Below, one piece after another: positions 1 through 59,749 of a stretch of DNA of 59,749 nt. Under the pieces are notes generated by a model. It saw only the letters and a list, made by a program, of their open reading frames with translations. It searched no databases and was not told the origin of the DNA. Location: contig JANNQV010000045.1 in NCBI GenBank assembly GCA_031400935.1, positions 62,001 through 121,749 of the forward strand, written 5' to 3'. Every line of letters starts with the position of its first letter. The stretch's first letter is position 1. A program made the position numbers and the translations under genes. This stretch comes from Armatimonadota bacterium. Lineage in GTDB: Bacteria; Armatimonadota; Fimbriimonadia; Fimbriimonadales; Fimbriimonadaceae.

Positions 1-272
1 CCGAGATCAATCTTAACATCTCTTACAATTCCAGTTGCCGATTCGCCAAGTCGCATTTTGAGTCGAAATTCGCTACAAACTTGGGGCGCATAAAAGCCGT
101 AACTAGTCCCAGAAGGCAAAAACTGCGAAAGTGATGCCAAATTGCCTTTAGGGGGAGCAAGAATTTGAGTATCTTTGCGGACAAAGGCAAGAGCATCTGA
201 AAAGCCGACCGAAGCTGAATATGTAGCTAGCACCAAAGTTGCAGACAATAACAATGCTAGCACGAAACGCAC
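1..272 (-). CDS. Partial secreted/membrane hypothetical protein (runs off left edge)
   Basis: Read by hand: AAGGAGG RBS, then GTG at 272, MRFVLALLLSATLVLATYSASVG... with a hydrophobic N-terminus; open to position 1. Not in the ORF track. Confidence 0.6.
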   Translation of the reverse strand, partial: MRFVLALLLSATLVLATYSASVGFSDALAFVRKDTQILAPPKGNLASLSQFLPSGTSYGFYAPQVCSEFRLKMRLGESATGIVRDVKIDL

Positions 273-308
273 TTGCGCCTCCTTGCTTTTTATGAAGTCA
301 ACAGACAA

Positions 309-857
309 TCATTGCCCCGCGCCAATCTCCCTTGCGCCAGTTTCGTACCATTGTCTCAGCTGAGTTCCACGAGCTTTTGCCTTCGCCCTTAGCTCATATG
401 ATTTCACAGAAATGTCCTTGGGTGCAACGATGCCGTTGATACCATTTTGAGAAATGGTGACTTCAGCCGCTCTTCCAAGTTCGTTTGTAAATAGCTCCTC
501 TAAGAAAAGTGCCTCCGCAGGCGTCAAGGGTCGAATCGGAAATTGACTACTTCGCGAAGCCGGAATTTTGTAGATGTACTTTTGGAAATAGTCGGTAAGG
601 ACTGTTTCACTGATAACAGTTCCGCCCTTTTTTGTCGCTACGCGGCTATCGTTTGCCGCTTCATTTAAGACGGCCATGGCTACGGGCCGAAATCGCCTGT
701 CGCCCGATTGCAGCGTGTCGTTGCCAAGGAGCGAAGTAACTCCAACAGAGTTTGACTGTAGCCTGCCCGATTCGCCTAGTTGGGAAAGCACGATCGTAGA
801 GATGGCGGCTCCAAAGACAACCGCAATTCCGATTCGCATAAAGGATGTGTTTTTCAT
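309..857 (-). CDS. Hypothetical exported/membrane-anchored protein
   Basis: 182-aa ORF with N-terminal hydrophobic helix; co-oriented with the partial gene downstream. Confidence 0.6.
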   Translation of the reverse strand: MKNTSFMRIGIAVVFGAAISTIVLSQLGESGRLQSNSVGVTSLLGNDTLQSGDRRFRPVAMAVLNEAANDSRVATKKGGTVISETVLTDYFQKYIYKIPASRSSQFPIRPLTPAEALFLEELFTNELGRAAEVTISQNGINGIVAPKDISVKSYELRAKAKARGTQLRQWYETGAREIGAGQ

Positions 858-1008
858 GGTTACAGTTTTAGACGGTCAGATTGTTGGTTCGCATCTTCGT
901 GTGGCTGCACTTTCGTTAAACACACTGGAAAGCGAATTGAAAAGTGAACCAACAATCGTATAAAGGCTTTGAATTTCGCAAGCTCAGGAGTCCCGTTTGT
1001 TCAATTAC

Positions 1009-1271
1009 TTATTGACCAAGCAACTTCGACTGCGAGTATTCAAGATGAATTAGTATTAACGATGCAGGAAAGGCGACAAGTTTTTGCGTGGGTCGATCTG
1101 ACTTACGTTCAAAATTGCCGACACAATTTGGACATTTGCTTAGCGGCTCTCTTTTTCAGAACAATAGTTACAAAACGTACACTCAAAGCTTCAGATCGTT
1201 TGATTCGCAAAATCTGCCGGAAGATCGCAGTCGCACATTTCGCAATTGGGTCTCAATTTCAACTTATTCAT
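1009..1271 (-). pseudogene. DUF1272 family Cys-rich protein, disrupted
   Basis: MNKLKLRPNCEMCDCDLP...TI*SFECTFCNYCSEK matches the DUF1272 pattern (LRPNCExCD..LP..ICSFECTFC). TGA at 1191-1193, TAA at 1140-1142; the rest (LSKCPNCVGNF...RP..FPAS) continues in another frame to TAA 1009-1011. Confidence 0.7.
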
Positions 1272-1342
1272 TCCATCTCGAAGCAACATGAAGTCAACTG
1301 TTGAAGGGAAACCGAGTTCAAGGGTCGAATAACTAGAATCAA

Positions 1343-2008
1343 ATGGATTTGGATTCTCCAATAACTCGGGTCTCAGTTCAAGGTTGGCCTGGGGCAGCCG
1401 CACCTGACCTCCTCGCCATTGGACTTTGCCGCGATGAAAACGACCTGGTTGATGCTGAAGTTCGGGGAAGGGATTTGGCTCGTAGCCTAGGCGGAATACA
1501 TGCAATAACTGACCTTTCCAGGGAAAGGCTTCAGCAGTTTTCAGGACTCGATGACTTGGAGATCTTTCGATGCTTGGCTTGGCTCGAACTTGGACGAAGA
1601 ACGAATCAATCCGGCAAAGGCGACCGAGCTTCAGTGATGGTTGCAGCGGATGTTGCACATTTGCTAAGACATCTTCAGAACGAGAAGCAAGAGCACTTTA
1701 TAATCGTGCTGCTTGACGCAAAAAACACTCTCATTAAGTGGTCAACGATTCACATTGGAACCCTGACAACCTCGCTTGTGGGTCCACGAGAGGTGTTTCG
1801 TGAGGCTATTCGGGAAGGCGCTTGCAGCATGATTCTTGCCCACAATCACCCTTCTGGCGACCCCGACCCAAGTCCGGAAGACATTTCGATTACGAAGAAG
1901 CTTGACGAACTTGGAAAGTTGCTCGACATTCGAGTTTGGGACCACGTAATCATCGGCTTCAATCGGTTTGCGAGTCTGCGCGAACTCGGCTTTTTAGACA
2001 CAAAGTGA
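1343..2008 (+). CDS. radC: RadC family JAB/MPN domain protein
   Basis: QEHF..LLD.KN, PREVF, AHNHPSGDPDPSPED and DHVII motifs. Confidence 0.92.
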   Translation: MDLDSPITRVSVQGWPGAAAPDLLAIGLCRDENDLVDAEVRGRDLARSLGGIHAITDLSRERLQQFSGLDDLEIFRCLAWLELGRRTNQSGKGDRASVMVAADVAHLLRHLQNEKQEHFIIVLLDAKNTLIKWSTIHIGTLTTSLVGPREVFREAIREGACSMILAHNHPSGDPDPSPEDISITKKLDELGKLLDIRVWDHVIIGFNRFASLRELGFLDTK

Positions 2009-2028
2009 AAAGCGGCATTTGGATTTCA

Positions 2029-2060
2029 GTTGTCGGTTGTCGGTTATTGGTTGTTGGTTG
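2029..2060. repeat. Heptamer tandem repeat (GTTGTCG/GTTATTG/GTTGTTG)
   Basis: Four to five 7-nt units just after the radC stop. Confidence 0.75.
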
Positions 2061-2069
2061 GAAACCCAT

Positions 2070-2882
2070 TTAGCGGTCTGCCCAATAGCCCGTGCTTTGC
2101 TCTCCAAGCTTTTCGATCCTTGCATCTTCAGACTGAATTCGCCCCCTACGTCCTGAGGCGAACAACACATGGATTCGCGTTTCATGCCGAGCAGGCCCCA
2201 TAGGTTGAAATTTGCCATTCGTCGTTTCTTGAAATGCGAGTCGAGTTGCGAATCTGGAATTGGGAGTCATCTCTACGTTGCCATCGTCCCAGCCAATCAC
2301 GGAACCGTCTGGCGCCACAGGATATGGCTTGGGATTGAAGCTTGAATTAGATCCGTGATTGCTAGTTTCTGCGATGAGAATAGCTTGCTCAGGGTTTTGA
2401 AGCAGCGATTCCGGCCATCCTGAACGAGGCAAATACATTCCGTAAGTTGAATTGATCGTTGTATGCGTCTCTTCAGGATGTAAGTTTGAGGCATATTCTT
2501 CAGCCAATGCGCTTGGACAAACAAAACTTGCCCTTTTTTCGAAACCTCCGTAAATCTGTGAGATCCAAGTATGAGGTGCTTCGACTCTTCCCGATTGAAT
2601 CATCATTGGTTGATGATCCGAGGTTTCCACAAAAGCTGGAGGAAACCGGCCATTGTTCGTTTCCATGTAAACGCCCATCGCTTTTTGAATTTGGGCTAAG
2701 TTTTGATCGCAAATGGCTTCTTGTGCTTGCTTCAATTGTTTCGAATATAGCATCCAGATTACGATCGAAACTGGAATAAGGAAAATCGCTAGAATCTTCC
2801 AATCCTTTTTACCGACGTAAGTTGACCGAGGGCGCTCCTCGGTTTCCGAAGCGTCGTATGGATCCGCCATTAAGAAGATCAC
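2070..2882 (-). CDS. Pilin-like/DUF1559-related membrane-anchored protein
   Basis: TM helix, then AQEAIC..NL.QI..AM..Y...N.G.FP, a F.CPS motif and C-terminal RH...IHVLFASG resembling H-X9-DG. Confidence 0.6.
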   Translation of the reverse strand: MIFLMADPYDASETEERPRSTYVGKKDWKILAIFLIPVSIVIWMLYSKQLKQAQEAICDQNLAQIQKAMGVYMETNNGRFPPAFVETSDHQPMMIQSGRVEAPHTWISQIYGGFEKRASFVCPSALAEEYASNLHPEETHTTINSTYGMYLPRSGWPESLLQNPEQAILIAETSNHGSNSSFNPKPYPVAPDGSVIGWDDGNVEMTPNSRFATRLAFQETTNGKFQPMGPARHETRIHVLFASGRRGRIQSEDARIEKLGEQSTGYWADR

Positions 2883-3859
2883 CGATTAGTACTCGCTTGG
2901 GAATCGGGAGGAAACGCTTGCTTTGGCTTTAAATAGTGATCTTCGAGGGTTTTTTGCAGCAAGGCACCGTCAAGATTCAGGTTCGTTCCGCTGCCTTCGA
3001 AAACAGGCAACGTGCCCATCTTAACATTGTCGCTGCCGATTTTCCGCATAAACGAGCTAAGTGCTGCAACTTCATCGGGCTGTAGTGCTCCACCGAAAAG
3101 TTCAGTTGCCTTTTTGACCACGGCGGGAAGAATTGCAGGTTGTGACATGACGGATTGTTTGAACGAGAGCATCAAATCTCGTTGCCGCTCGATTCGCGAA
3201 AAATCGCTATCCGACTTTCGAAAGCGAATAAAGCCCATTGCGTCCACTCCAGAAAGTGTGTGGCGACCTGGCGTCAAGTGAATGTGCAGATCGCCAGCAT
3301 TGTCGTCGTAGTCCATCTTTTTGCCGACATAAACTGAAACACCACCCACTAAGTCAATCATGTTTTGAAAGGCTTTGTAGTTCAACACTAAGACGCGATC
3401 AATTCGCACATCTAACAAATTCTCAACGACGTCCTTTGTAAGATCTGGACCACCAATCGCATGGTAAGCGTTGATCTTGTGACCTCGATAGCCCGGATGG
3501 GAAACCCATAAATCGCGAGGAATTGAAACGCCACCTACACGGTTGCTTTCAAAATCGAGTTTGACAATCAGCATCATGTCGCTTCGAGCTGCATCGTTCA
3601 GAACTTTGATTCCTCGGTAATAGCGGTCTTCGTCGCACCCTAATACAAGCAGGGTCATTTCAGTCGAATCAAAGACTGTTTTGGGTTCAACTCTTCGGAT
3701 TCCAGCTTGATCAAGGATAATCGCTCGTAAAGTCGGATCAAAGTTTGCCCAACCCGATATCGAGCCCATTCCTAGGGCGAGAACACAGACTAATGCGTAC
3801 CATGAGACGCCCAAAATTCGGCGCCACAGTGTTTTTGGTTGAGGGGTCTGATTGGCCAT
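2879..3859 (-). CDS. LCP (LytR-CpsA-Psr) family protein
   Basis: LVLGCD, RSDMML, SIPRD, KINAY, RFR..SDF.RIERQ motifs; N-terminal TM helix. Confidence 0.92.
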   Translation of the reverse strand: MANQTPQPKTLWRRILGVSWYALVCVLALGMGSISGWANFDPTLRAIILDQAGIRRVEPKTVFDSTEMTLLVLGCDEDRYYRGIKVLNDAARSDMMLIVKLDFESNRVGGVSIPRDLWVSHPGYRGHKINAYHAIGGPDLTKDVVENLLDVRIDRVLVLNYKAFQNMIDLVGGVSVYVGKKMDYDDNAGDLHIHLTPGRHTLSGVDAMGFIRFRKSDSDFSRIERQRDLMLSFKQSVMSQPAILPAVVKKATELFGGALQPDEVAALSSFMRKIGSDNVKMGTLPVFEGSGTNLNLDGALLQKTLEDHYLKPKQAFPPDSQASTNR

Positions 3860-3953
3860 AAAATCAGTCAGCGAAATCGTTTAACGGAGACTCTATTATG
3901 ACATAACGTTGAATCTGTCAAATTCGATCCCAAACAGGGCGAAAAGTTGTTTG

Positions 3954-4093
3954 GCTGATGGTTTTTGGTTGTCGGTTGTCGGTTGTCGGTTGTCGGTTGT
4001 CGGTTGTTGGTTGTTGGTTGACCGCTCTCCGCTCTCGACATTCAGTATTCAGCACTCCGCACTCCGCACTACACACTACACACTACACACTAT
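3954..4093. repeat. Array of 20 in-register, progressively changing heptamers
   Basis: gctgatg gtttttg (gttgtcg)x5 (gttgttg)x2 gttgacc gctctcc gctctcg acattca gtattca (gcactcc)x2 gcactac (acactac)x2 acactat. Confidence 0.9.
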
Positions 4094-5433
4094 CAGCCCC
4101 CGCCGCCAAAGCCCAACATTCGTCGGCGCGGAGTTTTGACCCCATCAACGGTATAGCCGCAAATGAGAAGCATCATTTCATCCGTAGTTTGCTCGCCCCA
4201 TGTGACATTTTTGGGAGGATTGCTTGGGTTGTTTGGATTCTTCAGTGAATTGTCATAAACCGAAGTGATGCGAATTGTTGAACCCTTTGGAATTTTCATC
4301 GGCTCCTTGAACATGTAACTCATTTGCCAATTGAAGTCCCAATCATCCACAAACACCAATGGCTTTTTCGTACCATCTGGGAATTCAACATCCGCCTTCA
4401 TAGATTTTGCAAGCAGGTGCATGTGAGGCATGGCGTTGTAAACAGTAACGTCGGCTGGAATGGGGTATGCCATAGTCTGAACGCTGTTCGCATCGTTAGC
4501 TAGAATTCGAATGCTCGGCTTTGCGAGCCATGCCAATGCCATTGTCTGAACAACTGGCTCTTTCGCAAAATAGAGGCCCAATTTGGTTTGATCAGTTTCG
4601 GGCTTTCCGGTCTTGTGATAATGAACTTCCATTACAACCGTTGTGCCAGGCTTGAGTTCAAAAGCGATTCCTTCTGGAGTCTTTTGCACGTTTAGTCCGG
4701 GAGCCCAGCCTCCAAACGAACCATCAGGTACAAACCCCGGCCCGCCAAATGTGTTGTAGCCATCTTGGCCGTCTTTGGCATTCAACTTGTGAGATTTTCC
4801 TGTCTCGTCTAGATAAGCAATCACGTGATGCACAATTTGTTTGTTTCCTGGACTAACGGCCATTGCTTTGACCCATTTCGTATCAGTGAAATTAGTCTTC
4901 AAAATAAAATGGCGGTAAACGTCGGCACCCTCTGCTTCAAGATTGTATTTTGAGTCTGGCGTCAAGATTAGATCGGGAGTTCCTAAAGACCATGGGCCCA
5001 CCGGTAAATCCGGCGTTTTTGGTTCCTTCTTTGCATCGCCGCGAGGCGCACTTGCTTCGTTCCAACGATGAATGGTTTCGATTTCTGAATCCGAAAGCCG
5101 ATTTTCGTCACGAAACTCGTTGTAGCCCTTGACCGCTTTCCAAGGCGGCATTTTCTTGTTTTTGGCGACAAAATCAATCATTGGTGCCCATTTTTTGGCA
5201 TTTTCGAAACCAATAAGAGAAAACGGGGCGACTTCGCCTGGCCGATGGCATCCGATGCAAGCCCTGTCGAGAATTGGTTTTACATGCTCAGCGTAATTCA
5301 CTTTTGATTGTGAAATCGGTGCCAGTTTCTTTATCACAGGTGCCGGCGCAAATGCCGAACTAGCTAGTCCGACAAAGACGACCGAACACGCGATGCCGAA
5401 TGGGATAACAATTTTTAGTCCTTTATGAGCCAT
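4093..5433 (-). CDS. Cytochrome c / copper type II ascorbate-dependent monooxygenase-like protein
   Basis: CIGCH heme motif, MPPW, VHH, MEVHYH, PHMH, WDFNWQ and DEM motifs. Start chosen at ATG 5433, ahead of a signal-like segment; ORF track start is 5517. Confidence 0.8.
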   Translation of the reverse strand: MAHKGLKIVIPFGIACSVVFVGLASSAFAPAPVIKKLAPISQSKVNYAEHVKPILDRACIGCHRPGEVAPFSLIGFENAKKWAPMIDFVAKNKKMPPWKAVKGYNEFRDENRLSDSEIETIHRWNEASAPRGDAKKEPKTPDLPVGPWSLGTPDLILTPDSKYNLEAEGADVYRHFILKTNFTDTKWVKAMAVSPGNKQIVHHVIAYLDETGKSHKLNAKDGQDGYNTFGGPGFVPDGSFGGWAPGLNVQKTPEGIAFELKPGTTVVMEVHYHKTGKPETDQTKLGLYFAKEPVVQTMALAWLAKPSIRILANDANSVQTMAYPIPADVTVYNAMPHMHLLAKSMKADVEFPDGTKKPLVFVDDWDFNWQMSYMFKEPMKIPKGSTIRITSVYDNSLKNPNNPSNPPKNVTWGEQTTDEMMLLICGYTVDGVKTPRRRMLGFGGGG

Positions 5434-5519
5434 TTGATTCGTCCTTTCGATAACAGGTTCGTCAATTCTATCCTGAATGACGTTGCTGAGGTGTATTCGT
5501 TCATCAGGAATTTTCAAGA

Positions 5520-6263
5520 ATGGATCAAGGTCGCATTTTAGTCACAGGTTCTTCAAGAGGAATCGGAAAGGCAATTGCCCTCCGTTTGGCTCAAGATGGT
5601 TGGGACGTTGCCATTCATTTTTCGGGACATCGAGATGAAGCTGAAAAAGTAGTGAGGCAGCTTGGCAAGAGGGCTTCCGGAATCTACAATGCCGATCTTG
5701 TTGATTCAAAAGCTGGAAAAAGCCTTTTTGCAGCGGCATTGAAGGATGGGCCGATAAATGCTTTAGTGAACAATGCAGGGGTTTATCTTCCGCTTGACTT
5801 TGCCGATTCAGGAGATGCATCTTTTGAAGCAAACTGGCACAAAACATTTGCGATAAATTTTGATTCGCCCGTTGTTTTGATTCGAGCAGCCGTCAAACAT
5901 TTCCAGAATTCGGGCGGTGGAAAAATCCTCAATGTTTGTAGCCGCGTCGGCTTCAAGGGCGAGGGAGGAGCGGCTCTGTACGCGGCTTCAAAAGCCGCAT
6001 TAATCAATATCACTCGTAGCCTTTCAGTCGAACTTGCACCTAAGAACATACGACTTTTCGGAATTGCACCTGGTTGGGTGGATACGGCTATGGCGCGAGA
6101 GGGAATGCAACAAAAGGAATCTGAAATTTTGGCTGGCATTCCATTGGGGCGTATGGGAGCGCCAAGCGATTGCGCCGCCGCCGCTGCATTTTTGCTTTCT
6201 GCGGAAGCAGATTATTTAAGCGGAACGGTTCTGGACATTAATGGCGCAAGCTATTTTCACTAA
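5520..6263 (+). CDS. SDR family NAD(P)-dependent oxidoreductase
   Basis: TGSSRGIG, NNAG, YAASK motifs. Confidence 0.93.
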   Translation: MDQGRILVTGSSRGIGKAIALRLAQDGWDVAIHFSGHRDEAEKVVRQLGKRASGIYNADLVDSKAGKSLFAAALKDGPINALVNNAGVYLPLDFADSGDASFEANWHKTFAINFDSPVVLIRAAVKHFQNSGGGKILNVCSRVGFKGEGGAALYAASKAALINITRSLSVELAPKNIRLFGIAPGWVDTAMAREGMQQKESEILAGIPLGRMGAPSDCAAAAAFLLSAEADYLSGTVLDINGASYFH

Positions 6264-6293
6264 AAGCGTCCAAAACGCGATAAGATAGTAACA

Positions 6294-9278
6294 ATGCGTA
6301 CGATGTGGTTTTTGATTGCGGCTCTACCTGGAGTCTTTGCGATTGTTGGTTCAAAAGACAACCAAACTCAAAAGATCGATTTTGCGAAGCAAGTGATCCC
6401 GATCTTTCGAGCCAAGTGCTTCGCTTGCCACTCTGGGGCTGGGGCAAGCGGCAGTCTTGCGCTCGATACGCCTACAGGAATTCAGAAAGGCGGAGTTTCG
6501 GGGAAGCTTTGGGTTGCTGGAGAGCCTGCTCAGTCGCTCTTGATGAAACGGCTTAAAGGCGAAGACTGGCTTCCACAGATGCCGATGGGGTTTGCTCCAC
6601 TTACGGCGATTGAATTGGAAACCATCAGCAGTTGGATAGATTCAGGCGCTTCTTTTTCAAGCAATTCTTCGATTCATTGGGCATATCAAGCTCCGAAACT
6701 CCCGATTTTTCCATCGGTCAAGAATTCTAAGTGGGTCCGAAATCCAATTGATCGTCTGGTGTTGTCTAGGCTCGAAAAGGAAGGGTTAAGGCCATCGCAA
6801 GTGGCAACAAAGGAAACTCTGTACCGGCGAGTGTTTCTCGATCTGATTGGAATTCCACCCCTTCCCTATATGGTTGAGAGATTCATGAAAGACAACCGCC
6901 CTGATGCCTACGAAAGGACGGTGGATATGCTTTTGATGAATGAGCATTACGGTGAAAAGCAAGCAAGATGGTGGCTCGATCTGGCGCATTACGCCGATAC
7001 CAATGGATTTGAAGCCGATCGAACTCGAACGATGTGGCCGTACCGTGATTGGGTGATCAACGCCCTCAACAAGAATATGCCCTATGACCGATTTTCGATT
7101 GAACAGATTGCCGGAGACCTGCTTCCAAAGCCCAATCAAGACCAACTCATCGCAACAGGTTTCTATCGCAATGCAATGACGAACGAAGAAGGGGGAGTTG
7201 ATCCAGACGAAGCCATGTATGAAGTTATCAACGACCGTGTGGCGACGACTTCAACCGTTTGGATGGGTTCAACTTTGCAATGCGCCCGCTGCCACGACCA
7301 CAAATACGACCCGTTTACTCAAAAAGACTACTTCCAAATGTACGCCTTTTTTGGGAACAACAAATTCGACCGCCAAGGCGACGCGAAAGTGGGGCAATCG
7401 AAGTATTACGAGCCTTTTTTGAAAGTGCCAACGATCAAACAATCGGTTCGCCTTAACGAAATCAGTGCTGAAATAAAAGTCTTAGGGGAGAAAATAAGTG
7501 TTCAAAATCAAGGGAAAGATGCTTTTTGGAAAAGGTGGACATTGCCAAACGTTGAACTTCCGGCTTGGGTTTCCGATTGGAACGCATCTTTTTCGACAAA
7601 TCCGCCTGTCGAATCGAAGGTTGACTCAGGTGTCGTGGAACTTAATGGCGCGAACCCAGATCAGGTTACGTACACCTGGAAACAAAGTGTCGGTCGGCTT
7701 CGCAAAGTCACTGGGATGATCATAGAAGTTCATCCCCAGCCGTCTCTTGTCAATAAGGGCCCAGGACGCTCAAGTTCAGGCAATTTCATCCTCTCGAAAT
7801 TGAGAATCAAGATTGACAGTAAGGAGCATAAACCCGACTTCTCGTTAGCAGATTTCGAACAGAGTGGCTACAAAGTCGAAAATTGTTTTGACGAAAACAC
7901 GGAAACAGGGTGGGCTGTTTCGCCGCAATACGGCAAACCTCATCAATTGATTTGTTGGTTCATAAATCCAATCATCGTGAAGGAAAGTTCTAAAGCAGAA
8001 ATTGAAATGGAGTTTGGGTCGAAACAGTGGGTAAGACATTCGGTTGGCAGATTCTGGGTTTCGTTGACCGACCATTCCTTTCCAGGAATTCAAATTCTGT
8101 TACCGCAAGCGGTGAATTTGCGGTCTTCCGGCAAGGATAAAGAGGCAGCGGATTTACTGTCTCGTTTCGATCCAGAAAGTTACGAACTGTCTGTGCAAAT
8201 CGGTAGGCTCGAACAAGAATCTGCTGAACTCCAAACGGCTGTTCCGACCACGTTAGTATTGTCGGAAAACAAGCCTGCCAAAGAGTTAAAGGCAACTATA
8301 CGGGAGCGGGGCGAGTTTTTATCAAAGGGGCCGGATGTTGTAGCGAATACGCCAATGTTCCTTCCAACGTTTCCCTCCTCAGTTCCCAAGAATAGACTTG
8401 GATTGGCCAAGTGGCTAATCAGCCTGCAAAATCCATTGGCCGCAAGAGTGCAAGTCAACCGAATGTGGGAACAAATTTTTGGCCGAGGACTTGTCGAGAC
8501 GGTTGAAGATTTTGGCACTCAATCTTCTCCTCCATCGAACAAAGAATTACTTGATTACCTTGCTGTAAAATTCATGAAATCGGGATGGGATATGAAGGCG
8601 ATGTACCGGCTTATCGTGACTTCATCTACTTACCGGCAGTCCTCTGTAGCTACAAAAGAGTTGATTATGAAAGACCCTTTGAACCTACTGCTTGCACGGG
8701 GGCCGAGATTTCGTCTCGAGGCAGAGGCCATTCGAGATGTCATCTTATTTGCTTCTGGACAACTCGATATGACCATTGGCGGACCAAGTGTGTTTCCTCC
8801 TCAGCCGGAAGGGATTTGGGACAGTCCATACAGCGATGAAAAGTGGATAGAGAGCAAGGATCGTCAAAAATATAGGAGGGGACTGTATACATTTTTGAAA
8901 CGAACGGCCGCCTATCCGAGCTTCACGGCCTTTGATGCCACAAGCCGAGAGGAATGTGCACCACGCAGAATTCGGACCAACACGCCACTACAGGCCCTCA
9001 TTCTGATGAATGATCCAATTTATTTGGAAGCCGCTCAAAACTTGGCTGCGATGTCCTTTCGCGGGCGAGGGTACAGCAGCATCGTCCAGCCTAAACTAGC
9101 AGTCGAGTTCATGTTTTTTCGTGCGACTTGCCGAAAACCCACCGTTTCCGAAACCGAGCGACTGATCAAACTTTACGAGATTGGCAAGTCAAAACCTGGA
9201 AAGGGCGCTGAATTTCGAGGTCTCCTAGTGGTCGCAAACGCAATTCTAAATCTTGATGAAACGGTGACAAAGTCATGA
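6294..9278 (+). CDS. PSD1/Planctomycete cytochrome c domain protein (PSCyt1 + DUF1549 + DUF1553)
   Basis: CFACH, NPID, WLDLAHYADTNG, CARCHDHKYDP, ARVQVNRMW, NTPLQAL motifs. Confidence 0.9.
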   Translation: MRTMWFLIAALPGVFAIVGSKDNQTQKIDFAKQVIPIFRAKCFACHSGAGASGSLALDTPTGIQKGGVSGKLWVAGEPAQSLLMKRLKGEDWLPQMPMGFAPLTAIELETISSWIDSGASFSSNSSIHWAYQAPKLPIFPSVKNSKWVRNPIDRLVLSRLEKEGLRPSQVATKETLYRRVFLDLIGIPPLPYMVERFMKDNRPDAYERTVDMLLMNEHYGEKQARWWLDLAHYADTNGFEADRTRTMWPYRDWVINALNKNMPYDRFSIEQIAGDLLPKPNQDQLIATGFYRNAMTNEEGGVDPDEAMYEVINDRVATTSTVWMGSTLQCARCHDHKYDPFTQKDYFQMYAFFGNNKFDRQGDAKVGQSKYYEPFLKVPTIKQSVRLNEISAEIKVLGEKISVQNQGKDAFWKRWTLPNVELPAWVSDWNASFSTNPPVESKVDSGVVELNGANPDQVTYTWKQSVGRLRKVTGMIIEVHPQPSLVNKGPGRSSSGNFILSKLRIKIDSKEHKPDFSLADFEQSGYKVENCFDENTETGWAVSPQYGKPHQLICWFINPIIVKESSKAEIEMEFGSKQWVRHSVGRFWVSLTDHSFPGIQILLPQAVNLRSSGKDKEAADLLSRFDPESYELSVQIGRLEQESAELQTAVPTTLVLSENKPAKELKATIRERGEFLSKGPDVVANTPMFLPTFPSSVPKNRLGLAKWLISLQNPLAARVQVNRMWEQIFGRGLVETVEDFGTQSSPPSNKELLDYLAVKFMKSGWDMKAMYRLIVTSSTYRQSSVATKELIMKDPLNLLLARGPRFRLEAEAIRDVILFASGQLDMTIGGPSVFPPQPEGIWDSPYSDEKWIESKDRQKYRRGLYTFLKRTAAYPSFTAFDATSREECAPRRIRTNTPLQALILMNDPIYLEAAQNLAAMSFRGRGYSSIVQPKLAVEFMFFRATCRKPTVSETERLIKLYEIGKSKPGKGAEFRGLLVVANAILNLDETVTKS

Positions 9279-9637
9279 CAGATGTTGTCAACATTGAAGA
9301 GAAATTCGCTATGATTCAAGACCATTGGTCGCCCAAAGTTTTGGCTCAGTTAAATGGCCAAATGGTTAAGGCTGTTCGTTTTCAAGGAGAATTTGTGTGG
9401 CATCATCACGAAAACGAGGATGAGCTCTTTTTCGTCATACGGGGTTCAATGACGATGAAATTCCGGGATCGAGAATGCAAACTTAACGAAGGCGAAATGA
9501 TTGTGGTTCCCCGTGGTGTAGAACATTGTCCAGTAGCCGATGAGGAGTGCTGGATTGTGCTATTTGAACCTGAATCAACGTTGAACACAGGGAATGTTTA
9601 TAACGAACTGACCAAAAAGGACTTGGAGCTGATATGA
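9275..9637 (+). CDS. Cupin domain protein
   Basis: [14 protein letters not shown] and [13 protein letters not shown] overlaps with both neighbours. Confidence 0.88.
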
Positions 9638-11064
9638 ATTCGTACGAGTCGTTCTTGAAACACCAGACCAGGCGGACTTTCCTTAAAACGGTTGGCTACG
9701 GAATCGGTAGCGCCGCTCTAACCTCCATGTTGTCATCTGAATCCCAAGCCAATAGATTAACGAATCGGACTTCAAATGAGCCAAGAGCCAAGCGTGTCAT
9801 CTGCCTCTTCATGGCAGGCGCGCCAAGCCAAATGGAGCTTTTCGACTTCAAGCCGTTTCTAACAAAGAATGACGGAGAAGTATGTCCTGACGAGTACTTG
9901 AACGGAGAGAGATTCGCCTTTATTCGCGGCAAACCGACTCTTTTAGGAACTCGTTACAAATTCGAACAAGCAGGGAAGTCGGGGCAATGGATCAGTGAAC
10001 AATTGCCACACCTGAAATCAGTTGCGGACGACATCTCTGTCATCCGTTCGATGCAGACGGACCAATTCAACCACGCTCCAGCACAACTTTTCATGAATAC
10101 CGGATTCCAGCTTCCGGGGCGGCCAAGCATGGGGGCTTGGCTCAGTTATGGCTTAGGGACTGAAAACAAAGACTTGCCAGCATTTGTGGTTTTGTTAAGC
10201 GGACTCAATGCTCCTGATTGCGGAAAATCGGGATGGGGTTCTGGATTCTTGCCTACCGTTCATCAAGGAGTAGAGTTTCGGTCCTCGGGCGATCCTGTCC
10301 TTTATGTGAACAATCCAGATGAGATTGATGCCGACCTTAGAAGAGCCTCCATAGATGCGATCAACGATCTCAATCGCATGAATTATCAGAAATATCTGGA
10401 CCCTGAAATTGACACGAGAATCAAGCAATATGAGCTTGCCTTCCGGATGCAGACAAGCGTTCCTGAACTGATGGATATTAAGAAAGAGAGTCAGGAAACA
10501 CTTGAAATGTATGGTGCTGAGCCAGGGAAGAAAAGTTTTGCCAATAATTGCTTGCTTGCCCGAAGACTAGTTGAACGAGATGTTCGATTTATTCAGCTCT
10601 ATCATCGCGGTTGGGATCATCATGGAACGAGTCCGGGCGATGACCTTGGCCACAATTTGCCTCAAAGATGCCAAGAGACTGACAAGCCAGCCGCCGCTCT
10701 GATTAAGGATTTAAAGCAAAGAGGGCTACTTGATGAAACGATTGTGATTTGGTGCGGTGAATTTGGCCGAACTCCAATGATGGAAGCTCGAGGCGGCGAC
10801 CGGACGTATGCCGGACGAGACCATCACCCTCGGGCATTTAGCATTTGGGTTGCGGGCGGCGGATTCAAGCCGGGGCTATCGTACGGCGCGACAGACGACC
10901 TTGGATACAACGTGGTAAAAGATCCAGTACACGTCCACGATCTGCACGCAACAATTCTTCATCAATTGGGAATTGACCACAAGCAACTAACTTTCAAGCA
11001 CATGGGAAGGGATTTCAGGCTAACAGATGTGCATGGCAATGTGGTTGACGGACTGTTGAAATAG
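9634..11064 (+). CDS. DUF1501 family protein (Tat signal)
   Basis: TRRTFLK twin-arginine signal, [34 protein letters not shown]. Confidence 0.92.
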
Positions 11065-11144
11065 GGCGTGTCTTGGGCGTCCCGCCCAAGACACGCCAAT
11101 TCAAACTTTCAAACCTGTCCTTGGGCGGGACGCCCAAGACACGC
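11065..11144. repeat. REP-like palindrome doublet between convergent genes
   Basis: GGCGTGTCTTGGGCG-TCC-CGCCCAAGACACGCC (perfect 15-bp stem, 11065-11097) plus an inverted copy CTTGGGCG-GGA-CGCCCAAGACACGC (11120-11144). Confidence 0.8.
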
Positions 11145-11145
11145 A

Positions 11146-11901
11146 CTAGTTCAAAGCATGCATTTCGCTCGAACCTTCATGAATAGAGAGTTGAGCCTGC
11201 AAAATTTCGGCCTTTTTGCGCGAAATCCCTGTGAGAATCGTCACAGGGAGTTCGGTCAGCATGAGCTTCACTTGGTTTCTGTTCAATGCCAAAATGTGCT
11301 GCAAAGCATTGATTAAATCTTCGTTCTTGTGTCCTGAGCCTGTCAAAACAAGCTCATAGAGACGATCATCATCTGTGACCGCATACGCTCGCATTACATG
11401 CTTTACTGTTCCATCTGTTGTTGCCAGTGGAATTTCGTGGTCGCATTCTTCACAGATTAGTACTTCATTTTTTTCTGAATAGTAGTTAAGTGTGTTGCAA
11501 TAACCGCAGCGAACCTGTTGAACCTCCAGAATTTTCCCATCGAGAACCGGGATTAAGCGGTTACACCCGCCGCAGCGAAAATCATCTTCTGGAAACGAAG
11601 TGAATTCGTTGTTGTCATGACAATACACGCATTCAATATCCACCGACGTAACTTTCTTGACTTGTGTGGTCTGGTAGAGCGCAAAGAGAACTCCGCCAAC
11701 GCCAGCTAATATCAACACCCAGGCAAGACCAAGTAAGTAGCCGTCGCCTCGATATCTGAATAATAGGCCGGCAAACGCAATTGCAACAATTCCGCTTATT
11801 CCAAAAACGAGCCCTTTTTCGCCCAGCCTTTCAAGGATGTCGGACTTCCGTTCTGCCTTCGGCTCAATGAGTTCGATAGATTCTAGTTCGGGTTCTGCCA
11901 T
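11146..11901 (-). CDS. Membrane protein with tandem zinc ribbons and a C-terminal L7/L12-CTD-like domain
   Basis: Two TM helices; CVYC, CGGC, CGYC, CEEC; C-terminal YELVLTG...L.ELPVTIL.G.SR..AE.L..QL...G pattern. Confidence 0.6.
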   Translation of the reverse strand: MAEPELESIELIEPKAERKSDILERLGEKGLVFGISGIVAIAFAGLLFRYRGDGYLLGLAWVLILAGVGGVLFALYQTTQVKKVTSVDIECVYCHDNNEFTSFPEDDFRCGGCNRLIPVLDGKILEVQQVRCGYCNTLNYYSEKNEVLICEECDHEIPLATTDGTVKHVMRAYAVTDDDRLYELVLTGSGHKNEDLINALQHILALNRNQVKLMLTELPVTILTGISRKKAEILQAQLSIHEGSSEMHALN

Positions 11902-11960
11902 ATTCCCAATGAGATTACCGGGAAAAGGTGTGCAAGGTCTACGGTGATCGCTAGATTCTG

Positions 11961-12797
11961 TTAACCGCCGCCACCTGTAGATGGTTTCGAAGGAAGTCGC
12001 GTATCGGTATTAGTGGGCGGAATCGCCTTTCCAATCCCTTCGGGCAATACGGGAACAGCAGGTTCAACTATTCCTCCTTGTTGCTTCTTCTTGTCAACTT
12101 CTGGAATGATCAATACGGCGTTATCGCCCTGAGGGAATACGCTAAATCCGAATTTCATCCCCATTTCTTCAAGAACTTGCATGGCTGAATAACCACTGTA
12201 GTTCACCGAAATGTCCGGATCTTCTAAATTCGGCGCAATCTCCATTCGAATGCCAGATTGTTTCCCCAAAGCATCAAGCGCTGTGTGCAAAGAAATCCTT
12301 TCAAAACGAAGTGTTACAATTTTGCTAACGGGTGGCGTATTTCCTTCTGGTTTGTCCTCTATGATTCTTGGTTCGTCATCGTCACGAGGCAGGTTTTGTG
12401 GAATCACCGGATTGTTCTGATTGTTGTTTGATCGAACGATTGGCAGTCTCGTAACACCGCTAGGAATTGGATCGGGAACTTGAACCGGATTTATCACCGA
12501 AAGTGTAAATGTGTAGCTTGCATAAGCCATCACGCCCAACAATGCTGTAGCCGGAACCCAAGTCCACTTCGGCCAAGCGAAAGTAGGCTTTGAGCTACGC
12601 GGAACCTCGAATCGGGGCGGTCCGAACGGTCCTTCATGTGGCCGTGCGCCTTTCAGTTGCCTTACCATGCCAAGTCTTTTTAGGAGTTCGCCACGCTGTT
12701 CTGGATAACGATCTCCGAATTCGTTGATCGCTTGATCATCGCCAGATTCCGCGACCGACCACAAAAGTGTTTCGATTTCTGGCGGAATTCGGTTCAT
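11961..12797 (-). CDS. Putative anti-sigma factor with periplasmic STN-like domain
   Basis: Overlaps the ECF sigma stop; single TM helix, Pro-rich linker, VTLRFERISLHTALDALGKQSGI... STN-like segment. Confidence 0.6.
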   Translation of the reverse strand: MNRIPPEIETLLWSVAESGDDQAINEFGDRYPEQRGELLKRLGMVRQLKGARPHEGPFGPPRFEVPRSSKPTFAWPKWTWVPATALLGVMAYASYTFTLSVINPVQVPDPIPSGVTRLPIVRSNNNQNNPVIPQNLPRDDDEPRIIEDKPEGNTPPVSKIVTLRFERISLHTALDALGKQSGIRMEIAPNLEDPDISVNYSGYSAMQVLEEMGMKFGFSVFPQGDNAVLIIPEVDKKKQQGGIVEPAVPVLPEGIGKAIPPTNTDTRLPSKPSTGGGG

Positions 12798-13360
12798 ATT
12801 CCCACCTTTTCATAAAAAACTTTGAATCTCTCTCGTGCTCGATATAGCCTAGTTTTCGCGGCATTTTCACTGCAATCGAGGCTTGAAGCGATTTCTGCAA
12901 GGCTCATCTCTTCCCAATAAAAAAGTACGATCAAAGCTCGGTCGTTCGGGACTAGTTGCGAAAGTGCGACTGAGATATCGGGGTCGCCAACCAATGCTTC
13001 TGGAGTGCGCTCTTCCGAAATCTGTTCATTGAGTTCCGTTTGGCGAAGCCGATACTTAGTTTTTCTTCCAAATTGGATGCTACGGTTTACTGCAATTCGA
13101 AAGAGCCAAGTCCCAAATTTGGATCGGCGATCAAAATTTGCCAAATGCTTATAGACCTGCGTGAAAATCTCTTGCACGGCGTCGGCGGCGTCATCGGCAT
13201 CCAGCAAAATTCCGCGAGCAACAGAGTACACCTTTTCGTAGTACTTCGCGTAAATCTGCTCAAACGCACCTTGTTCGCCCGAGAGGAATCGCTCGACATA
13301 TCGGGCATCCTCATCTTGAGGGATTTCACGCACCGTTTCTAGAATAGTTGACACCACCAA
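12794..13360 (-). CDS. ECF RNA polymerase sigma factor
   Basis: DAADAVQEIF, F.TWLFRIAVN, region-4 HTH (SLAEIA...AAKTRLYRAR). Confidence 0.93.
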   Translation of the reverse strand: MVVSTILETVREIPQDEDARYVERFLSGEQGAFEQIYAKYYEKVYSVARGILLDADDAADAVQEIFTQVYKHLANFDRRSKFGTWLFRIAVNRSIQFGRKTKYRLRQTELNEQISEERTPEALVGDPDISVALSQLVPNDRALIVLFYWEEMSLAEIASSLDCSENAAKTRLYRARERFKVFYEKVGI

Positions 13361-13460
13361 TTTCCTTTGACGCTCGAAACCGTTTGCGCGTCACTACTAT
13401 AGACGTTTCGAGTCATAGTTTAGGTCGAGAATAGATTCAGAGGTGGATTCTCCTTTCTTG

Positions 13461-13691
13461 CTACAAAAGTCGTTGCTCTTTCCACGCAGCGAACTCCGGC
13501 CCCCACAGTATCGGAAACTCGGTCTCCCCCGTTTCCAACATCAATTCGATGTATTTTGCGCACATCCCGCAGCCTGAAGTGCATCCAAATTGGCTCTTGA
13601 TTTGCTCCATAGAGGTAAGTCCACTTTCCTTCAAGACCTGAAAAGGAATGTTGAAGCAGATGCACTTTATGACGGGATATGGGGATTGCAT
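13461..13691 (-). CDS. BFD-like (2Fe-2S)-binding protein
   Basis: CIC...CTSGCGMC motif; ATG at 13691 (ORF track 13712). Confidence 0.72.
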   Translation of the reverse strand: MQSPYPVIKCICFNIPFQVLKESGLTSMEQIKSQFGCTSGCGMCAKYIELMLETGETEFPILWGPEFAAWKEQRLL

Positions 13692-13811
13692 TGTGGGAGT
13701 GCGTCCGACCACGTCGGCACTTTTTACGGAATCTTAGAGGAACATTTGAACCTGAATTTTTATGGGATTTGAAATCAAAGCGCCGACATCGTCGGACGCC
13801 CTTCCAAAACA

Positions 13812-14612
13812 TCACGCATCCAAAACGCCAGAAAGAATGATTTGCGCATGGCCGGAAAGCATCACTCGCTCGCCCATGAACTCTACGCCAACTGTTCCGC
13901 CGCGCTTCGAAAGCTGCCTTCCAACAAGTTTGTTGCGCCCCAATCTTCCTGCCCAATAAGGGGCCAAAGCGCAATGCGCTGAACCTGTGACGGGGTCTTC
14001 TGGTACGCCTGATCCAGGCGCGAAGAATCTAGAAACAAAGTCGTATTCTTTGCCTTCCGCCACAGCCGTTGCAACCAATCCACGTAAACCAAGTTCGATG
14101 ATGGAAATGTAATCGGGGTCAATGGCTCGAATCTGCGCTTCATTTTCAAAAACCACAAACCAATCCAGCCCATATGCAAGAACATCAACAGGCGTATCTT
14201 TCAGTCCCAGCGCATTTGCGATGGTTTTCAAACTTGGCGAGCCATAGGGCTTTGGGGGTTTGGCCGGGAAGTCCATTTCGATGATTCCGTTACCGGATTG
14301 CGAGCAATGCAACAAACCGCTTGCCGTGCTGAATGTAATGATGTTTATCGCCATCGCTCGGTCAAAAAGCACTTTGGCGCTTGCCAAAGTGGCATGGCCA
14401 CACAGCGAAACTTCGACTGTTGGAGTGAACCAGCGCAAGCCAAAATTGCCGTCGCTCGGCCAAACAAATGCGGTTTCAGAGTGGTTCATTTCTGCGGCGA
14501 CTTTTTGCATCCAATCCGATGCGGGTTCAGAATCTAAAAGGCAAACTCCGGCGGGGTTGCCTTCAAAAGGGTTCTCAGCAAAGGAGTCAACTACATAAAT
14601 TGGAACGGGCAT
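13812..14612 (-). CDS. PhzF family isomerase
   Basis: GNPAGV, SETAF, RWFTP..EV.LCGHATLA, EDPVTGSAH. Confidence 0.93.
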   Translation of the reverse strand: MPVPIYVVDSFAENPFEGNPAGVCLLDSEPASDWMQKVAAEMNHSETAFVWPSDGNFGLRWFTPTVEVSLCGHATLASAKVLFDRAMAINIITFSTASGLLHCSQSGNGIIEMDFPAKPPKPYGSPSLKTIANALGLKDTPVDVLAYGLDWFVVFENEAQIRAIDPDYISIIELGLRGLVATAVAEGKEYDFVSRFFAPGSGVPEDPVTGSAHCALAPYWAGRLGRNKLVGRQLSKRGGTVGVEFMGERVMLSGHAQIILSGVLDA

Positions 14613-14775
14613 GGCGATAGACTACCGCCAAATAGGTCTTTTTTGGGAGTGCGCGGGCAATGAGGTTCGTTGGGTGTAGCTGAGTATTGATTTTTGCTCG
14701 AAACTGATTGTCAGATACAAATCCGAGCTATTCCCAGCAATGCCCAGCAAAATAAACAAGCAAGAATTGCCAAAG

Positions 14776-16623
14776 CTAGTTAGGCAACGGAAGCCCAAAC
14801 GCTCCAAGCCATTCTCGCAGCTTTTGGATCCGAGTTGGAATGTCGGTTGGCAGTACAAATGGACGGCCTCGAGCATCAACAATGATTCCAACAGTTCCGC
14901 CCTCTAGCTTCATCGAGCCTGATTTGCCTTTTCCAAACCCAACATCAAAATTCTTAGACGGTTCGATATTGACTTGTTTGAACTCATCTAAACCGCACGG
15001 AATAACTACCAGTTCGCCAAATTTGACCGCCTGATTAATCCCTTCGCCAGAAATTGTAACAACCAGTTCACCGTCCTTCGCAGTCCCAACTGGCGAGATG
15101 CAATGGCCGCACTTTACGATGCAATCGTATTCAAAAACCTGCCTTGCGGCTTCATAAAGATGTTCGCTTAGCACGCCAAGGTGGGGCATCATGAAGATGG
15201 AATCAACGGTGAGCATCGTAATGCCTTCTGGCTGATATGCATCCATCATCATTAAGGAGGATTGGGCGCGTTCAGGAGCATGTGATAAAACCCCTCCCGA
15301 ACCGATAACCATGTGCAAATCCATCATCTTGACCAATGTGCTGCCAGATGCACTTTGGTCAAAAATTTGGCCAATATCTCGTTGTTGCTGAGAACCCGTT
15401 AGTCCTCTAGCAAGAGATTTGTGGTGGTCGAACGCTAATCGTAGAGCTTCTCGGGCGACAGCATGTTCGATCAGCAAATCTTCATAGGTCTGCGGAATAG
15501 TCGTCGGGCGAATCATCTTGTTTCGAAGCCGGTTGCGAACTTCAGCCGGATCAATTTCAAAGGGTAACCAGCGCACGATATTGGCAATTCCCGCTTCTTT
15601 CAAGACGTTGCAAATTGAATACGACATCCCCAAATTTGCTGATACGGTTCGATTGTAAACACTCCCGAAAACTGAGAAAACGTCAGTTGTGGCTCCTCCG
15701 ATATCAACTCCGAGAACATTGATTTTCTCTTGATCGGCATAAGATTTCATCAGCTTGCCAACTGCATTTGGCGTAGCCATGACCTCTTCGCTCGTCCATT
15801 CCAACAACTTGCTGTAGCCTGGAGCCTGCTGCATTACGTGCTCCAAAAACATTTCATGGATTTCGTCGCGAGCCGGGTCAAGATTTTCGCGTTCCAATGT
15901 CGGGCGCAGATTGTCAACAACTTTAAGTTCAATCTTGCCGTCGAGGACCTTTTCAACATCACTTGATGCGTCCTTATTTCCAGCGTATATAACGGGTAAT
16001 TTCATGTCGCCAAAGCGTGGTTTTGGATCGGCGCGAAGTACGACTTCAGCCATTTCGATGAGGTGAGATTTTGTTCCGCCATCGGTTCCGCCGGACATCA
16101 AAATAATGTCCGGGCGAAGCTGCCGAAGTCTTTCGACCTTTTGATAATCCTTTCTTCCATCGTCAATCGCTAAGGTATCCATCAGAATCGCGCCTGCGCC
16201 AAGCGCAGCACGTTCCGCAGATTCGGCCGACATCGCTTTGACGACTCCTGCAACCATCATTTGAAGGCCGCCGCCAGCTGACGAAGTGGAAACATACATA
16301 TCGGAACCGTCGTTTTCACCGCCGCGAGGCTCAAGCTCTTTGCCTTGCTTGAATCGCTTCCAAACCTTTCCGTCTTTGATCAGTTTTCGACGAGCAACTT
16401 TGAATCCTTCGGCTTCTGGAACAGCAGCTTCAGTAATTTCTTCCAGTTCGGTGATTGCATTAAGTACACCCATCGTGACGTCTTCAAACGGTTTTTCAAC
16501 TGTTGTAGGTGCCTCTCCTCGCGCCACAAGGCGATAGTTGCCTTGTGGATTTTGTTCAATGAGGATGGCTTTTGTGGTCGTGGACCCGCAGTCGGTCGCT
16601 ACTATTCGCTTTATGTCGGACAT
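14776..16623 (-). CDS. Glutamate mutase L (GlmL)-like ASKHA ATPase / reactivating factor
   Basis: TDCGSTTTKA, SSAGGGL.M, LGAGA, GGTDGG, DIGGATTDVFS, GSGGVL motifs. Confidence 0.8.
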   Translation of the reverse strand: MSDIKRIVATDCGSTTTKAILIEQNPQGNYRLVARGEAPTTVEKPFEDVTMGVLNAITELEEITEAAVPEAEGFKVARRKLIKDGKVWKRFKQGKELEPRGGENDGSDMYVSTSSAGGGLQMMVAGVVKAMSAESAERAALGAGAILMDTLAIDDGRKDYQKVERLRQLRPDIILMSGGTDGGTKSHLIEMAEVVLRADPKPRFGDMKLPVIYAGNKDASSDVEKVLDGKIELKVVDNLRPTLERENLDPARDEIHEMFLEHVMQQAPGYSKLLEWTSEEVMATPNAVGKLMKSYADQEKINVLGVDIGGATTDVFSVFGSVYNRTVSANLGMSYSICNVLKEAGIANIVRWLPFEIDPAEVRNRLRNKMIRPTTIPQTYEDLLIEHAVAREALRLAFDHHKSLARGLTGSQQQRDIGQIFDQSASGSTLVKMMDLHMVIGSGGVLSHAPERAQSSLMMMDAYQPEGITMLTVDSIFMMPHLGVLSEHLYEAARQVFEYDCIVKCGHCISPVGTAKDGELVVTISGEGINQAVKFGELVVIPCGLDEFKQVNIEPSKNFDVGFGKGKSGSMKLEGGTVGIIVDARGRPFVLPTDIPTRIQKLREWLGAFGLPLPN

Positions 16624-16724
16624 GATTCTTGCAAATTATGGCTGAATCGTCGCGATTTGAACTTACCGGAGACGGAAACGCCTCATCTGGTTATAATGGA
16701 ACCAGTATCGGTCGGAGGCAGGGA

Positions 16725-17864
16725 TTGGCAGGCGTTACATTTCAAAGCATTTCAAAATTATTTGGGAAGGATGTTCGGGCAGTTGATGACCTGAATTTGA
16801 GCATCAACGACCAAGAATTCATGGTTCTGGTCGGTCCATCGGGCTGTGGCAAGACAACTGCATTGCGAATGATCGCCGGACTAGAAGAAGCTACGGCTGG
16901 AGATATTTTGATTGGCGAGCGGCGAGTCAATGATGTGGCTCCAAAAGATCGCGACATCGCCATGGTGTTCCAAAATTACGCGTTATATCCTCACATGAAC
17001 GTGTACGACAACATTGCGTTTGGGCTCCGATTACGAGAGCTAAAGGGATTTTTCTGGCAGGTTTCGCACATGGCAGATGCTAGAAACGTTAAGCAAGACA
17101 TAGACAAACGGGTTCGTGAAACCGCTACAATGCTGGGCATCGAGCAACTGTTGGATCGAAAGCCTAAACAACTTTCCGGTGGGCAAAGGCAACGAGTTGC
17201 CTTGGGTCGGGCAATTGTTCGGAAGCCAAAAGTTTTCTTAATGGACGAGCCGCTTTCAAACCTTGATGCAAAACTCAGAACCCAAACAAGAGCCGAACTA
17301 ATACGACTGCATCGAGACCTTGGAATTACGACGATTTACGTGACTCACGATCAAGTTGAAGCAATGACTATGGGGCAGCGAATTGCCGTAATGAACAACG
17401 GCGTGCTTCAACAATGCGACACGCCTGACAATGTTTACACCAAGCCAGTTAACAAGTTCGTAGCTGGATTCATCGGTTCACCGCCAATGAACTTTGTAGA
17501 AGCCACTATTGAAAGAAATAGAGTTGCTGGCAACGGGATTTCGATAGGATTGCCAGAAGGCCATGCCGCTTTGGCCTCTCATTCGGGCAAAAAAGTGACT
17601 TTAGGGATTCGGGCAGAATCAATTTTCGCCTCCTCAGCTATTTCTCAGATTAAGAAGGGCGAAGCGAATTTCTTCTCGGCTACTGTTGATGTTCTCGAAC
17701 CTCTGGGGCATCAATATGTCGCCTATCTAAAGGCGGGAGAAACATCTCTGATTGCAACGCTGGATAATAGTTCCAAGCTCAAGGTAGACGATACAGTTGA
17801 GTTTCTTGTCGCTCTCGATGAAGTTCATCTGTTCGATCTTGAAACTGAACTCGCAATCCGCTAG
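16725..17864 (+). CDS. Sugar ABC transporter ATP-binding protein (UgpC/MsmX family)
   Basis: GPSGCGKT, VFQNYALYPHM, LSGGQRQR, MDEPLSNLDA. TTG start at 16725 follows GGAGG; ORF track start is 16629. Confidence 0.93.
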   Translation: MAGVTFQSISKLFGKDVRAVDDLNLSINDQEFMVLVGPSGCGKTTALRMIAGLEEATAGDILIGERRVNDVAPKDRDIAMVFQNYALYPHMNVYDNIAFGLRLRELKGFFWQVSHMADARNVKQDIDKRVRETATMLGIEQLLDRKPKQLSGGQRQRVALGRAIVRKPKVFLMDEPLSNLDAKLRTQTRAELIRLHRDLGITTIYVTHDQVEAMTMGQRIAVMNNGVLQQCDTPDNVYTKPVNKFVAGFIGSPPMNFVEATIERNRVAGNGISIGLPEGHAALASHSGKKVTLGIRAESIFASSAISQIKKGEANFFSATVDVLEPLGHQYVAYLKAGETSLIATLDNSSKLKVDDTVEFLVALDEVHLFDLETELAIR

Positions 17865-18100
17865 GGTTCGACCACGATCGAATTGCTGATTTCTGCATTT
17901 CCAGTTGAGCTGACCGAGTCAGGTGTTCCGCCAAAACGAGCAAACGTCTTTTTGGCCGCGTAGTTCGCTGTACTTGCACCTATGGAAGCTACTAACAAAA
18001 AAAGCACATAGATGTTAAGAATTGACTTGGTTAGCTTTGCGATTTGCATTTTTTGTGCGCCTTGAGAGTGTTGAACGATCGATGCATCAAAATGATCCAA
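17861..18100 (-). CDS. Small hypothetical membrane/secreted protein
   Basis: 79-aa ORF with one hydrophobic helix fills the intergenic gap; start uncertain. Confidence 0.35.
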   Translation of the reverse strand: MDHFDASIVQHSQGAQKMQIAKLTKSILNIYVLFLLVASIGASTANYAAKKTFARFGGTPDSVSSTGNAEISNSIVVEP

Positions 18101-18167
18101 CCGTTAGGGCAAATGGTCTATTTGTCGAGTGCGGTCACAAATAGAAATCACGTAGACTGATGATGCC

Positions 18168-18875
18168 ATGCAATGTCTTAAAGTAATTTGTGCACTTGAT
18201 ACAGGAGATGTAGCCGAGGCCGTCGGAATTGTAGAGCGTCTTTGCCCATTTGTGGGTGCTTTCAAGATCGGCCATGCATTGACACTGCAACATGGATTGT
18301 CTGTAATGGACCGGCTCAGAGAAGCTGGGGCAAAGAGAATCTTCTTGGATTTGAAGTTCCACGATATTCCTAATTCAGTTGCCTTGGCAGTTCGGGAAGC
18401 CATGAAACACGGGGTGTGGATGATGACTCTTCACACGTCCGGCGGGCCAGCGATGATGACAGCAGCTGTTGAAGAAGCGCAGGCGATGGGCGATGAATTC
18501 GCTCCTTTGCTGATGGGTGTTTCGGTCTTGACAAGCCTCGACCAAGTGACCATGACTCGCGATATTGGAATTGAACGTTCTATAGAAGAGCAGATGATTT
18601 ACATGAGCCGACTAGCCATTGAATGCGGCCTAAACGGGGTGATTTGCCCGGCTCCTGAGGTAGCAAATGTTCGGGTTGCAATTGGACACGAAGGAGTCAT
18701 TGTCACACCGGGAATTCGATTGTCTTCCGGCGCCACCCATGATCAACAGCAGGTTGGAACGGCAGAACAAGCGCTTGCCGACGGCGCAGATTACCTTGTA
18801 ATTGGGCGCGCACTTGTAGATAGCCCCAACCCGATGCAGATTCTGGACCAAATGGGATTTTCGGTTAAAAGATGA
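18168..18875 (+). CDS. pyrF: Orotidine-5'-phosphate decarboxylase
   Basis: ALD, FLDLKFHDIPNSV, VTPGIR, LVIGR. Confidence 0.96.
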   Translation: MQCLKVICALDTGDVAEAVGIVERLCPFVGAFKIGHALTLQHGLSVMDRLREAGAKRIFLDLKFHDIPNSVALAVREAMKHGVWMMTLHTSGGPAMMTAAVEEAQAMGDEFAPLLMGVSVLTSLDQVTMTRDIGIERSIEEQMIYMSRLAIECGLNGVICPAPEVANVRVAIGHEGVIVTPGIRLSSGATHDQQQVGTAEQALADGADYLVIGRALVDSPNPMQILDQMGFSVKR

Positions 18876-19801
18876 CCGGAATCTTCTTACCACTTTTGTT
18901 TGCCATGAATCTGCTGGGATTGTCATCAGTTCAACTCTCCGCCATCGCAAAATCAGTTGCGGAGCAGGCAATAGTTGAATTCAAAGCAAAAGACCTGAAA
19001 TCGGATGAAGTTGAGATCAGCATCGTATCGATTGATTCGAACAGATCAAATTGGGTACAGGGTTCATTCAATGGGGATGTGAATATGTATCCTGCCAGCG
19101 TTGTAAAATTGCTATACGCAGCCTACCTGGCGAATCTACTTGATTCGAAAAGGGTGAAGTTCACGCCAGAACTGGACCGGGCCACCAAGGACATGCTCGT
19201 TGAGTCAAGCAATGATGGTACGGCGCTTGTTGTTGATACAATTACTGGAACAACTGGAGGGCCGGAGCTTTCACCTGGAGATCTGAAGAAGTGGATGGAG
19301 AAACGCCAAGCGGTCAACAAGTGGCTCGCAAAACTTGGCTACGAAAATCAAAATGCATGCCAGAAGCCATGGAACGAAGGTCCATACGGACGAGAACGCC
19401 AAGGGTATGGAGTGAACCTGAAGCATCGAAACAGCTTAAGCCCAAATGCATGCTCACGTATGATGGCTGAAATTGTATTGGCTAAAGTTGCAAGTAAAGC
19501 TCGCTGTGATTGGCTTCTGGGATACATGAAACGCAGCATTGGAGAAAACGGGAATGACATTGGAGGACAATCAAAAGGATTTCTTGGCGAGTCACTTCCC
19601 AATGGGACAGAGTTTTGGTCTAAGGCAGGATTGGCTTACGAAGTTCGCCACGATGTTTGCTATTTCAAAACACCCGACAAACGCGAATTCGTACTTGCCG
19701 TCTACACCGATCGTCATGGATCGAATCAAAATCTCCTGCCGTATATCGGGCGACAAATTTGGACCAGGCTGAACGAAAATCGAGGAGTTTCTGATAAATG
19801 A
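18872..19801 (+). CDS. Serine hydrolase, class A beta-lactamase-like
   Basis: YPASVVKL (SxxK), SSN, WSKAG; signal peptide. Confidence 0.85.
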   Translation: MTGIFLPLLFAMNLLGLSSVQLSAIAKSVAEQAIVEFKAKDLKSDEVEISIVSIDSNRSNWVQGSFNGDVNMYPASVVKLLYAAYLANLLDSKRVKFTPELDRATKDMLVESSNDGTALVVDTITGTTGGPELSPGDLKKWMEKRQAVNKWLAKLGYENQNACQKPWNEGPYGRERQGYGVNLKHRNSLSPNACSRMMAEIVLAKVASKARCDWLLGYMKRSIGENGNDIGGQSKGFLGESLPNGTEFWSKAGLAYEVRHDVCYFKTPDKREFVLAVYTDRHGSNQNLLPYIGRQIWTRLNENRGVSDK

Positions 19802-20340
19802 CTGTCAATGAACTGTTAACAAATTGCATTGAGCAGAACGAACGATTCGTCAGCGAAGTTCTGAGTGTGGTTTCCCTGATGACACAGGAGCAGTTAAACC
19901 AGCAAATGCCCGATGGCGATTGGAGTGTTGCACGAATATTGAAACACCTTATCCTCGCGAATACCAACTATATTGAAATTCTGCCTCCTCTAGTCCAGTC
20001 GGCTCATTCTGGGAGTCCAGAAGTTAAACATACATGGTTTGGGAAAGCGCTCATAAAAATGGCAGGGCCAAAGGGCAACGTTTCGCCCCCAGCTCAAATG
20101 GTGCCCGAACTCATTGAATTTGAAAAATCAATACTTGATGAATGGATTGCTCAGCAAAATGCAGCGATTGAACTGATGAAACTTGCCGTCGGCAAAAATA
20201 CGAATCTGCTGAGGTTCAAGAATCCAATTGTCAGACTCTTCACGATGAATGCCTCTGATGCTTTCGCGATCATGACGACGCATACAGACCGTCACGTTCA
20301 ACAGATTCAGCAAAGAGCAACAAATGTGACTTCAAGTTGA
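19798..20340 (+). CDS. DinB family protein
   Basis: WSVARILKHL and H..RHVQQI motifs. Confidence 0.82.
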   Translation: MTVNELLTNCIEQNERFVSEVLSVVSLMTQEQLNQQMPDGDWSVARILKHLILANTNYIEILPPLVQSAHSGSPEVKHTWFGKALIKMAGPKGNVSPPAQMVPELIEFEKSILDEWIAQQNAAIELMKLAVGKNTNLLRFKNPIVRLFTMNASDAFAIMTTHTDRHVQQIQQRATNVTSS

Positions 20341-20428
20341 TCATAAGGGAGCCAAGAAAAAGTACAGCGAAAAAAAGCGACTATTTTCACGGTGGATTAG
20401 TCTAGATTGCAGGATTTCATGCCGAAAA

Positions 20429-22201
20429 TTGACTTGTAACGATTCTTGGTGCAGTATTTTGCGTGATTCCAGAAGCCAGAAGTTTCTAATTGGTGCTGTT
20501 GCAATTGTGTTTGCAGCAGTTTTTGCTCTTATCTACTTATCTGACCTTTTCAATATGAATTTGATTATTGTCAACCTCTTGTATTTTGCTGTCGGTGCCT
20601 GCTTTGTGGTGCTGGTTTCCCATGCCATCTCAGAGTTTCGAACAAAGAAGGGGCAATCAAGCCTACTAACCAATGTTGATGAAGCGCGTGAATACATTTC
20701 AAACGAGAATATCCTGCTTAACAAGTTCGATTGGGGCAGTGTGCAACGATCTGATGAAAATTCGGAAAAGAAAGACGCATTTGAGAATTTGACTGAAGTT
20801 ACTGAATATGCCCACGCATCCAGGAATCTCTACGAAATTGCGGCCAGAAGATTTGAAGAATTGTTTGCAGGAGTGCCAGTAGCGTGCTTTACCTGTGATC
20901 GGTCAGGCACGATTTTCGAATGGAACAGATGTGCCGAGGAATTGTGGGGCGTGCCTGTATACGATATCTTGCACAAAAAACTTCATCCCGTAGTCTGCAC
21001 ACCCGAATCCGAAGAATTGGTTGGCAATTTGCTTGCAAGAGTATTTGAAGGTGAAGTCGCAGAACAACTAGAAATTCAAACAAAAAACGTAACCGGAAAA
21101 CTTCTCTGGGCATTTGTCTATGTGTTTCCGTTGCGTAGTCATGATGGAAACATTACAGGCGCAGTTTGGGCTTTTGTAGATAACACGGAGAGAAAGAAAC
21201 AAGCAGACCTTGTTTCCGAGAGTGAGGCAAGATTTCGGAATTGTATTGAATGGATGCAAAATGGTGTCCTAGTATTGGAGCACGACGGGTCCGTTTCAAT
21301 TTGCAATTTGAGAGCCGCTGAGACTCTAGGTTGGAGTGTTGCGACGATCCGAAGCAAAACATTCCGATTTGAACACCTTTGTCCTGTTCGGCAAAACGAC
21401 GAAGCTGTTGCCGTTGAAAATTGCCCAGTTACTCTATCTCTTCGCGATGGCAAGACTTTTAGAGATGAGATTCTTGGACTTAAGCGAGAAGACGGCAGTA
21501 CGGTTTGGGTAAGCCTGAATTCGTCTCCAATCATCGGTTCTGATGGAAACAGTCGGATTGTCATCAGCTTTGTTGATATCACCCAAGATCTGGAAAACAA
21601 GAAAACCATTGAAAATCATATGGGTGTCATTTCGGAATATAGCCTTCAATTGGAAGATCAAACAAAGGCTCTTGCTAGGGCGAACAAGATGTTGAGCGAG
21701 ATGGCTTCAACTGACGGTTTGACTGGTCTAAAAAACCATCGTTCATTTCAAGAATTTTTGGAGAAAGAATTTCAATTCGCAAAGCGACACAACACTGCGC
21801 TTTCGATCATCATCCTTGATGTAGATCACTTTAAGCAATTCAACGACACCTTTGGGCATCCGGCGGGCGATGAAGTACTGATAGAAGTTGGCAAGTTACT
21901 TGAATCTTGTGCTCGAATTTCTGACATGGTTGCTCGATACGGCGGCGAAGAATTTGTAATGGTGCTACCCAGTTCCGAACGCGAAGGCGTCATGGTTGTT
22001 GCGGAGCGGATTCGCTTAGTAATTCAAGATGCAAATTGGTCAGAACGCCAGATCACGGTCAGTTTGGGTTGTTCAACCATGGACCTAAATACTGTAGATC
22101 GTTCTGAACTAACTAGGGCCGCAGATGAAGCATTGTATTCTGCCAAGCGAAATGGAAGAAATCAGCTGGTTCATTGCGCTACAAAGAAGAAGGCTTCGTA
22201 A
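20429..22201 (+). CDS. Membrane PAS-PAS diguanylate cyclase
   Basis: Two TM helices, two PAS/PAC segments, TDGLTGL.N, D.DHFK..ND..GH..GD, RYGGEEF. Confidence 0.92.
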   Translation: MTCNDSWCSILRDSRSQKFLIGAVAIVFAAVFALIYLSDLFNMNLIIVNLLYFAVGACFVVLVSHAISEFRTKKGQSSLLTNVDEAREYISNENILLNKFDWGSVQRSDENSEKKDAFENLTEVTEYAHASRNLYEIAARRFEELFAGVPVACFTCDRSGTIFEWNRCAEELWGVPVYDILHKKLHPVVCTPESEELVGNLLARVFEGEVAEQLEIQTKNVTGKLLWAFVYVFPLRSHDGNITGAVWAFVDNTERKKQADLVSESEARFRNCIEWMQNGVLVLEHDGSVSICNLRAAETLGWSVATIRSKTFRFEHLCPVRQNDEAVAVENCPVTLSLRDGKTFRDEILGLKREDGSTVWVSLNSSPIIGSDGNSRIVISFVDITQDLENKKTIENHMGVISEYSLQLEDQTKALARANKMLSEMASTDGLTGLKNHRSFQEFLEKEFQFAKRHNTALSIIILDVDHFKQFNDTFGHPAGDEVLIEVGKLLESCARISDMVARYGGEEFVMVLPSSEREGVMVVAERIRLVIQDANWSERQITVSLGCSTMDLNTVDRSELTRAADEALYSAKRNGRNQLVHCATKKKAS

Positions 22202-22207
22202 TCCCCT

Positions 22208-22660
22208 TTACATCAGAGATTTGATAATCTTCCATTCGGATTCTGTAACTGGCATTACGCTAAGTCGTTGGCCTTTTTGAACGACCCCCATGGCTTCCAA
22301 ACCTGTTGTTTCTCGCAACTTTTGGAGAGGAATGAGCGGTTCAATTTTGCTTACAAATTTTATGTCTACGGTTATCCAGCGCGGCGTTTCGTTTGGACTC
22401 TTGGAATCAAAATATTCACTGTTTGGATCGTACTGGGTTGGGTCAGGGTAACCCGTTGAAACAATTTCCATAATGCCCGCAATTCCGGGCGGATTGATGC
22501 TGGAATGATAAAATAGTGCGAGATCGCCCGGCTTGAATCGGTCTCGGAAGAAGTTTCTCACCGTATAATTCCGGCAACCTTCCCACATATTGGTGCCATC
22601 CCTTTGAAGATCGTCAATTGAATAGCAATCCGGTTCTGATTTCATGAGCCAATAGGCCAT
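22208..22660 (-). CDS. EVE domain protein
   Basis: YWLMKSEP, W.G.RNY..RN, FYHS, RLSVMPV. Confidence 0.92.
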   Translation of the reverse strand: MAYWLMKSEPDCYSIDDLQRDGTNMWEGCRNYTVRNFFRDRFKPGDLALFYHSSINPPGIAGIMEIVSTGYPDPTQYDPNSEYFDSKSPNETPRWITVDIKFVSKIEPLIPLQKLRETTGLEAMGVVQKGQRLSVMPVTESEWKIIKSLM

Positions 22661-22703
22661 GGTAAGAGTTGTACCATTCTTAGTTCGGTTTTGTTGGTTT
22701 CTT

Positions 22704-22779
22704 GATGGGACTTATGGGACTTATGGGACAAAAGAACATTTTGTACACTTGAGTCCCATAAGTCCCATCTGTCCTATTG
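22704..22779. repeat. Inverted pair of 9-nt tandem repeats
   Basis: GATGGGACTTATGGGACT (22704-22721) is the exact reverse complement of AGTCCCATAAGTCCCATC (22752-22769). Confidence 0.8.
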
Positions 22780-22846
22780 ACCACTTTCTGCGCATCAATG
22801 TAAATTGCTGCCAACTGAGGCATCAAAGAAAATGTAAACTTACACA

Positions 22847-23578
22847 ATGGTTTCGGTCAAGAATGTCACGATGCGCTTTGGTGACAGAACTATCTTGGAC
22901 GACGTTTCGCTTGAAGTTGAGGCTGGCCAAATCATGGCGATCATGGGAAGCAGCGGCGGCGGAAAAACCACGCTGCTTCGCTGCATGGCAGGTTTGTTGA
23001 CTCCCCAATCTGGAACGATTTCAGTTGGCGGTATAGACGTTCAAAACTGTCCAGAATTGGCCCGCCAAAAGATGGGGATGGTGTTCCAAGGTGCCGCCCT
23101 TTTTGATTTTTTATCCGTTCGAGACAACATTCTATTTGGAGTGAAACGGCATCGGAAATTGAGCGGCACTGAGCAAAATGACCTAGTAGCCGAGCTTATG
23201 GAGATGGTCGGACTTTCAGGTTCGGAAGACTTGCTCCCAGGTCAACTTTCAGGCGGAATGAAGAAGCGAGTCGGCATTGCTCGTGCTTTGGCTCTTAAGC
23301 CTGAAATGGTAATGTACGACGAGCCTGTAACAGGGCTTGACCCGATAACTGCGTACACGATCGACGAATTGATCGTGGGCGTTCGCAGCAAATATCAGGT
23401 CACTTCGCTCGTCGTAAGCCACGACGTGACATCAGTTTTTCGCGTAGCGGACAAAATTGCCTTCTTGGAAGACGGAAAACTCACTTTTGTCGGAACCAAA
23501 GAAGAGTTCAAAGAGGACTCTTCGGGGACAATTCGTGAATTGTTGGCGAAATTCAGTTCAACACAAATTTCTCACTAA
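22847..23578 (+). CDS. ABC ATP-binding protein, MlaF/Mkl-like
   Basis: GSSGGGKT, FQGAALFD, LSGGMKKRVGIARAL, YDEPVTGLDP. Confidence 0.88.
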   Translation: MVSVKNVTMRFGDRTILDDVSLEVEAGQIMAIMGSSGGGKTTLLRCMAGLLTPQSGTISVGGIDVQNCPELARQKMGMVFQGAALFDFLSVRDNILFGVKRHRKLSGTEQNDLVAELMEMVGLSGSEDLLPGQLSGGMKKRVGIARALALKPEMVMYDEPVTGLDPITAYTIDELIVGVRSKYQVTSLVVSHDVTSVFRVADKIAFLEDGKLTFVGTKEEFKEDSSGTIRELLAKFSSTQISH

Positions 23579-23654
23579 TTTCGATTTTAGGGTGAACTTA
23601 GTCAACTCTCAGCCGTTATTTCTATTAACTTCGCATTGGAGGAAGCAAATAATT

Positions 23655-24155
23655 ATGAAAAAAGTAACTGTAGCGGCATTAGTCGCAATTATGTTAATCG
23701 GTGCGGTTTCGAGCGCTTTTGCTCAAGCTGCAGGTCCTAAAGGCGGCGCGCCAGGTGCTGGCCAAAAGCCAGGACAGGGACAACGAGGCGGGTTTGGAAA
23801 GAGAATGCAGGAAGAGGTTTTTGCAAAGCTGAATCTTACTCCGAAACAATCTGCGCAGATCAAAGCCATTAACGAAAAATATAAAGTGCAATACGAAGCT
23901 TTGCGACCCGCAGTGGCGCCAGGCAAGCAAAGAACTCCAATGAGCGATGCTGATCGAAAGAAGTTTATGGCAATCAGGGAAAAGCAAAACGCTGAATTCT
24001 TGGCAGTTTTAACTCCAGCTCAAAAGACCAAATTTGAAGCCTTGATGAAGGAAATGCGAGCAAAGATGCAGAATGGCGGCGGACGACCTGGCGGTGGCAC
24101 ACCTCCCCCTGGCGGCGGCAAAGGCAAAGGCGGCTCGACTGGCGGTGGAATCTAA
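23655..24155 (+). CDS. Spy/CpxP-like periplasmic protein (LTxxQ)
   Basis: Signal peptide MKKVTVAAL..AFA; LNLTPKQ and VLTPAQK motifs; Gly-rich tails. Confidence 0.75.
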   Translation: MKKVTVAALVAIMLIGAVSSAFAQAAGPKGGAPGAGQKPGQGQRGGFGKRMQEEVFAKLNLTPKQSAQIKAINEKYKVQYEALRPAVAPGKQRTPMSDADRKKFMAIREKQNAEFLAVLTPAQKTKFEALMKEMRAKMQNGGGRPGGGTPPPGGGKGKGGSTGGGI

Positions 24156-24181
24156 ACTTTTACGAAACGAATGAGAGAGCA

Positions 24182-24215
24182 ACCCGCCCCCATCTTGGAG
24201 GCGGGTCTTTTTATT
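24182..24215 (+). terminator. Probable intrinsic terminator
   Basis: ACCCGCC...GGCGGGT stem followed by CTTTTTATT. Confidence 0.6.
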
Positions 24216-24349
24216 GTTGGCAGTTAGCGGTAGGCAGTTGGCGGATTGCTGTACCAAATCGGGCAGCAAGAACTGTGGTTTCTATCAAGAAAAGCCGAGT
24301 GCTTTTCCCTTGTTTTCACTGCTTACCGCAAACTGCTATCCGCTAACCC
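24216..24349. repeat. Bipartite heptamer tract
   Basis: gttggca gttagcg gtaggca gttggcg ... ttcactg cttaccg caaactg ctatccg ctaaccc. Confidence 0.7.
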
Positions 24350-24352
24350 CAT

Positions 24353-25498
24353 TCACGCCGAAACCAATTCTCTCAAATCGGTTTCGTCAACTTCGGACTT
24401 TGAATCTGCGACAGCAAGAAACCGAGAATAGATATCTTCAAATCGCTCATCTGTAAAATTGAATCCAAGTTCAGCGAGCCGAAATTTCAAGCCGTGACGC
24501 CCGCTTCGAGCGGTCAAGATGATTTCTGACTTTTCAGCTCCTACAAGTTCCGGCGCGATGATTTCGTAAGTTGACCTTTCCTTGAGTACGCCGTCTTGAT
24601 GTATTCCTGAAGAGTGGGCGTAAGCATTCGCCCCGACGACGGCCTTGTTCCGTTGGACCACCATCCCGCTCAGTTTCGAAACCATTTTTGAAGCGAGGAG
24701 CAACTTGTTTGTTTGAATCTTAGTTTCGCAATTGAAGAGGTCATTGCGAATTTGCAACGCCATGACAACTTCTTCGAGGGCGGTGTTTCCGGCACGTTCT
24801 CCAATTCCGTTTATCGTGACTTCAACTTGTCGAGCTCCACCCAATACGCCAGCCAAAGTGTTCGCCGTAGCCATTCCGAGATCGTTGTGGCAGTGACAGC
24901 TTAGAATTGCTTTGTCAATGTTCGGGACATTGTTTTTGATTCCCGCCATGAGTTCACGATATTCGCCAGGATAGGTGTAACCAGTCGTGTCAGGAACATT
25001 GATTGTTGTTGCTCCCGCGTCAATCACGGCTTCGACAACTCGGTAAACGTACTCGCGATCCGCCCGCCCAGAATCTTCCATGAAATACTCGATGTTGTCG
25101 GTATATTTCGTCGCATGGCGAACAGCAGCAACGCCAGTTTCCAGCGCTTGATCTCGCGTCATTTTCAGCTTGAATTCAAGGTGGTTGTCGCTGACTCCGA
25201 GCCCAGTGTGAATTCGCGGATTCTCTGCTGGCTTTAGTGCCTCGCCTGCTGCATCAATGTCTTTTTCTCTTGCGCGAGTCAAACCGCAGACTTGAACACC
25301 TTTGAGTTCTTTGGCCAAAGTGTTTACAGCGTCAAAATCGCCTGGAGAAGAGATCGGGAATCCGGCCTCGATGATATCAACGCCTAATTCGACGAGCATT
25401 CTGCCGATTTCTAGCTTTTGAGCCATGTCCAGCCGAACACCAGGAGATTGCTCTCCATCTCGAAGCGTGGTGTCAAAAATGTAAACGCGGTCAGCCAT
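24353..25498 (-). CDS. leuA: 2-isopropylmalate synthase, short form without the C-terminal regulatory domain
   Basis: [40 protein letters not shown]; 381 aa from ATG 25498. Confidence 0.85.
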
Positions 25499-25576
25499 GA
25501 AATTATTATAGTTGGTTCTAATCGTTTTGGGAGTGCGCACTCCCAAAACAGCCTCACAGGTACAATTCGATCCAAC

Positions 25577-25816
25577 ATGGCCAAAGTCCAATTGACACTC
25601 ATCGGAAGCGGCGACGTCGCTCAACGACCTTGGATTAGTTCCCTTGCGAAGCAGTTTACAGTTGATTTCAACATTGTTAGGGCAAGTGTAGATTCTGCAT
25701 ACGGCGTGATTGAACTCGAACTCACCGGCCCAGTCGAAGAAATTCAACGGGCAACGGCCTGGCTCATGACAACGGGACTTCATGTGGAAGCGAAAGAAAG
25801 GGCCGTCGGAGCCTAG
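25577..25816 (+). CDS. Stand-alone NIL domain protein
   Basis: P.ISSLAKQF.VDFNIVRASV....G.IELELTG...EIQRA..WL...GLHVE pattern. Confidence 0.75.
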   Translation: MAKVQLTLIGSGDVAQRPWISSLAKQFTVDFNIVRASVDSAYGVIELELTGPVEEIQRATAWLMTTGLHVEAKERAVGA

Positions 25817-25842
25817 ATTTCAACCAAGAATCTGCTTTCTCA

Positions 25843-26748
25843 ATGGCTGAAATCGAGCTTTTTGAACCCGAACTTCCAGAGGATTTCCACTCCTTCTGGA
25901 AACACTTTGCTGATGAAGCGCTTTCTGCTCCGCTTTGGTATCGAAGATCGCTGACCAACGATTTTGATTTGAATGGCTTTCGGATTGAATCGCTAGTTTT
26001 TCGTGGAATGGAAGAGGTGGAACTTCAGGGGTGGATTGCCTATCCTGAAGGTTCCAGGCGGCTTCCTTCATTTCTCTGGATTCCGCCTTACGGACGTGAA
26101 TCTCTTTTGCCAAATGAGTACGGAACACGCGAAGGCATGACAAGCCTTTCGTTCAATTTTCACGGACACGGCGCTTTTCATCAGGAATACTACCGAACCG
26201 AGAGAGGGTACTTTTCCGAGGGAGTTGAATCACCGGAAACGTGGATATTCCGAACCATGATCCAAAACGCAATCATCGCCACTAGGGTTCTTCAAGCTCA
26301 GCCCGAAGCGGATGAAGACCGAATTTCGGTCGCCGGATTGAGTCAAGGCGGGGGGATGGCGATTTGGCTTGCCGCCATAGTGCCGTTCATTCGATCCGTA
26401 GCCGCCGATTTGCCATTTTTGGGCGGCCTGGGCCATGTTCTTGCCCGGCAAGCCTACCGTTACCCGCTTAAGGAACTTACTGACTATGCGGATATGATTC
26501 CTCTTGGAATGGAGCGAATTCTTAACACGATTTCCTATTTCGACACAATCAATTTTGCGACTTTGTGTAAGGCGCCAACTTTAGTAAGTGCTGGATTGAA
26601 AGATCCAGCGGTTCGGGTGGATCAAGCGAAATCTATTTTCGAAGCTTTGCCTGGCGACAAAGAGTTCGTACTTTACGATTGGGGACATGATTGGCACCCA
26701 CAAATGGTCGAGCGGAACCGAACTTGGATGCTAGAGCACATGAGATAG
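25843..26748 (+). CDS. Acetylxylan esterase (AXE1)/cephalosporin-C deacetylase family
   Basis: PEDFHSFW, G.SQGGG nucleophile elbow, SYFD..NFA, GL.D, GH. Confidence 0.85.
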   Translation: MAEIELFEPELPEDFHSFWKHFADEALSAPLWYRRSLTNDFDLNGFRIESLVFRGMEEVELQGWIAYPEGSRRLPSFLWIPPYGRESLLPNEYGTREGMTSLSFNFHGHGAFHQEYYRTERGYFSEGVESPETWIFRTMIQNAIIATRVLQAQPEADEDRISVAGLSQGGGMAIWLAAIVPFIRSVAADLPFLGGLGHVLARQAYRYPLKELTDYADMIPLGMERILNTISYFDTINFATLCKAPTLVSAGLKDPAVRVDQAKSIFEALPGDKEFVLYDWGHDWHPQMVERNRTWMLEHMR

Positions 26749-26758
26749 GGGCTAATAA

Positions 26759-27802
26759 TTGCGAATTCTTCAAGTTGGAAGCGGTTGCGGTGGATGGGGT
26801 GGGATTGAAAGATATATCGCTTATTTGACTAACGGGCTAATTGATCGTGGGCACGAGGTTCATGTGGCTTGCCCTTCAGGCTCTCAACTGGACATTCGGT
26901 GCGCAGGAATTCACCATGACATCGCCCAGCCCTATCTCTATAGGCCAACCGCGGTTTTGCCAATGAACCGCCTAGTAAAAGAGATTGAGTTTGATTTGAT
27001 CCATTTTCATTATCGAAAAGATTTCATTCTTCCAGCTTGGGCAACAATGATGGGAACAAAGGCTCCCCGAATCATGACACGACACGTCCCGAGCACTTGG
27101 AACGTGTGGAAATCATCCAACTATCGCAGGACATTTCATCACTTCATTTCAGTTTCCGAAGCCGTACGGAAGGATTTGATCGAGACTAGCAGAATTCCTG
27201 CCTCCATGATAACGACAGCCCATGCTGGCTGTCCACCAATAACAACAGAGTTCAAGAGAACAGAATCAAACAAATTCAGAGTAGGTTATTTCGGCAGACT
27301 TGTAAATGTGAAAGGCGTTCATGTCTTGGTCGAATCGTCAAAGCAGCTCCCGGAGGGCATCGAAGTCTTGATCTACGGTTCCGGTCCCCAGGAAGCTGAA
27401 CTTCGCTTGCAAGCCGAAGGCACTTGTTGCCGGTTCATGGGGCAAGTTGAAGACGTATTTGAAGCAATGGCGAATGTGGATGTCGTTGTGATTCCGAGCT
27501 TATGGCTCGAAGCATTTCCATTTTCGGCTCTGGAAGCCATGGCAGTTGGCAAACCAATCATTGCAACTGATTCAGGCGGACTTCCCGAACAAGTTCGAGA
27601 TGGAGAGACAGGTTTGCTTGTTGTAAGAGGCGACGCTATCGCATTGGCTGAAGCTATTGGGTCGCTTTGTAATGAACGCGAAAAGTGTAAACAAATGGGA
27701 AACAAAGCGAGGGAGATTCAACGTACTGAATTCACAGTAGAAAAATTTGCGGAGCGAGTTGAGTCTGTATACGAATCGGTTTTGGCACATAGGAACTCAT
27801 GA
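26759..27802 (+). CDS. Glycosyltransferase family 4
   Basis: GGIERY, GRL...KG, PS..EAF....LEAMA.GKP..A...GG..E. Confidence 0.92.
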   Translation: MRILQVGSGCGGWGGIERYIAYLTNGLIDRGHEVHVACPSGSQLDIRCAGIHHDIAQPYLYRPTAVLPMNRLVKEIEFDLIHFHYRKDFILPAWATMMGTKAPRIMTRHVPSTWNVWKSSNYRRTFHHFISVSEAVRKDLIETSRIPASMITTAHAGCPPITTEFKRTESNKFRVGYFGRLVNVKGVHVLVESSKQLPEGIEVLIYGSGPQEAELRLQAEGTCCRFMGQVEDVFEAMANVDVVVIPSLWLEAFPFSALEAMAVGKPIIATDSGGLPEQVRDGETGLLVVRGDAIALAEAIGSLCNEREKCKQMGNKAREIQRTEFTVEKFAERVESVYESVLAHRNS

Positions 27803-29742
27803 GCCACTCATGCCATTATGTTAGGAATTGTATGACGCGGATTTTTAGATTGTTCCTTCCGATATTGATGGGCCTAGTTTCGGCGGGTGCGTTTGCCCAG
27901 AATTTGCATTTCAAATGGAGTGGGGAAGTCGTGCCGAACGACGCCCGGCCAGGCGAAGCAGCGCAACTCGTTTTGACTCTTGAACTTGAAAAGGGATGGC
28001 ATACATACCAAATCGGGCAAACAGGCGGGCCGCTTGCACTAGATATCAGGTTACAACCTGGGCCAGCCGAAGAAATTGACAAGATTGTCGTCCCGCCACC
28101 ATTGAAAAAGTTTGACACCGCATTTAAGGTTGAAGTTGGCTACTACGAAAATGTAGCTAAATTTGCGATTCCGATCCGGCTAGCCGAGGGAATTCAAGGC
28201 CAGCAAATCGCAAAAATTGACATCAAGACGCAAGTTTGCAATGAAGTTGGTTGCGATCGCCCGCGTACACAAACCTTAGAAGTGCCATTCAAAGTTTCAC
28301 CTGGCGATGTGCGAGTCGAGCGAATCGCTGCAATGACCAAGCTCCCCGTACAGCCCCCTCAATCTCAATCATCAGAGACCAATGGGACAGAAGAGACAGC
28401 AGGGACAAAGGGGACGACGGAAGATGCTCCTGTTGGTGGGGGTTCGTTGTGGGGGATCTTTGTTGCCGGATTTATCGGCGGCCTCTTTGCATTGCTTACA
28501 CCTTGCGTTTTCCCAATGATTCCTGTTACGATTAGCTTCTTTTCGAAGCAGGGCGGTGATCGGAGATCGCAGATTCGGGCGGCAATTTTGTACTGCCTTG
28601 GGATCATTGTGTCCTTCACTGTTCTTGGATTGCTCGTTACGATTTTGCTCGGAAAGAACGGCACATACATTCTTGCAAACAATCTTTGGGTGAATGGCGG
28701 CCTCGTTTTGCTTTTCGTCGTTCTGGCACTTAGCTTATTTGGAGTTTTTGAACTACTCATTCCAAGCGGAACTCTAACAAAAATTTCGGGAATGACTCAG
28801 CGCGGAGGCGCCGTTGCAGGCCCTCTTCTAATGGGGCTGACGTTTGCCCTGACAAGCTTTACTTGCACCGTGCCAATAGTTGGCGGATTACTTGCCGGAG
28901 CGGCGGCAGGAGATCGCCTTTATCCGGCTCTAGGAATGATAGGCTTTAGCTCTGCGCTTGCCTTGCCGTTTTTGCTCTTGGCATTGTTTCCAAGTTTGAT
29001 GAAATCGTTGCCAAAATCAGGCGCGTGGATGGTTACGGCAAAGACATTTATGGGTTTTCTGGAATTAGCAGCGGCTCTGAAATTCCTTTCCAACATAGAC
29101 CTCGTTTTACGCCTTGGAATTCTAACGCGTCCCGTCTTTCTCGCAATATGGACAGCCATTTTTCTGCTCGCAGGAATTCACCTTCTCGGTTGGATTAAAT
29201 TGCCTCACGACGGGCCTTCGCCAATTGGACCCATGAGAAGGCTTTTTGCCATAGCTTCAATCGCAGGAGCCTGGTTCTGCCTGAGCGCCATGAACGGAGC
29301 AAGCCTTGGCACGATTACAGGCCTTTTGCCACCTTCCGACTATCCGTTTAGAGGCAAAACTGGCTCAGCCGAAAGAGTAGGGAAGGCGACTTGGATTGTT
29401 AATGATTTTCCGAAAGCACTTGCCGAAGCGAAGTCAACAGGCAAGCCGATTCTTGTTGATTTCACGGGCTATACCTGAACCAATTGTCGAGATATGGAGG
29501 AGAACGTGTTTCACCTCCCCGAAGTGCAAAACGAGTTCAAAAAGTACGTGCTAGTTCAGCTTTATGTTGAAGATAAAGACCATGCAGACATCCAAGATCG
29601 CTTGATCAAGCGTTCCGACTTGCCTTCTTATGTTGCAGTGAAATCGGACGGAGAAACGGTGATCAAGTTTGTCGGCTATGAAACAAGGCCGAACATAAGG
29701 GTTTCCAGTTTTGTAAAGTTCTTGTCGGAATCGGCGGAGTGA
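27799..29742 (+). CDS. dsbD: DsbD thiol:disulfide interchange protein with in-frame TGA (candidate selenocysteine, UxxC)
   Basis: Alpha domain (CNEVGC), TM beta domain (LLTPCVFPMIP, FTCTVP), gamma domain VDFTGYT-TGA-TNCRDMEENVF. The ORFs 27799..29478 and 29494..29742 are in the same frame. Start may be 27832. Confidence 0.8.
29496..29518 (+). promoter_or_regulatory. Candidate bacterial SECIS hairpin
   Basis: GGAGG-A-GAA-CGTGT-TTC-A-CCTCC; G in the second loop position; 26 nt between the TGA (29476-29478) and the loop. Confidence 0.55.
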
Positions 29743-29944
29743 GGAGAATTTTGGATTTTTGATTGTGGATTTTGGATTGGGACAGGATTTGGAGTGCGGT
29801 GTGCAGAGTGCGGAGTGTGGAGAACGGAACGCGGAGACCGGAGCGACGAGATCCAGCCGCCAACTGGCAACCGCTAACTGCAAACCAATAACAACCAACA
29901 ACCAACAACTGACAACCGCTAACTGCCAATTGCTAACCGCCAAC
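29743..29944. repeat. Bipartite heptamer tract between convergent genes
   Basis: gattttg- and gagtgcg-type units, followed by ctaactg-, caaccaa- and ctaaccg-type units. Confidence 0.85.
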
Positions 29945-29949
29945 ATCCC

Positions 29950-31530
29950 CTAAGACAGCGGCCCTAATTTCGCGAAAACCGCATCTGAAACCCCGTGCCA
30001 ATCGCACTTTGAAGTCGCGGGCAAGGTGACCAATTCTCCTGTTACGATTTGAAACGCCCTTGCCGCTTCAGAGTGCATCCAGGGAACAGCTATGTCATAA
30101 AGCGTTTGGTTGACAGTACCAGTCATCTTTGCCCGAAGTCGCGCGGATTGTTCGGCATAAGAAAGAATGACGAGGTCGCTGAGCGCGCCTTGGCGAATCT
30201 GATCGCCCGGCTTTGATGCGATTGCTTTCGCCGCCAAGTCGGCGATGAACCCATCGCTTGATGGCGATAAATCACCTGATTCAAATCTTCGTTGAATTCT
30301 CGAAGCAATGAAGACGCGATTGATTTCGTTGGTACCTTCATAAATCTTGCTGATTCGGGCATCGCGATAGTGGCGGGCAATCGGAAACTCTTCAGTAAAG
30401 CCGTATCCGCCATAAACTTGAAGCGCTTCATCAACGATAAGGGACTCGACATCTGAGCAAAAAACCTTGCACATGCTGGACTCAACCGAGAATTGTTCCG
30501 CCGCCTTTCGGTTGCCATCAATTGTGCCTGCCCAGGCCTCAAAAGCCGTGTCAATATAGGCTCCTGTCCGATAGATCATGGACTCGGCTACATAAAACCG
30601 TGCAGCCATTTCTGCAAATTTTTGCCGAATCAGCCCGAAATTAGAAATAGATTGCCCGAACTGCTTCCGGTCGAGAGCATACTGCGCTGCAAGCCCAATC
30701 GCATCTCTTGCTGGGCCGATTGACATTGCGGAGAGCTTGTATCTGCCCAAATTTAATGCATTTAGCGCGACTTGATGCCCTAATCCTGGCTGGTGCAAAA
30801 GGTTTTCTTCGGGAACTTCGGCGTCTTCAAAGACGACTCTCGCAGTAGAAGACCCTTTCAATCCCATTTTGTGTTCTTCACGCGAAATCGAAATGCCAGG
30901 GAAGTCGCGCTCAACCAAGAATGCGCTGAATTTCTCGCCGTCAATTTTCGCCATTACGAGAAAATGGTCAGCCCACTTCGCGTTCGAAATCCACATCTTT
31001 GTTCCGTTCAAAATCCACTTTCCATTTCGAAAATCAGCTCTTGTCGTGCCGGAAAGTGCGTCGGAGCCGCTGTTTGGTTCAGAAAGGCAATATGCAGCGA
31101 TGGATTCGCCGATCACCAGTTTTGGGAGGTATTGAGCTTTCTGCTTTTCTGTTCCAAAGAGCGAGAGCCCAACTTGGCCGATGCCAGAGGTAACTCCAAA
31201 TGTCACGCTCATCGAGGCGTTGAGCGACATATATTCGAGAATTCTGGCTGACAGGGTCTTCCCCAGGCCAAGTCCACCGTATTCCTCTTTGGCTTCAACG
31301 GCTATGAGTCCTAACTCGCCAGCCTTCCGAATCAAGCCAGGCATTAGTCCGTCTTCCTGGTTTTCTAGCCGTTCAGCCATCGGAATTACTTCTGAACGGC
31401 TGAATTGCTCTGCAGTCTGAATCATTAAGGGTTCATCGCCAGAGAACTGCTCGACCGAAAAAATCGTGTCTGGAGTTTCAGAAATGAACTGGCAACCTTT
31501 GTATGTAATTTCGGTGTCAACGGGCATCAA
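29950..31530 (-). CDS. Acyl-CoA dehydrogenase
   Basis: AYCLSEPNSGSDA, LNGTKMWISN, EHKMGLKGSST, RKQFG, GGYGF, IYEGTNEINR. Confidence 0.94.
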   Translation of the reverse strand: MMPVDTEITYKGCQFISETPDTIFSVEQFSGDEPLMIQTAEQFSRSEVIPMAERLENQEDGLMPGLIRKAGELGLIAVEAKEEYGGLGLGKTLSARILEYMSLNASMSVTFGVTSGIGQVGLSLFGTEKQKAQYLPKLVIGESIAAYCLSEPNSGSDALSGTTRADFRNGKWILNGTKMWISNAKWADHFLVMAKIDGEKFSAFLVERDFPGISISREEHKMGLKGSSTARVVFEDAEVPEENLLHQPGLGHQVALNALNLGRYKLSAMSIGPARDAIGLAAQYALDRKQFGQSISNFGLIRQKFAEMAARFYVAESMIYRTGAYIDTAFEAWAGTIDGNRKAAEQFSVESSMCKVFCSDVESLIVDEALQVYGGYGFTEEFPIARHYRDARISKIYEGTNEINRVFIASRIQRRFESGDLSPSSDGFIADLAAKAIASKPGDQIRQGALSDLVILSYAEQSARLRAKMTGTVNQTLYDIAVPWMHSEAARAFQIVTGELVTLPATSKCDWHGVSDAVFAKLGPLS

Positions 31531-31628
31531 TTGGTGTCCTGTTCTTCGAAAAGTGCGAATGCAACATTATGCAGCGAAAAGCGTTTAGATTCCACGCTTC
31601 GATGGTGTTCCAAGGGTACAACGTTCGA

Positions 31629-32444
31629 ATGGCGATTTGTTTAGGACTGGTTTTGCTCAGCAGTTTGGGATTCAATGCGGCACAAGAGCCGACTCCGAAA
31701 GTTGACCGTTCAGGCGAACCTGCATTGATAAAACTGATGGATTCGTTGTCAAAACGAAAGCTTGCCCATTATTCCATTTCGACGTTTAGCCGCAATTCTG
31801 AAGAGGATATGTATTTTGAGGGCAACCACTTTGATGTCGTGTTTGGCGGACCCAAGAGAGTTCGAATTACCGCTTCCAGCATGTGGGGCGATGGGCGGAT
31901 TTACATTTCCGACGGCAAAACTCTTTTGCTGGATTACCTTGACATTTCGCAAGGCGTATTACTGAAAGATGTCGGAAAGAGTCTGATGGCGAGCGATCCT
32001 GACCTTGACGTTAAGGGTTCTTACGGGTTGGTCACGACAATGCTTTTCCAAGGTCCTGAAGCGATTGAGAAGGTTGCTTCAAAGGCGTCATCAATAATCT
32101 ACTACTCTACTGGCGGTCCTTCAATAATTTCAATTCAGAATTCGGAATTTGGAAATCTCAAAATCTTTTATCGAGAAACCAAATCTGGTCCAGTTGTGAT
32201 TCGGTGCGAATACGATAATTGGGATTACAAACAAACTCAACACGAAAAATATCCGGAATGGGTTGACGCTCCAGAAAAGGGAACGATGGATGTTGAGGTC
32301 TGCCGATTTGATTCTAAGAAGAAGGTCGCGAAGAACGCATTCTCAACTCTGCCTGCCAAAAACTTGACAATTAGAGATGAACGGAAGAAAGACAAAAAGC
32401 AAATCCAAGTCCAACGAGTCTCTACTAATCTGAAGCCCAATTGA
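31629..32444 (+). CDS. Exported hypothetical protein (LolA-like fold possible)
   Basis: Signal-like N-terminus; P..VRI....WGDGRIYISDGKTL pattern. ORF track start is 31569. Confidence 0.5.
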   Translation: MAICLGLVLLSSLGFNAAQEPTPKVDRSGEPALIKLMDSLSKRKLAHYSISTFSRNSEEDMYFEGNHFDVVFGGPKRVRITASSMWGDGRIYISDGKTLLLDYLDISQGVLLKDVGKSLMASDPDLDVKGSYGLVTTMLFQGPEAIEKVASKASSIIYYSTGGPSIISIQNSEFGNLKIFYRETKSGPVVIRCEYDNWDYKQTQHEKYPEWVDAPEKGTMDVEVCRFDSKKKVAKNAFSTLPAKNLTIRDERKKDKKQIQVQRVSTNLKPN

Positions 32445-33564
32445 TGAGATAGATCATGAAGCCAACGATGGATAGAAACAGTAGAGCAATGAGAGCTTGA
32501 GCCCATAGGCCCATGATTGCACCAGCCATAAATGCGATTCCCAGTCGAAAAAGTGGCAAATACAAGAACCACTTTGTTATCGTCATTGGCCATTCCCAGC
32601 GGAACAAGCAACCGGCGCCGAGGAAAAGCGAAACAACGTCAACGGTGATGACGATTGGTCGAACCATTTCAGGAAGCTTAAGCGCAAAGAAGAAGTCAAC
32701 TAAGGACTGTAAACACCATAAAATCGAAATGATTGTTAGCGCTACATCTTGCCATTCGTGAGCTGGTCCAGTATCTCTGCCTGCAAACGTCCCAGACTCT
32801 TTGATCTTGAAGTTACAGTGAGGGCAAATAAATGCCATTGCGCTGATCTGCTGCTTGCAATTTGGGCAGCCGATATAGACGATCGGCTGATGTTGCGGAA
32901 CTCCTGGTGCGGAAACGCCGCTTGTGCCGCCATTTCCAGAAGTTGAATGTGCGCTTGGAGCGGCAATCTTTACCTGCTTCATGTGGACCGAAAATTCAGG
33001 ATCAGCCTCTAGTCTTTCGATCAACGGGGCGATTGTCGGATCAGTTCTGAGATTGCCAGGCATGTCTGACACCAGCTTTACCGCCTTCATCGGTTGCAGA
33101 GTTGTAATAAAAAGCTGAAGCAGAGGCACAATGGCACTAGGACTTTGAGGTGCTAGCTTATGAGCACGGCTAAGAAACGGTTCAGCCATTCGTGGATCGT
33201 CGCTCTCGGCTAACGAATTTCCGTGCTGAACCAAACTGTAAAGTAGTCCCTGCTTAGCTTGTTGATTTTGTGGGTTCAAATACAGTGCGGCGTCAAACTC
33301 GTCAACTGCCTTCTCGAACCTCTTTGCCGCACCTAAGGCATAGCCAAGACCATAACGGATATCTGAACTGCCAGGCTGCAAATCAGCGGCTCTTTGACAT
33401 GCAACAACTCCCTCCTCAATTTGATTCATTAGCACAAGAGAGAGCCCAAGATTCTTCCACGCTATGCTATCCGCTGGTTGTACGTCGAGAACGCCGCGAT
33501 AAGCGGTCACGGCTTCAGAATAGTTCTGCTGATCGTATAGTTCCTGTGCTGTTAATGCAGTCAA
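32425..33564 (-). CDS. TPR-repeat, zinc-ribbon, membrane protein
   Basis: N-terminal TPRs (AWKNLG..L, YGLGYAL), CPNC...CPHC, four C-terminal TM helices. Confidence 0.75.
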   Translation of the reverse strand: MTALTAQELYDQQNYSEAVTAYRGVLDVQPADSIAWKNLGLSLVLMNQIEEGVVACQRAADLQPGSSDIRYGLGYALGAAKRFEKAVDEFDAALYLNPQNQQAKQGLLYSLVQHGNSLAESDDPRMAEPFLSRAHKLAPQSPSAIVPLLQLFITTLQPMKAVKLVSDMPGNLRTDPTIAPLIERLEADPEFSVHMKQVKIAAPSAHSTSGNGGTSGVSAPGVPQHQPIVYIGCPNCKQQISAMAFICPHCNFKIKESGTFAGRDTGPAHEWQDVALTIISILWCLQSLVDFFFALKLPEMVRPIVITVDVVSLFLGAGCLFRWEWPMTITKWFLYLPLFRLGIAFMAGAIMGLWAQALIALLFLSIVGFMIYLINWASD

Positions 33565-33636
33565 ATCCTAATCTCCTACTTCGTCACGCATTGTAACGAA
33601 TTTGAGACAATCTGTCAATTCTTTTTTGATCACCTA

Positions 33637-33676
33637 TCACCCAGTTCACCCACTTCAACCAATTCACCCAATAACC
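33637..33676. repeat. 9-nt tandem repeat
   Basis: tcacccagt tcacccact tcaaccaat tcacccaat, directly downstream of the minus-strand gene ending at 33681. Confidence 0.65.
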
Positions 33677-33680
33677 TTTC

Positions 33681-35294
33681 CTACATCCTAAACATGCTGA
33701 ATCGTGCCTCTGAAATCGGAGCATTTTGTGCTGCTTCAATCCCCAGTGCAAGTACTTTAGAAGTATCTATTGGGTCAATAACTCCGTCATCCCAAATTCG
33801 GGCGGAAGCATAGAGCGCACTTGATTCGGCCATGTATTTTTCTAGAATTGGCTTTTTGAATGCTTCTTGCTCAGCGGGAGTCATCGAACCGCCCTTTGAC
33901 TGCATTTGCTCTTGTTTTACGGTTAGAAGCACATTTGCCGCCTGATCTCCTCCCATAACGGAAATCCGGGCATTTGGCCACATCCAAAGCTGCCTGGGCT
34001 GATAGGCTCGACCGCACATCCCATAATTTCCGGCACCATAGCTGCCGCCTATAATAACAGTGAACTTCGGCACGGTTGCTGTCGAAACGGCCGTGACTAG
34101 TTTCGCTCCGTGTTTCGCAATCCCTTCGTTTTCATACTTTTTGCCGATCATGAATCCGGTGATGTTCTGTAGAAAAACCAGGGGAATCTGCCTTTGGCAA
34201 CAAAGTTCGATGAAGTGTGCGCCCTTTTGCGCGGATTCGCTAAACAGAATTCCATCGTTGGCGAGAACTCCGACAAGGTTTCCATGAAATCGTGCAAAAC
34301 CGCAAATAAGGGTTGTACCGAAATTTGCTTTGAATTCTTGAAATTTGGAACCGTCCACGATTCGTGCCAGAACTTCTCGCATATTGATCGGCGTCTTTGA
34401 ATCTGCTGGAAGAAGGGAATACAATTCCGTTGGATCATGCAAGGGACTTTCGGGAGCAATTCGATCAGACATCCAGCCGTCTCGTCTTCTAGGTCCCAAC
34501 GACTCGACGATATTTCGAACAATCTCCAAAGCGTGGGAATCGTCTTCGGCTAGATGATCCGCCACACCCGAAAGTCGCGTGTGAACATCTGCACCGCCTA
34601 AATCTTCAGAAGTCACTTCTTCTCCAGTCGCCGCTTTTACGAGCGGGGGCCCACCCAAAAATATAGTGCCTTGCCCTCTCACGATGACCGCTTCGTCGCT
34701 CATTGCCGGAACGTAGGCTCCGCCAGCCGTGCAACTGCCCATCACGGAAGCAATTTGAGGAATTCCGAGCGAACTCATTTGAGCTTGATTGTAAAAAATT
34801 CGTCCGAAGTGGTCGCGGTCAGGAAACACCTCGCTCTGCAATGGTAGAAAGGCGCCGCCGGAATCAACGAGATAAATGCAGGGAAGGCGATTCTCTAGGG
34901 CAATTTCCTGCGCTCGAAGGTGCTTCTTGACTGTTGTTGGGAAATAGGTTCCGCCTTTGACCGTTGCGTCGTTTGCGACGATGACGCACTCTCTGCCGTG
35001 AATCCTTCCGATTCCTGTTACGATTCCGGCGCAGGGTGCTTCGCCATCGTACATTCCGTTGGCGGCAAGTGTGCTGAATTCTAAGAATGGCGATGAATCG
35101 TCAATTAACGCCTCAATGCGTTCACGTACAAGGAGTTTTCCGCGAGATTTGTGCTTGGCAATAGCTTCCTTACCGCCGCCAGCCATTGCTGTTGCCATAG
35201 CCGTCCGGTAATCGGACAGAATCGCTTCCATCGCTGCTCGACTTGCCTTATGGTCGTCATCGTTCAAATTCACATGGGAGGTCAAAACATCCAT
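33681..35294 (-). CDS. mccB: Methylcrotonyl-CoA carboxylase beta subunit (carboxyltransferase)
   Basis: [56 protein letters not shown]. Confidence 0.88.
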
Positions 35295-35325
35295 CTTGCC
35301 AATGATACCGATGAAACGGAGCGAA

Positions 35326-35423
35326 CAACGTGGCTCGTCCGTCCCGGACGAGTTCCAACAATGAATCTTGTCGTGACCTGAAACGGCAATGCTATTCTTG
35401 TCCGGGACGGACGAGCCACGTTG
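35326..35423. repeat. REPIN-like inverted palindrome pair (copy 1)
   Basis: CAACGTGGCTCGTCCGTCCCGGACGAG ... CTTGTCCGGGACGGACGAGCCACGTTG; 27-bp inverted repeat with one mismatch. Confidence 0.85.
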
Positions 35424-35431
35424 TCCCTATG

Positions 35432-36241
35432 CTAAATCGGTCTGCCGGCGAATCCAGGTTCGGGGACAAACAAAGACCACCGGATTTCAGGCATCAATTG
35501 AGCGATTTTCTTTTGAAAAGTTGCCATTCCGGGCTGTTCCGTTGCGTAATGCCCTGCGGCTACGATACAAAGACCCGAAGCAACAGCATCAACGGCCCGA
35601 TCTTGCTTGACTTCGCCAGTCAGAAACACGTCTGCTCCCGCATCAAGGGCGCTTTGCCATTCGCTGTCCGCGGCTCCGCCGATTATGGCAACTTTTGAAA
35701 CGATCCTTTTTGGGTCGCCCCAAGCCACAGAATTCGTTTCCAATAGTGATTCAGCTTTAATAACAAATTCTGAAAATGCTACGGGTGTGTCTAATTCGCC
35801 GATTCTCCCTATAGGCATATCTGGATACTGGATGTCGTTCCCAATTCTTTCAGAAGAACTTCCAAAGGGAACGACCTTCTTGATTCCTAGAACTGAAGCC
35901 AAAGTATCATTGATTCCGCCAGGAGCCGCATCCCAATTTGTGTGGCACGCAATCATGGCAATTCCGTTTTCGGCGAAATTCAAGGTCATCTGCGCTGATC
36001 TTGTTTTCTCAGTTATTTCGGTTAGCGGTTCCCAAATGATTGGGTGATGGCAGACGACAAGGTTTGCTCCAACTGACTTTGCAAAACCCAAAAGCTCTTT
36101 CGACCAGTCCAGCGATACTATTGCTCTTTCAATTTCTGAATTTAGTCGCCCGACTTGCAAGCCAACTTTGTCAAACGAAAATGCCCAACGGGTTGGAGCG
36201 AATGTTTCAATGGTGTGGAGGACGTCGGAGACTGAAGGCAT
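35432..36241 (-). CDS. Nif3-like dinuclear metal center protein
   Basis: D.VGLQVG, HHP, HTNWD..PGGIND, TGEVK, GHYATE. Confidence 0.92.
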   Translation of the reverse strand: MPSVSDVLHTIETFAPTRWAFSFDKVGLQVGRLNSEIERAIVSLDWSKELLGFAKSVGANLVVCHHPIIWEPLTEITEKTRSAQMTLNFAENGIAMIACHTNWDAAPGGINDTLASVLGIKKVVPFGSSSERIGNDIQYPDMPIGRIGELDTPVAFSEFVIKAESLLETNSVAWGDPKRIVSKVAIIGGAADSEWQSALDAGADVFLTGEVKQDRAVDAVASGLCIVAAGHYATEQPGMATFQKKIAQLMPEIRWSLFVPEPGFAGRPI

Positions 36242-36265
36242 AAACTATTGAACCTTACAAAGTCG

Positions 36266-36288
36266 AAAGGGCGGAGTCTCCTCCGCCC
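36266..36288 (-). terminator. Probable terminator hairpin
   Basis: GGGCGGAG-TCTC-CTCCGCCC with a short U run on the minus strand, downstream of the small gene. Confidence 0.5.
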
Positions 36289-36299
36289 AAATCTGCTGT

Positions 36300-36527
36300 T
36301 CACTCGTTTCCAGCCGCTTCCTGCTCAATAATCAGTTCTAGTTCAATTGAATCTGTATAATGGCTTGACTTTATGCAGTAATGCGCCAGTTTTCGCAACG
36401 CAGACTCAGCAATACCATCCAGCTTGTGCGGCGATGTTAAACACATCGCCAGCATGGCGTTCGCCTCGTCCTCAGTAAGCAGCAGCCCGACATCGTCATG
36501 TTTTGGGCTCATCGCTCCTCCAAGCAC
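36300..36527 (-). CDS. Small hypothetical protein
   Basis: GGAGGAG before an internal ATG (MSPKHDD, about 36512), followed by a hairpin. Confidence 0.5.
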   Translation of the reverse strand: MLGGAMSPKHDDVGLLLTEDEANAMLAMCLTSPHKLDGIAESALRKLAHYCIKSSHYTDSIELELIIEQEAAGNE

Positions 36528-36640
36528 ATCCTGTGCTCCGATGTTAAGACGGAAACTATATAAAGAAGTTCCGTCTTGGATTCAGTTTCGGCAAGTTTTG
36601 ACCGATTCTTAATACAAGAATGACCGGTATAATCGCATCC

Positions 36641-37699
36641 GTGCCGAAGGGTGAATATCTCCAATATGGCGGCCAAGCCATTCCAGAAGGTGTGATGATG
36701 CGGTCGCCGCATTATTTTGCAGTTGCTGTCCGTGCTCCCAATGGCCAAATAGTCACTGATTCCGACGAAATTGAAAAGTCTTGGATTCTTCGACTCAAAA
36801 TCGCAAAGGTCCCGTTTATTCGAGGTTCTTTTGGACTCATTGACGCAATGATTTTGGGCTATCGCTCCATGAGGTTTGCAGCCAATGTTTTGAGCGACCC
36901 GCAATACGAAGTTGAAAAAATTGAAGAAACAGATTCAATCGATAGTAAACAGACGGCTTTAACAGTTCCACCAAGCGATTCTATTCCAGTTGCGATAAAG
37001 ACACATGACGGTGTCGTTGCTTCAAATGACAAAGTAGTCAAATTTGCCGTTGGCGGCGCACTCGTTGTCGGTTTGGCGCTTGGAATGCTTTTGTTTCATT
37101 ATTTGCCAAACTTGTTGGCCGTACAGGTAGGAAGCACCAATCGCCAATTGGTAAATTTCATAACTGAAGTAATCAAGATCGTATTTTTTATTGGTTACCT
37201 AATCCTTATTTCCAAACTTCCGGACATACACCGCCTGTTTCAATATCACGGCGCAGAGCATAAGGCGATCAATGTCATCGAAAACAACCTTGAATTGAAC
37301 ACTGAAAATGTTCAAAGGATGACCCGATTGCACCCAAGATGCGGGACAAGTTTTGCGATTGTCGTTTTGCTTGTCAGCCTAGTTTGTTTCACCTTCCTGC
37401 CTAAATCAACCGATCGCACATTCTTGAATTCGATAATTCGAGTACTTATTGAAATTCCTTGCATACCTCCAATAGCTGGAATCAGCTACGAACTGATTCG
37501 TTGGGCTGGAAAGATGCGAAATTCGACTCTCGTCCGAGTGATTTTCGCTCCTGGACTTTGGACGCAACTCATCACAACCAAGGAACCTACAGACGACATG
37601 GTTGAAGTTGCAATGGTCTCTCTTCAAAAAGTGCTTGACCTTGAAAGAGAACGAGAAGAAAGATTGGCTCCTGTCGTAGCCCAAGCTGCAATCGCTTAA
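36641..37699 (+). CDS. DUF1385 domain membrane protein
   Basis: YGGQA..EGVMMR, FQYHGAEHK, HPRCGTSF, TT.EP. GTG 36641 chosen; ORF track start is 36620. Confidence 0.9.
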   Translation: MPKGEYLQYGGQAIPEGVMMRSPHYFAVAVRAPNGQIVTDSDEIEKSWILRLKIAKVPFIRGSFGLIDAMILGYRSMRFAANVLSDPQYEVEKIEETDSIDSKQTALTVPPSDSIPVAIKTHDGVVASNDKVVKFAVGGALVVGLALGMLLFHYLPNLLAVQVGSTNRQLVNFITEVIKIVFFIGYLILISKLPDIHRLFQYHGAEHKAINVIENNLELNTENVQRMTRLHPRCGTSFAIVVLLVSLVCFTFLPKSTDRTFLNSIIRVLIEIPCIPPIAGISYELIRWAGKMRNSTLVRVIFAPGLWTQLITTKEPTDDMVEVAMVSLQKVLDLEREREERLAPVVAQAAIA

Positions 37700-38007
37700 C
37701 GGAAAATGATCCCGGCAACAAACCAAGTGGACCAAATGGTCAAATACGCGGCGCTTCCGAAGATGCAAGCTTGCCGAACAAATTGACGATTGACCTTGCA
37801 GTACCAAACCATGGCTGCCCAAGCTACGATCAGCGTCGCTCCCTTCACTGCCGCAAACTGCCACTCGCCGCGCTCTATAAAAACACGCATCAGCGGATTC
37901 ATTTCAGTCACGAGCCCACGCTGATGTAGCACCGCTGTTGAAATGAGGTCGAGCCACCCGATTGCCATTAACAAGGCAATTGATCTTGTCGGGAACAATG
38001 CGGACAT
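37696..38007 (-). CDS. DUF5658-like small membrane protein
   Basis: LDLIST......G...EMNPLMR..I......F..VK pattern. Confidence 0.65.
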   Translation of the reverse strand: MSALFPTRSIALLMAIGWLDLISTAVLHQRGLVTEMNPLMRVFIERGEWQFAAVKGATLIVAWAAMVWYCKVNRQFVRQACIFGSAAYLTIWSTWFVAGIIFR

Positions 38008-39277
38008 GAAGTTCAGTAATTGCAAGTTTTGGACCATTTGCGTCTCTGGAAGCTAAGAATTCAACGATATCGTCCTGTGCTTTTGTGGCGACTGCACTAC
38101 TTCCGAGGTAGTGATTCATCAAAATGCTCACGACGAGTTCCCGCCCGTCCTTACATTTAACATAACCTGAGAGCGATGACACCTTGTTCAAAGTACCGGT
38201 TTTGCCCTTAAAGCTGGTATTTTTGAGGCGATTCTTCAGGGTTCCGACGCCCGGGGCCGCCAAAGCAGTCTCCCAAACGGATGCCCATGGCTGCCTTTTC
38301 GCCCAAGTCAGCAATTTGACAATTCCTGTCGCCGTGACGTTGTTGTGGCGGCTAAGCCCGCTTCCGTCGTAGGGATCAGCGTCGTTGGTGTCGAGTTTGA
38401 CAGTTTTCGTCAGGAAAGCGCGCATTCGCTTAGCGGCTTCAGGAAAGGCATCAATCGGCAATGGGCTTTCTGATGATGCCGCCATCATCAATAGACTCTC
38501 TGCAATATAGTTGTCGCTTGGCTGAAGGCAATTCTTCGCGATTTCCAAAATAGGAGAGCCTTTTGATTCAATTTCTGGTTTGACGTCGGGCAATTCTGTA
38601 GTTGACGAAAAGTGCCCTCCCAAGACTTCTGCCGCCTGCCAATCCGGGCTTGGTTGTGCGAACGCCTCAATCTTGGTCGGTTCCTTAGGTTTCGCAGCTG
38701 CAATGAGCAAGACTTTTGACCTTAGATCGAATTGGTTTGTAGACTTTGGATCAGGATTCCACTCAAGCCTGATTCCAAGGTTTCCGTTCTTCAGCCAGAA
38801 CTTGTTGGCATCTCCCCAAAGTTCAAAGCTGGCAGTGTCGTATGCAAATGCTGAAATCGTAGGCGCGTAGCGATTGGGTAGGTCATCCCATTCCCAACCA
38901 GGGCCGTATCCGGGGCGATAGGCTTGCCGAACGGAAACCTTCTTGTACCGCTTCGATCCAAGCTGTTTTCGAATGTCAAGGAGGCGATCATAGGTCATCG
39001 AAGGATCGCCGTTTGAATCCACGATCAGGCATCCATCCTGCTTCCAGAATTTGGTAATAGGCACATATTCGGGTCCTAATTTGTGCAAAGCGTATGCAAC
39101 GCTCAGTAACTTCTGATTACTTGCTGGCATAAGGCGAATGTCGGCGTTTCTTGAGTAGAGAACTTCGCCCTCAAGCGTTGAAACGCATACCCCGACCATG
39201 GCTCCTTTCAGTTCGGGGCGATTGAGAATCTCGTCAATCGGCGTGAAAGTGCTTTGGAACGAAAGCAGTGCAAGCAT
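37904..39277 (-). CDS. dacB: D-Ala-D-Ala carboxypeptidase/endopeptidase (PBP4, S13)
   Basis: PASNQKL, SDN, DGSGLSR, KTGTL, SSLSGY. Confidence 0.92.
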   Translation of the reverse strand: MLALLSFQSTFTPIDEILNRPELKGAMVGVCVSTLEGEVLYSRNADIRLMPASNQKLLSVAYALHKLGPEYVPITKFWKQDGCLIVDSNGDPSMTYDRLLDIRKQLGSKRYKKVSVRQAYRPGYGPGWEWDDLPNRYAPTISAFAYDTASFELWGDANKFWLKNGNLGIRLEWNPDPKSTNQFDLRSKVLLIAAAKPKEPTKIEAFAQPSPDWQAAEVLGGHFSSTTELPDVKPEIESKGSPILEIAKNCLQPSDNYIAESLLMMAASSESPLPIDAFPEAAKRMRAFLTKTVKLDTNDADPYDGSGLSRHNNVTATGIVKLLTWAKRQPWASVWETALAAPGVGTLKNRLKNTSFKGKTGTLNKVSSLSGYVKCKDGRELVVSILMNHYLGSSAVATKAQDDIVEFLASRDANGPKLAITELHVRIVPDKINCLVNGNRVARPHFNSGATSAWARD

Positions 39278-39298
39278 TGATTATTTTGGTCGAGATTG

Positions 39299-39456
39299 GG
39301 AGATGAGTGTTGGGAGGTTTGCAGTTAGCAGATAGCGGTTGGAGGGTTGTTGGCAAGTTGTTGGAATTTAGTTATCGGTTGTCGGTTGTCAGTTGTCGGA
39401 ACAACACCGAAAACCGAATACCTCTTTCCGCAATCCGCCAACCGCTAACCGCTAAC
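39299..39456. repeat. Bipartite heptamer tract
   Basis: gttagca gatagcg ... gttatcg gttgtcg gttgtca gttgtcg, then aaaccga ... ccaaccg ctaaccg ctaac. Confidence 0.8.
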
Positions 39457-39461
39457 TTCCC

Positions 39462-40457
39462 TTAGACTTCGTCTTCAAAAACTGGCTCAGGAATATGGTC
39501 TTGACTCCCGGATTCAATATCATTTGCCATGAGCCGGGCAAATTCTCGAAGCTGGGGTTCAGAGTCCATTTTCGCAACATCTTGCAAAGCTGATACAACA
39601 TCGGCTCGCATATCGTTGTCCCATTCGACAACATGAAACAGCCCATGAATAGCCGAGCGCCTTCCGTATTTGCTTGGGGCTTGCAGACAATCCAGCAAAG
39701 CCGGTCCGCCGTTTTTGTCTGGAAGGTGTCCGCCTAAAACGACGCCAGCCTTGTATATTGTTCGGGCAAAATCATCGGGTGCGCCTTTGATTAAATCTGT
39801 TATCGCAGCAATCGCCCCAACTTCGTCGGCCTCGGTTTCGCAAAAAGATGGTAAATCCTCGAACATATCCAGCACGCACCACTGCGCCGATCGGCGATGC
39901 TCGTGCAAATGATCACCGATGATTTCAACAAGGGCTGGTAGAAAGTCACGTTTGTTTGGAAGAGTTTCCAAAACCGTGTGCGCGTCGTTCGCCACATCAC
40001 GGTCTGGACAATAGAGCAGCTTTAGCAATTGGAGCGGCGCAAGTTCATTCAAATGGCCTTGAAACCGACGGTCTAATCCTAAGCAATTTGCAATTTGCAT
40101 TTGCCGTTTGAATAGCGGATCAACCACTTTACGCAACTTGACAAGCATATCTTCAGTAGTCGGTCCCAATGCTTCGACCCAAAGCTCGGAACATCTTCCA
40201 AATACTCCATAAGTAGTATTGGCAAGTTCAATTTTGAAACTTTCACCTTGCAGATCAGCCTCGATTTCGCCTCGCCAATCGCTTTCATGAAGCAGGTAGT
40301 TGTAGCTGATCGGATGCGGCGGCCAATGAAAGGGGATTCTATGTCCGGTAGGGAACACATTCGAAGTGCCGGATGCGGCAGCATAGGCATCAATGAATTC
40401 TCGAATTGATGCTGCAAGGCTCTGGGCAACTTTCTCATCCCGCGGTATCGAGGGCAT
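39462..40457 (-). CDS. Hypothetical protein (HEAT-like C-terminal repeats)
   Basis: 331-aa ORF with helical repeats (RRSAQWCVL, RRSAIHGL). Confidence 0.65.
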   Translation of the reverse strand: MPSIPRDEKVAQSLAASIREFIDAYAAASGTSNVFPTGHRIPFHWPPHPISYNYLLHESDWRGEIEADLQGESFKIELANTTYGVFGRCSELWVEALGPTTEDMLVKLRKVVDPLFKRQMQIANCLGLDRRFQGHLNELAPLQLLKLLYCPDRDVANDAHTVLETLPNKRDFLPALVEIIGDHLHEHRRSAQWCVLDMFEDLPSFCETEADEVGAIAAITDLIKGAPDDFARTIYKAGVVLGGHLPDKNGGPALLDCLQAPSKYGRRSAIHGLFHVVEWDNDMRADVVSALQDVAKMDSEPQLREFARLMANDIESGSQDHIPEPVFEDEV

Positions 40458-40478
40458 TTGGTGATTATGAATGAATCG

Positions 40479-40567
40479 GGGTAATCGGGTGATTGGGTGA
40501 TTGGATGATTTGGTAAATAGGTAACTAGGTTATCAGGTGATTAGGTCGTTGGGTCAGTGGGTCAGCA
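40479..40567. repeat. Octamer tandem tract
   Basis: gggtaatc gggtgatt gggtgatt ggatgatt tggtaaat aggtaact aggttatc aggtgatt aggtcgtt gggtcagt gggtcagc. Confidence 0.8.
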
Positions 40568-40749
40568 GGATCCGGGGATGCTTGATGCGGATTCCCCCTT
40601 TCCCAGGAACGAAGTGAGAGCGAGAGGGGGTAAGAGGGTGAGGGTTTCCGGATTCTTTTCGGATAGTTGGCACACAGTTTCTCATTTGCATGGCGTTCTA
40701 CAGAAGCTTGGCTAGACACAATTGCTTGATCGTATTCGTCAGCATTTTC

Positions 40750-41190
40750 ATGGCAGGCGGCAAAAGAAAGAAAAAGCCGTATGTCGGAGACCGGATTCTC
40801 GCTGGCTACCTCTTTTTAAGCTGCAGCCTAGGCAATCTCATACTCTTGCTACTGACCGCGGCTGCATTTGGAGTCGCATTTGCTCCATCTTGGAGAAAAG
40901 CGGTTGAGGAGCAGTTTCGCAGCTTTGATCTGAATGCACTGCATCTTGCAAATTACTCGCTCGCTATAGCAATATTGTGTGTCTTTGCGATTAGCTTTTC
41001 CACCTGGCTGATCGTAGCGACTTGGAGAAGCCGTAAATGGGCGCTTTGGTTCACGCTGCTTTGGGGGCTGCCTGGCGCTGCAGCCTCGCTTACGTTAGGT
41101 GGCGAATACTGGATGGGCGCAATTGTTCCTACGGCAGTGACGATTTACTGTATGCTTCGTGTTTCTGGGTCAGTTGGTCCCAAGTTGTAA
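40750..41190 (+). CDS. Hypothetical membrane protein
   Basis: About four TM helices; ORF track start is 40690. Confidence 0.6.
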   Translation: MAGGKRKKKPYVGDRILAGYLFLSCSLGNLILLLLTAAAFGVAFAPSWRKAVEEQFRSFDLNALHLANYSLAIAILCVFAISFSTWLIVATWRSRKWALWFTLLWGLPGAAASLTLGGEYWMGAIVPTAVTIYCMLRVSGSVGPKL

Positions 41191-41238
41191 GTCCTTTGGA
41201 AAGGACTTTTCGATGTCCGCCATCCGCACTCAACTTTT

Positions 41239-43971
41239 CTACTGAATTCCCGACGCCCTTCGATCCAAAAATCTCCCAATCAACGCCGACGTATCCCGAA
41301 GGTACACAGCAGTCATGCCTTCGAGCTTCGGATTCTTGGCTGCAGAGGCATAGCGGGTTCGAAGCCGTCGTAGCGCGTCGCTTGCAAGCATCCTTACATC
41401 TTCCAGCACTTGCCCTTGCCCTGCACCTGCCTGAACAATGAGCCCCTGCACGGCAAACCTCTGCAAATCGCGGCGGAGGGGGACGGAACGATTTCCTGAA
41501 CCTATATCGGAAAACACTGAGCCTAGAATCGTGGAAAAGTGCTCATCAATCGAATAGCCGTTCTTGCTTCCATTCCATTTGAACTGGTTTTCGGCGATTC
41601 GGCGCAAAGTGGCATCGCTCATGATCTGTGCGTACATCATCGCTTGACTGGAAGCAATCGTCTGCCGAAGAGGAGCATTGAATCCCGCCATGGCTTCATC
41701 GTTGGCATCTGGGGAAAAACTCGTCATAACGCTTTCCGGCCAGTTGAACGCGCTTGGCGACAAACAGTATCGGACGATCTGCTTGACCGCTATCCGCTGC
41801 TCTTGCGCTGAAACTGGCGCAAGGGTCGCACCCGCGCCAGGATCGCCTTTGAAGCTGCGGCTTGCATGGATTCCACCGACAAACCTCGCCATGTTTCGCC
41901 CTTCGCGGAAGAGCCTTCGCATCACGAGATTTAGAAGTTCAGTTCTCTTGACAAAAGGTTCCCCTGGCTTCGGAAGTTCGTTGATCGCGTATTTTTCAAT
42001 ACGCTTCATTGCTTCGAGCATCTTGGTCGAATAAGTTAGCGGGTCTTTGCCAAAGTCGTGCCGAACGACTGCCGGATCCCAGCCGTCGGCGCTTTCGTCG
42101 GTCATGTAACGGTGCCCAGGAGCACCCGAAAGTGCTGCGATCTTCGCTAGAGCGTGTTTTTCTCCGGCTGGCGTTGTTGCACCCGGAATTTCCGAATAAC
42201 CGTACTGGATCGCCCACTTGTCGTATTGCCCGATGCCAGGATCAAAGAAAACGCCTTTTCCTTTGAGCACTGCTTGGATATTGACTGGCGTGTAATCCAT
42301 TACTGAAGAAGCAACGCCTCGATTTCGCATCAAATTGTCGTTGGCAAGTTCGGCCGTTGTGTTCAGTGTCGAAGCGATAAAGTTATGCCGGAGGCCGAAC
42401 GTATGGCCGATCTCGTGTGCGACTGTTGTTCGAATAAAGTCTTGAACATATTTAGCTGAGCTCACCGCGAGGGTTCCTCCTGCTGTTAGAACGGCCCAAC
42501 CTTCGGCAGCCGAAGCAGTCTTTTCTTTCGCATACGAACAGCCGATATTCGTCCAGCCTAACGAGCGGAGCTTCAGGTTGTAATCTGCCTTTGCAATCGC
42601 GTCATCGCCATCCCAAAGATAGTTCTCGGGCAGACAATTTACAGGATGCTTGGATTCGTGGCTTCGGGTGAAAACTTCAAGTGCTCGATCTAGATTGTTC
42701 GCTGGCGCGGCAATTTTGCCATGCTCCCAAGCCGCAAACTGAGCCATTCCAGCGTCCAGATTTACCGAAGCATTGAGAACTTCTCCGGTAAACGGGTCAA
42801 CGCGTGCCAATGCAATGGCGTATGAAGAATCTTCACTCATTGCCCATCGAACGACGTTGTGCCGAGCATCGGCATGATCCCAATCAGGGTCGTCCTTCGG
42901 CGCATCCAAAACCTGAATTGCATTTTTGAATCCAAGCGGCTCGAAACCTTTGTTCCAAAAGAGAATCCCGTCCTTTACAGCTTGGCGATAGGCTTCTGGA
43001 ACGGTTGAATCAATATACCAAACAACAGGTTTTATAGGTTCAGAAACAGTAGCTTTCGGCTCTTTCTTCTTTAAGTTCCATCGGAAAATGTAACGTTCCG
43101 TGCGGTCGTCTTGTGAAAATCGCCCAACGCTATAATGGTCTTCGGTAAAAAAGCCAACTCGTGGGTCGCCGATTCTAGGAACGTAGCCAGAATCTTGCCT
43201 CCACCAAAGATTGTAAGTCACCTTGAACGGAATGCTTCGTTCGTCTTCAACTTGAGGTGAAGAGCCAAGAAGCCCGAGTATCGGGTTTTGACCGATGCCG
43301 CCGCGTGGCGAAAAGTAGTGGAATTTCATTCGGACGACTGTATTATCTGGGAAAGACTTCGCCCAATCTGGTCCTGATTTATCGCGCTCTAACCCATACG
43401 GGCCAGCAAGAGCCTGCATCATGTCAGGAAGTTGCAAAAAGTCGCCGTAGAACAGATTCGTGAAATTCACCAGAAGAAGCTTCTTTTCAATGTTTGTGGC
43501 TTCAATTCGAAAAGTTGCAATGGTTCCTTCAGGGAAACTCCGTTCGCTTGCTTTGGCGAGCGGGTCGGTCTTGTCCCATCGGTAGGCAATGTTTGGCCGA
43601 ACAAGCACTACGGTATCGTCATTTTTCTCAAATCGAAACGCATCAACAGCGTTGGCCCCGAGCGGGAATCCAGCTTGAGCCGTATCGCTCATGAACCCTG
43701 TGTTAAAGGCTGCTTGAACCAAAAATAGTTTGCCAAGATTGGCCTCAGGCAGTTCAAGAAGTATCTCTTTCTTTCTTCTATAAAGTGTGAAATTGCCTTC
43801 CAGCTTTGTCAAATCCTTGACGGCCTTTTCATATTCTTCTGTTTTCGGGTCTTTCTTGGGCTCTTCCTTTGCCGGAGGCTTTGCCTCGGTAGATTGGGCA
43901 AACCCAAGGGAGGGCGAAGCTAAAAAGGAAGTGCATGAGCACGCAATGATGAACCAGCGAGTAATTTTCAA
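41239..43971 (-). CDS. Zinc-dependent metalloprotease (EcxA-like; DUF5117/DUF4953)
   Basis: HEIGHTFGLRHNF, SSVMDY, DPRVGFF, WNKGFE..GF.NA; signal peptide. Confidence 0.9.
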   Translation of the reverse strand: MKITRWFIIACSCTSFLASPSLGFAQSTEAKPPAKEEPKKDPKTEEYEKAVKDLTKLEGNFTLYRRKKEILLELPEANLGKLFLVQAAFNTGFMSDTAQAGFPLGANAVDAFRFEKNDDTVVLVRPNIAYRWDKTDPLAKASERSFPEGTIATFRIEATNIEKKLLLVNFTNLFYGDFLQLPDMMQALAGPYGLERDKSGPDWAKSFPDNTVVRMKFHYFSPRGGIGQNPILGLLGSSPQVEDERSIPFKVTYNLWWRQDSGYVPRIGDPRVGFFTEDHYSVGRFSQDDRTERYIFRWNLKKKEPKATVSEPIKPVVWYIDSTVPEAYRQAVKDGILFWNKGFEPLGFKNAIQVLDAPKDDPDWDHADARHNVVRWAMSEDSSYAIALARVDPFTGEVLNASVNLDAGMAQFAAWEHGKIAAPANNLDRALEVFTRSHESKHPVNCLPENYLWDGDDAIAKADYNLKLRSLGWTNIGCSYAKEKTASAAEGWAVLTAGGTLAVSSAKYVQDFIRTTVAHEIGHTFGLRHNFIASTLNTTAELANDNLMRNRGVASSVMDYTPVNIQAVLKGKGVFFDPGIGQYDKWAIQYGYSEIPGATTPAGEKHALAKIAALSGAPGHRYMTDESADGWDPAVVRHDFGKDPLTYSTKMLEAMKRIEKYAINELPKPGEPFVKRTELLNLVMRRLFREGRNMARFVGGIHASRSFKGDPGAGATLAPVSAQEQRIAVKQIVRYCLSPSAFNWPESVMTSFSPDANDEAMAGFNAPLRQTIASSQAMMYAQIMSDATLRRIAENQFKWNGSKNGYSIDEHFSTILGSVFSDIGSGNRSVPLRRDLQRFAVQGLIVQAGAGQGQVLEDVRMLASDALRRLRTRYASAAKNPKLEGMTAVYLRDTSALIGRFLDRRASGIQ

Positions 43972-44094
43972 AGGATTCTCCTAACTATTTGCAGACGTAA
44001 AACACCTGCTAAAAATGCAGTCTGTAGCAATCTTATTCTTAATAATCGTCATGAAGGAACGAAATCGTTTCCTTTTTCCTAAAAATTGATGATT

Positions 44095-45273
44095 TTAAGA
44101 AGTGGCTTCGAACGCCTGTTCGAGGTCGGCTATTAAATCCTCGACAGCTTCAATACCAACGGAGAGTCGAATCATCGAATCATCTATCCCAAGTTCGGCG
44201 CGAATTTCTTTGGGAACAGAAGCATGAGTCATGATTCCTGGATGCTCGGCTAGGCTTTCCACACCGCCAAGCGACTCTGCAATCGCGAAAATCTTCAGAG
44301 ATGCCAAGAATGCTTCAGCGCGGGATTGGTCGCCCTTTATGATAAAGCTGATCATTCCTCCAGGTCCACTCGATTGCCCTTTGCCAAGTTCATATGAGGG
44401 GTGTGATTTCAGGCCCGGAAAAATTGTTTTTGTGACCTGTGAATGCCCTTCCAAGTACTCGGCAATGGTTTGCGAGTTCTGCGCGATTCGGTCCATTCGC
44501 ACCGCTAATGTCTTGATTCCTCTCAAAACCAGCCAGCAATCGAACGGCCCAGGTACAGCGCCGATTGAATTTTGCAAGAACTTCAGCCGCGCATATAGGC
44601 TCATTCCTTCTGCAAACTTGTGCAGAGTTGAATCTGAAAACATTAAAGCGCCCATAACTACATCGGAGTGTCCATTGATGAATTTTGTGATGCTGTGCAT
44701 GACAATATCAATTCCAAAATTCAGCGGATTTTGGAAATAAGGGCTCATGAACGTATTGTCAACGGCAGAGATCAGGCCGTTTTTCTTCGCGAAATCTGCG
44801 ATTGCCTGAAGATCAATGATCTTTAACATCGGATTCGTAGGGGTTTCGCACCAAATGAGTTTTGTGTTTTCCTTCAGAGAGCTATCAAGTAGAGCCGTGT
44901 CGGAAAGGTCAACAAATGAAAAGGACAGTCCGCGGTTGACTGCAATTCGGGAAAAGAGCCTCCGAGTCCCGCCATAAAGGTCGTCACCTGCGATTACATG
45001 ATCGCCAGTATTCAACAAATTGAGAACAGCATCAATGGAAGCCATTCCAGTTGCAAAGACAAGTGCATGGTTTGCACCTTCCAATGCTGCCAGTTGAGTT
45101 TGAAGCACGGTTCGCGTTGGGTTGTCTGTTCGGGAGTACTCGTAACCCTTGTGCTCGCCCGGAGCCGATTGGGCATAAGTGCTGGTTTGGAAAATTGGAG
45201 TCATCACGGCGCCTGTTAGGGCTTCTGGCTCAATTCCAGCGTGTATGGTGAGTGTTTCAAACTTCGGCTGCAT
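44095..45273 (-). CDS. Cystathionine gamma-synthase/lyase family PLP enzyme
   Basis: YEYSRTDNPTR, ETPTNP, VDNTF, HS.TKFINGHSD, AESLGGVESL, RLSVGIE. Confidence 0.93.
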   Translation of the reverse strand: MQPKFETLTIHAGIEPEALTGAVMTPIFQTSTYAQSAPGEHKGYEYSRTDNPTRTVLQTQLAALEGANHALVFATGMASIDAVLNLLNTGDHVIAGDDLYGGTRRLFSRIAVNRGLSFSFVDLSDTALLDSSLKENTKLIWCETPTNPMLKIIDLQAIADFAKKNGLISAVDNTFMSPYFQNPLNFGIDIVMHSITKFINGHSDVVMGALMFSDSTLHKFAEGMSLYARLKFLQNSIGAVPGPFDCWLVLRGIKTLAVRMDRIAQNSQTIAEYLEGHSQVTKTIFPGLKSHPSYELGKGQSSGPGGMISFIIKGDQSRAEAFLASLKIFAIAESLGGVESLAEHPGIMTHASVPKEIRAELGIDDSMIRLSVGIEAVEDLIADLEQAFEATS

Positions 45274-45603
45274 TCAGTTGTAAGTATGGTCGTTTCGAAT
45301 AAGTTTTCGAGTGGATTGACTTTTTTGCCTTGTTAATCGAATTATTGGCTCGAAAATTGCGTCACAATACATGTGTGATTCGTTCCGTGCGGTTCGGATA
45401 AAAGCGAAATTCTAGGTAATTTGTACAAGAAACGAAGAATACGGTAAATTTGCCAGTCTAAGTTTAGTGGAACCTGGGTTATCATAGAGTCGTTTAACTA
45501 CCGTTGGTTGCAAAGTTGATCCATTTTTGGAGAAGCCTGACTACCAAGTAGGTAGGCCGGATCCTTTTAAGGACGATCAGGCTTTGTTTTGAAGGAGGAA
45601 CAA

Positions 45604-46329
45604 GTGAAGAAACTTGCAATTTTTGCTCTCGCTGCTATCGCTGGCTCAAGCCAAGCGGTCCTATTATTTGATAACGGTAACGTTATTAACAATGTTAACG
45701 GCTCCGGCCAACCTATTTCGTCATTCGCGCCACCAAGTTCATTGTATGGCTTTGGATGCCAGGAATCCTCGGATAGTTGGGCTGCTGATGATGTTACGGC
45801 TACGAATAACTGGGTAGTTCAAGGCTTTACAGTTTTTTCGTTCCAGGCGCAACCCTCTGGAAATTTGTTTACGTTTACTAATATTCGATGGTCGCTAATT
45901 CAAGGCGACGTGAATACTGGAACTGTCGTAGGTTCAGGAGCTGGGGCACCGATCAACCAAGGATTTGTTGGGTATCGAGTAGCAACTACAGCGCCAAACG
46001 TCACGACTCGGCCTATTTACGCAATGGGTGTAACTGGCTTAAACATTAATCTTACGAACGGCTCTTCGTACTGGCTTCGCTGGTCGCTGGATGGAAACGC
46101 TGCGAGCGGTAACGGACCGAACGCAATACCAATCCCAGGCAGAACTACTGGCAATGGACAGCAGAGACTGATCACTGGTAATGGCCTATTTAACACATAC
46201 ACAGATCTGGGCAACGGACTCAATGTCGAATTGCCATTCCAGTTGCATGGAATCGTTCCAGAGCCAACAACGATGCTTGCTCTAAGCGCTGGCATTGCTG
46301 CGATCGTTGCTCGAAGACGACGCAAGTAA
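45604..46329 (+). CDS. PEP-CTERM sorting domain protein
   Basis: AAGGAGG RBS, then GTG KKLAIFALAA signal peptide; C-terminal VPEPTTMLAL..GIAAIVARRRRK. Confidence 0.92.
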   Translation: MKKLAIFALAAIAGSSQAVLLFDNGNVINNVNGSGQPISSFAPPSSLYGFGCQESSDSWAADDVTATNNWVVQGFTVFSFQAQPSGNLFTFTNIRWSLIQGDVNTGTVVGSGAGAPINQGFVGYRVATTAPNVTTRPIYAMGVTGLNINLTNGSSYWLRWSLDGNAASGNGPNAIPIPGRTTGNGQQRLITGNGLFNTYTDLGNGLNVELPFQLHGIVPEPTTMLALSAGIAAIVARRRRK

Positions 46330-46350
46330 CCACGGCTGGGTTAAACCTTT

Positions 46351-46380
46351 GTGGGATCCCTTATGGGATCCCACTTTGTT
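46351..46380 (+). terminator. Intrinsic terminator
   Basis: GTGGGATCCC-TTAT-GGGATCCCAC followed by TTTGTT. Confidence 0.8.
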
Positions 46381-46385
46381 GTTTG

Positions 46386-46600
46386 TGGGTCATTGGGATT
46401 TACGGTGCAGGGTCTAGGGTTTAGGCCTTTGGAGAGTGGGGTGTAGGGTTTGGGGTTTGGACAACTGTACAGTACAGGAACCGCCGACCGCTGACCTCGA
46501 ACTAACAACCGCCAACTGCAATCCGCCTACTTTAAGCTTTCGAATACCTAAATCCTGAACCCTGAACTTTGAACTTTGAACTTTGAACCCTAAACCCTGC
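46386..46600. repeat. Bipartite heptamer tract between convergent genes
   Basis: agggtct agggttt ... ggggtgt agggttt ggggttt, then gaaccct (gaacttt)x3 gaaccct aaaccct. Confidence 0.8.
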
Positions 46601-46601
46601 C

Positions 46602-47393
46602 TTATCCAAACCGGCCAGAAATGTAGTCCTCTGTCGCTTTTTCTTTGGGTTTTAAGAATAAAGTCTCAGTTGTATCATATTCGACCAGCTCTCCAGTATA
46701 GAAAAACGCCGTGTAATCGCTCGCCCTTTGGGCCTGTTGCATGTTATGAGTCACGATTACGATTGTATAGCTCTGTTTCAATTCAAACATTAAGTCTTCG
46801 ATCTTCGCGGTTGCGATAGGATCAAGAGCCGAACATGGCTCGTCCATCAAGATCACTTCCGGGTCAACCGCCATTGTCCTTGCTATACAGATTCTCTGCT
46901 GTTGGCCGCCTGAATATGCCAGTGCGCTCTTCTTCAGCTCGTCCTTTACATCGTCCCAGAGGGCAGCTTGTCGCAAGCACCTTTCAACGATGTGATCCAG
47001 TTCTGATTTTGATTTCACTCCATGGATGCGTGGCCCGTAAGCGATATTGTCGTAAATGGACATTGGAAACGGATTCGGCTTTTGAAACACCATTCCAACA
47101 ACTTTGCGGAGTGCGACCGGGTCCACAATCGGGTCGTAGATGTCTTGAGAATCAATCGTAATCTTGCCAGAGAATTTTGCACTCGGAATCAGTTCGTTCA
47201 TCCGATTGAAGCAGCGAAGAAAAGTTGACTTACCGCAACCGCTCGGCCCGATAAAAGCGGTTACGCGATTTGGCGGAATCTTAACATTGACGTTGCGAAG
47301 CGCCTGCTTTGTCCCGTAGAAAAAGTTCACATCAGAGACCGAAATCTTGGGCTCTGCAAGCAAAGTCGGTGGTTCGGTCATAGTAGACGCCAT
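46602..47393 (-). CDS. pstB: Phosphate ABC transporter ATP-binding protein
   Basis: [53 protein letters not shown]. Confidence 0.95.
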
Positions 47394-47417
47394 CTGATTG
47401 ACAGTTTAACCGATTTC

Positions 47418-48512
47418 TTAGCTCAGATTCCCTATTCTAGCAGTTTGTTGTCGCAAAGCATGATCGGCAAGCACGAGAGCCGTCATCGCTTCAACAATTG
47501 GGACGGCTCTGGGAAGCACGCATGGATCATGTCGGCCCCGACCCTTGATGGTCGTGTTCTCGTGATCGGTAGTCACGGTGCGTTGTTCATGGAGTATGGT
47601 TGCCGTAGGTTTGAACGCGCAACGAAATTCAATAGGCATTCCGTTCGAAATCCCGCCTTGAATTCCCCCGCTGAAGTTGGTTTCTGTTGAAACTCGCTTT
47701 GAGTCATCTGCGAAATACGGGTCGTTGTGTTCTGAACCCAAAAGGTCAGTTCCGCCGAATCCAGAGCCGACATCGAAGCCTCTGCAAGCCGGCAGCGAAA
47801 GCATCGCCTTCGCCAAGTCGGCTTCAAGCTTGTCGAAAACTGGTTCCCCCCAGCCTGCTGGCACATTTCGGGCAACGCACGAAACTACACCGCCAACCGA
47901 ATCTCCTGACTTTCGTACTTCCTCAATATGCTCGATCATCTTGATAGACATTTCCAAATCTGGGCATCGAACGATGTTTGATTCCACATTGTCCCTGGTT
48001 ACCAAATTTGCATCAACTGATGCTTTCAATAAGTGCACTATTTGAACCCACGCGACAATTTCAACATCCCAAACGGAACGTAGCAGTTCTTGGGCAATGG
48101 CTCCGGCGGCAACTCGTCCAACCGTTTCTCGTGCAGAGGCTCGTCCTCCACCTGCCCAATCCCGAATTCCGAATTTTTGATCGTACGAAAAATCCGCATG
48201 GCTCGGGCGGTATTTAGTCTTCATTTCTTCGTAGTCGTTCGATCTTGCGTCTTCGTTTCGCACAAGCATGGCAATGGGAGTTCCAAGTGTTTTGCCTTCG
48301 AAAACCCCACTCAAAATCTCAACGTTGTCGCTTTCCTTGCGCTGAGTAACGATTTTGGATTGTCCTGGCCTTCTTCGGTCCAATTCTGTTTGGATGATTG
48401 CTTCTGAGATCGGAAGCCCCGCCGGGCAGCCGTCAATCACGACTCCGACGGCGGGACCGTGGGATTCGCCAAAGGTGGCGATTCGAAAGGCTTTCCCGAA
48501 GAAGCTAGACAT
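47418..48512 (-). CDS. aroC: Chorismate synthase
   Basis: [40 protein letters not shown] at 48512. Confidence 0.96.
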
Positions 48513-48555
48513 AAGGTTATTGTGAACGAACGTTCCAAAAGTATGTGGCTCAAAG

Positions 48556-48648
48556 TGTGGCTCGTCCGTCCCGGACGAGAGTTGTATGGCGTCCGGCCCA
48601 TTTCTGAAGCAATACTGATTGATTCTCGTCCGGGACGGACGAGCCACA
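48556..48648. repeat. REPIN-like inverted palindrome pair (copy 2)
   Basis: TGTGGCTCGTCCGTCCCGGACGAGA ... TCTCGTCCGGGACGGACGAGCCACA; perfect 25-bp inverted repeat with the same unit as 35326-35423. Confidence 0.85.
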
Positions 48649-48682
48649 TTACGAGCCCCGTCATCGCAAAGTAAAATGAACG

Positions 48683-49957
48683 GTGCTTCGAATCGGACGT
48701 GTCGCGACAATCCAGGGAATTCTGCGTCCGCCTTCGGACAAGTCATTGACACATCGAAGCTACTTGCTGGCAAGCATCGCAAGTTCACCTTCCGTTGTCT
48801 CAAATCCGTTGGTGGGCGAAGATTGCCAGTCAACTCTAAAGTGCCTTATTGAACTTGGCCTGAAGGCAGAGAATTTGCCAGGTGGAGGGCTCAAATTGAT
48901 TCCTCTAGATGAATGGAAGCAGCCGATTTCTCCGCTTGATTGCGGGAATTCTGGCACTTTGCTACGACTAATTAGCGGTTTGATTGCTTCTCGCCCAATA
49001 ATTGCGACTCTGATTGGCGACGAAAGCCTTTCACGCCGTCCTATGAAGCGCATTACGGAGCCATTGCGGCTGATGGGAGCTGAAATCGAAGGAGATATGC
49101 CGCCGCTCACAATTCGAGGCTCCGAAAACCTTCTTGGAATTGACTATTTCAGCCCCGTCGCCAGCGCGCAAATCAAAAGTTGCCTTCTTTTGGCTGGACT
49201 TAACGCCAAAGGGACCACATCCGTAACGGAGCCTCATTTGAGCCGGGATCATACGGAAAGGATGTTGGAAGCTTGCGGAGTTCACGTCCTGCGAGAAGGC
49301 TTGAAAGTTTCGGTTGAGGGAGGGCAGCGGCCAATTGGATTTGAGTTTTCGATTCCTGCCGATATTTCCAGCGCAGCATTCTTCATGGTCGCAGCGGCAC
49401 TCCTGCCAGAATCGAATTTGTTGCTACAGGATGTTGGAATCAATCCAACTCGTTCTGGAATTCTTGATGTTTTTGAGCAGTCCGGACTTTCGGCAACGGT
49501 ACTTGATGAGAAACTTTCCATGGGCGAACCAATGGCTGCCATTGAAGTTAGAGGTGGTACGATAGGCTCTTCGTTTTCGATTGAAGGCGAATTAGTCCCT
49601 CGTCTTGTGGACGAAATCCCAATTCTTGCCGTTTTGGCGACCCAGCTTGATGGTGTTAGCCGCATCCGAGATGCGCAAGAGCTTCGGGTCAAAGAAAGCG
49701 ACCGAATCGAGGCAATGGCGGCGGGTCTAAGAGCGATGGGAGGCGATGTAGAGGTGTTTGAGGACGGAATGGATATTTCAGGGCCAACAAAGTTAAAGGG
49801 CGCCCACATCGAAGCGAATCAGGACCATCGAATTGCGTTGGCATTCGCAATTGCCGGATTGATTGCGGACGGTGAAACAACGATTTCGGGGGAAGAGACT
49901 ATCGCTACGAGCTACCCCGACTTTGAACATGATTTATGGAGTGTATGCGTTGTCTAA
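48683..49957 (+). CDS. aroA: 3-phosphoshikimate 1-carboxyvinyltransferase
   Basis: [41 protein letters not shown]. Confidence 0.96.
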
Positions 49958-50612
49958 ACTAATTATTGCCATTGACGGCCCTGCGGGAGCGGGGAAGAGC
50001 ACAGTGTCTCAACTGGTTGCTACCAAGCTGGGTTTGCGACTTTTGGATACGGGAGCCATGTACCGGTGCGTTGCGTTGGCGGCATCAAGGGATGGACTCA
50101 AATCGGATTCAAAACCGAGCCTTCTGGTTCAAGTTGCAGAATCAATCCATATTGATTTCAAGGCTGGCGATCCGCAAAAAATCATGTTGAACGGCGAAGA
50201 TGTAACTTCCGCCATTCGGACGCTTCCAATCGGTCAATTGTCGAGCGAGATAAGCGTTCATCCAGGGCTGCGAAAAGTATTGGTTCAAAAGCAAAAGGAA
50301 ATCTTAGCAGAAGGGGATTTTGTGCTGGAGGGCCGAGATGTAACGACCGTGGTTGCTCCAGAGGCTCAAGTCAAAGTGTTTCTAACGGCAAGCATCGAAG
50401 AGCGCGCACGTCGAAGGTGGCTAGAAATGAGGGATCGAGGGGACGAAAGACGGCTTCAGAATTTGGTAAAGGACGTTGTTCAGCGGGATCATCGGGATTA
50501 TACTCGTGCCGATAGTCCATTGCAGCTTGCTGAGGAGGCTGTGATTGTAGAGTCCTTTGGGCTGACTCCGGAGCAGGTGGCTCAAAAGATCATTGATCTT
50601 ATTGCCGAGTGA
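49950..50612 (+). CDS. cmk: Cytidylate kinase
   Basis: IAIDGPAGAGKST, DTGAMYR, EGRD, FLTAS.EERA.RR; TTG start at 49950 follows GGAG. Confidence 0.95.
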   Translation: MSKLIIAIDGPAGAGKSTVSQLVATKLGLRLLDTGAMYRCVALAASRDGLKSDSKPSLLVQVAESIHIDFKAGDPQKIMLNGEDVTSAIRTLPIGQLSSEISVHPGLRKVLVQKQKEILAEGDFVLEGRDVTTVVAPEAQVKVFLTASIEERARRRWLEMRDRGDERRLQNLVKDVVQRDHRDYTRADSPLQLAEEAVIVESFGLTPEQVAQKIIDLIAE

Positions 50613-50730
50613 TTGGTTGTTAGTTGGTGGTTGTTTGTTGTTCTCTCGCTCCACTTCGTTGCGAACCTTTGCGTGAGATTCTGTATCCATGTTTGGAACC
50701 CTGCGCGTTCCAAACATATTATTCAAACTG

Positions 50731-51579
50731 ATGACAAAGCAACTAATCGGAGTTTTTGGCCCAGGCTCGACCCATTGGGTGGGCGACGGCTTTCATGTTC
50801 AAAATTTCTTTCCTTCCAACAAGATCGGAGAGTACGTAAGCCCTTTCCTTTTGATGGACTATGCTGGCCCAACTCATTTCCCACCTGGATTGCATCGTCA
50901 TGGCGTAGACCGGCACCCGCATCGCGGATTTGAGACGGTAACCGTAGCACTGCAAGGCGAGATCGAGCATAGCGATTCGGCTGGCAATTCGGGGGTCATC
51001 GGCACCGGCGATGTTCAATGGATGACTGCCGGATCGGGCGTAGTTCATGAAGAAAAGCAGTCCCAGGCGTTTGCCGAAAGCGGTGGGACGCTTGAGATGA
51101 TTCAACTTTGGGTAAATTTGCGAAGAGTTGACAAAATGACTCCGCCAGCATATCAGACCCTGTTGAAAAGCGATATTCCGGATGTCGAGGCTGCTGGAGG
51201 TACTTTGAGGCTCATCTCAGGTTCATTGAATGATTCAAAAGGTCCAGCCAAAACTTTTTCGCCAGTAACCCTTATTGATGCGAAATTTGATGCAGATTCG
51301 CAAGTTGAGATTCCATGGACTGACGGCCATACTGCGGCAATTCTTGTCCGAAATGGCTCCATAGGGGTTTTAGGCCAACCTGCCAACGAGAATTCCCTAG
51401 TTGTATTTGAACGAGTCGGCGATTCGATTCAGTTCAGCGTAGCGGCTGATTCAAAATTGCTGATTTTCGGTGGAGAGCCAATTGACGAGCCGACGTATTT
51501 CCACGGCCCGTTTGTGATGAACTCGCCCGAAGAACTTTCACAGGCGATTGAGGATTATCGAGCTGGGAAGATGGGGTAG
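50731..51579 (+). CDS. Pirin family protein
   Basis: PFLLMDY, HPHRGFETVT, QWMTAGSG..HEE, QLWVNL, GPFVMN. Confidence 0.94.
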   Translation: MTKQLIGVFGPGSTHWVGDGFHVQNFFPSNKIGEYVSPFLLMDYAGPTHFPPGLHRHGVDRHPHRGFETVTVALQGEIEHSDSAGNSGVIGTGDVQWMTAGSGVVHEEKQSQAFAESGGTLEMIQLWVNLRRVDKMTPPAYQTLLKSDIPDVEAAGGTLRLISGSLNDSKGPAKTFSPVTLIDAKFDADSQVEIPWTDGHTAAILVRNGSIGVLGQPANENSLVVFERVGDSIQFSVAADSKLLIFGGEPIDEPTYFHGPFVMNSPEELSQAIEDYRAGKMG

Positions 51580-51601
51580 TTTGCAACCCGATAAGTTAAG
51601 C

Positions 51602-51629
51602 AAAAAGAGCCTTGATACGATCAAGGCTC
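51602..51629 (-). terminator. Intrinsic terminator of rpsD
   Basis: GAGCCTTGAT-ACG-ATCAAGGCTC preceded by AAAAA, giving a U tract on the minus strand. Confidence 0.75.
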
Positions 51630-51652
51630 ATTGCAATTTTAGATGTTAACAA

Positions 51653-52261
51653 TTATCGAGCGTAAAACTCAACAACTTGCTGCTCTTGAAAAAACTTTGG
51701 AAAATCTTCTCGTTCTGGCAATGCAACGATCTTCCCGCTGAAATTGACAGGATCTGAATTCAAATAAGGCGGAATAGCTGCCCCTTCAAAGTGGTTCATT
51801 CGCGCAATTTTCCGGCTTGATTCTCGATCTCGAACGGAAATCACGTCTCCGACTTTGCAGATGTAGCTAGGGATGTCCACCCGATTTCCATTCACCAAAA
51901 TGTGGCAATGGTTGACCATCTGCCGGGCTTGGAACGGTGTTCGGGCAAATCCGATTCGCCAGACCTGAGTTGCAAGGCGCATTTCGAGAAGGCGAAGGAA
52001 ATTGAGCCCGGAATTGCCGTGCATCCGAGTTGCCTTTTCAAAGGTGTTTCGGAACTGCTTTTCCATCATGTTGTAGTAGCGACGGATGACCTGTTTTGCC
52101 AAAAGCTGCTCGCCATATTCAGATTGGCGGCGTTCTTTTTGGTTAGGTCCGTGCTGGCCCGCTGGGTAAGGGCGCTTTGAACTTGGGCATTTGGGCTGTC
52201 CCCAAATGTTGTAGCCGACTAGGCGGCAAATGTCTGTTTTTCTTCCTCTATAAGTAGCCAT
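51653..52261 (-). CDS. rpsD: 30S ribosomal protein S4
   Basis: MATYRG.K, GQHG, SEYG.QL..KQ, LE.RL, ARQMVNH.HI.VNG.RVDIPSY, VVEFYAR; GGAG RBS. Confidence 0.96.
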   Translation of the reverse strand: MATYRGRKTDICRLVGYNIWGQPKCPSSKRPYPAGQHGPNQKERRQSEYGEQLLAKQVIRRYYNMMEKQFRNTFEKATRMHGNSGLNFLRLLEMRLATQVWRIGFARTPFQARQMVNHCHILVNGNRVDIPSYICKVGDVISVRDRESSRKIARMNHFEGAAIPPYLNSDPVNFSGKIVALPEREDFPKFFQEQQVVEFYAR

Positions 52262-52414
52262 TTTCTCCAGTGATCCCTGCTGGTGGGTGCAGCGGCGAAC
52301 GCAAGTTCGTCCTGGGCGTTCGAGCAATGAATTCGGCCAGCAAATTTTCCGAATGTCGGCTCCGCGCCTCACGAATCAAGAATTATGACACATTTTTCAG
52401 ACTACAATGAACCT

Positions 52415-53506
52415 ATGTTTCTTTTAGGCGCATTGATGGTCGATGGAATCCTAAATGGATCAAGTTGTAGATTGGTTGAAATATCTGATCTTTCGCGATT
52501 TTCCCGGGAAGCTAACTTACATTCAAACGAAGTCATTCTTACCTCGGCACCCATTGACCCAGGCACGGATTGGAACGAGCTTGTGCCTAGCTGGAACATC
52601 AAGAACGCGAAGAATTTGAAGCTGAAAGTGGAAGTCCGCACCGTGACAGTTGAAAAGCCTAGCGGATATTTCTGCCTTGGAACGTGGTCATCAATAGAAC
52701 AGCCGTTCGGATCCGTTTCTGGAGCCCGAACATCGTTTAACGACCAAAAATCCGAATTCGGCCAAGTCTTTACCGACACTCTCGTATTGAACAAAGAAGA
52801 ACGACAAGTGGAGCTTCGCTTAACGTTTGGATATGTGTCTTTAGAGCGAGAATCTCGAATTGAGAAACTAACAGAGGGCTTTCAATCCATTCACCTTAGC
52901 TTTCGGAACTCTGTAATCGCTCCAATTGAGCGAGAACCAATCAAATCAGCTTGGGGAAAGACGATTGAGGTTCCAAGGCGATCCCAAATGAGCTACGAAA
53001 ATGGAAACGTGCTTTGCTCTCCGACCGCAACTTCAATGGTTCTTGCCCATTGGGCGACATTCGAGAAAAAACCTGAATGGGACCACGATGTTCCTGAAGT
53101 TGTGAAAGGAGTATTCGATCCAGCATACAAGGGAACGGGAAACTGGGCGTTTAACACGTCGTTTGCAGGTTCCCTAGATGGAATGAAGGGATTCGTCGCT
53201 CATTTGCAAGACATCGCAGACCTTGAAACTCTCATTGATGCCGGGTTTCCAGTGGTTTGCTCGGTTAGTTCTGCTTTACTCAAAGGGAAGCCGAATCCGG
53301 AAGAAAACGATGGACACTTGGTCGTTTTGGTAGGATTTACTTCGGAGGGAAAGACAGTTTTCAACGACCCTGGCAGAAGCGTCGAAATTCGTCAGACTTA
53401 TGAGCGAGACGCATTTTTGCGTTCGTGGTCGAAATCTGGAAGGGCGACATATCTGATCTTTCCAGAGTCAAAAACTCTACCGAAGCTCAGCATCAATTCT
53501 CCATAA
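52415..53506 (+). CDS. Peptidase C39-like family protein
   Basis: SQM....LCSPTATSMVL, GNWAFN, GHLVVLVGF, NDP. ORF track start is 52385. Confidence 0.85.
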   Translation: MFLLGALMVDGILNGSSCRLVEISDLSRFSREANLHSNEVILTSAPIDPGTDWNELVPSWNIKNAKNLKLKVEVRTVTVEKPSGYFCLGTWSSIEQPFGSVSGARTSFNDQKSEFGQVFTDTLVLNKEERQVELRLTFGYVSLERESRIEKLTEGFQSIHLSFRNSVIAPIEREPIKSAWGKTIEVPRRSQMSYENGNVLCSPTATSMVLAHWATFEKKPEWDHDVPEVVKGVFDPAYKGTGNWAFNTSFAGSLDGMKGFVAHLQDIADLETLIDAGFPVVCSVSSALLKGKPNPEENDGHLVVLVGFTSEGKTVFNDPGRSVEIRQTYERDAFLRSWSKSGRATYLIFPESKTLPKLSINSP

Positions 53507-53592
53507 GCGGCTAATCTTAAGAAGTTGCAGGCCTTTAGTCCTGATTTGACTGTTCCACAACCGTTGTTCCATGAGAAGCTAAGGCAATTCAG

Positions 53593-55245
53593 ATGAAAAA
53601 ACCGCTCGTAATTTTGATAATTGTTATCGTTCTGTTCTGCGGAGCAGGCGGACTGCTAATGATGCAGCGCATGAGCCAAGCCGCTGCAGCCGCAGGAAAA
53701 CCAAAGGATGTTGTGACGGTTGAGAAGGGCGAGATTCTTATTCGCGTGGTGGAGAGTGGCACTGTGGACGCTGTGAAGGCTGTTGAAGTCCGGAGTCGTG
53801 CTTCGGGAAGGCTTTCCAGGCTGCTTGCAGATGAAGGCGACTACGTAGAAGCGAAGAATTTGATTGCTATTATTGATCCGCAAGAAACTGAGTTTCGAGT
53901 TCGTCAGGATAGAGCCCAACTAGCGGGAGCATCAAGCGGTGTTGCCAGAACTGAAATCGAAATACGCCAGCAGAGGGCACAGCTTCAAGCCTCCCTTCAA
54001 CAAGCCAAAATGCGCGTGGATGTAATCAAGAGGGAACTTGGCATTCAGCCGACATTGACAAAGAGCACCATCGAAGAAGCTCAATCGAGGGCAGCTTCTG
54101 CAAAGCACCAGCGAGAAACGCTTGTAACCGTAAGCCACCCAAATCAGAGAGTTGACGTTGAAAGGGCGCTTGCGGATGCAAGGAACAATGTCGAGAATTC
54201 GCGCCGCGAATATCTCAGGCAGCAAGATTTGGTTGCCAAGGGATTTGTATCTGGACGGACAGCCGAAACTGCCAAACTTCAGCTTGATCTCGATGAATCT
54301 CGACTTAAGATAGCAAGCTCAACTTCTGAAAGATTGGATCAACAGCAGCGACTTGAACTCCAGAGGGCGAACGATGATGTGAGCAGCGCAGAAGCTGCAT
54401 ATCGAAGGGCATTAACCGGAAAGATTCAGGACGTGACCAAGCTGCGAGAATACGAGCAAGCCGTTCTTGACCTCGAGAAAGCACGAGCTTCACTCTTGCA
54501 AGTTCCAATTTTGCAAAAGGCGAAGGAGCAATCTGCTTCTACTGTAACTCAGCTTCGAAGTGTGTTAGATGACAGCCTTCGACAGTTAAGTGAGACACAG
54601 GTTCGCGCTCCATTTTCAGGGACTGTTTCAAAGAGGTACATCGAAGTTGGCGATCTCGTAACAGCACTCTCGACCTTTAGTCCAGGAACTGCAATTGTCC
54701 GCATCGAGGACCGAAGCAAAATGCGGATCATGCTCGAAATGAATGAAATAGACGTAGCTCGGATCCGAGAAGGAATGAAAGCGGTTATTGACATTGACGC
54801 AATTCCTGGCAAGTCGCTTACAGGAACCGTTCAAAAAATCGCGCCATCAAGCACTGGACTTTCGCAAGCGTCGGCTTCCGGCGGAGCCGTATCGTCCGAT
54901 GCTGTTGTGAAATACACCGTTGAAGTTGTTCTTAGTTCAACATTGCCGCAAATCCGGACAGGAATGACCGCTAAATGCACTCTCGATGTAGTTAAAAAAG
55001 CAAGCGTCTTGCGAATTCCAATCGCGTATTTGGGCAAAGAAAAAGGGGAGACTTTCGTGATGATCGCTCCGGTTGAGGGCAAAGCAGATGCAAAAGCTAC
55101 CCAGCGAGTCATTGTGATTGGTGTGAACACCGGTGCATGGGTCGAGGTTTTAAGCGGACTCAAATCAGGTGAGAAATTGGTGCCACCAACCTATTCTGGT
55201 CCCAAGCGTACGGGCTTCATACAGACCGACGACGAAGAAATGTAA
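53593..55245 (+). CDS. Efflux RND/MacA-type membrane fusion protein
   Basis: N-terminal TM helix, VEVRS..SG, long coiled coil, RAPFSG.V, GMTA, EVLSGL..GE. Confidence 0.88.
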   Translation: MKKPLVILIIVIVLFCGAGGLLMMQRMSQAAAAAGKPKDVVTVEKGEILIRVVESGTVDAVKAVEVRSRASGRLSRLLADEGDYVEAKNLIAIIDPQETEFRVRQDRAQLAGASSGVARTEIEIRQQRAQLQASLQQAKMRVDVIKRELGIQPTLTKSTIEEAQSRAASAKHQRETLVTVSHPNQRVDVERALADARNNVENSRREYLRQQDLVAKGFVSGRTAETAKLQLDLDESRLKIASSTSERLDQQQRLELQRANDDVSSAEAAYRRALTGKIQDVTKLREYEQAVLDLEKARASLLQVPILQKAKEQSASTVTQLRSVLDDSLRQLSETQVRAPFSGTVSKRYIEVGDLVTALSTFSPGTAIVRIEDRSKMRIMLEMNEIDVARIREGMKAVIDIDAIPGKSLTGTVQKIAPSSTGLSQASASGGAVSSDAVVKYTVEVVLSSTLPQIRTGMTAKCTLDVVKKASVLRIPIAYLGKEKGETFVMIAPVEGKADAKATQRVIVIGVNTGAWVEVLSGLKSGEKLVPPTYSGPKRTGFIQTDDEEM

Positions 55246-55263
55246 ACAAGGAATTGCAAGCAC

Positions 55264-56580
55264 ATGGATTTTGGAACAGTACTAGAAACATCGGTCATTG
55301 TGCTCTTTTGGGCTGGGCTCGCAATGTTCATGTGGTGGATGTGGAAGTCTGGCACTGCGCGAATGCTTTTCCAATCTGCATCAATCGCATTCGACATGCT
55401 GAGATTGCACAAGCTGAGAGCGTTTTTGACGATGCTTGGCGTGATTATCGGGGTAATGAGCGTGACGCTCATCGTCATGGTGTCAAACGGCTTTCAGTCC
55501 TTTTTGACTACGGAGTTCTCAAAACTTGGCTCCGACACAATATTTGTTTTCTTTGACCCAGGAAGGCGGAGCTTAAAGACGACCATAGAAGGCTTGACGG
55601 TCGACGACGTTACCTATTTGCGCGACCAAGTGCCAGAAATTGACCTTGCGTCCCCAATCATGCAACTTCCTGGCCAAGATATTGTAGTTGGCGACAAAAA
55701 GATTGACAAGCCAAGGATTTATGCTTCAGACGAAAATTTTATCGAACTCAACCGTGTTGGGATTGCCCAAGGACGAGCACTAGACAAAGAAGATATACGA
55801 AGCCGCGCAAATGTGGCGGTTGTCGGGCCGGAAATAGCTCTGCGACTTTTTCCCGAAGGCAAGCCGCTCGGAAAACTGATCCAATTCAAAGGAATCACTC
55901 TAGAGGTTATTGGCGTTTTCGACAAGCTCGACATGATGGGCGAATCGAACGGCAAAGACGTTGTCATTCCACTCACGACCGCGCAAGACAAGTGGATTGG
56001 CGGAAAGACGATCATGTTCATCACGATGCGCCCCAAGCCTGGTGTTAGCGTGAACGATACGGTTGAACGTGTTTGGCAAGCAATGATGCGAAAATCGGGA
56101 AACAAGCGCATTTATCGCGTGGATTCTCGAGAGTCCATTCTTGGCGTCATGACGGGAATACTCGGCGGCGCAGGTGTGGTTTTGGCTGGAATTGCTGCAC
56201 TTTCATTGTTTGTCGGCGGAATTGGAATCATGAACATCATGCTCGTTTCGGTTACCGAACGAACAAGGGAAATCGGGCTTCGCAAAGCAGTCGGGGCAAC
56301 CCGCAATGTCGTTTTGATTCAATTCTTGGTTGAAGCGGCAGCGTTGAGCATGGTTGGCGGCCTGATCGGCATGGGAGCGGCATGGGTTCTAGGCCAGGGT
56401 GTAACTGTACTGACAGCCTCCGTGAAAGTGCCATCGGAAGCTGGTCTCAATATGGCATTTCCTATGAATGCTGCCATCATGTCCACGCTTTTTTCGGCAG
56501 GGATCGGGGTCATTTTCGGGCTGTACCCTGCCTTCAGCGCGGCAAGGCTGAATCCAATTGAGGCGTTGAGAAAGGAGTAG
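55264..56580 (+). CDS. MacB-family ABC transporter permease
   Basis: LRAFLTMLGVIIGV, VGGIGIMNIMLVSVTERTREIGLRKAVGA, PA..AARLNPIEALR.E. Confidence 0.93.
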   Translation: MDFGTVLETSVIVLFWAGLAMFMWWMWKSGTARMLFQSASIAFDMLRLHKLRAFLTMLGVIIGVMSVTLIVMVSNGFQSFLTTEFSKLGSDTIFVFFDPGRRSLKTTIEGLTVDDVTYLRDQVPEIDLASPIMQLPGQDIVVGDKKIDKPRIYASDENFIELNRVGIAQGRALDKEDIRSRANVAVVGPEIALRLFPEGKPLGKLIQFKGITLEVIGVFDKLDMMGESNGKDVVIPLTTAQDKWIGGKTIMFITMRPKPGVSVNDTVERVWQAMMRKSGNKRIYRVDSRESILGVMTGILGGAGVVLAGIAALSLFVGGIGIMNIMLVSVTERTREIGLRKAVGATRNVVLIQFLVEAAALSMVGGLIGMGAAWVLGQGVTVLTASVKVPSEAGLNMAFPMNAAIMSTLFSAGIGVIFGLYPAFSAARLNPIEALRKE

Positions 56581-56583
56581 GTT

Positions 56584-56674
56584 GGGTCATTGGGTCAATA
56601 GGTTTTGGGTTTTAGAGTTAGGCGAAGCGCGAAGTGCGAAATGTGGAGAGTGGAGAGTGGAGAGTGAAGCGTGG
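56584..56674. repeat. G-rich 8/7-nt tandem tract
   Basis: gggtcatt gggtcaat ... gcgaagc gcgaagt gcgaaat (gtggaga)x3 gtgaagc. Confidence 0.75.
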
Positions 56675-56820
56675 ATTCCCCTTCTTCTCGTTTCATAGCT
56701 TGCAAATTTTTCGAAACGGGAGGAAGGGGCAAGGGGATGGAGGGAATCATTTCTTCACTGTCTCCAAACAGAAGGAATTCACCAATTTTTCGTCGAATCA
56801 AATCAACTGAGACGAATTCA

Positions 56821-57786
56821 ATGAAAAAACTCACTTTCGCTTTTGCCGGAATCCTTGTCGCTTCGATTTCTTGGGCATGCTGCAGTGTAGGGATTGGGAA
56901 GAATTCGGTTTTCTTTGCGGGACAAAGAAACATTATTGTTTGGGACCCTGCCACGAAAACCGAGCACTTTATTCGCCAAGCAGTTTTTGAAACCGAAGGG
57001 GCAAGTTTAGGCTTTATTGCCCCAACACCTTCGATTCCAAAGCTGGAAGAAGTTGATGCTGAGGCGTTTAAGACCCTTGACGATACCGAGCCGCATGAAC
57101 CGACAGGAGGAATGGATAGTGCAGCCGCCTCCGCTGGTGCAACAGAAATGATGCCCCAAATTGTCCAAGAAATGGACATCGCTGGCTACCACGTGGTTAC
57201 TCTTAAGGCTTCCGACGCTTCCGGCCTCGCAAAATGGATGAAGCAGAACGGATATTCGACATCCAAACCCGTCGAAGAATGGACCGAGTTTTACATCAAA
57301 AAGAGCTGGTATTTGACTTGTTTCAAAGTCCTTTCTGATTCAGGGACCGCAAGTACGGGCTTAGTGAAAATGAGCTTCACGACGGAAAAGCCGTTCAATC
57401 CATATCTGGTGCCTGCAGACAACTTTCCGGAGCATGAAGGAATGAGCGTTTTGGGACTATATTTTGTGGGGCCGGGCGTTTATGCCCCTGAAAAGGGTGG
57501 CACCAAGCAAACGCTGAACAAGAAGTGGGAAGCAAGCCTCGACAATAGCACTGTTTCCAAACTGAAAACGGAACTCAAATTAGCTTCTTTGCCCGAAGGA
57601 GCAAGTTTGACGGCATTTGAGGATTCGCAATTTCCAAATATTGAAGCGACTGACGATGTCTACTTTGTTAGAACCGGTGACGTAAAACCAGTTAGGGGTG
57701 ACCTACCGATTTTCTGGATCGTTGTGGCTGGTTCATTTGGTGCACTCTTCGTCGTGTGGCTGATCTTTAGAGACAGATCGGCATGA
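56821..57786 (+). CDS. DUF2330 family protein (paralog 1)
   Basis: Signal ending WACC, IIVWD....TEHFIRQA.F, GFIAPTPS.P, L.ASD..GL.KW....GY; C-terminal TM helix. Confidence 0.75.
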   Translation: MKKLTFAFAGILVASISWACCSVGIGKNSVFFAGQRNIIVWDPATKTEHFIRQAVFETEGASLGFIAPTPSIPKLEEVDAEAFKTLDDTEPHEPTGGMDSAAASAGATEMMPQIVQEMDIAGYHVVTLKASDASGLAKWMKQNGYSTSKPVEEWTEFYIKKSWYLTCFKVLSDSGTASTGLVKMSFTTEKPFNPYLVPADNFPEHEGMSVLGLYFVGPGVYAPEKGGTKQTLNKKWEASLDNSTVSKLKTELKLASLPEGASLTAFEDSQFPNIEATDDVYFVRTGDVKPVRGDLPIFWIVVAGSFGALFVVWLIFRDRSA

Positions 57787-57866
57787 CTATAGTGGTTTTC
57801 GATGAACGACAATATAAAGGAACTTGACAAGCTGCCGTCGAAACCAATCAACAAGGAAGAAATCAG

Positions 57867-58823
57867 ATGAATAGAGTCTACTTTGTGTTTGCCGCAATCC
57901 TTTTCGCTTCGATTTCTTGGGCATGCTGCAGCGTTGGGATGGGCAGCAGCAAAGTCCACTTTGCTGGGCAAAAGAACATCATTGTCTGGGACCCCGCAAC
58001 AAAAACCGAGCACTTTATTCGCCAAGCGTTCTTTGAGACCGATAGCGCAAGTTTGGGTTTTATAGCACCTACGCCTTCGATTCCAAACTTAGAAGAGGTT
58101 GATCCAGAGGCGTTTAAGACTTTGGACAAGACAGATCCGCCGAAAGAGAAGAAGACAGCCGGTGGAAGTGCATTACGAATGATTCCAACGGTCGTCAAAG
58201 AAATGGACATAGCCGGATATCATATCGCAACATTAAGAGCATCGGATGCTTCTGGACTTGCGAAATGGATGAAAGAGCATGGTTATTCGACTTCAAAACT
58301 AATTGAAGCATGGACAGAGTTTTACATCAAGAAGAACTGGTTTTTGACGTGCTTCAAAGTTAATTCAGAAAGTAAGCAAGCCACAACTGGCCTGGTGAAG
58401 ATGAGCTTTACAACTGTAAGGCCTTTCAATCCCTACTTTGTACCTGTAGACAACATCTCTCCGGACAAGTACCGTAATCAACTAGGCCTCTATTTTGTCG
58501 GTCCCGGTGTTTATTCACCAGAAAAGACTGGAACTAAACACTCGATACACGAAAGATGGAGGGCTAGGCTGAATGAAGGAACTATTGAAGAACTCATATC
58601 TCAGCTCAAATTAGCTTCCTTACCAGAACAAGCAAGTATCACTGCCTATGAGGATTTCACGTTTCCAAACTCTGATGCCACAGATGACATCTATTTTGTA
58701 AGGACTGGAGATGCGCCGCCATTCATTCCAAAAGATTCAAAAGCCTGGATGTTTGCAACAATTGGAATCTTGGTTGGAATAACTGCTTGGGCGATCATGA
58801 AAAAGCGATATGCCAAACTTTAG
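57867..58823 (+). CDS. DUF2330 family protein (paralog 2)
   Basis: Same motifs as paralog 1 and collinear over its full length. Confidence 0.75.
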   Translation: MNRVYFVFAAILFASISWACCSVGMGSSKVHFAGQKNIIVWDPATKTEHFIRQAFFETDSASLGFIAPTPSIPNLEEVDPEAFKTLDKTDPPKEKKTAGGSALRMIPTVVKEMDIAGYHIATLRASDASGLAKWMKEHGYSTSKLIEAWTEFYIKKNWFLTCFKVNSESKQATTGLVKMSFTTVRPFNPYFVPVDNISPDKYRNQLGLYFVGPGVYSPEKTGTKHSIHERWRARLNEGTIEELISQLKLASLPEQASITAYEDFTFPNSDATDDIYFVRTGDAPPFIPKDSKAWMFATIGILVGITAWAIMKKRYAKL

Positions 58824-58852
58824 GTTAGTATAACCCGTCAATTCAAGAATTT

Positions 58853-58918
58853 TGGAGCGGGAAACGAGATTCGAACTCGCGACCCTCTCGTTGGCAACGA
58901 GATGCTCTACCACTGAGC
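58853..58918 (-). pseudogene. 5'-truncated tRNA-Gly(GCC); probable att site
   Basis: Reverse complement GCTCAGTGGTAGAGCATCTCGTTGCCAACGAGAGGGTCGCGAGTTCGAATCTCGTTTCCCGCTCCA has intact D, anticodon (GCC) and T arms plus CCA. The first 9 positions read TTCAAAAAG and cannot pair with TTCCCGC. Confidence 0.85.
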
Positions 58919-59749
58919 CTTTTTGAACCTAAAACACACTATTTCAGACCCATAAACAGTATATACCGAGAGTGTCTAGATTGGTATGTTTTTCTTACTG
59001 AATGGCCCTCAGATTTTCAAAAGCCAAACGTTAACCCCATTTCTGAAAGTGTTGATTGAGTTACTGTGATCCGTCCAATGAACCTATGGCTGCAAATTGT
59101 ACATTGCATTATGGGAAACTTACAAAAATGAAAAAGAAAGGAACCATTTCCTATTTGAAATTGGAAATTAGCAACGGGGTCATGGAAATTGCATTGCCGA
59201 CTGGCAAAGTAATCAAGACAGTCTACGTGAAGCGTCAAATCAATGATCCGAGTACCTTCTCTGCAAAGGCGACCTTATACGGCACTGAAGATGAGGACTG
59301 GATTCAATGCAAAGCAATTGAAGCACTTGAGCGGCGCAAAGAGCCACTAGCGAAAAAGAGCGGCACGCTCAATGAATATGCACATACTGAAGAACGAACC
59401 CTTCGAATTCCTGTGCCATTGATTCGACTGCTTCAAGTGCATGGATTCAACTTGCAGGCATATTCGATGGCGGCAATGTTAGTTCATATTCACAATCTTT
59501 GGCTTGCAGATAATTATAGGTCAAGAGGAGTTCCTACTTGGCATTATGAATGGGAAGTTGCCTTGCTCATCGATAAGGAGACTGCAGAAACGTATGCAGG
59601 CAAGCTGTGCAAGAAGAAGCTTTTGATACAGATTAAAGGTAGAAATTGGAAGGGAAAGCGGCGCAACAGGTATGTCGTTTCTAACAACGTCAAGAATGCA
59701 ATTTTAGGCAATTTTGCCTCAAGCCCAAGTGCTTCAGCCGTGCCGACTG
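58919..59749. mobile_element. Probable end of an integrative element/prophage inserted at tRNA-Gly
   Basis: Borders the tRNA 3' fragment on the side expected for the element; AT-richer spacer and a non-housekeeping ORF. No integrase in the window. Confidence 0.55.
59128..59749 (+). CDS. Partial hypothetical protein, possible winged-helix/replication-initiator-like
   Basis: Read by hand: MKKKGTISYLKLE... open to the window end; includes EVALLIDKETAETYAGKLCKKKLLIQIKG..KRRNRYVV. Not in the ORF track. Confidence 0.6.
   Translation, partial: MKKKGTISYLKLEISNGVMEIALPTGKVIKTVYVKRQINDPSTFSAKATLYGTEDEDWIQCKAIEALERRKEPLAKKSGTLNEYAHTEERTLRIPVPLIRLLQVHGFNLQAYSMAAMLVHIHNLWLADNYRSRGVPTWHYEWEVALLIDKETAETYAGKLCKKKLLIQIKGRNWKGKRRNRYVVSNNVKNAILGNFASSPSASAVPT

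Follow-up and report, generated by a model that had tools for sequence, protein, structure and literature searches.

The question raised by this locus is whether a DsbD-type gene from a member of the Armatimonadota ends at an in-frame TGA inside its catalytic motif or is read through that codon, and if so with which amino acid. The sequence analysed, hereafter the window, is a stretch of 59,749 nt from contig JANNQV010000045.1 of assembly GCA_031400935.1 (Fimbriimonadaceae, Armatimonadota), to which all coordinates refer; the assembly as a whole (G000) consists of 67 contigs and is 95.6% complete. The comparative evidence set out below makes it very probable that the locus is a single gene for a DsbD-type reductase in which UGA codon 560 is decoded as selenocysteine (Sec), with a product of 647 aa, or of 636 aa if a later start codon is used.

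A three-domain DsbD gene with an in-frame UGA

The TGA at 29476-29478 is the last codon of an open reading frame of 559 aa (27799-29478), beyond which the frame continues for another 87 codons before a second TGA at 29740-29742. In the read-through product the codon stands in the context VDFTGYT-U-TNC-RDMEENVF. The gene has the following features:

27799..29742, + strand: whole proposed Sec-DsbD gene, 647 codons plus terminal TGA
27934..28281, + strand: alpha domain, DsbD_N, residues 46-161 (Pfam PF11412, 46.7 bits, cut-off 25)
28453..29094, + strand: beta transmembrane domain, DsbD_TM, residues 219-432 (Pfam PF02683, 109.3 bits)
29392..29640, + strand: gamma domain, Thioredoxin_7, residues 532-614 (Pfam PF13899, 47.2 bits)
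29476..29487, + strand: U-T-N-C redox motif, with UGA 29476-29478 as the proposed Sec560 and the resolving Cys563 at 29485-29487
29740..29742, + strand: terminator TGA, which is TAA in the sister species G001

All three Pfam domains score above their cut-offs on one read-through product, and each contributes one redox pair: C147/C152 in the alpha domain (CNEVGC, 28237-28254), C236 (TPCVFP, 28504-28506) and C356 (FTCTVP, 28864-28866) in the beta domain, and U560/C563 in the gamma domain, with U560 encoded by the TGA. The first-pass annotation had placed the TGA on the first Cys of the gamma CxxC, followed by a frame that completes the thioredoxin fold, and had found the alpha and beta cysteines intact; Pfam searches, a re-check of the frame and the read-through product bear this out. 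Solved structures agree with these assignments, as the beta domain matches the CcdA structure 5vkv and the gamma domain aligns with the E. coli DsbD gamma chains 1uc7 and 2fwe (E 7.6e-6) and with 3f9u (E 4.9e-10). In the alignment with E. coli DsbD gamma, UGA codon 560 is matched to the leading Cys of CVAC.

The true start could be Met12 at 27832, which opens the signal-peptide-like MTRIFRLFLPILMGLVSAGAFA and would give the 636-aa product. The ATG at 27799 shares bases (ATGA) with the stop codon that ends the glycosyltransferase ORF upstream, and 4 of the first 11 residues read from it differ from those of the sister species. An acyl-CoA dehydrogenase gene lies downstream, and no redox partner genes were found within about 10 kb of the DsbD gene.

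The downstream hairpin and constraint on the RNA

Three members of the clade could be compared, namely the window's assembly, the sister species (90% amino acid identity) and a third member from a metagenome (L096), as well as the X3 and X4 contigs, which come from a further sample of the same study and from a different study, respectively. Two features directly follow or include the UGA:

29476..29519, + strand: nucleotide-frozen stretch of 44 nt in which G000, G001 and L096 differ only at 29513
29496..29518, + strand: SECIS-like hairpin with a 5-bp lower stem, an A.A 1x1 internal loop, a 3-bp upper stem and the loop CGUGU

The hairpin reads GGAGG-A-GAA-CGUGU-UUC-A-CCUCC and its loop begins 26 nt after the UGA, with G as the second loop base followed by U; sequence and folding thus agree with the first-pass description of the element, early loop G included. 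Position 29513, in the internal loop, is A in G000 and C in both G001 and L096, and the same A>C change is the only difference of X3 and X4 within the frozen stretch. We applied a simplified version of our own of the bSECIS criteria (PMC13188914, Fig. 2 legend), which ask for a loop of 3-9 nt, a stem of 4-16 bp, G among the first two loop bases, a spacing of 16-37 nt and an MFE at or below -7.5 kcal/mol. The hairpin falls within them, having a 5-nt loop, 8 bp with one mismatch, the 26-nt spacing and an MFE of -8.0 kcal/mol.

The stability of the hairpin was considered as evidence in its own right and dropped, as dinucleotide shuffles, recodings and the comparison of Sec with Cys forms all failed to set it apart. 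Equally or more stable folds were reached by 11 of 200 shuffles of the hairpin alone (z -1.7), the 50-nt context is unremarkable (z -0.11), the 54-nt region is not more stable than synonymous recodings (500 per gene; z +0.56), and folding energy does not differ between Sec and Cys forms (Mann-Whitney p 0.37). The bSECIS filter passes 22/29 Sec forms but also 9/19 Cys forms. The hairpin is real and thermodynamically unexceptional; because its stability matches that of recoded sequence and about half of the Cys forms pass the same filter, it proves little alone, so that of the expectation of a conserved hairpin the conservation of its sequence within the clade stands, while its weight as independent evidence does not.

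A stronger signal comes from the synonymous sites. In codons +1 to +13 of the window's clade none of the 11 codons with a conserved amino acid is synonymously variable, as against 27/39 in the flanks (p 3.6e-5), and the pooled Sec clades show the same tendency (11/54 vs 78/167, p 3.9e-4). The Cys clades show no such freeze (32/43 vs 59/94), with the qualification that divergence is greater in these control groups than in the Sec groups. This pattern shows a constraint at the level of the RNA, directly 3' of the UGA and beyond that imposed by the protein. Covariation adds little to it: there is none in the window's clade, where three sequences share an invariant stem, and a Gemmataceae-like clade with a 7-bp stem, 100% paired, has one compensatory GC-to-AU change, a weak signal that was reached by 53/500 shuffles.

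Selenocysteine machinery and the inserted amino acid

The genes for selenocysteine insertion, selA (452 bits), selB (360 bits), selC and selD (354 bits), are all present in the assembly above curated cut-offs. The tRNA-Sec (66.1 bits) carries the anticodon UCA, the discriminator G (G73) and an encoded CCA, and selD has an in-frame TGA of its own. At least five further thioredoxin-fold genes of the same genome have a TGA at a redox Cys (TSGU, WUGPC twice, WUGAC and WUGWC), which is part of a total of at least seven candidate selenoprotein genes. Similar hairpins occur in these paralogous Sec genes, one of which (L117) has the loop CGUGAU, while another (L114) has the A.A mismatch and a loop that starts at the same distance from the UGA. 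The first-pass annotation had regarded the lineage as one not usually thought to use Sec. This view has to be abandoned, since selA was found in 30 of the 41 relatives surveyed and Sec variants from Armatimonadota are already described in PMC13582414; Sec use in the lineage is common.

The alternative that survives best accepts recoding by SelB and the hairpin, with Cys inserted in place of Sec by a tRNA-ReC (SelC*), either always or at low selenium. Cys insertion had been named as an alternative from the outset and has a published mechanism, as PMC13582414 reports tRNA-ReC-like tRNAs in 5/5 Armatimonadota genomes with UXXU hydrogenases, where UGA may be read as Cys, and a conserved UGA followed by a frozen SECIS would look identical under such a mechanism. 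The rule given in that article calls for a tRNA of at least 80 nt with a UCA or GCA anticodon and the discriminator U. By this rule the sole UCA tRNA among the 47 tRNAs that ARAGORN predicts in the assembly, with its discriminator G and CCA, is a canonical SelC, and the sole GCA tRNA is 76 nt long, which is under the 80-nt limit. The Rfam tRNA-Sec model yields no other UCA or GCA candidate, its other long matches being Ser, Leu and Tyr tRNAs and one UUA allo-like tRNA. No tRNA-ReC was thus found among the ARAGORN tRNAs or the Rfam tRNA-Sec matches, in an assembly whose 95.6% completeness leaves its absence short of proof. As selA and a Sec-type selD also count against it, Cys insertion at this codon is improbable.

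Conservation of the UGA and of the frame behind it

The TGA is retained in G001, L096, X3 and X4, while all 28 loci outside the genus have Cys at the aligned position. Given this alignment, the placement of the TGA on the catalytic Cys is far beyond chance, and the locus shows what is expected of a selenoprotein gene, an in-frame UGA aligned with the Cys of its homologues and conserved flanks on either side. Two further sequences were set aside: contig X5 proved to be a relative of the Cys type, with divergence setting in after 29477, and G092, counted with one TGA in the phylum survey, has that TGA ahead of the start codon of a Cys-form gene.

Termination at the UGA would leave an alpha-beta protein with no gamma domain, followed by a decaying remnant or by a small ORF at 29494-29742. 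A standard ORF listing splits the gene into just these two pieces, and DsbD relatives that lack a fused gamma domain do exist, as the CcdA-type match illustrates. Between G000 and G001, however, the 88 codons 3' of the TGA differ by 24 synonymous changes (one of them in the terminal stop) and 5 nonsynonymous ones, compared with 215 and 56 in the 559 codons on its 5' side, a pattern that indicates purifying selection on the codons after the UGA. The same TGA recurs in independent lineages and is shared by the three clade members, diverged as they are, the synonymous sites behind it are frozen in a way unexpected of a dead remnant, and the 82-aa downstream ORF would begin too late to include the first redox residue or the strand ahead of it. 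Termination is therefore a very unlikely reading. The proposal that gene callers split a 647-aa Sec-DsbD in two is supported instead, by the Sec machinery, the Cys alignment, the retained TGA and the selection behind it.

An error of sequencing or assembly, a nonsense mutation that has only just arisen or a genome-wide reassignment of TGA (code 4 or 25) is hardly worth considering even for a 67-contig assembly, as a contig of depth 25 is identical to the window sequence, the contigs from another sample (X3, 16 differences) and another study carry the TGA, G001 and L096 keep it at 76-83% nucleotide identity, and both the window's gene and its upstream neighbour terminate at TGA, which makes this codon an ordinary stop in G000. 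None of the sequencing runs listed as containing the stretch was of RNA.

Relation to known DsbD proteins and selenoproteins

The window's gene shares with E. coli DsbD the alpha-beta-gamma order of domains (gamma structures 1uc7, 2fwe and 1vrs), the alpha Cys pair and the two membrane Cys of the beta domain. It differs in having the proposed Sec in place of the attacking Cys, a gamma domain of the Thioredoxin_7 type with the motif FTGxxUTNCR, and CxxxxC spacing of the alpha cysteines. No NCBIfam model reaches its cut-off on the read-through product; the DsbD model NF001419 gives 171.1 bits where 330 are required, which marks the protein as a distant DsbD-type reductase outside the enterobacterial subfamily.

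Selenoproteins of this kind are not new. A UxxC 'thiol:disulfide interchange protein' family is already catalogued in the tables of Zhang 2006 (PMC1794560), as the GOS family 'Trx-like 2' with the model cd02953 (PMC2398784, Table 2) and, under PF13098, in Table 1 of a 2026 review (PMC13188914); its members come from Geobacter, Syntrophus and marine reads. In CDD, cd02953 is the DsbD-gamma model. Compared by table entries, this family resembles the window's protein as a UxxC protein of the thioredoxin fold for thiol:disulfide exchange that has numerous Cys homologues, whereas the window's domain matches PF13899 at 47 bits and scores 23.8 bits on PF13098, below the cut-off of 27. Two selenoprotein models overlap with the protein in part: that of the TsoB rhodanese/DsbD fusion-like selenoprotein (NF045694) has the DsbD membrane domain in common (154.3 bits, cut-off 805), and a second has the Thioredoxin_7 domain in common (42 bits, cut-off 300). 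The window's protein contains neither a rhodanese nor a PDZ domain, and its UxxC differs from the Sec motifs that the review gives for these two, UxxxxU and CxxU. Among the surveyed articles that mention DsbD together with selenoproteins or selenocysteine, none was found to describe a three-domain Sec-DsbD. Sec-DsbD is a real kind of selenoprotein, though not one without precedent.

UxxC forms of DsbD were found in 8 further genomes, with selA in 5/5 of those tested, and also in 2 genomes of a second Armatimonadota family; they occur in Planctomycetota, and 22/22 metagenome pattern matches are UxxC DsbD as well. In 8/8 cases the Sec-DsbD loci of Planctomycetota and the second Armatimonadota family (L049-L076, L119 and L120) combine DsbD_TM and Thioredoxin_7 and have their TGA at the same place in the CxxC; DsbD_N was detected in 6/8, and a hairpin lies 14-21 nt past the UGA. 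These are distant kin of the window's gene, and their hairpins are in other registers and of other sequence. In a tree from a quick IQ-TREE search the window's gene is placed within the Cys forms of the Armatimonadota (SH-aLRT 99 and 96). On this phylogeny its Sec form arose by a Cys-to-Sec change within the Armatimonadota, independently of the Planctomycetota forms.

Proposed mechanism and significance

In the proposed mechanism SelB and Sec-tRNA(Sec) would decode UGA 560 as Sec, directed by the stem-loop that lies within the coding sequence 17-40 nt downstream. If the protein works as its homologue E. coli DsbD does, electrons would enter from cytoplasmic thioredoxin at the membrane pair C236/C356, and by the same analogy they would pass to U560/C563 in a periplasmic gamma domain, to C147/C152 of the alpha domain and from there to exported clients. 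Sec560 would replace the attacking residue equivalent to Cys461 of E. coli, which has a pKa of 10.5 and is unreactive until docked on the alpha domain (PMC2631958). Topology and any kinetic benefit of selenium are likewise predicted from this analogy.

A further reading is tentative and, in our judgement, rather doubtful. In roughly half of the Cys-type genes the codons for M-E-x-x-V/M-F after the CxxC fold into a hairpin with the spacing of a SECIS, and such a latent SECIS in the DsbD gamma mRNA might permit a one-step change from Cys to Sec that would abolish the pKa gate of the Cys461 type. If so, a single TGY-to-TGA change in a Sec-using cell could be read at once because the hairpin is already there, which would explain at least three independent Cys-to-Sec changes, in two Armatimonadota families and in the Planctomycetota. 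This would leave the protein with a constitutively deprotonated periplasmic selenolate and a different control logic for the export of reducing power.

For annotation, the truncated DsbD and orphan ORF are to be replaced by one 647-aa selenoprotein, although automatic pipelines will probably go on splitting the gene, since no NCBIfam model reaches its cut-off. With it the Armatimonadota join the lineages that have Sec as the attacking residue of DsbD, and repeated Cys-to-Sec conversion is documented at one site. As E. coli controls this very residue by its high pKa, natural pairs of Sec and Cys DsbD would offer a clean test of the benefit of selenium in a disulphide relay.

An in-frame UGA at the redox motif of DsbD

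The DsbD gene of the window is divided by a UGA codon into two open reading frames:

27799-29478, first ORF (559 aa), ending in TGA 29476-29478
29494-29742, second ORF (82 aa), in the same frame, 3' of the first

The first-pass annotation had read both as a single 647-aa DsbD with a proposed selenocysteine (Sec) at the UGA, here numbered codon 560, and the in-frame TGA is borne out as it was described: the frame is open to 29742 and the TGA lies within VDFTGYT-U-TNC-R. In the read-through product Pfam cut-offs are exceeded by DsbD_N (46-161), DsbD_TM (219-432) and Thioredoxin_7 (532-614), and the other cysteines held to be intact are all present, namely the alpha pair C147 and C152 and the membrane cysteines C236 and C356. 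Elsewhere TGA is an ordinary stop, which also terminates the DsbD gene itself and the glycosyltransferase ORF upstream of it. Short tandem repeats (ATTTTGG x4.4, GGAGTGC x4.6, AACAACC x4 and several 14-nt units) form a mosaic at 29745-29947, the intergenic region that separates the DsbD gene from the acyl-CoA dehydrogenase gene convergent with it. The ORFs at 31569-32444 (+, 291 aa) and 39462-40457 (-, 331 aa) gave no Pfam match at E 1e-5 or better.

Conservation of the codon and selection on the downstream frame

Among 41 related genomes, TGA recurs only in the same-genus sister species G001 (90% aa identity). When residues 500-647 were searched by tblastn against the 30 loci, all other 28 had Cys at this position, 19 of them as FTG-x-x-C-x-N-C. 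The alignment of TGA with Cys that the annotation had proposed to look for is thus found. Between the window's own genome, G000, and G001, 300 of 648 codons differ. The 559 codons upstream of the TGA hold 215 synonymous and 56 nonsynonymous differences; the 88 codons downstream hold 24 synonymous (one being the terminal stop, TGA/TAA) and 5 nonsynonymous ones, which shows that the frame past the TGA is translated and kept by purifying selection. The longest run identical between G000 and G001 within the gene (28819-28862, 44 nt), directly before the membrane FTCTVP cysteine, exceeds the identical run after the UGA in length.

The TGA is also present in a third clade member (L096, a metagenome contig), in Logan contigs of another sample of the same study (run X3, 16 differences over 150 nt) and in those of a run from a different study (X4), and an identical sequence occurs at depth 25 in one sequencing run, possibly the source run. 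Together with G001, these exclude a sequencing error or a recent nonsense mutation at 29476-29478.

Selenocysteine machinery and the decoding of UGA

The gene content of G000 (67 contigs, 95.6% complete; window at C45:62001-121749) predicts an organism able to insert Sec. All four components named for checking are present: selA (452 bits), selB (360 bits) and selD (354 bits) score over curated cut-offs, and a tRNA-Sec (66.1 bits; called SeC by ARAGORN) has anticodon UCA and discriminator G, followed by an encoded CCA. An in-frame TGA lies within selD itself (...VSCSG-U-ASKLGP), and five more thioredoxin-fold genes have TGA at a redox Cys (TSG-U-T in a Prx, W-U-GPC twice, W-U-GAC and W-U-GWC), so that the selenoproteome comprises at least seven genes.

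In-frame TGA genes of G000 besides DsbD
C51:77773-78150, thioredoxin-fold gene
C15:14341-14697, thioredoxin-fold gene
C62:57525-57863, thioredoxin-fold gene
C25:65882-66118, thioredoxin-fold gene
C27:218721-218978, thioredoxin-fold gene
C15:155711-156616, Sec-type selD

Decoding of the DsbD UGA as Cys by a tRNA-ReC-like tRNA has a precedent in the phylum, as such tRNAs are reported from five of five Armatimonadota genomes with UXXU hydrogenases; they are at least 80 nt long, have anticodon UCA or GCA and discriminator U, and give Cys at SECIS-linked UGA (PMC13582414). We nevertheless regard it as highly improbable here, since among the 47 tRNAs called by ARAGORN in G000 the sole UCA tRNA has G73 and the sole GCA tRNA is 76 nt long, and the other long matches to the Rfam tRNA-Sec model comprise tRNAs for Ser, Leu and Tyr and one UUA allo-like tRNA. 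The last, a 90-nt tRNA-like gene outside the window (C54:48148-48237, locus L007:1501-1590; 38 bits), is not called by ARAGORN; it combines a long acceptor stem with a shortened T stem and a long variable arm, its discriminator is G and its CCA is encoded. With UUA as the anticodon in its loop CUUUACA, it would decode the stop UAA, and it looks like a candidate allo-tRNA or ochre suppressor.

Constraint on the RNA after the UGA

The SECIS-like hairpin named for Sec insertion is found at 29496-29518, with loop CGUGU and 26 nt between UGA and loop, and its sequence is conserved in relatives: between the UGA and 29519 only position 29513 varies among the three clade members, whose flanks differ at 17-24% of bases. 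This position, which lies unpaired in the hairpin's 1x1 internal loop, is A in the window (His565) and C (Pro) in G001, L096 and the X3 and X4 contigs, so the window allele looks derived.

Among codons with a conserved amino acid and available synonymous alternatives, 0/11 are synonymously variable at +1 to +13 in the window clade vs 27/39 in the flanks (Fisher p 3.6e-5), and 11/54 vs 78/167 in five pooled Sec clades (p 3.9e-4). Five Cys clades show no freeze (32/43 vs 59/94, p 0.94), a control somewhat weakened by the greater divergence of the Cys groups compared with the Sec ones. The synonymous freeze counts as sequence-level evidence for a putative RNA element. A Gemmataceae-like clade of nine sequences has a 7-bp stem at the same distance, paired in 63/63 cells, with loop NGUGU and one GC-to-AU double change made by two synonymous substitutions, the statistics of which are modest (reached by 53/500 shuffles). 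Similar elements occur in two paralogous Sec genes of G000, L117 with loop CGUGAU and L114 with an A.A mismatch and the same loop start position.

The hairpin does not stand out in folding energy, and neither its stability nor its agreement with published SECIS criteria is counted as evidence. For the 23-nt hairpin the energy is -8.0 kcal/mol (z -1.7), matched by 11/200 shuffles; z is -0.11 for its 50-nt context. The 54 nt that follow the UGA have no extra stability vs 500 synonymous recodings (z +0.56), and folding energy does not differ between 10 Sec and 19 Cys forms (Mann-Whitney p 0.37). The hairpin agrees with the bacterial SECIS description in the Fig. 2 legend of PMC13188914 (loop of 3-9 nt, stem of 4-16 bp, G in the first two loop positions, spacing of 16-37 nt, MFE at or below -7.5). 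In our own implementation 22/29 distinct Sec forms pass, as do 9/19 Cys forms.

Mechanism and known families

Thioredoxin-fold proteins with UxxC are the commonest class of bacterial selenoproteins. In the solved gamma domains of E. coli DsbD, 1uc7 and 2fwe (E ~1e-5), the first Cys of CVAC is the counterpart of residue 560 in the alignment; in 3f9u it is the C of GYGCVNC. As a selenol is mostly ionised at neutral pH, Sec at this residue would be a permanently reactive nucleophile. In E. coli DsbD the aligned residue, Cys461, attacks the alpha-domain disulfide Cys103-Cys109; its pKa of 10.5 in the isolated domain shifts upon docking, which is proposed to prevent non-specific reoxidation (PMC2631958).

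A 'thiol:disulfide interchange protein' selenoprotein family is catalogued in the tables of Zhang 2006 (PMC1794560), in Table 2 of GOS 2008 ('Trx-like 2', cd02953, 22 sequences; PMC2398784) and, under PF13098, in Table 1 of a 2026 review, the sole 'DsbD' entry of which is the rhodanese/DsbD fusion TsoB (PMC13188914). In full-text searches of papers linking DsbD with selenoprotein or selenocysteine, no description of a three-domain Sec-DsbD came to light. The kind of selenoprotein to which the window DsbD would belong is already catalogued.

Distribution and origin of the proposed Sec-DsbD

In representative genomes the DNA pattern FTG-x-x-TGA-T-N-C-R/S matched 31 places, nine of which are open DsbD-type frames; the other 22 are chance matches full of stops. 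One open frame (L078) matches G001 over ~240 residues and the remaining eight are from Planctomycetota or unclassified, with DsbD_TM and Thioredoxin_7 in 8/8 (one only at 20 bits), DsbD_N in 6/8 and selA in all five genomes tested. A stricter pattern gave 22 metagenome contigs, all with open UxxC frames.

A DsbD homologue at E 1e-40 or better occurs in 162 of 401 sampled Armatimonadota genomes. Among the 150 rows listed, four were flagged as having one TGA: G000, two genomes of another family with FTGHT-U-QNCR, and a false alarm with the TGA before the start. L119 (genome G370) and L120 (G232), with FTGHT-U-QNCRDVEF, represent a second Armatimonadota lineage with Sec-type DsbD, which escaped the first pattern owing to a Q directly after U.

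A quick maximum-likelihood tree of 29 proteins unites the 21 Armatimonadota sequences in one group (SH-aLRT 99), within which G000 and G001 adjoin a Cys form (96), and calls for a minimum of two changes of state. From this placement among Cys forms it follows that the Sec form of the window arose from a Cys ancestor. The lineage had been described as not usually thought of as Sec-using, which is contradicted by selA in 30 of 41 relatives: Sec use is common in the lineage where this Sec form arose.
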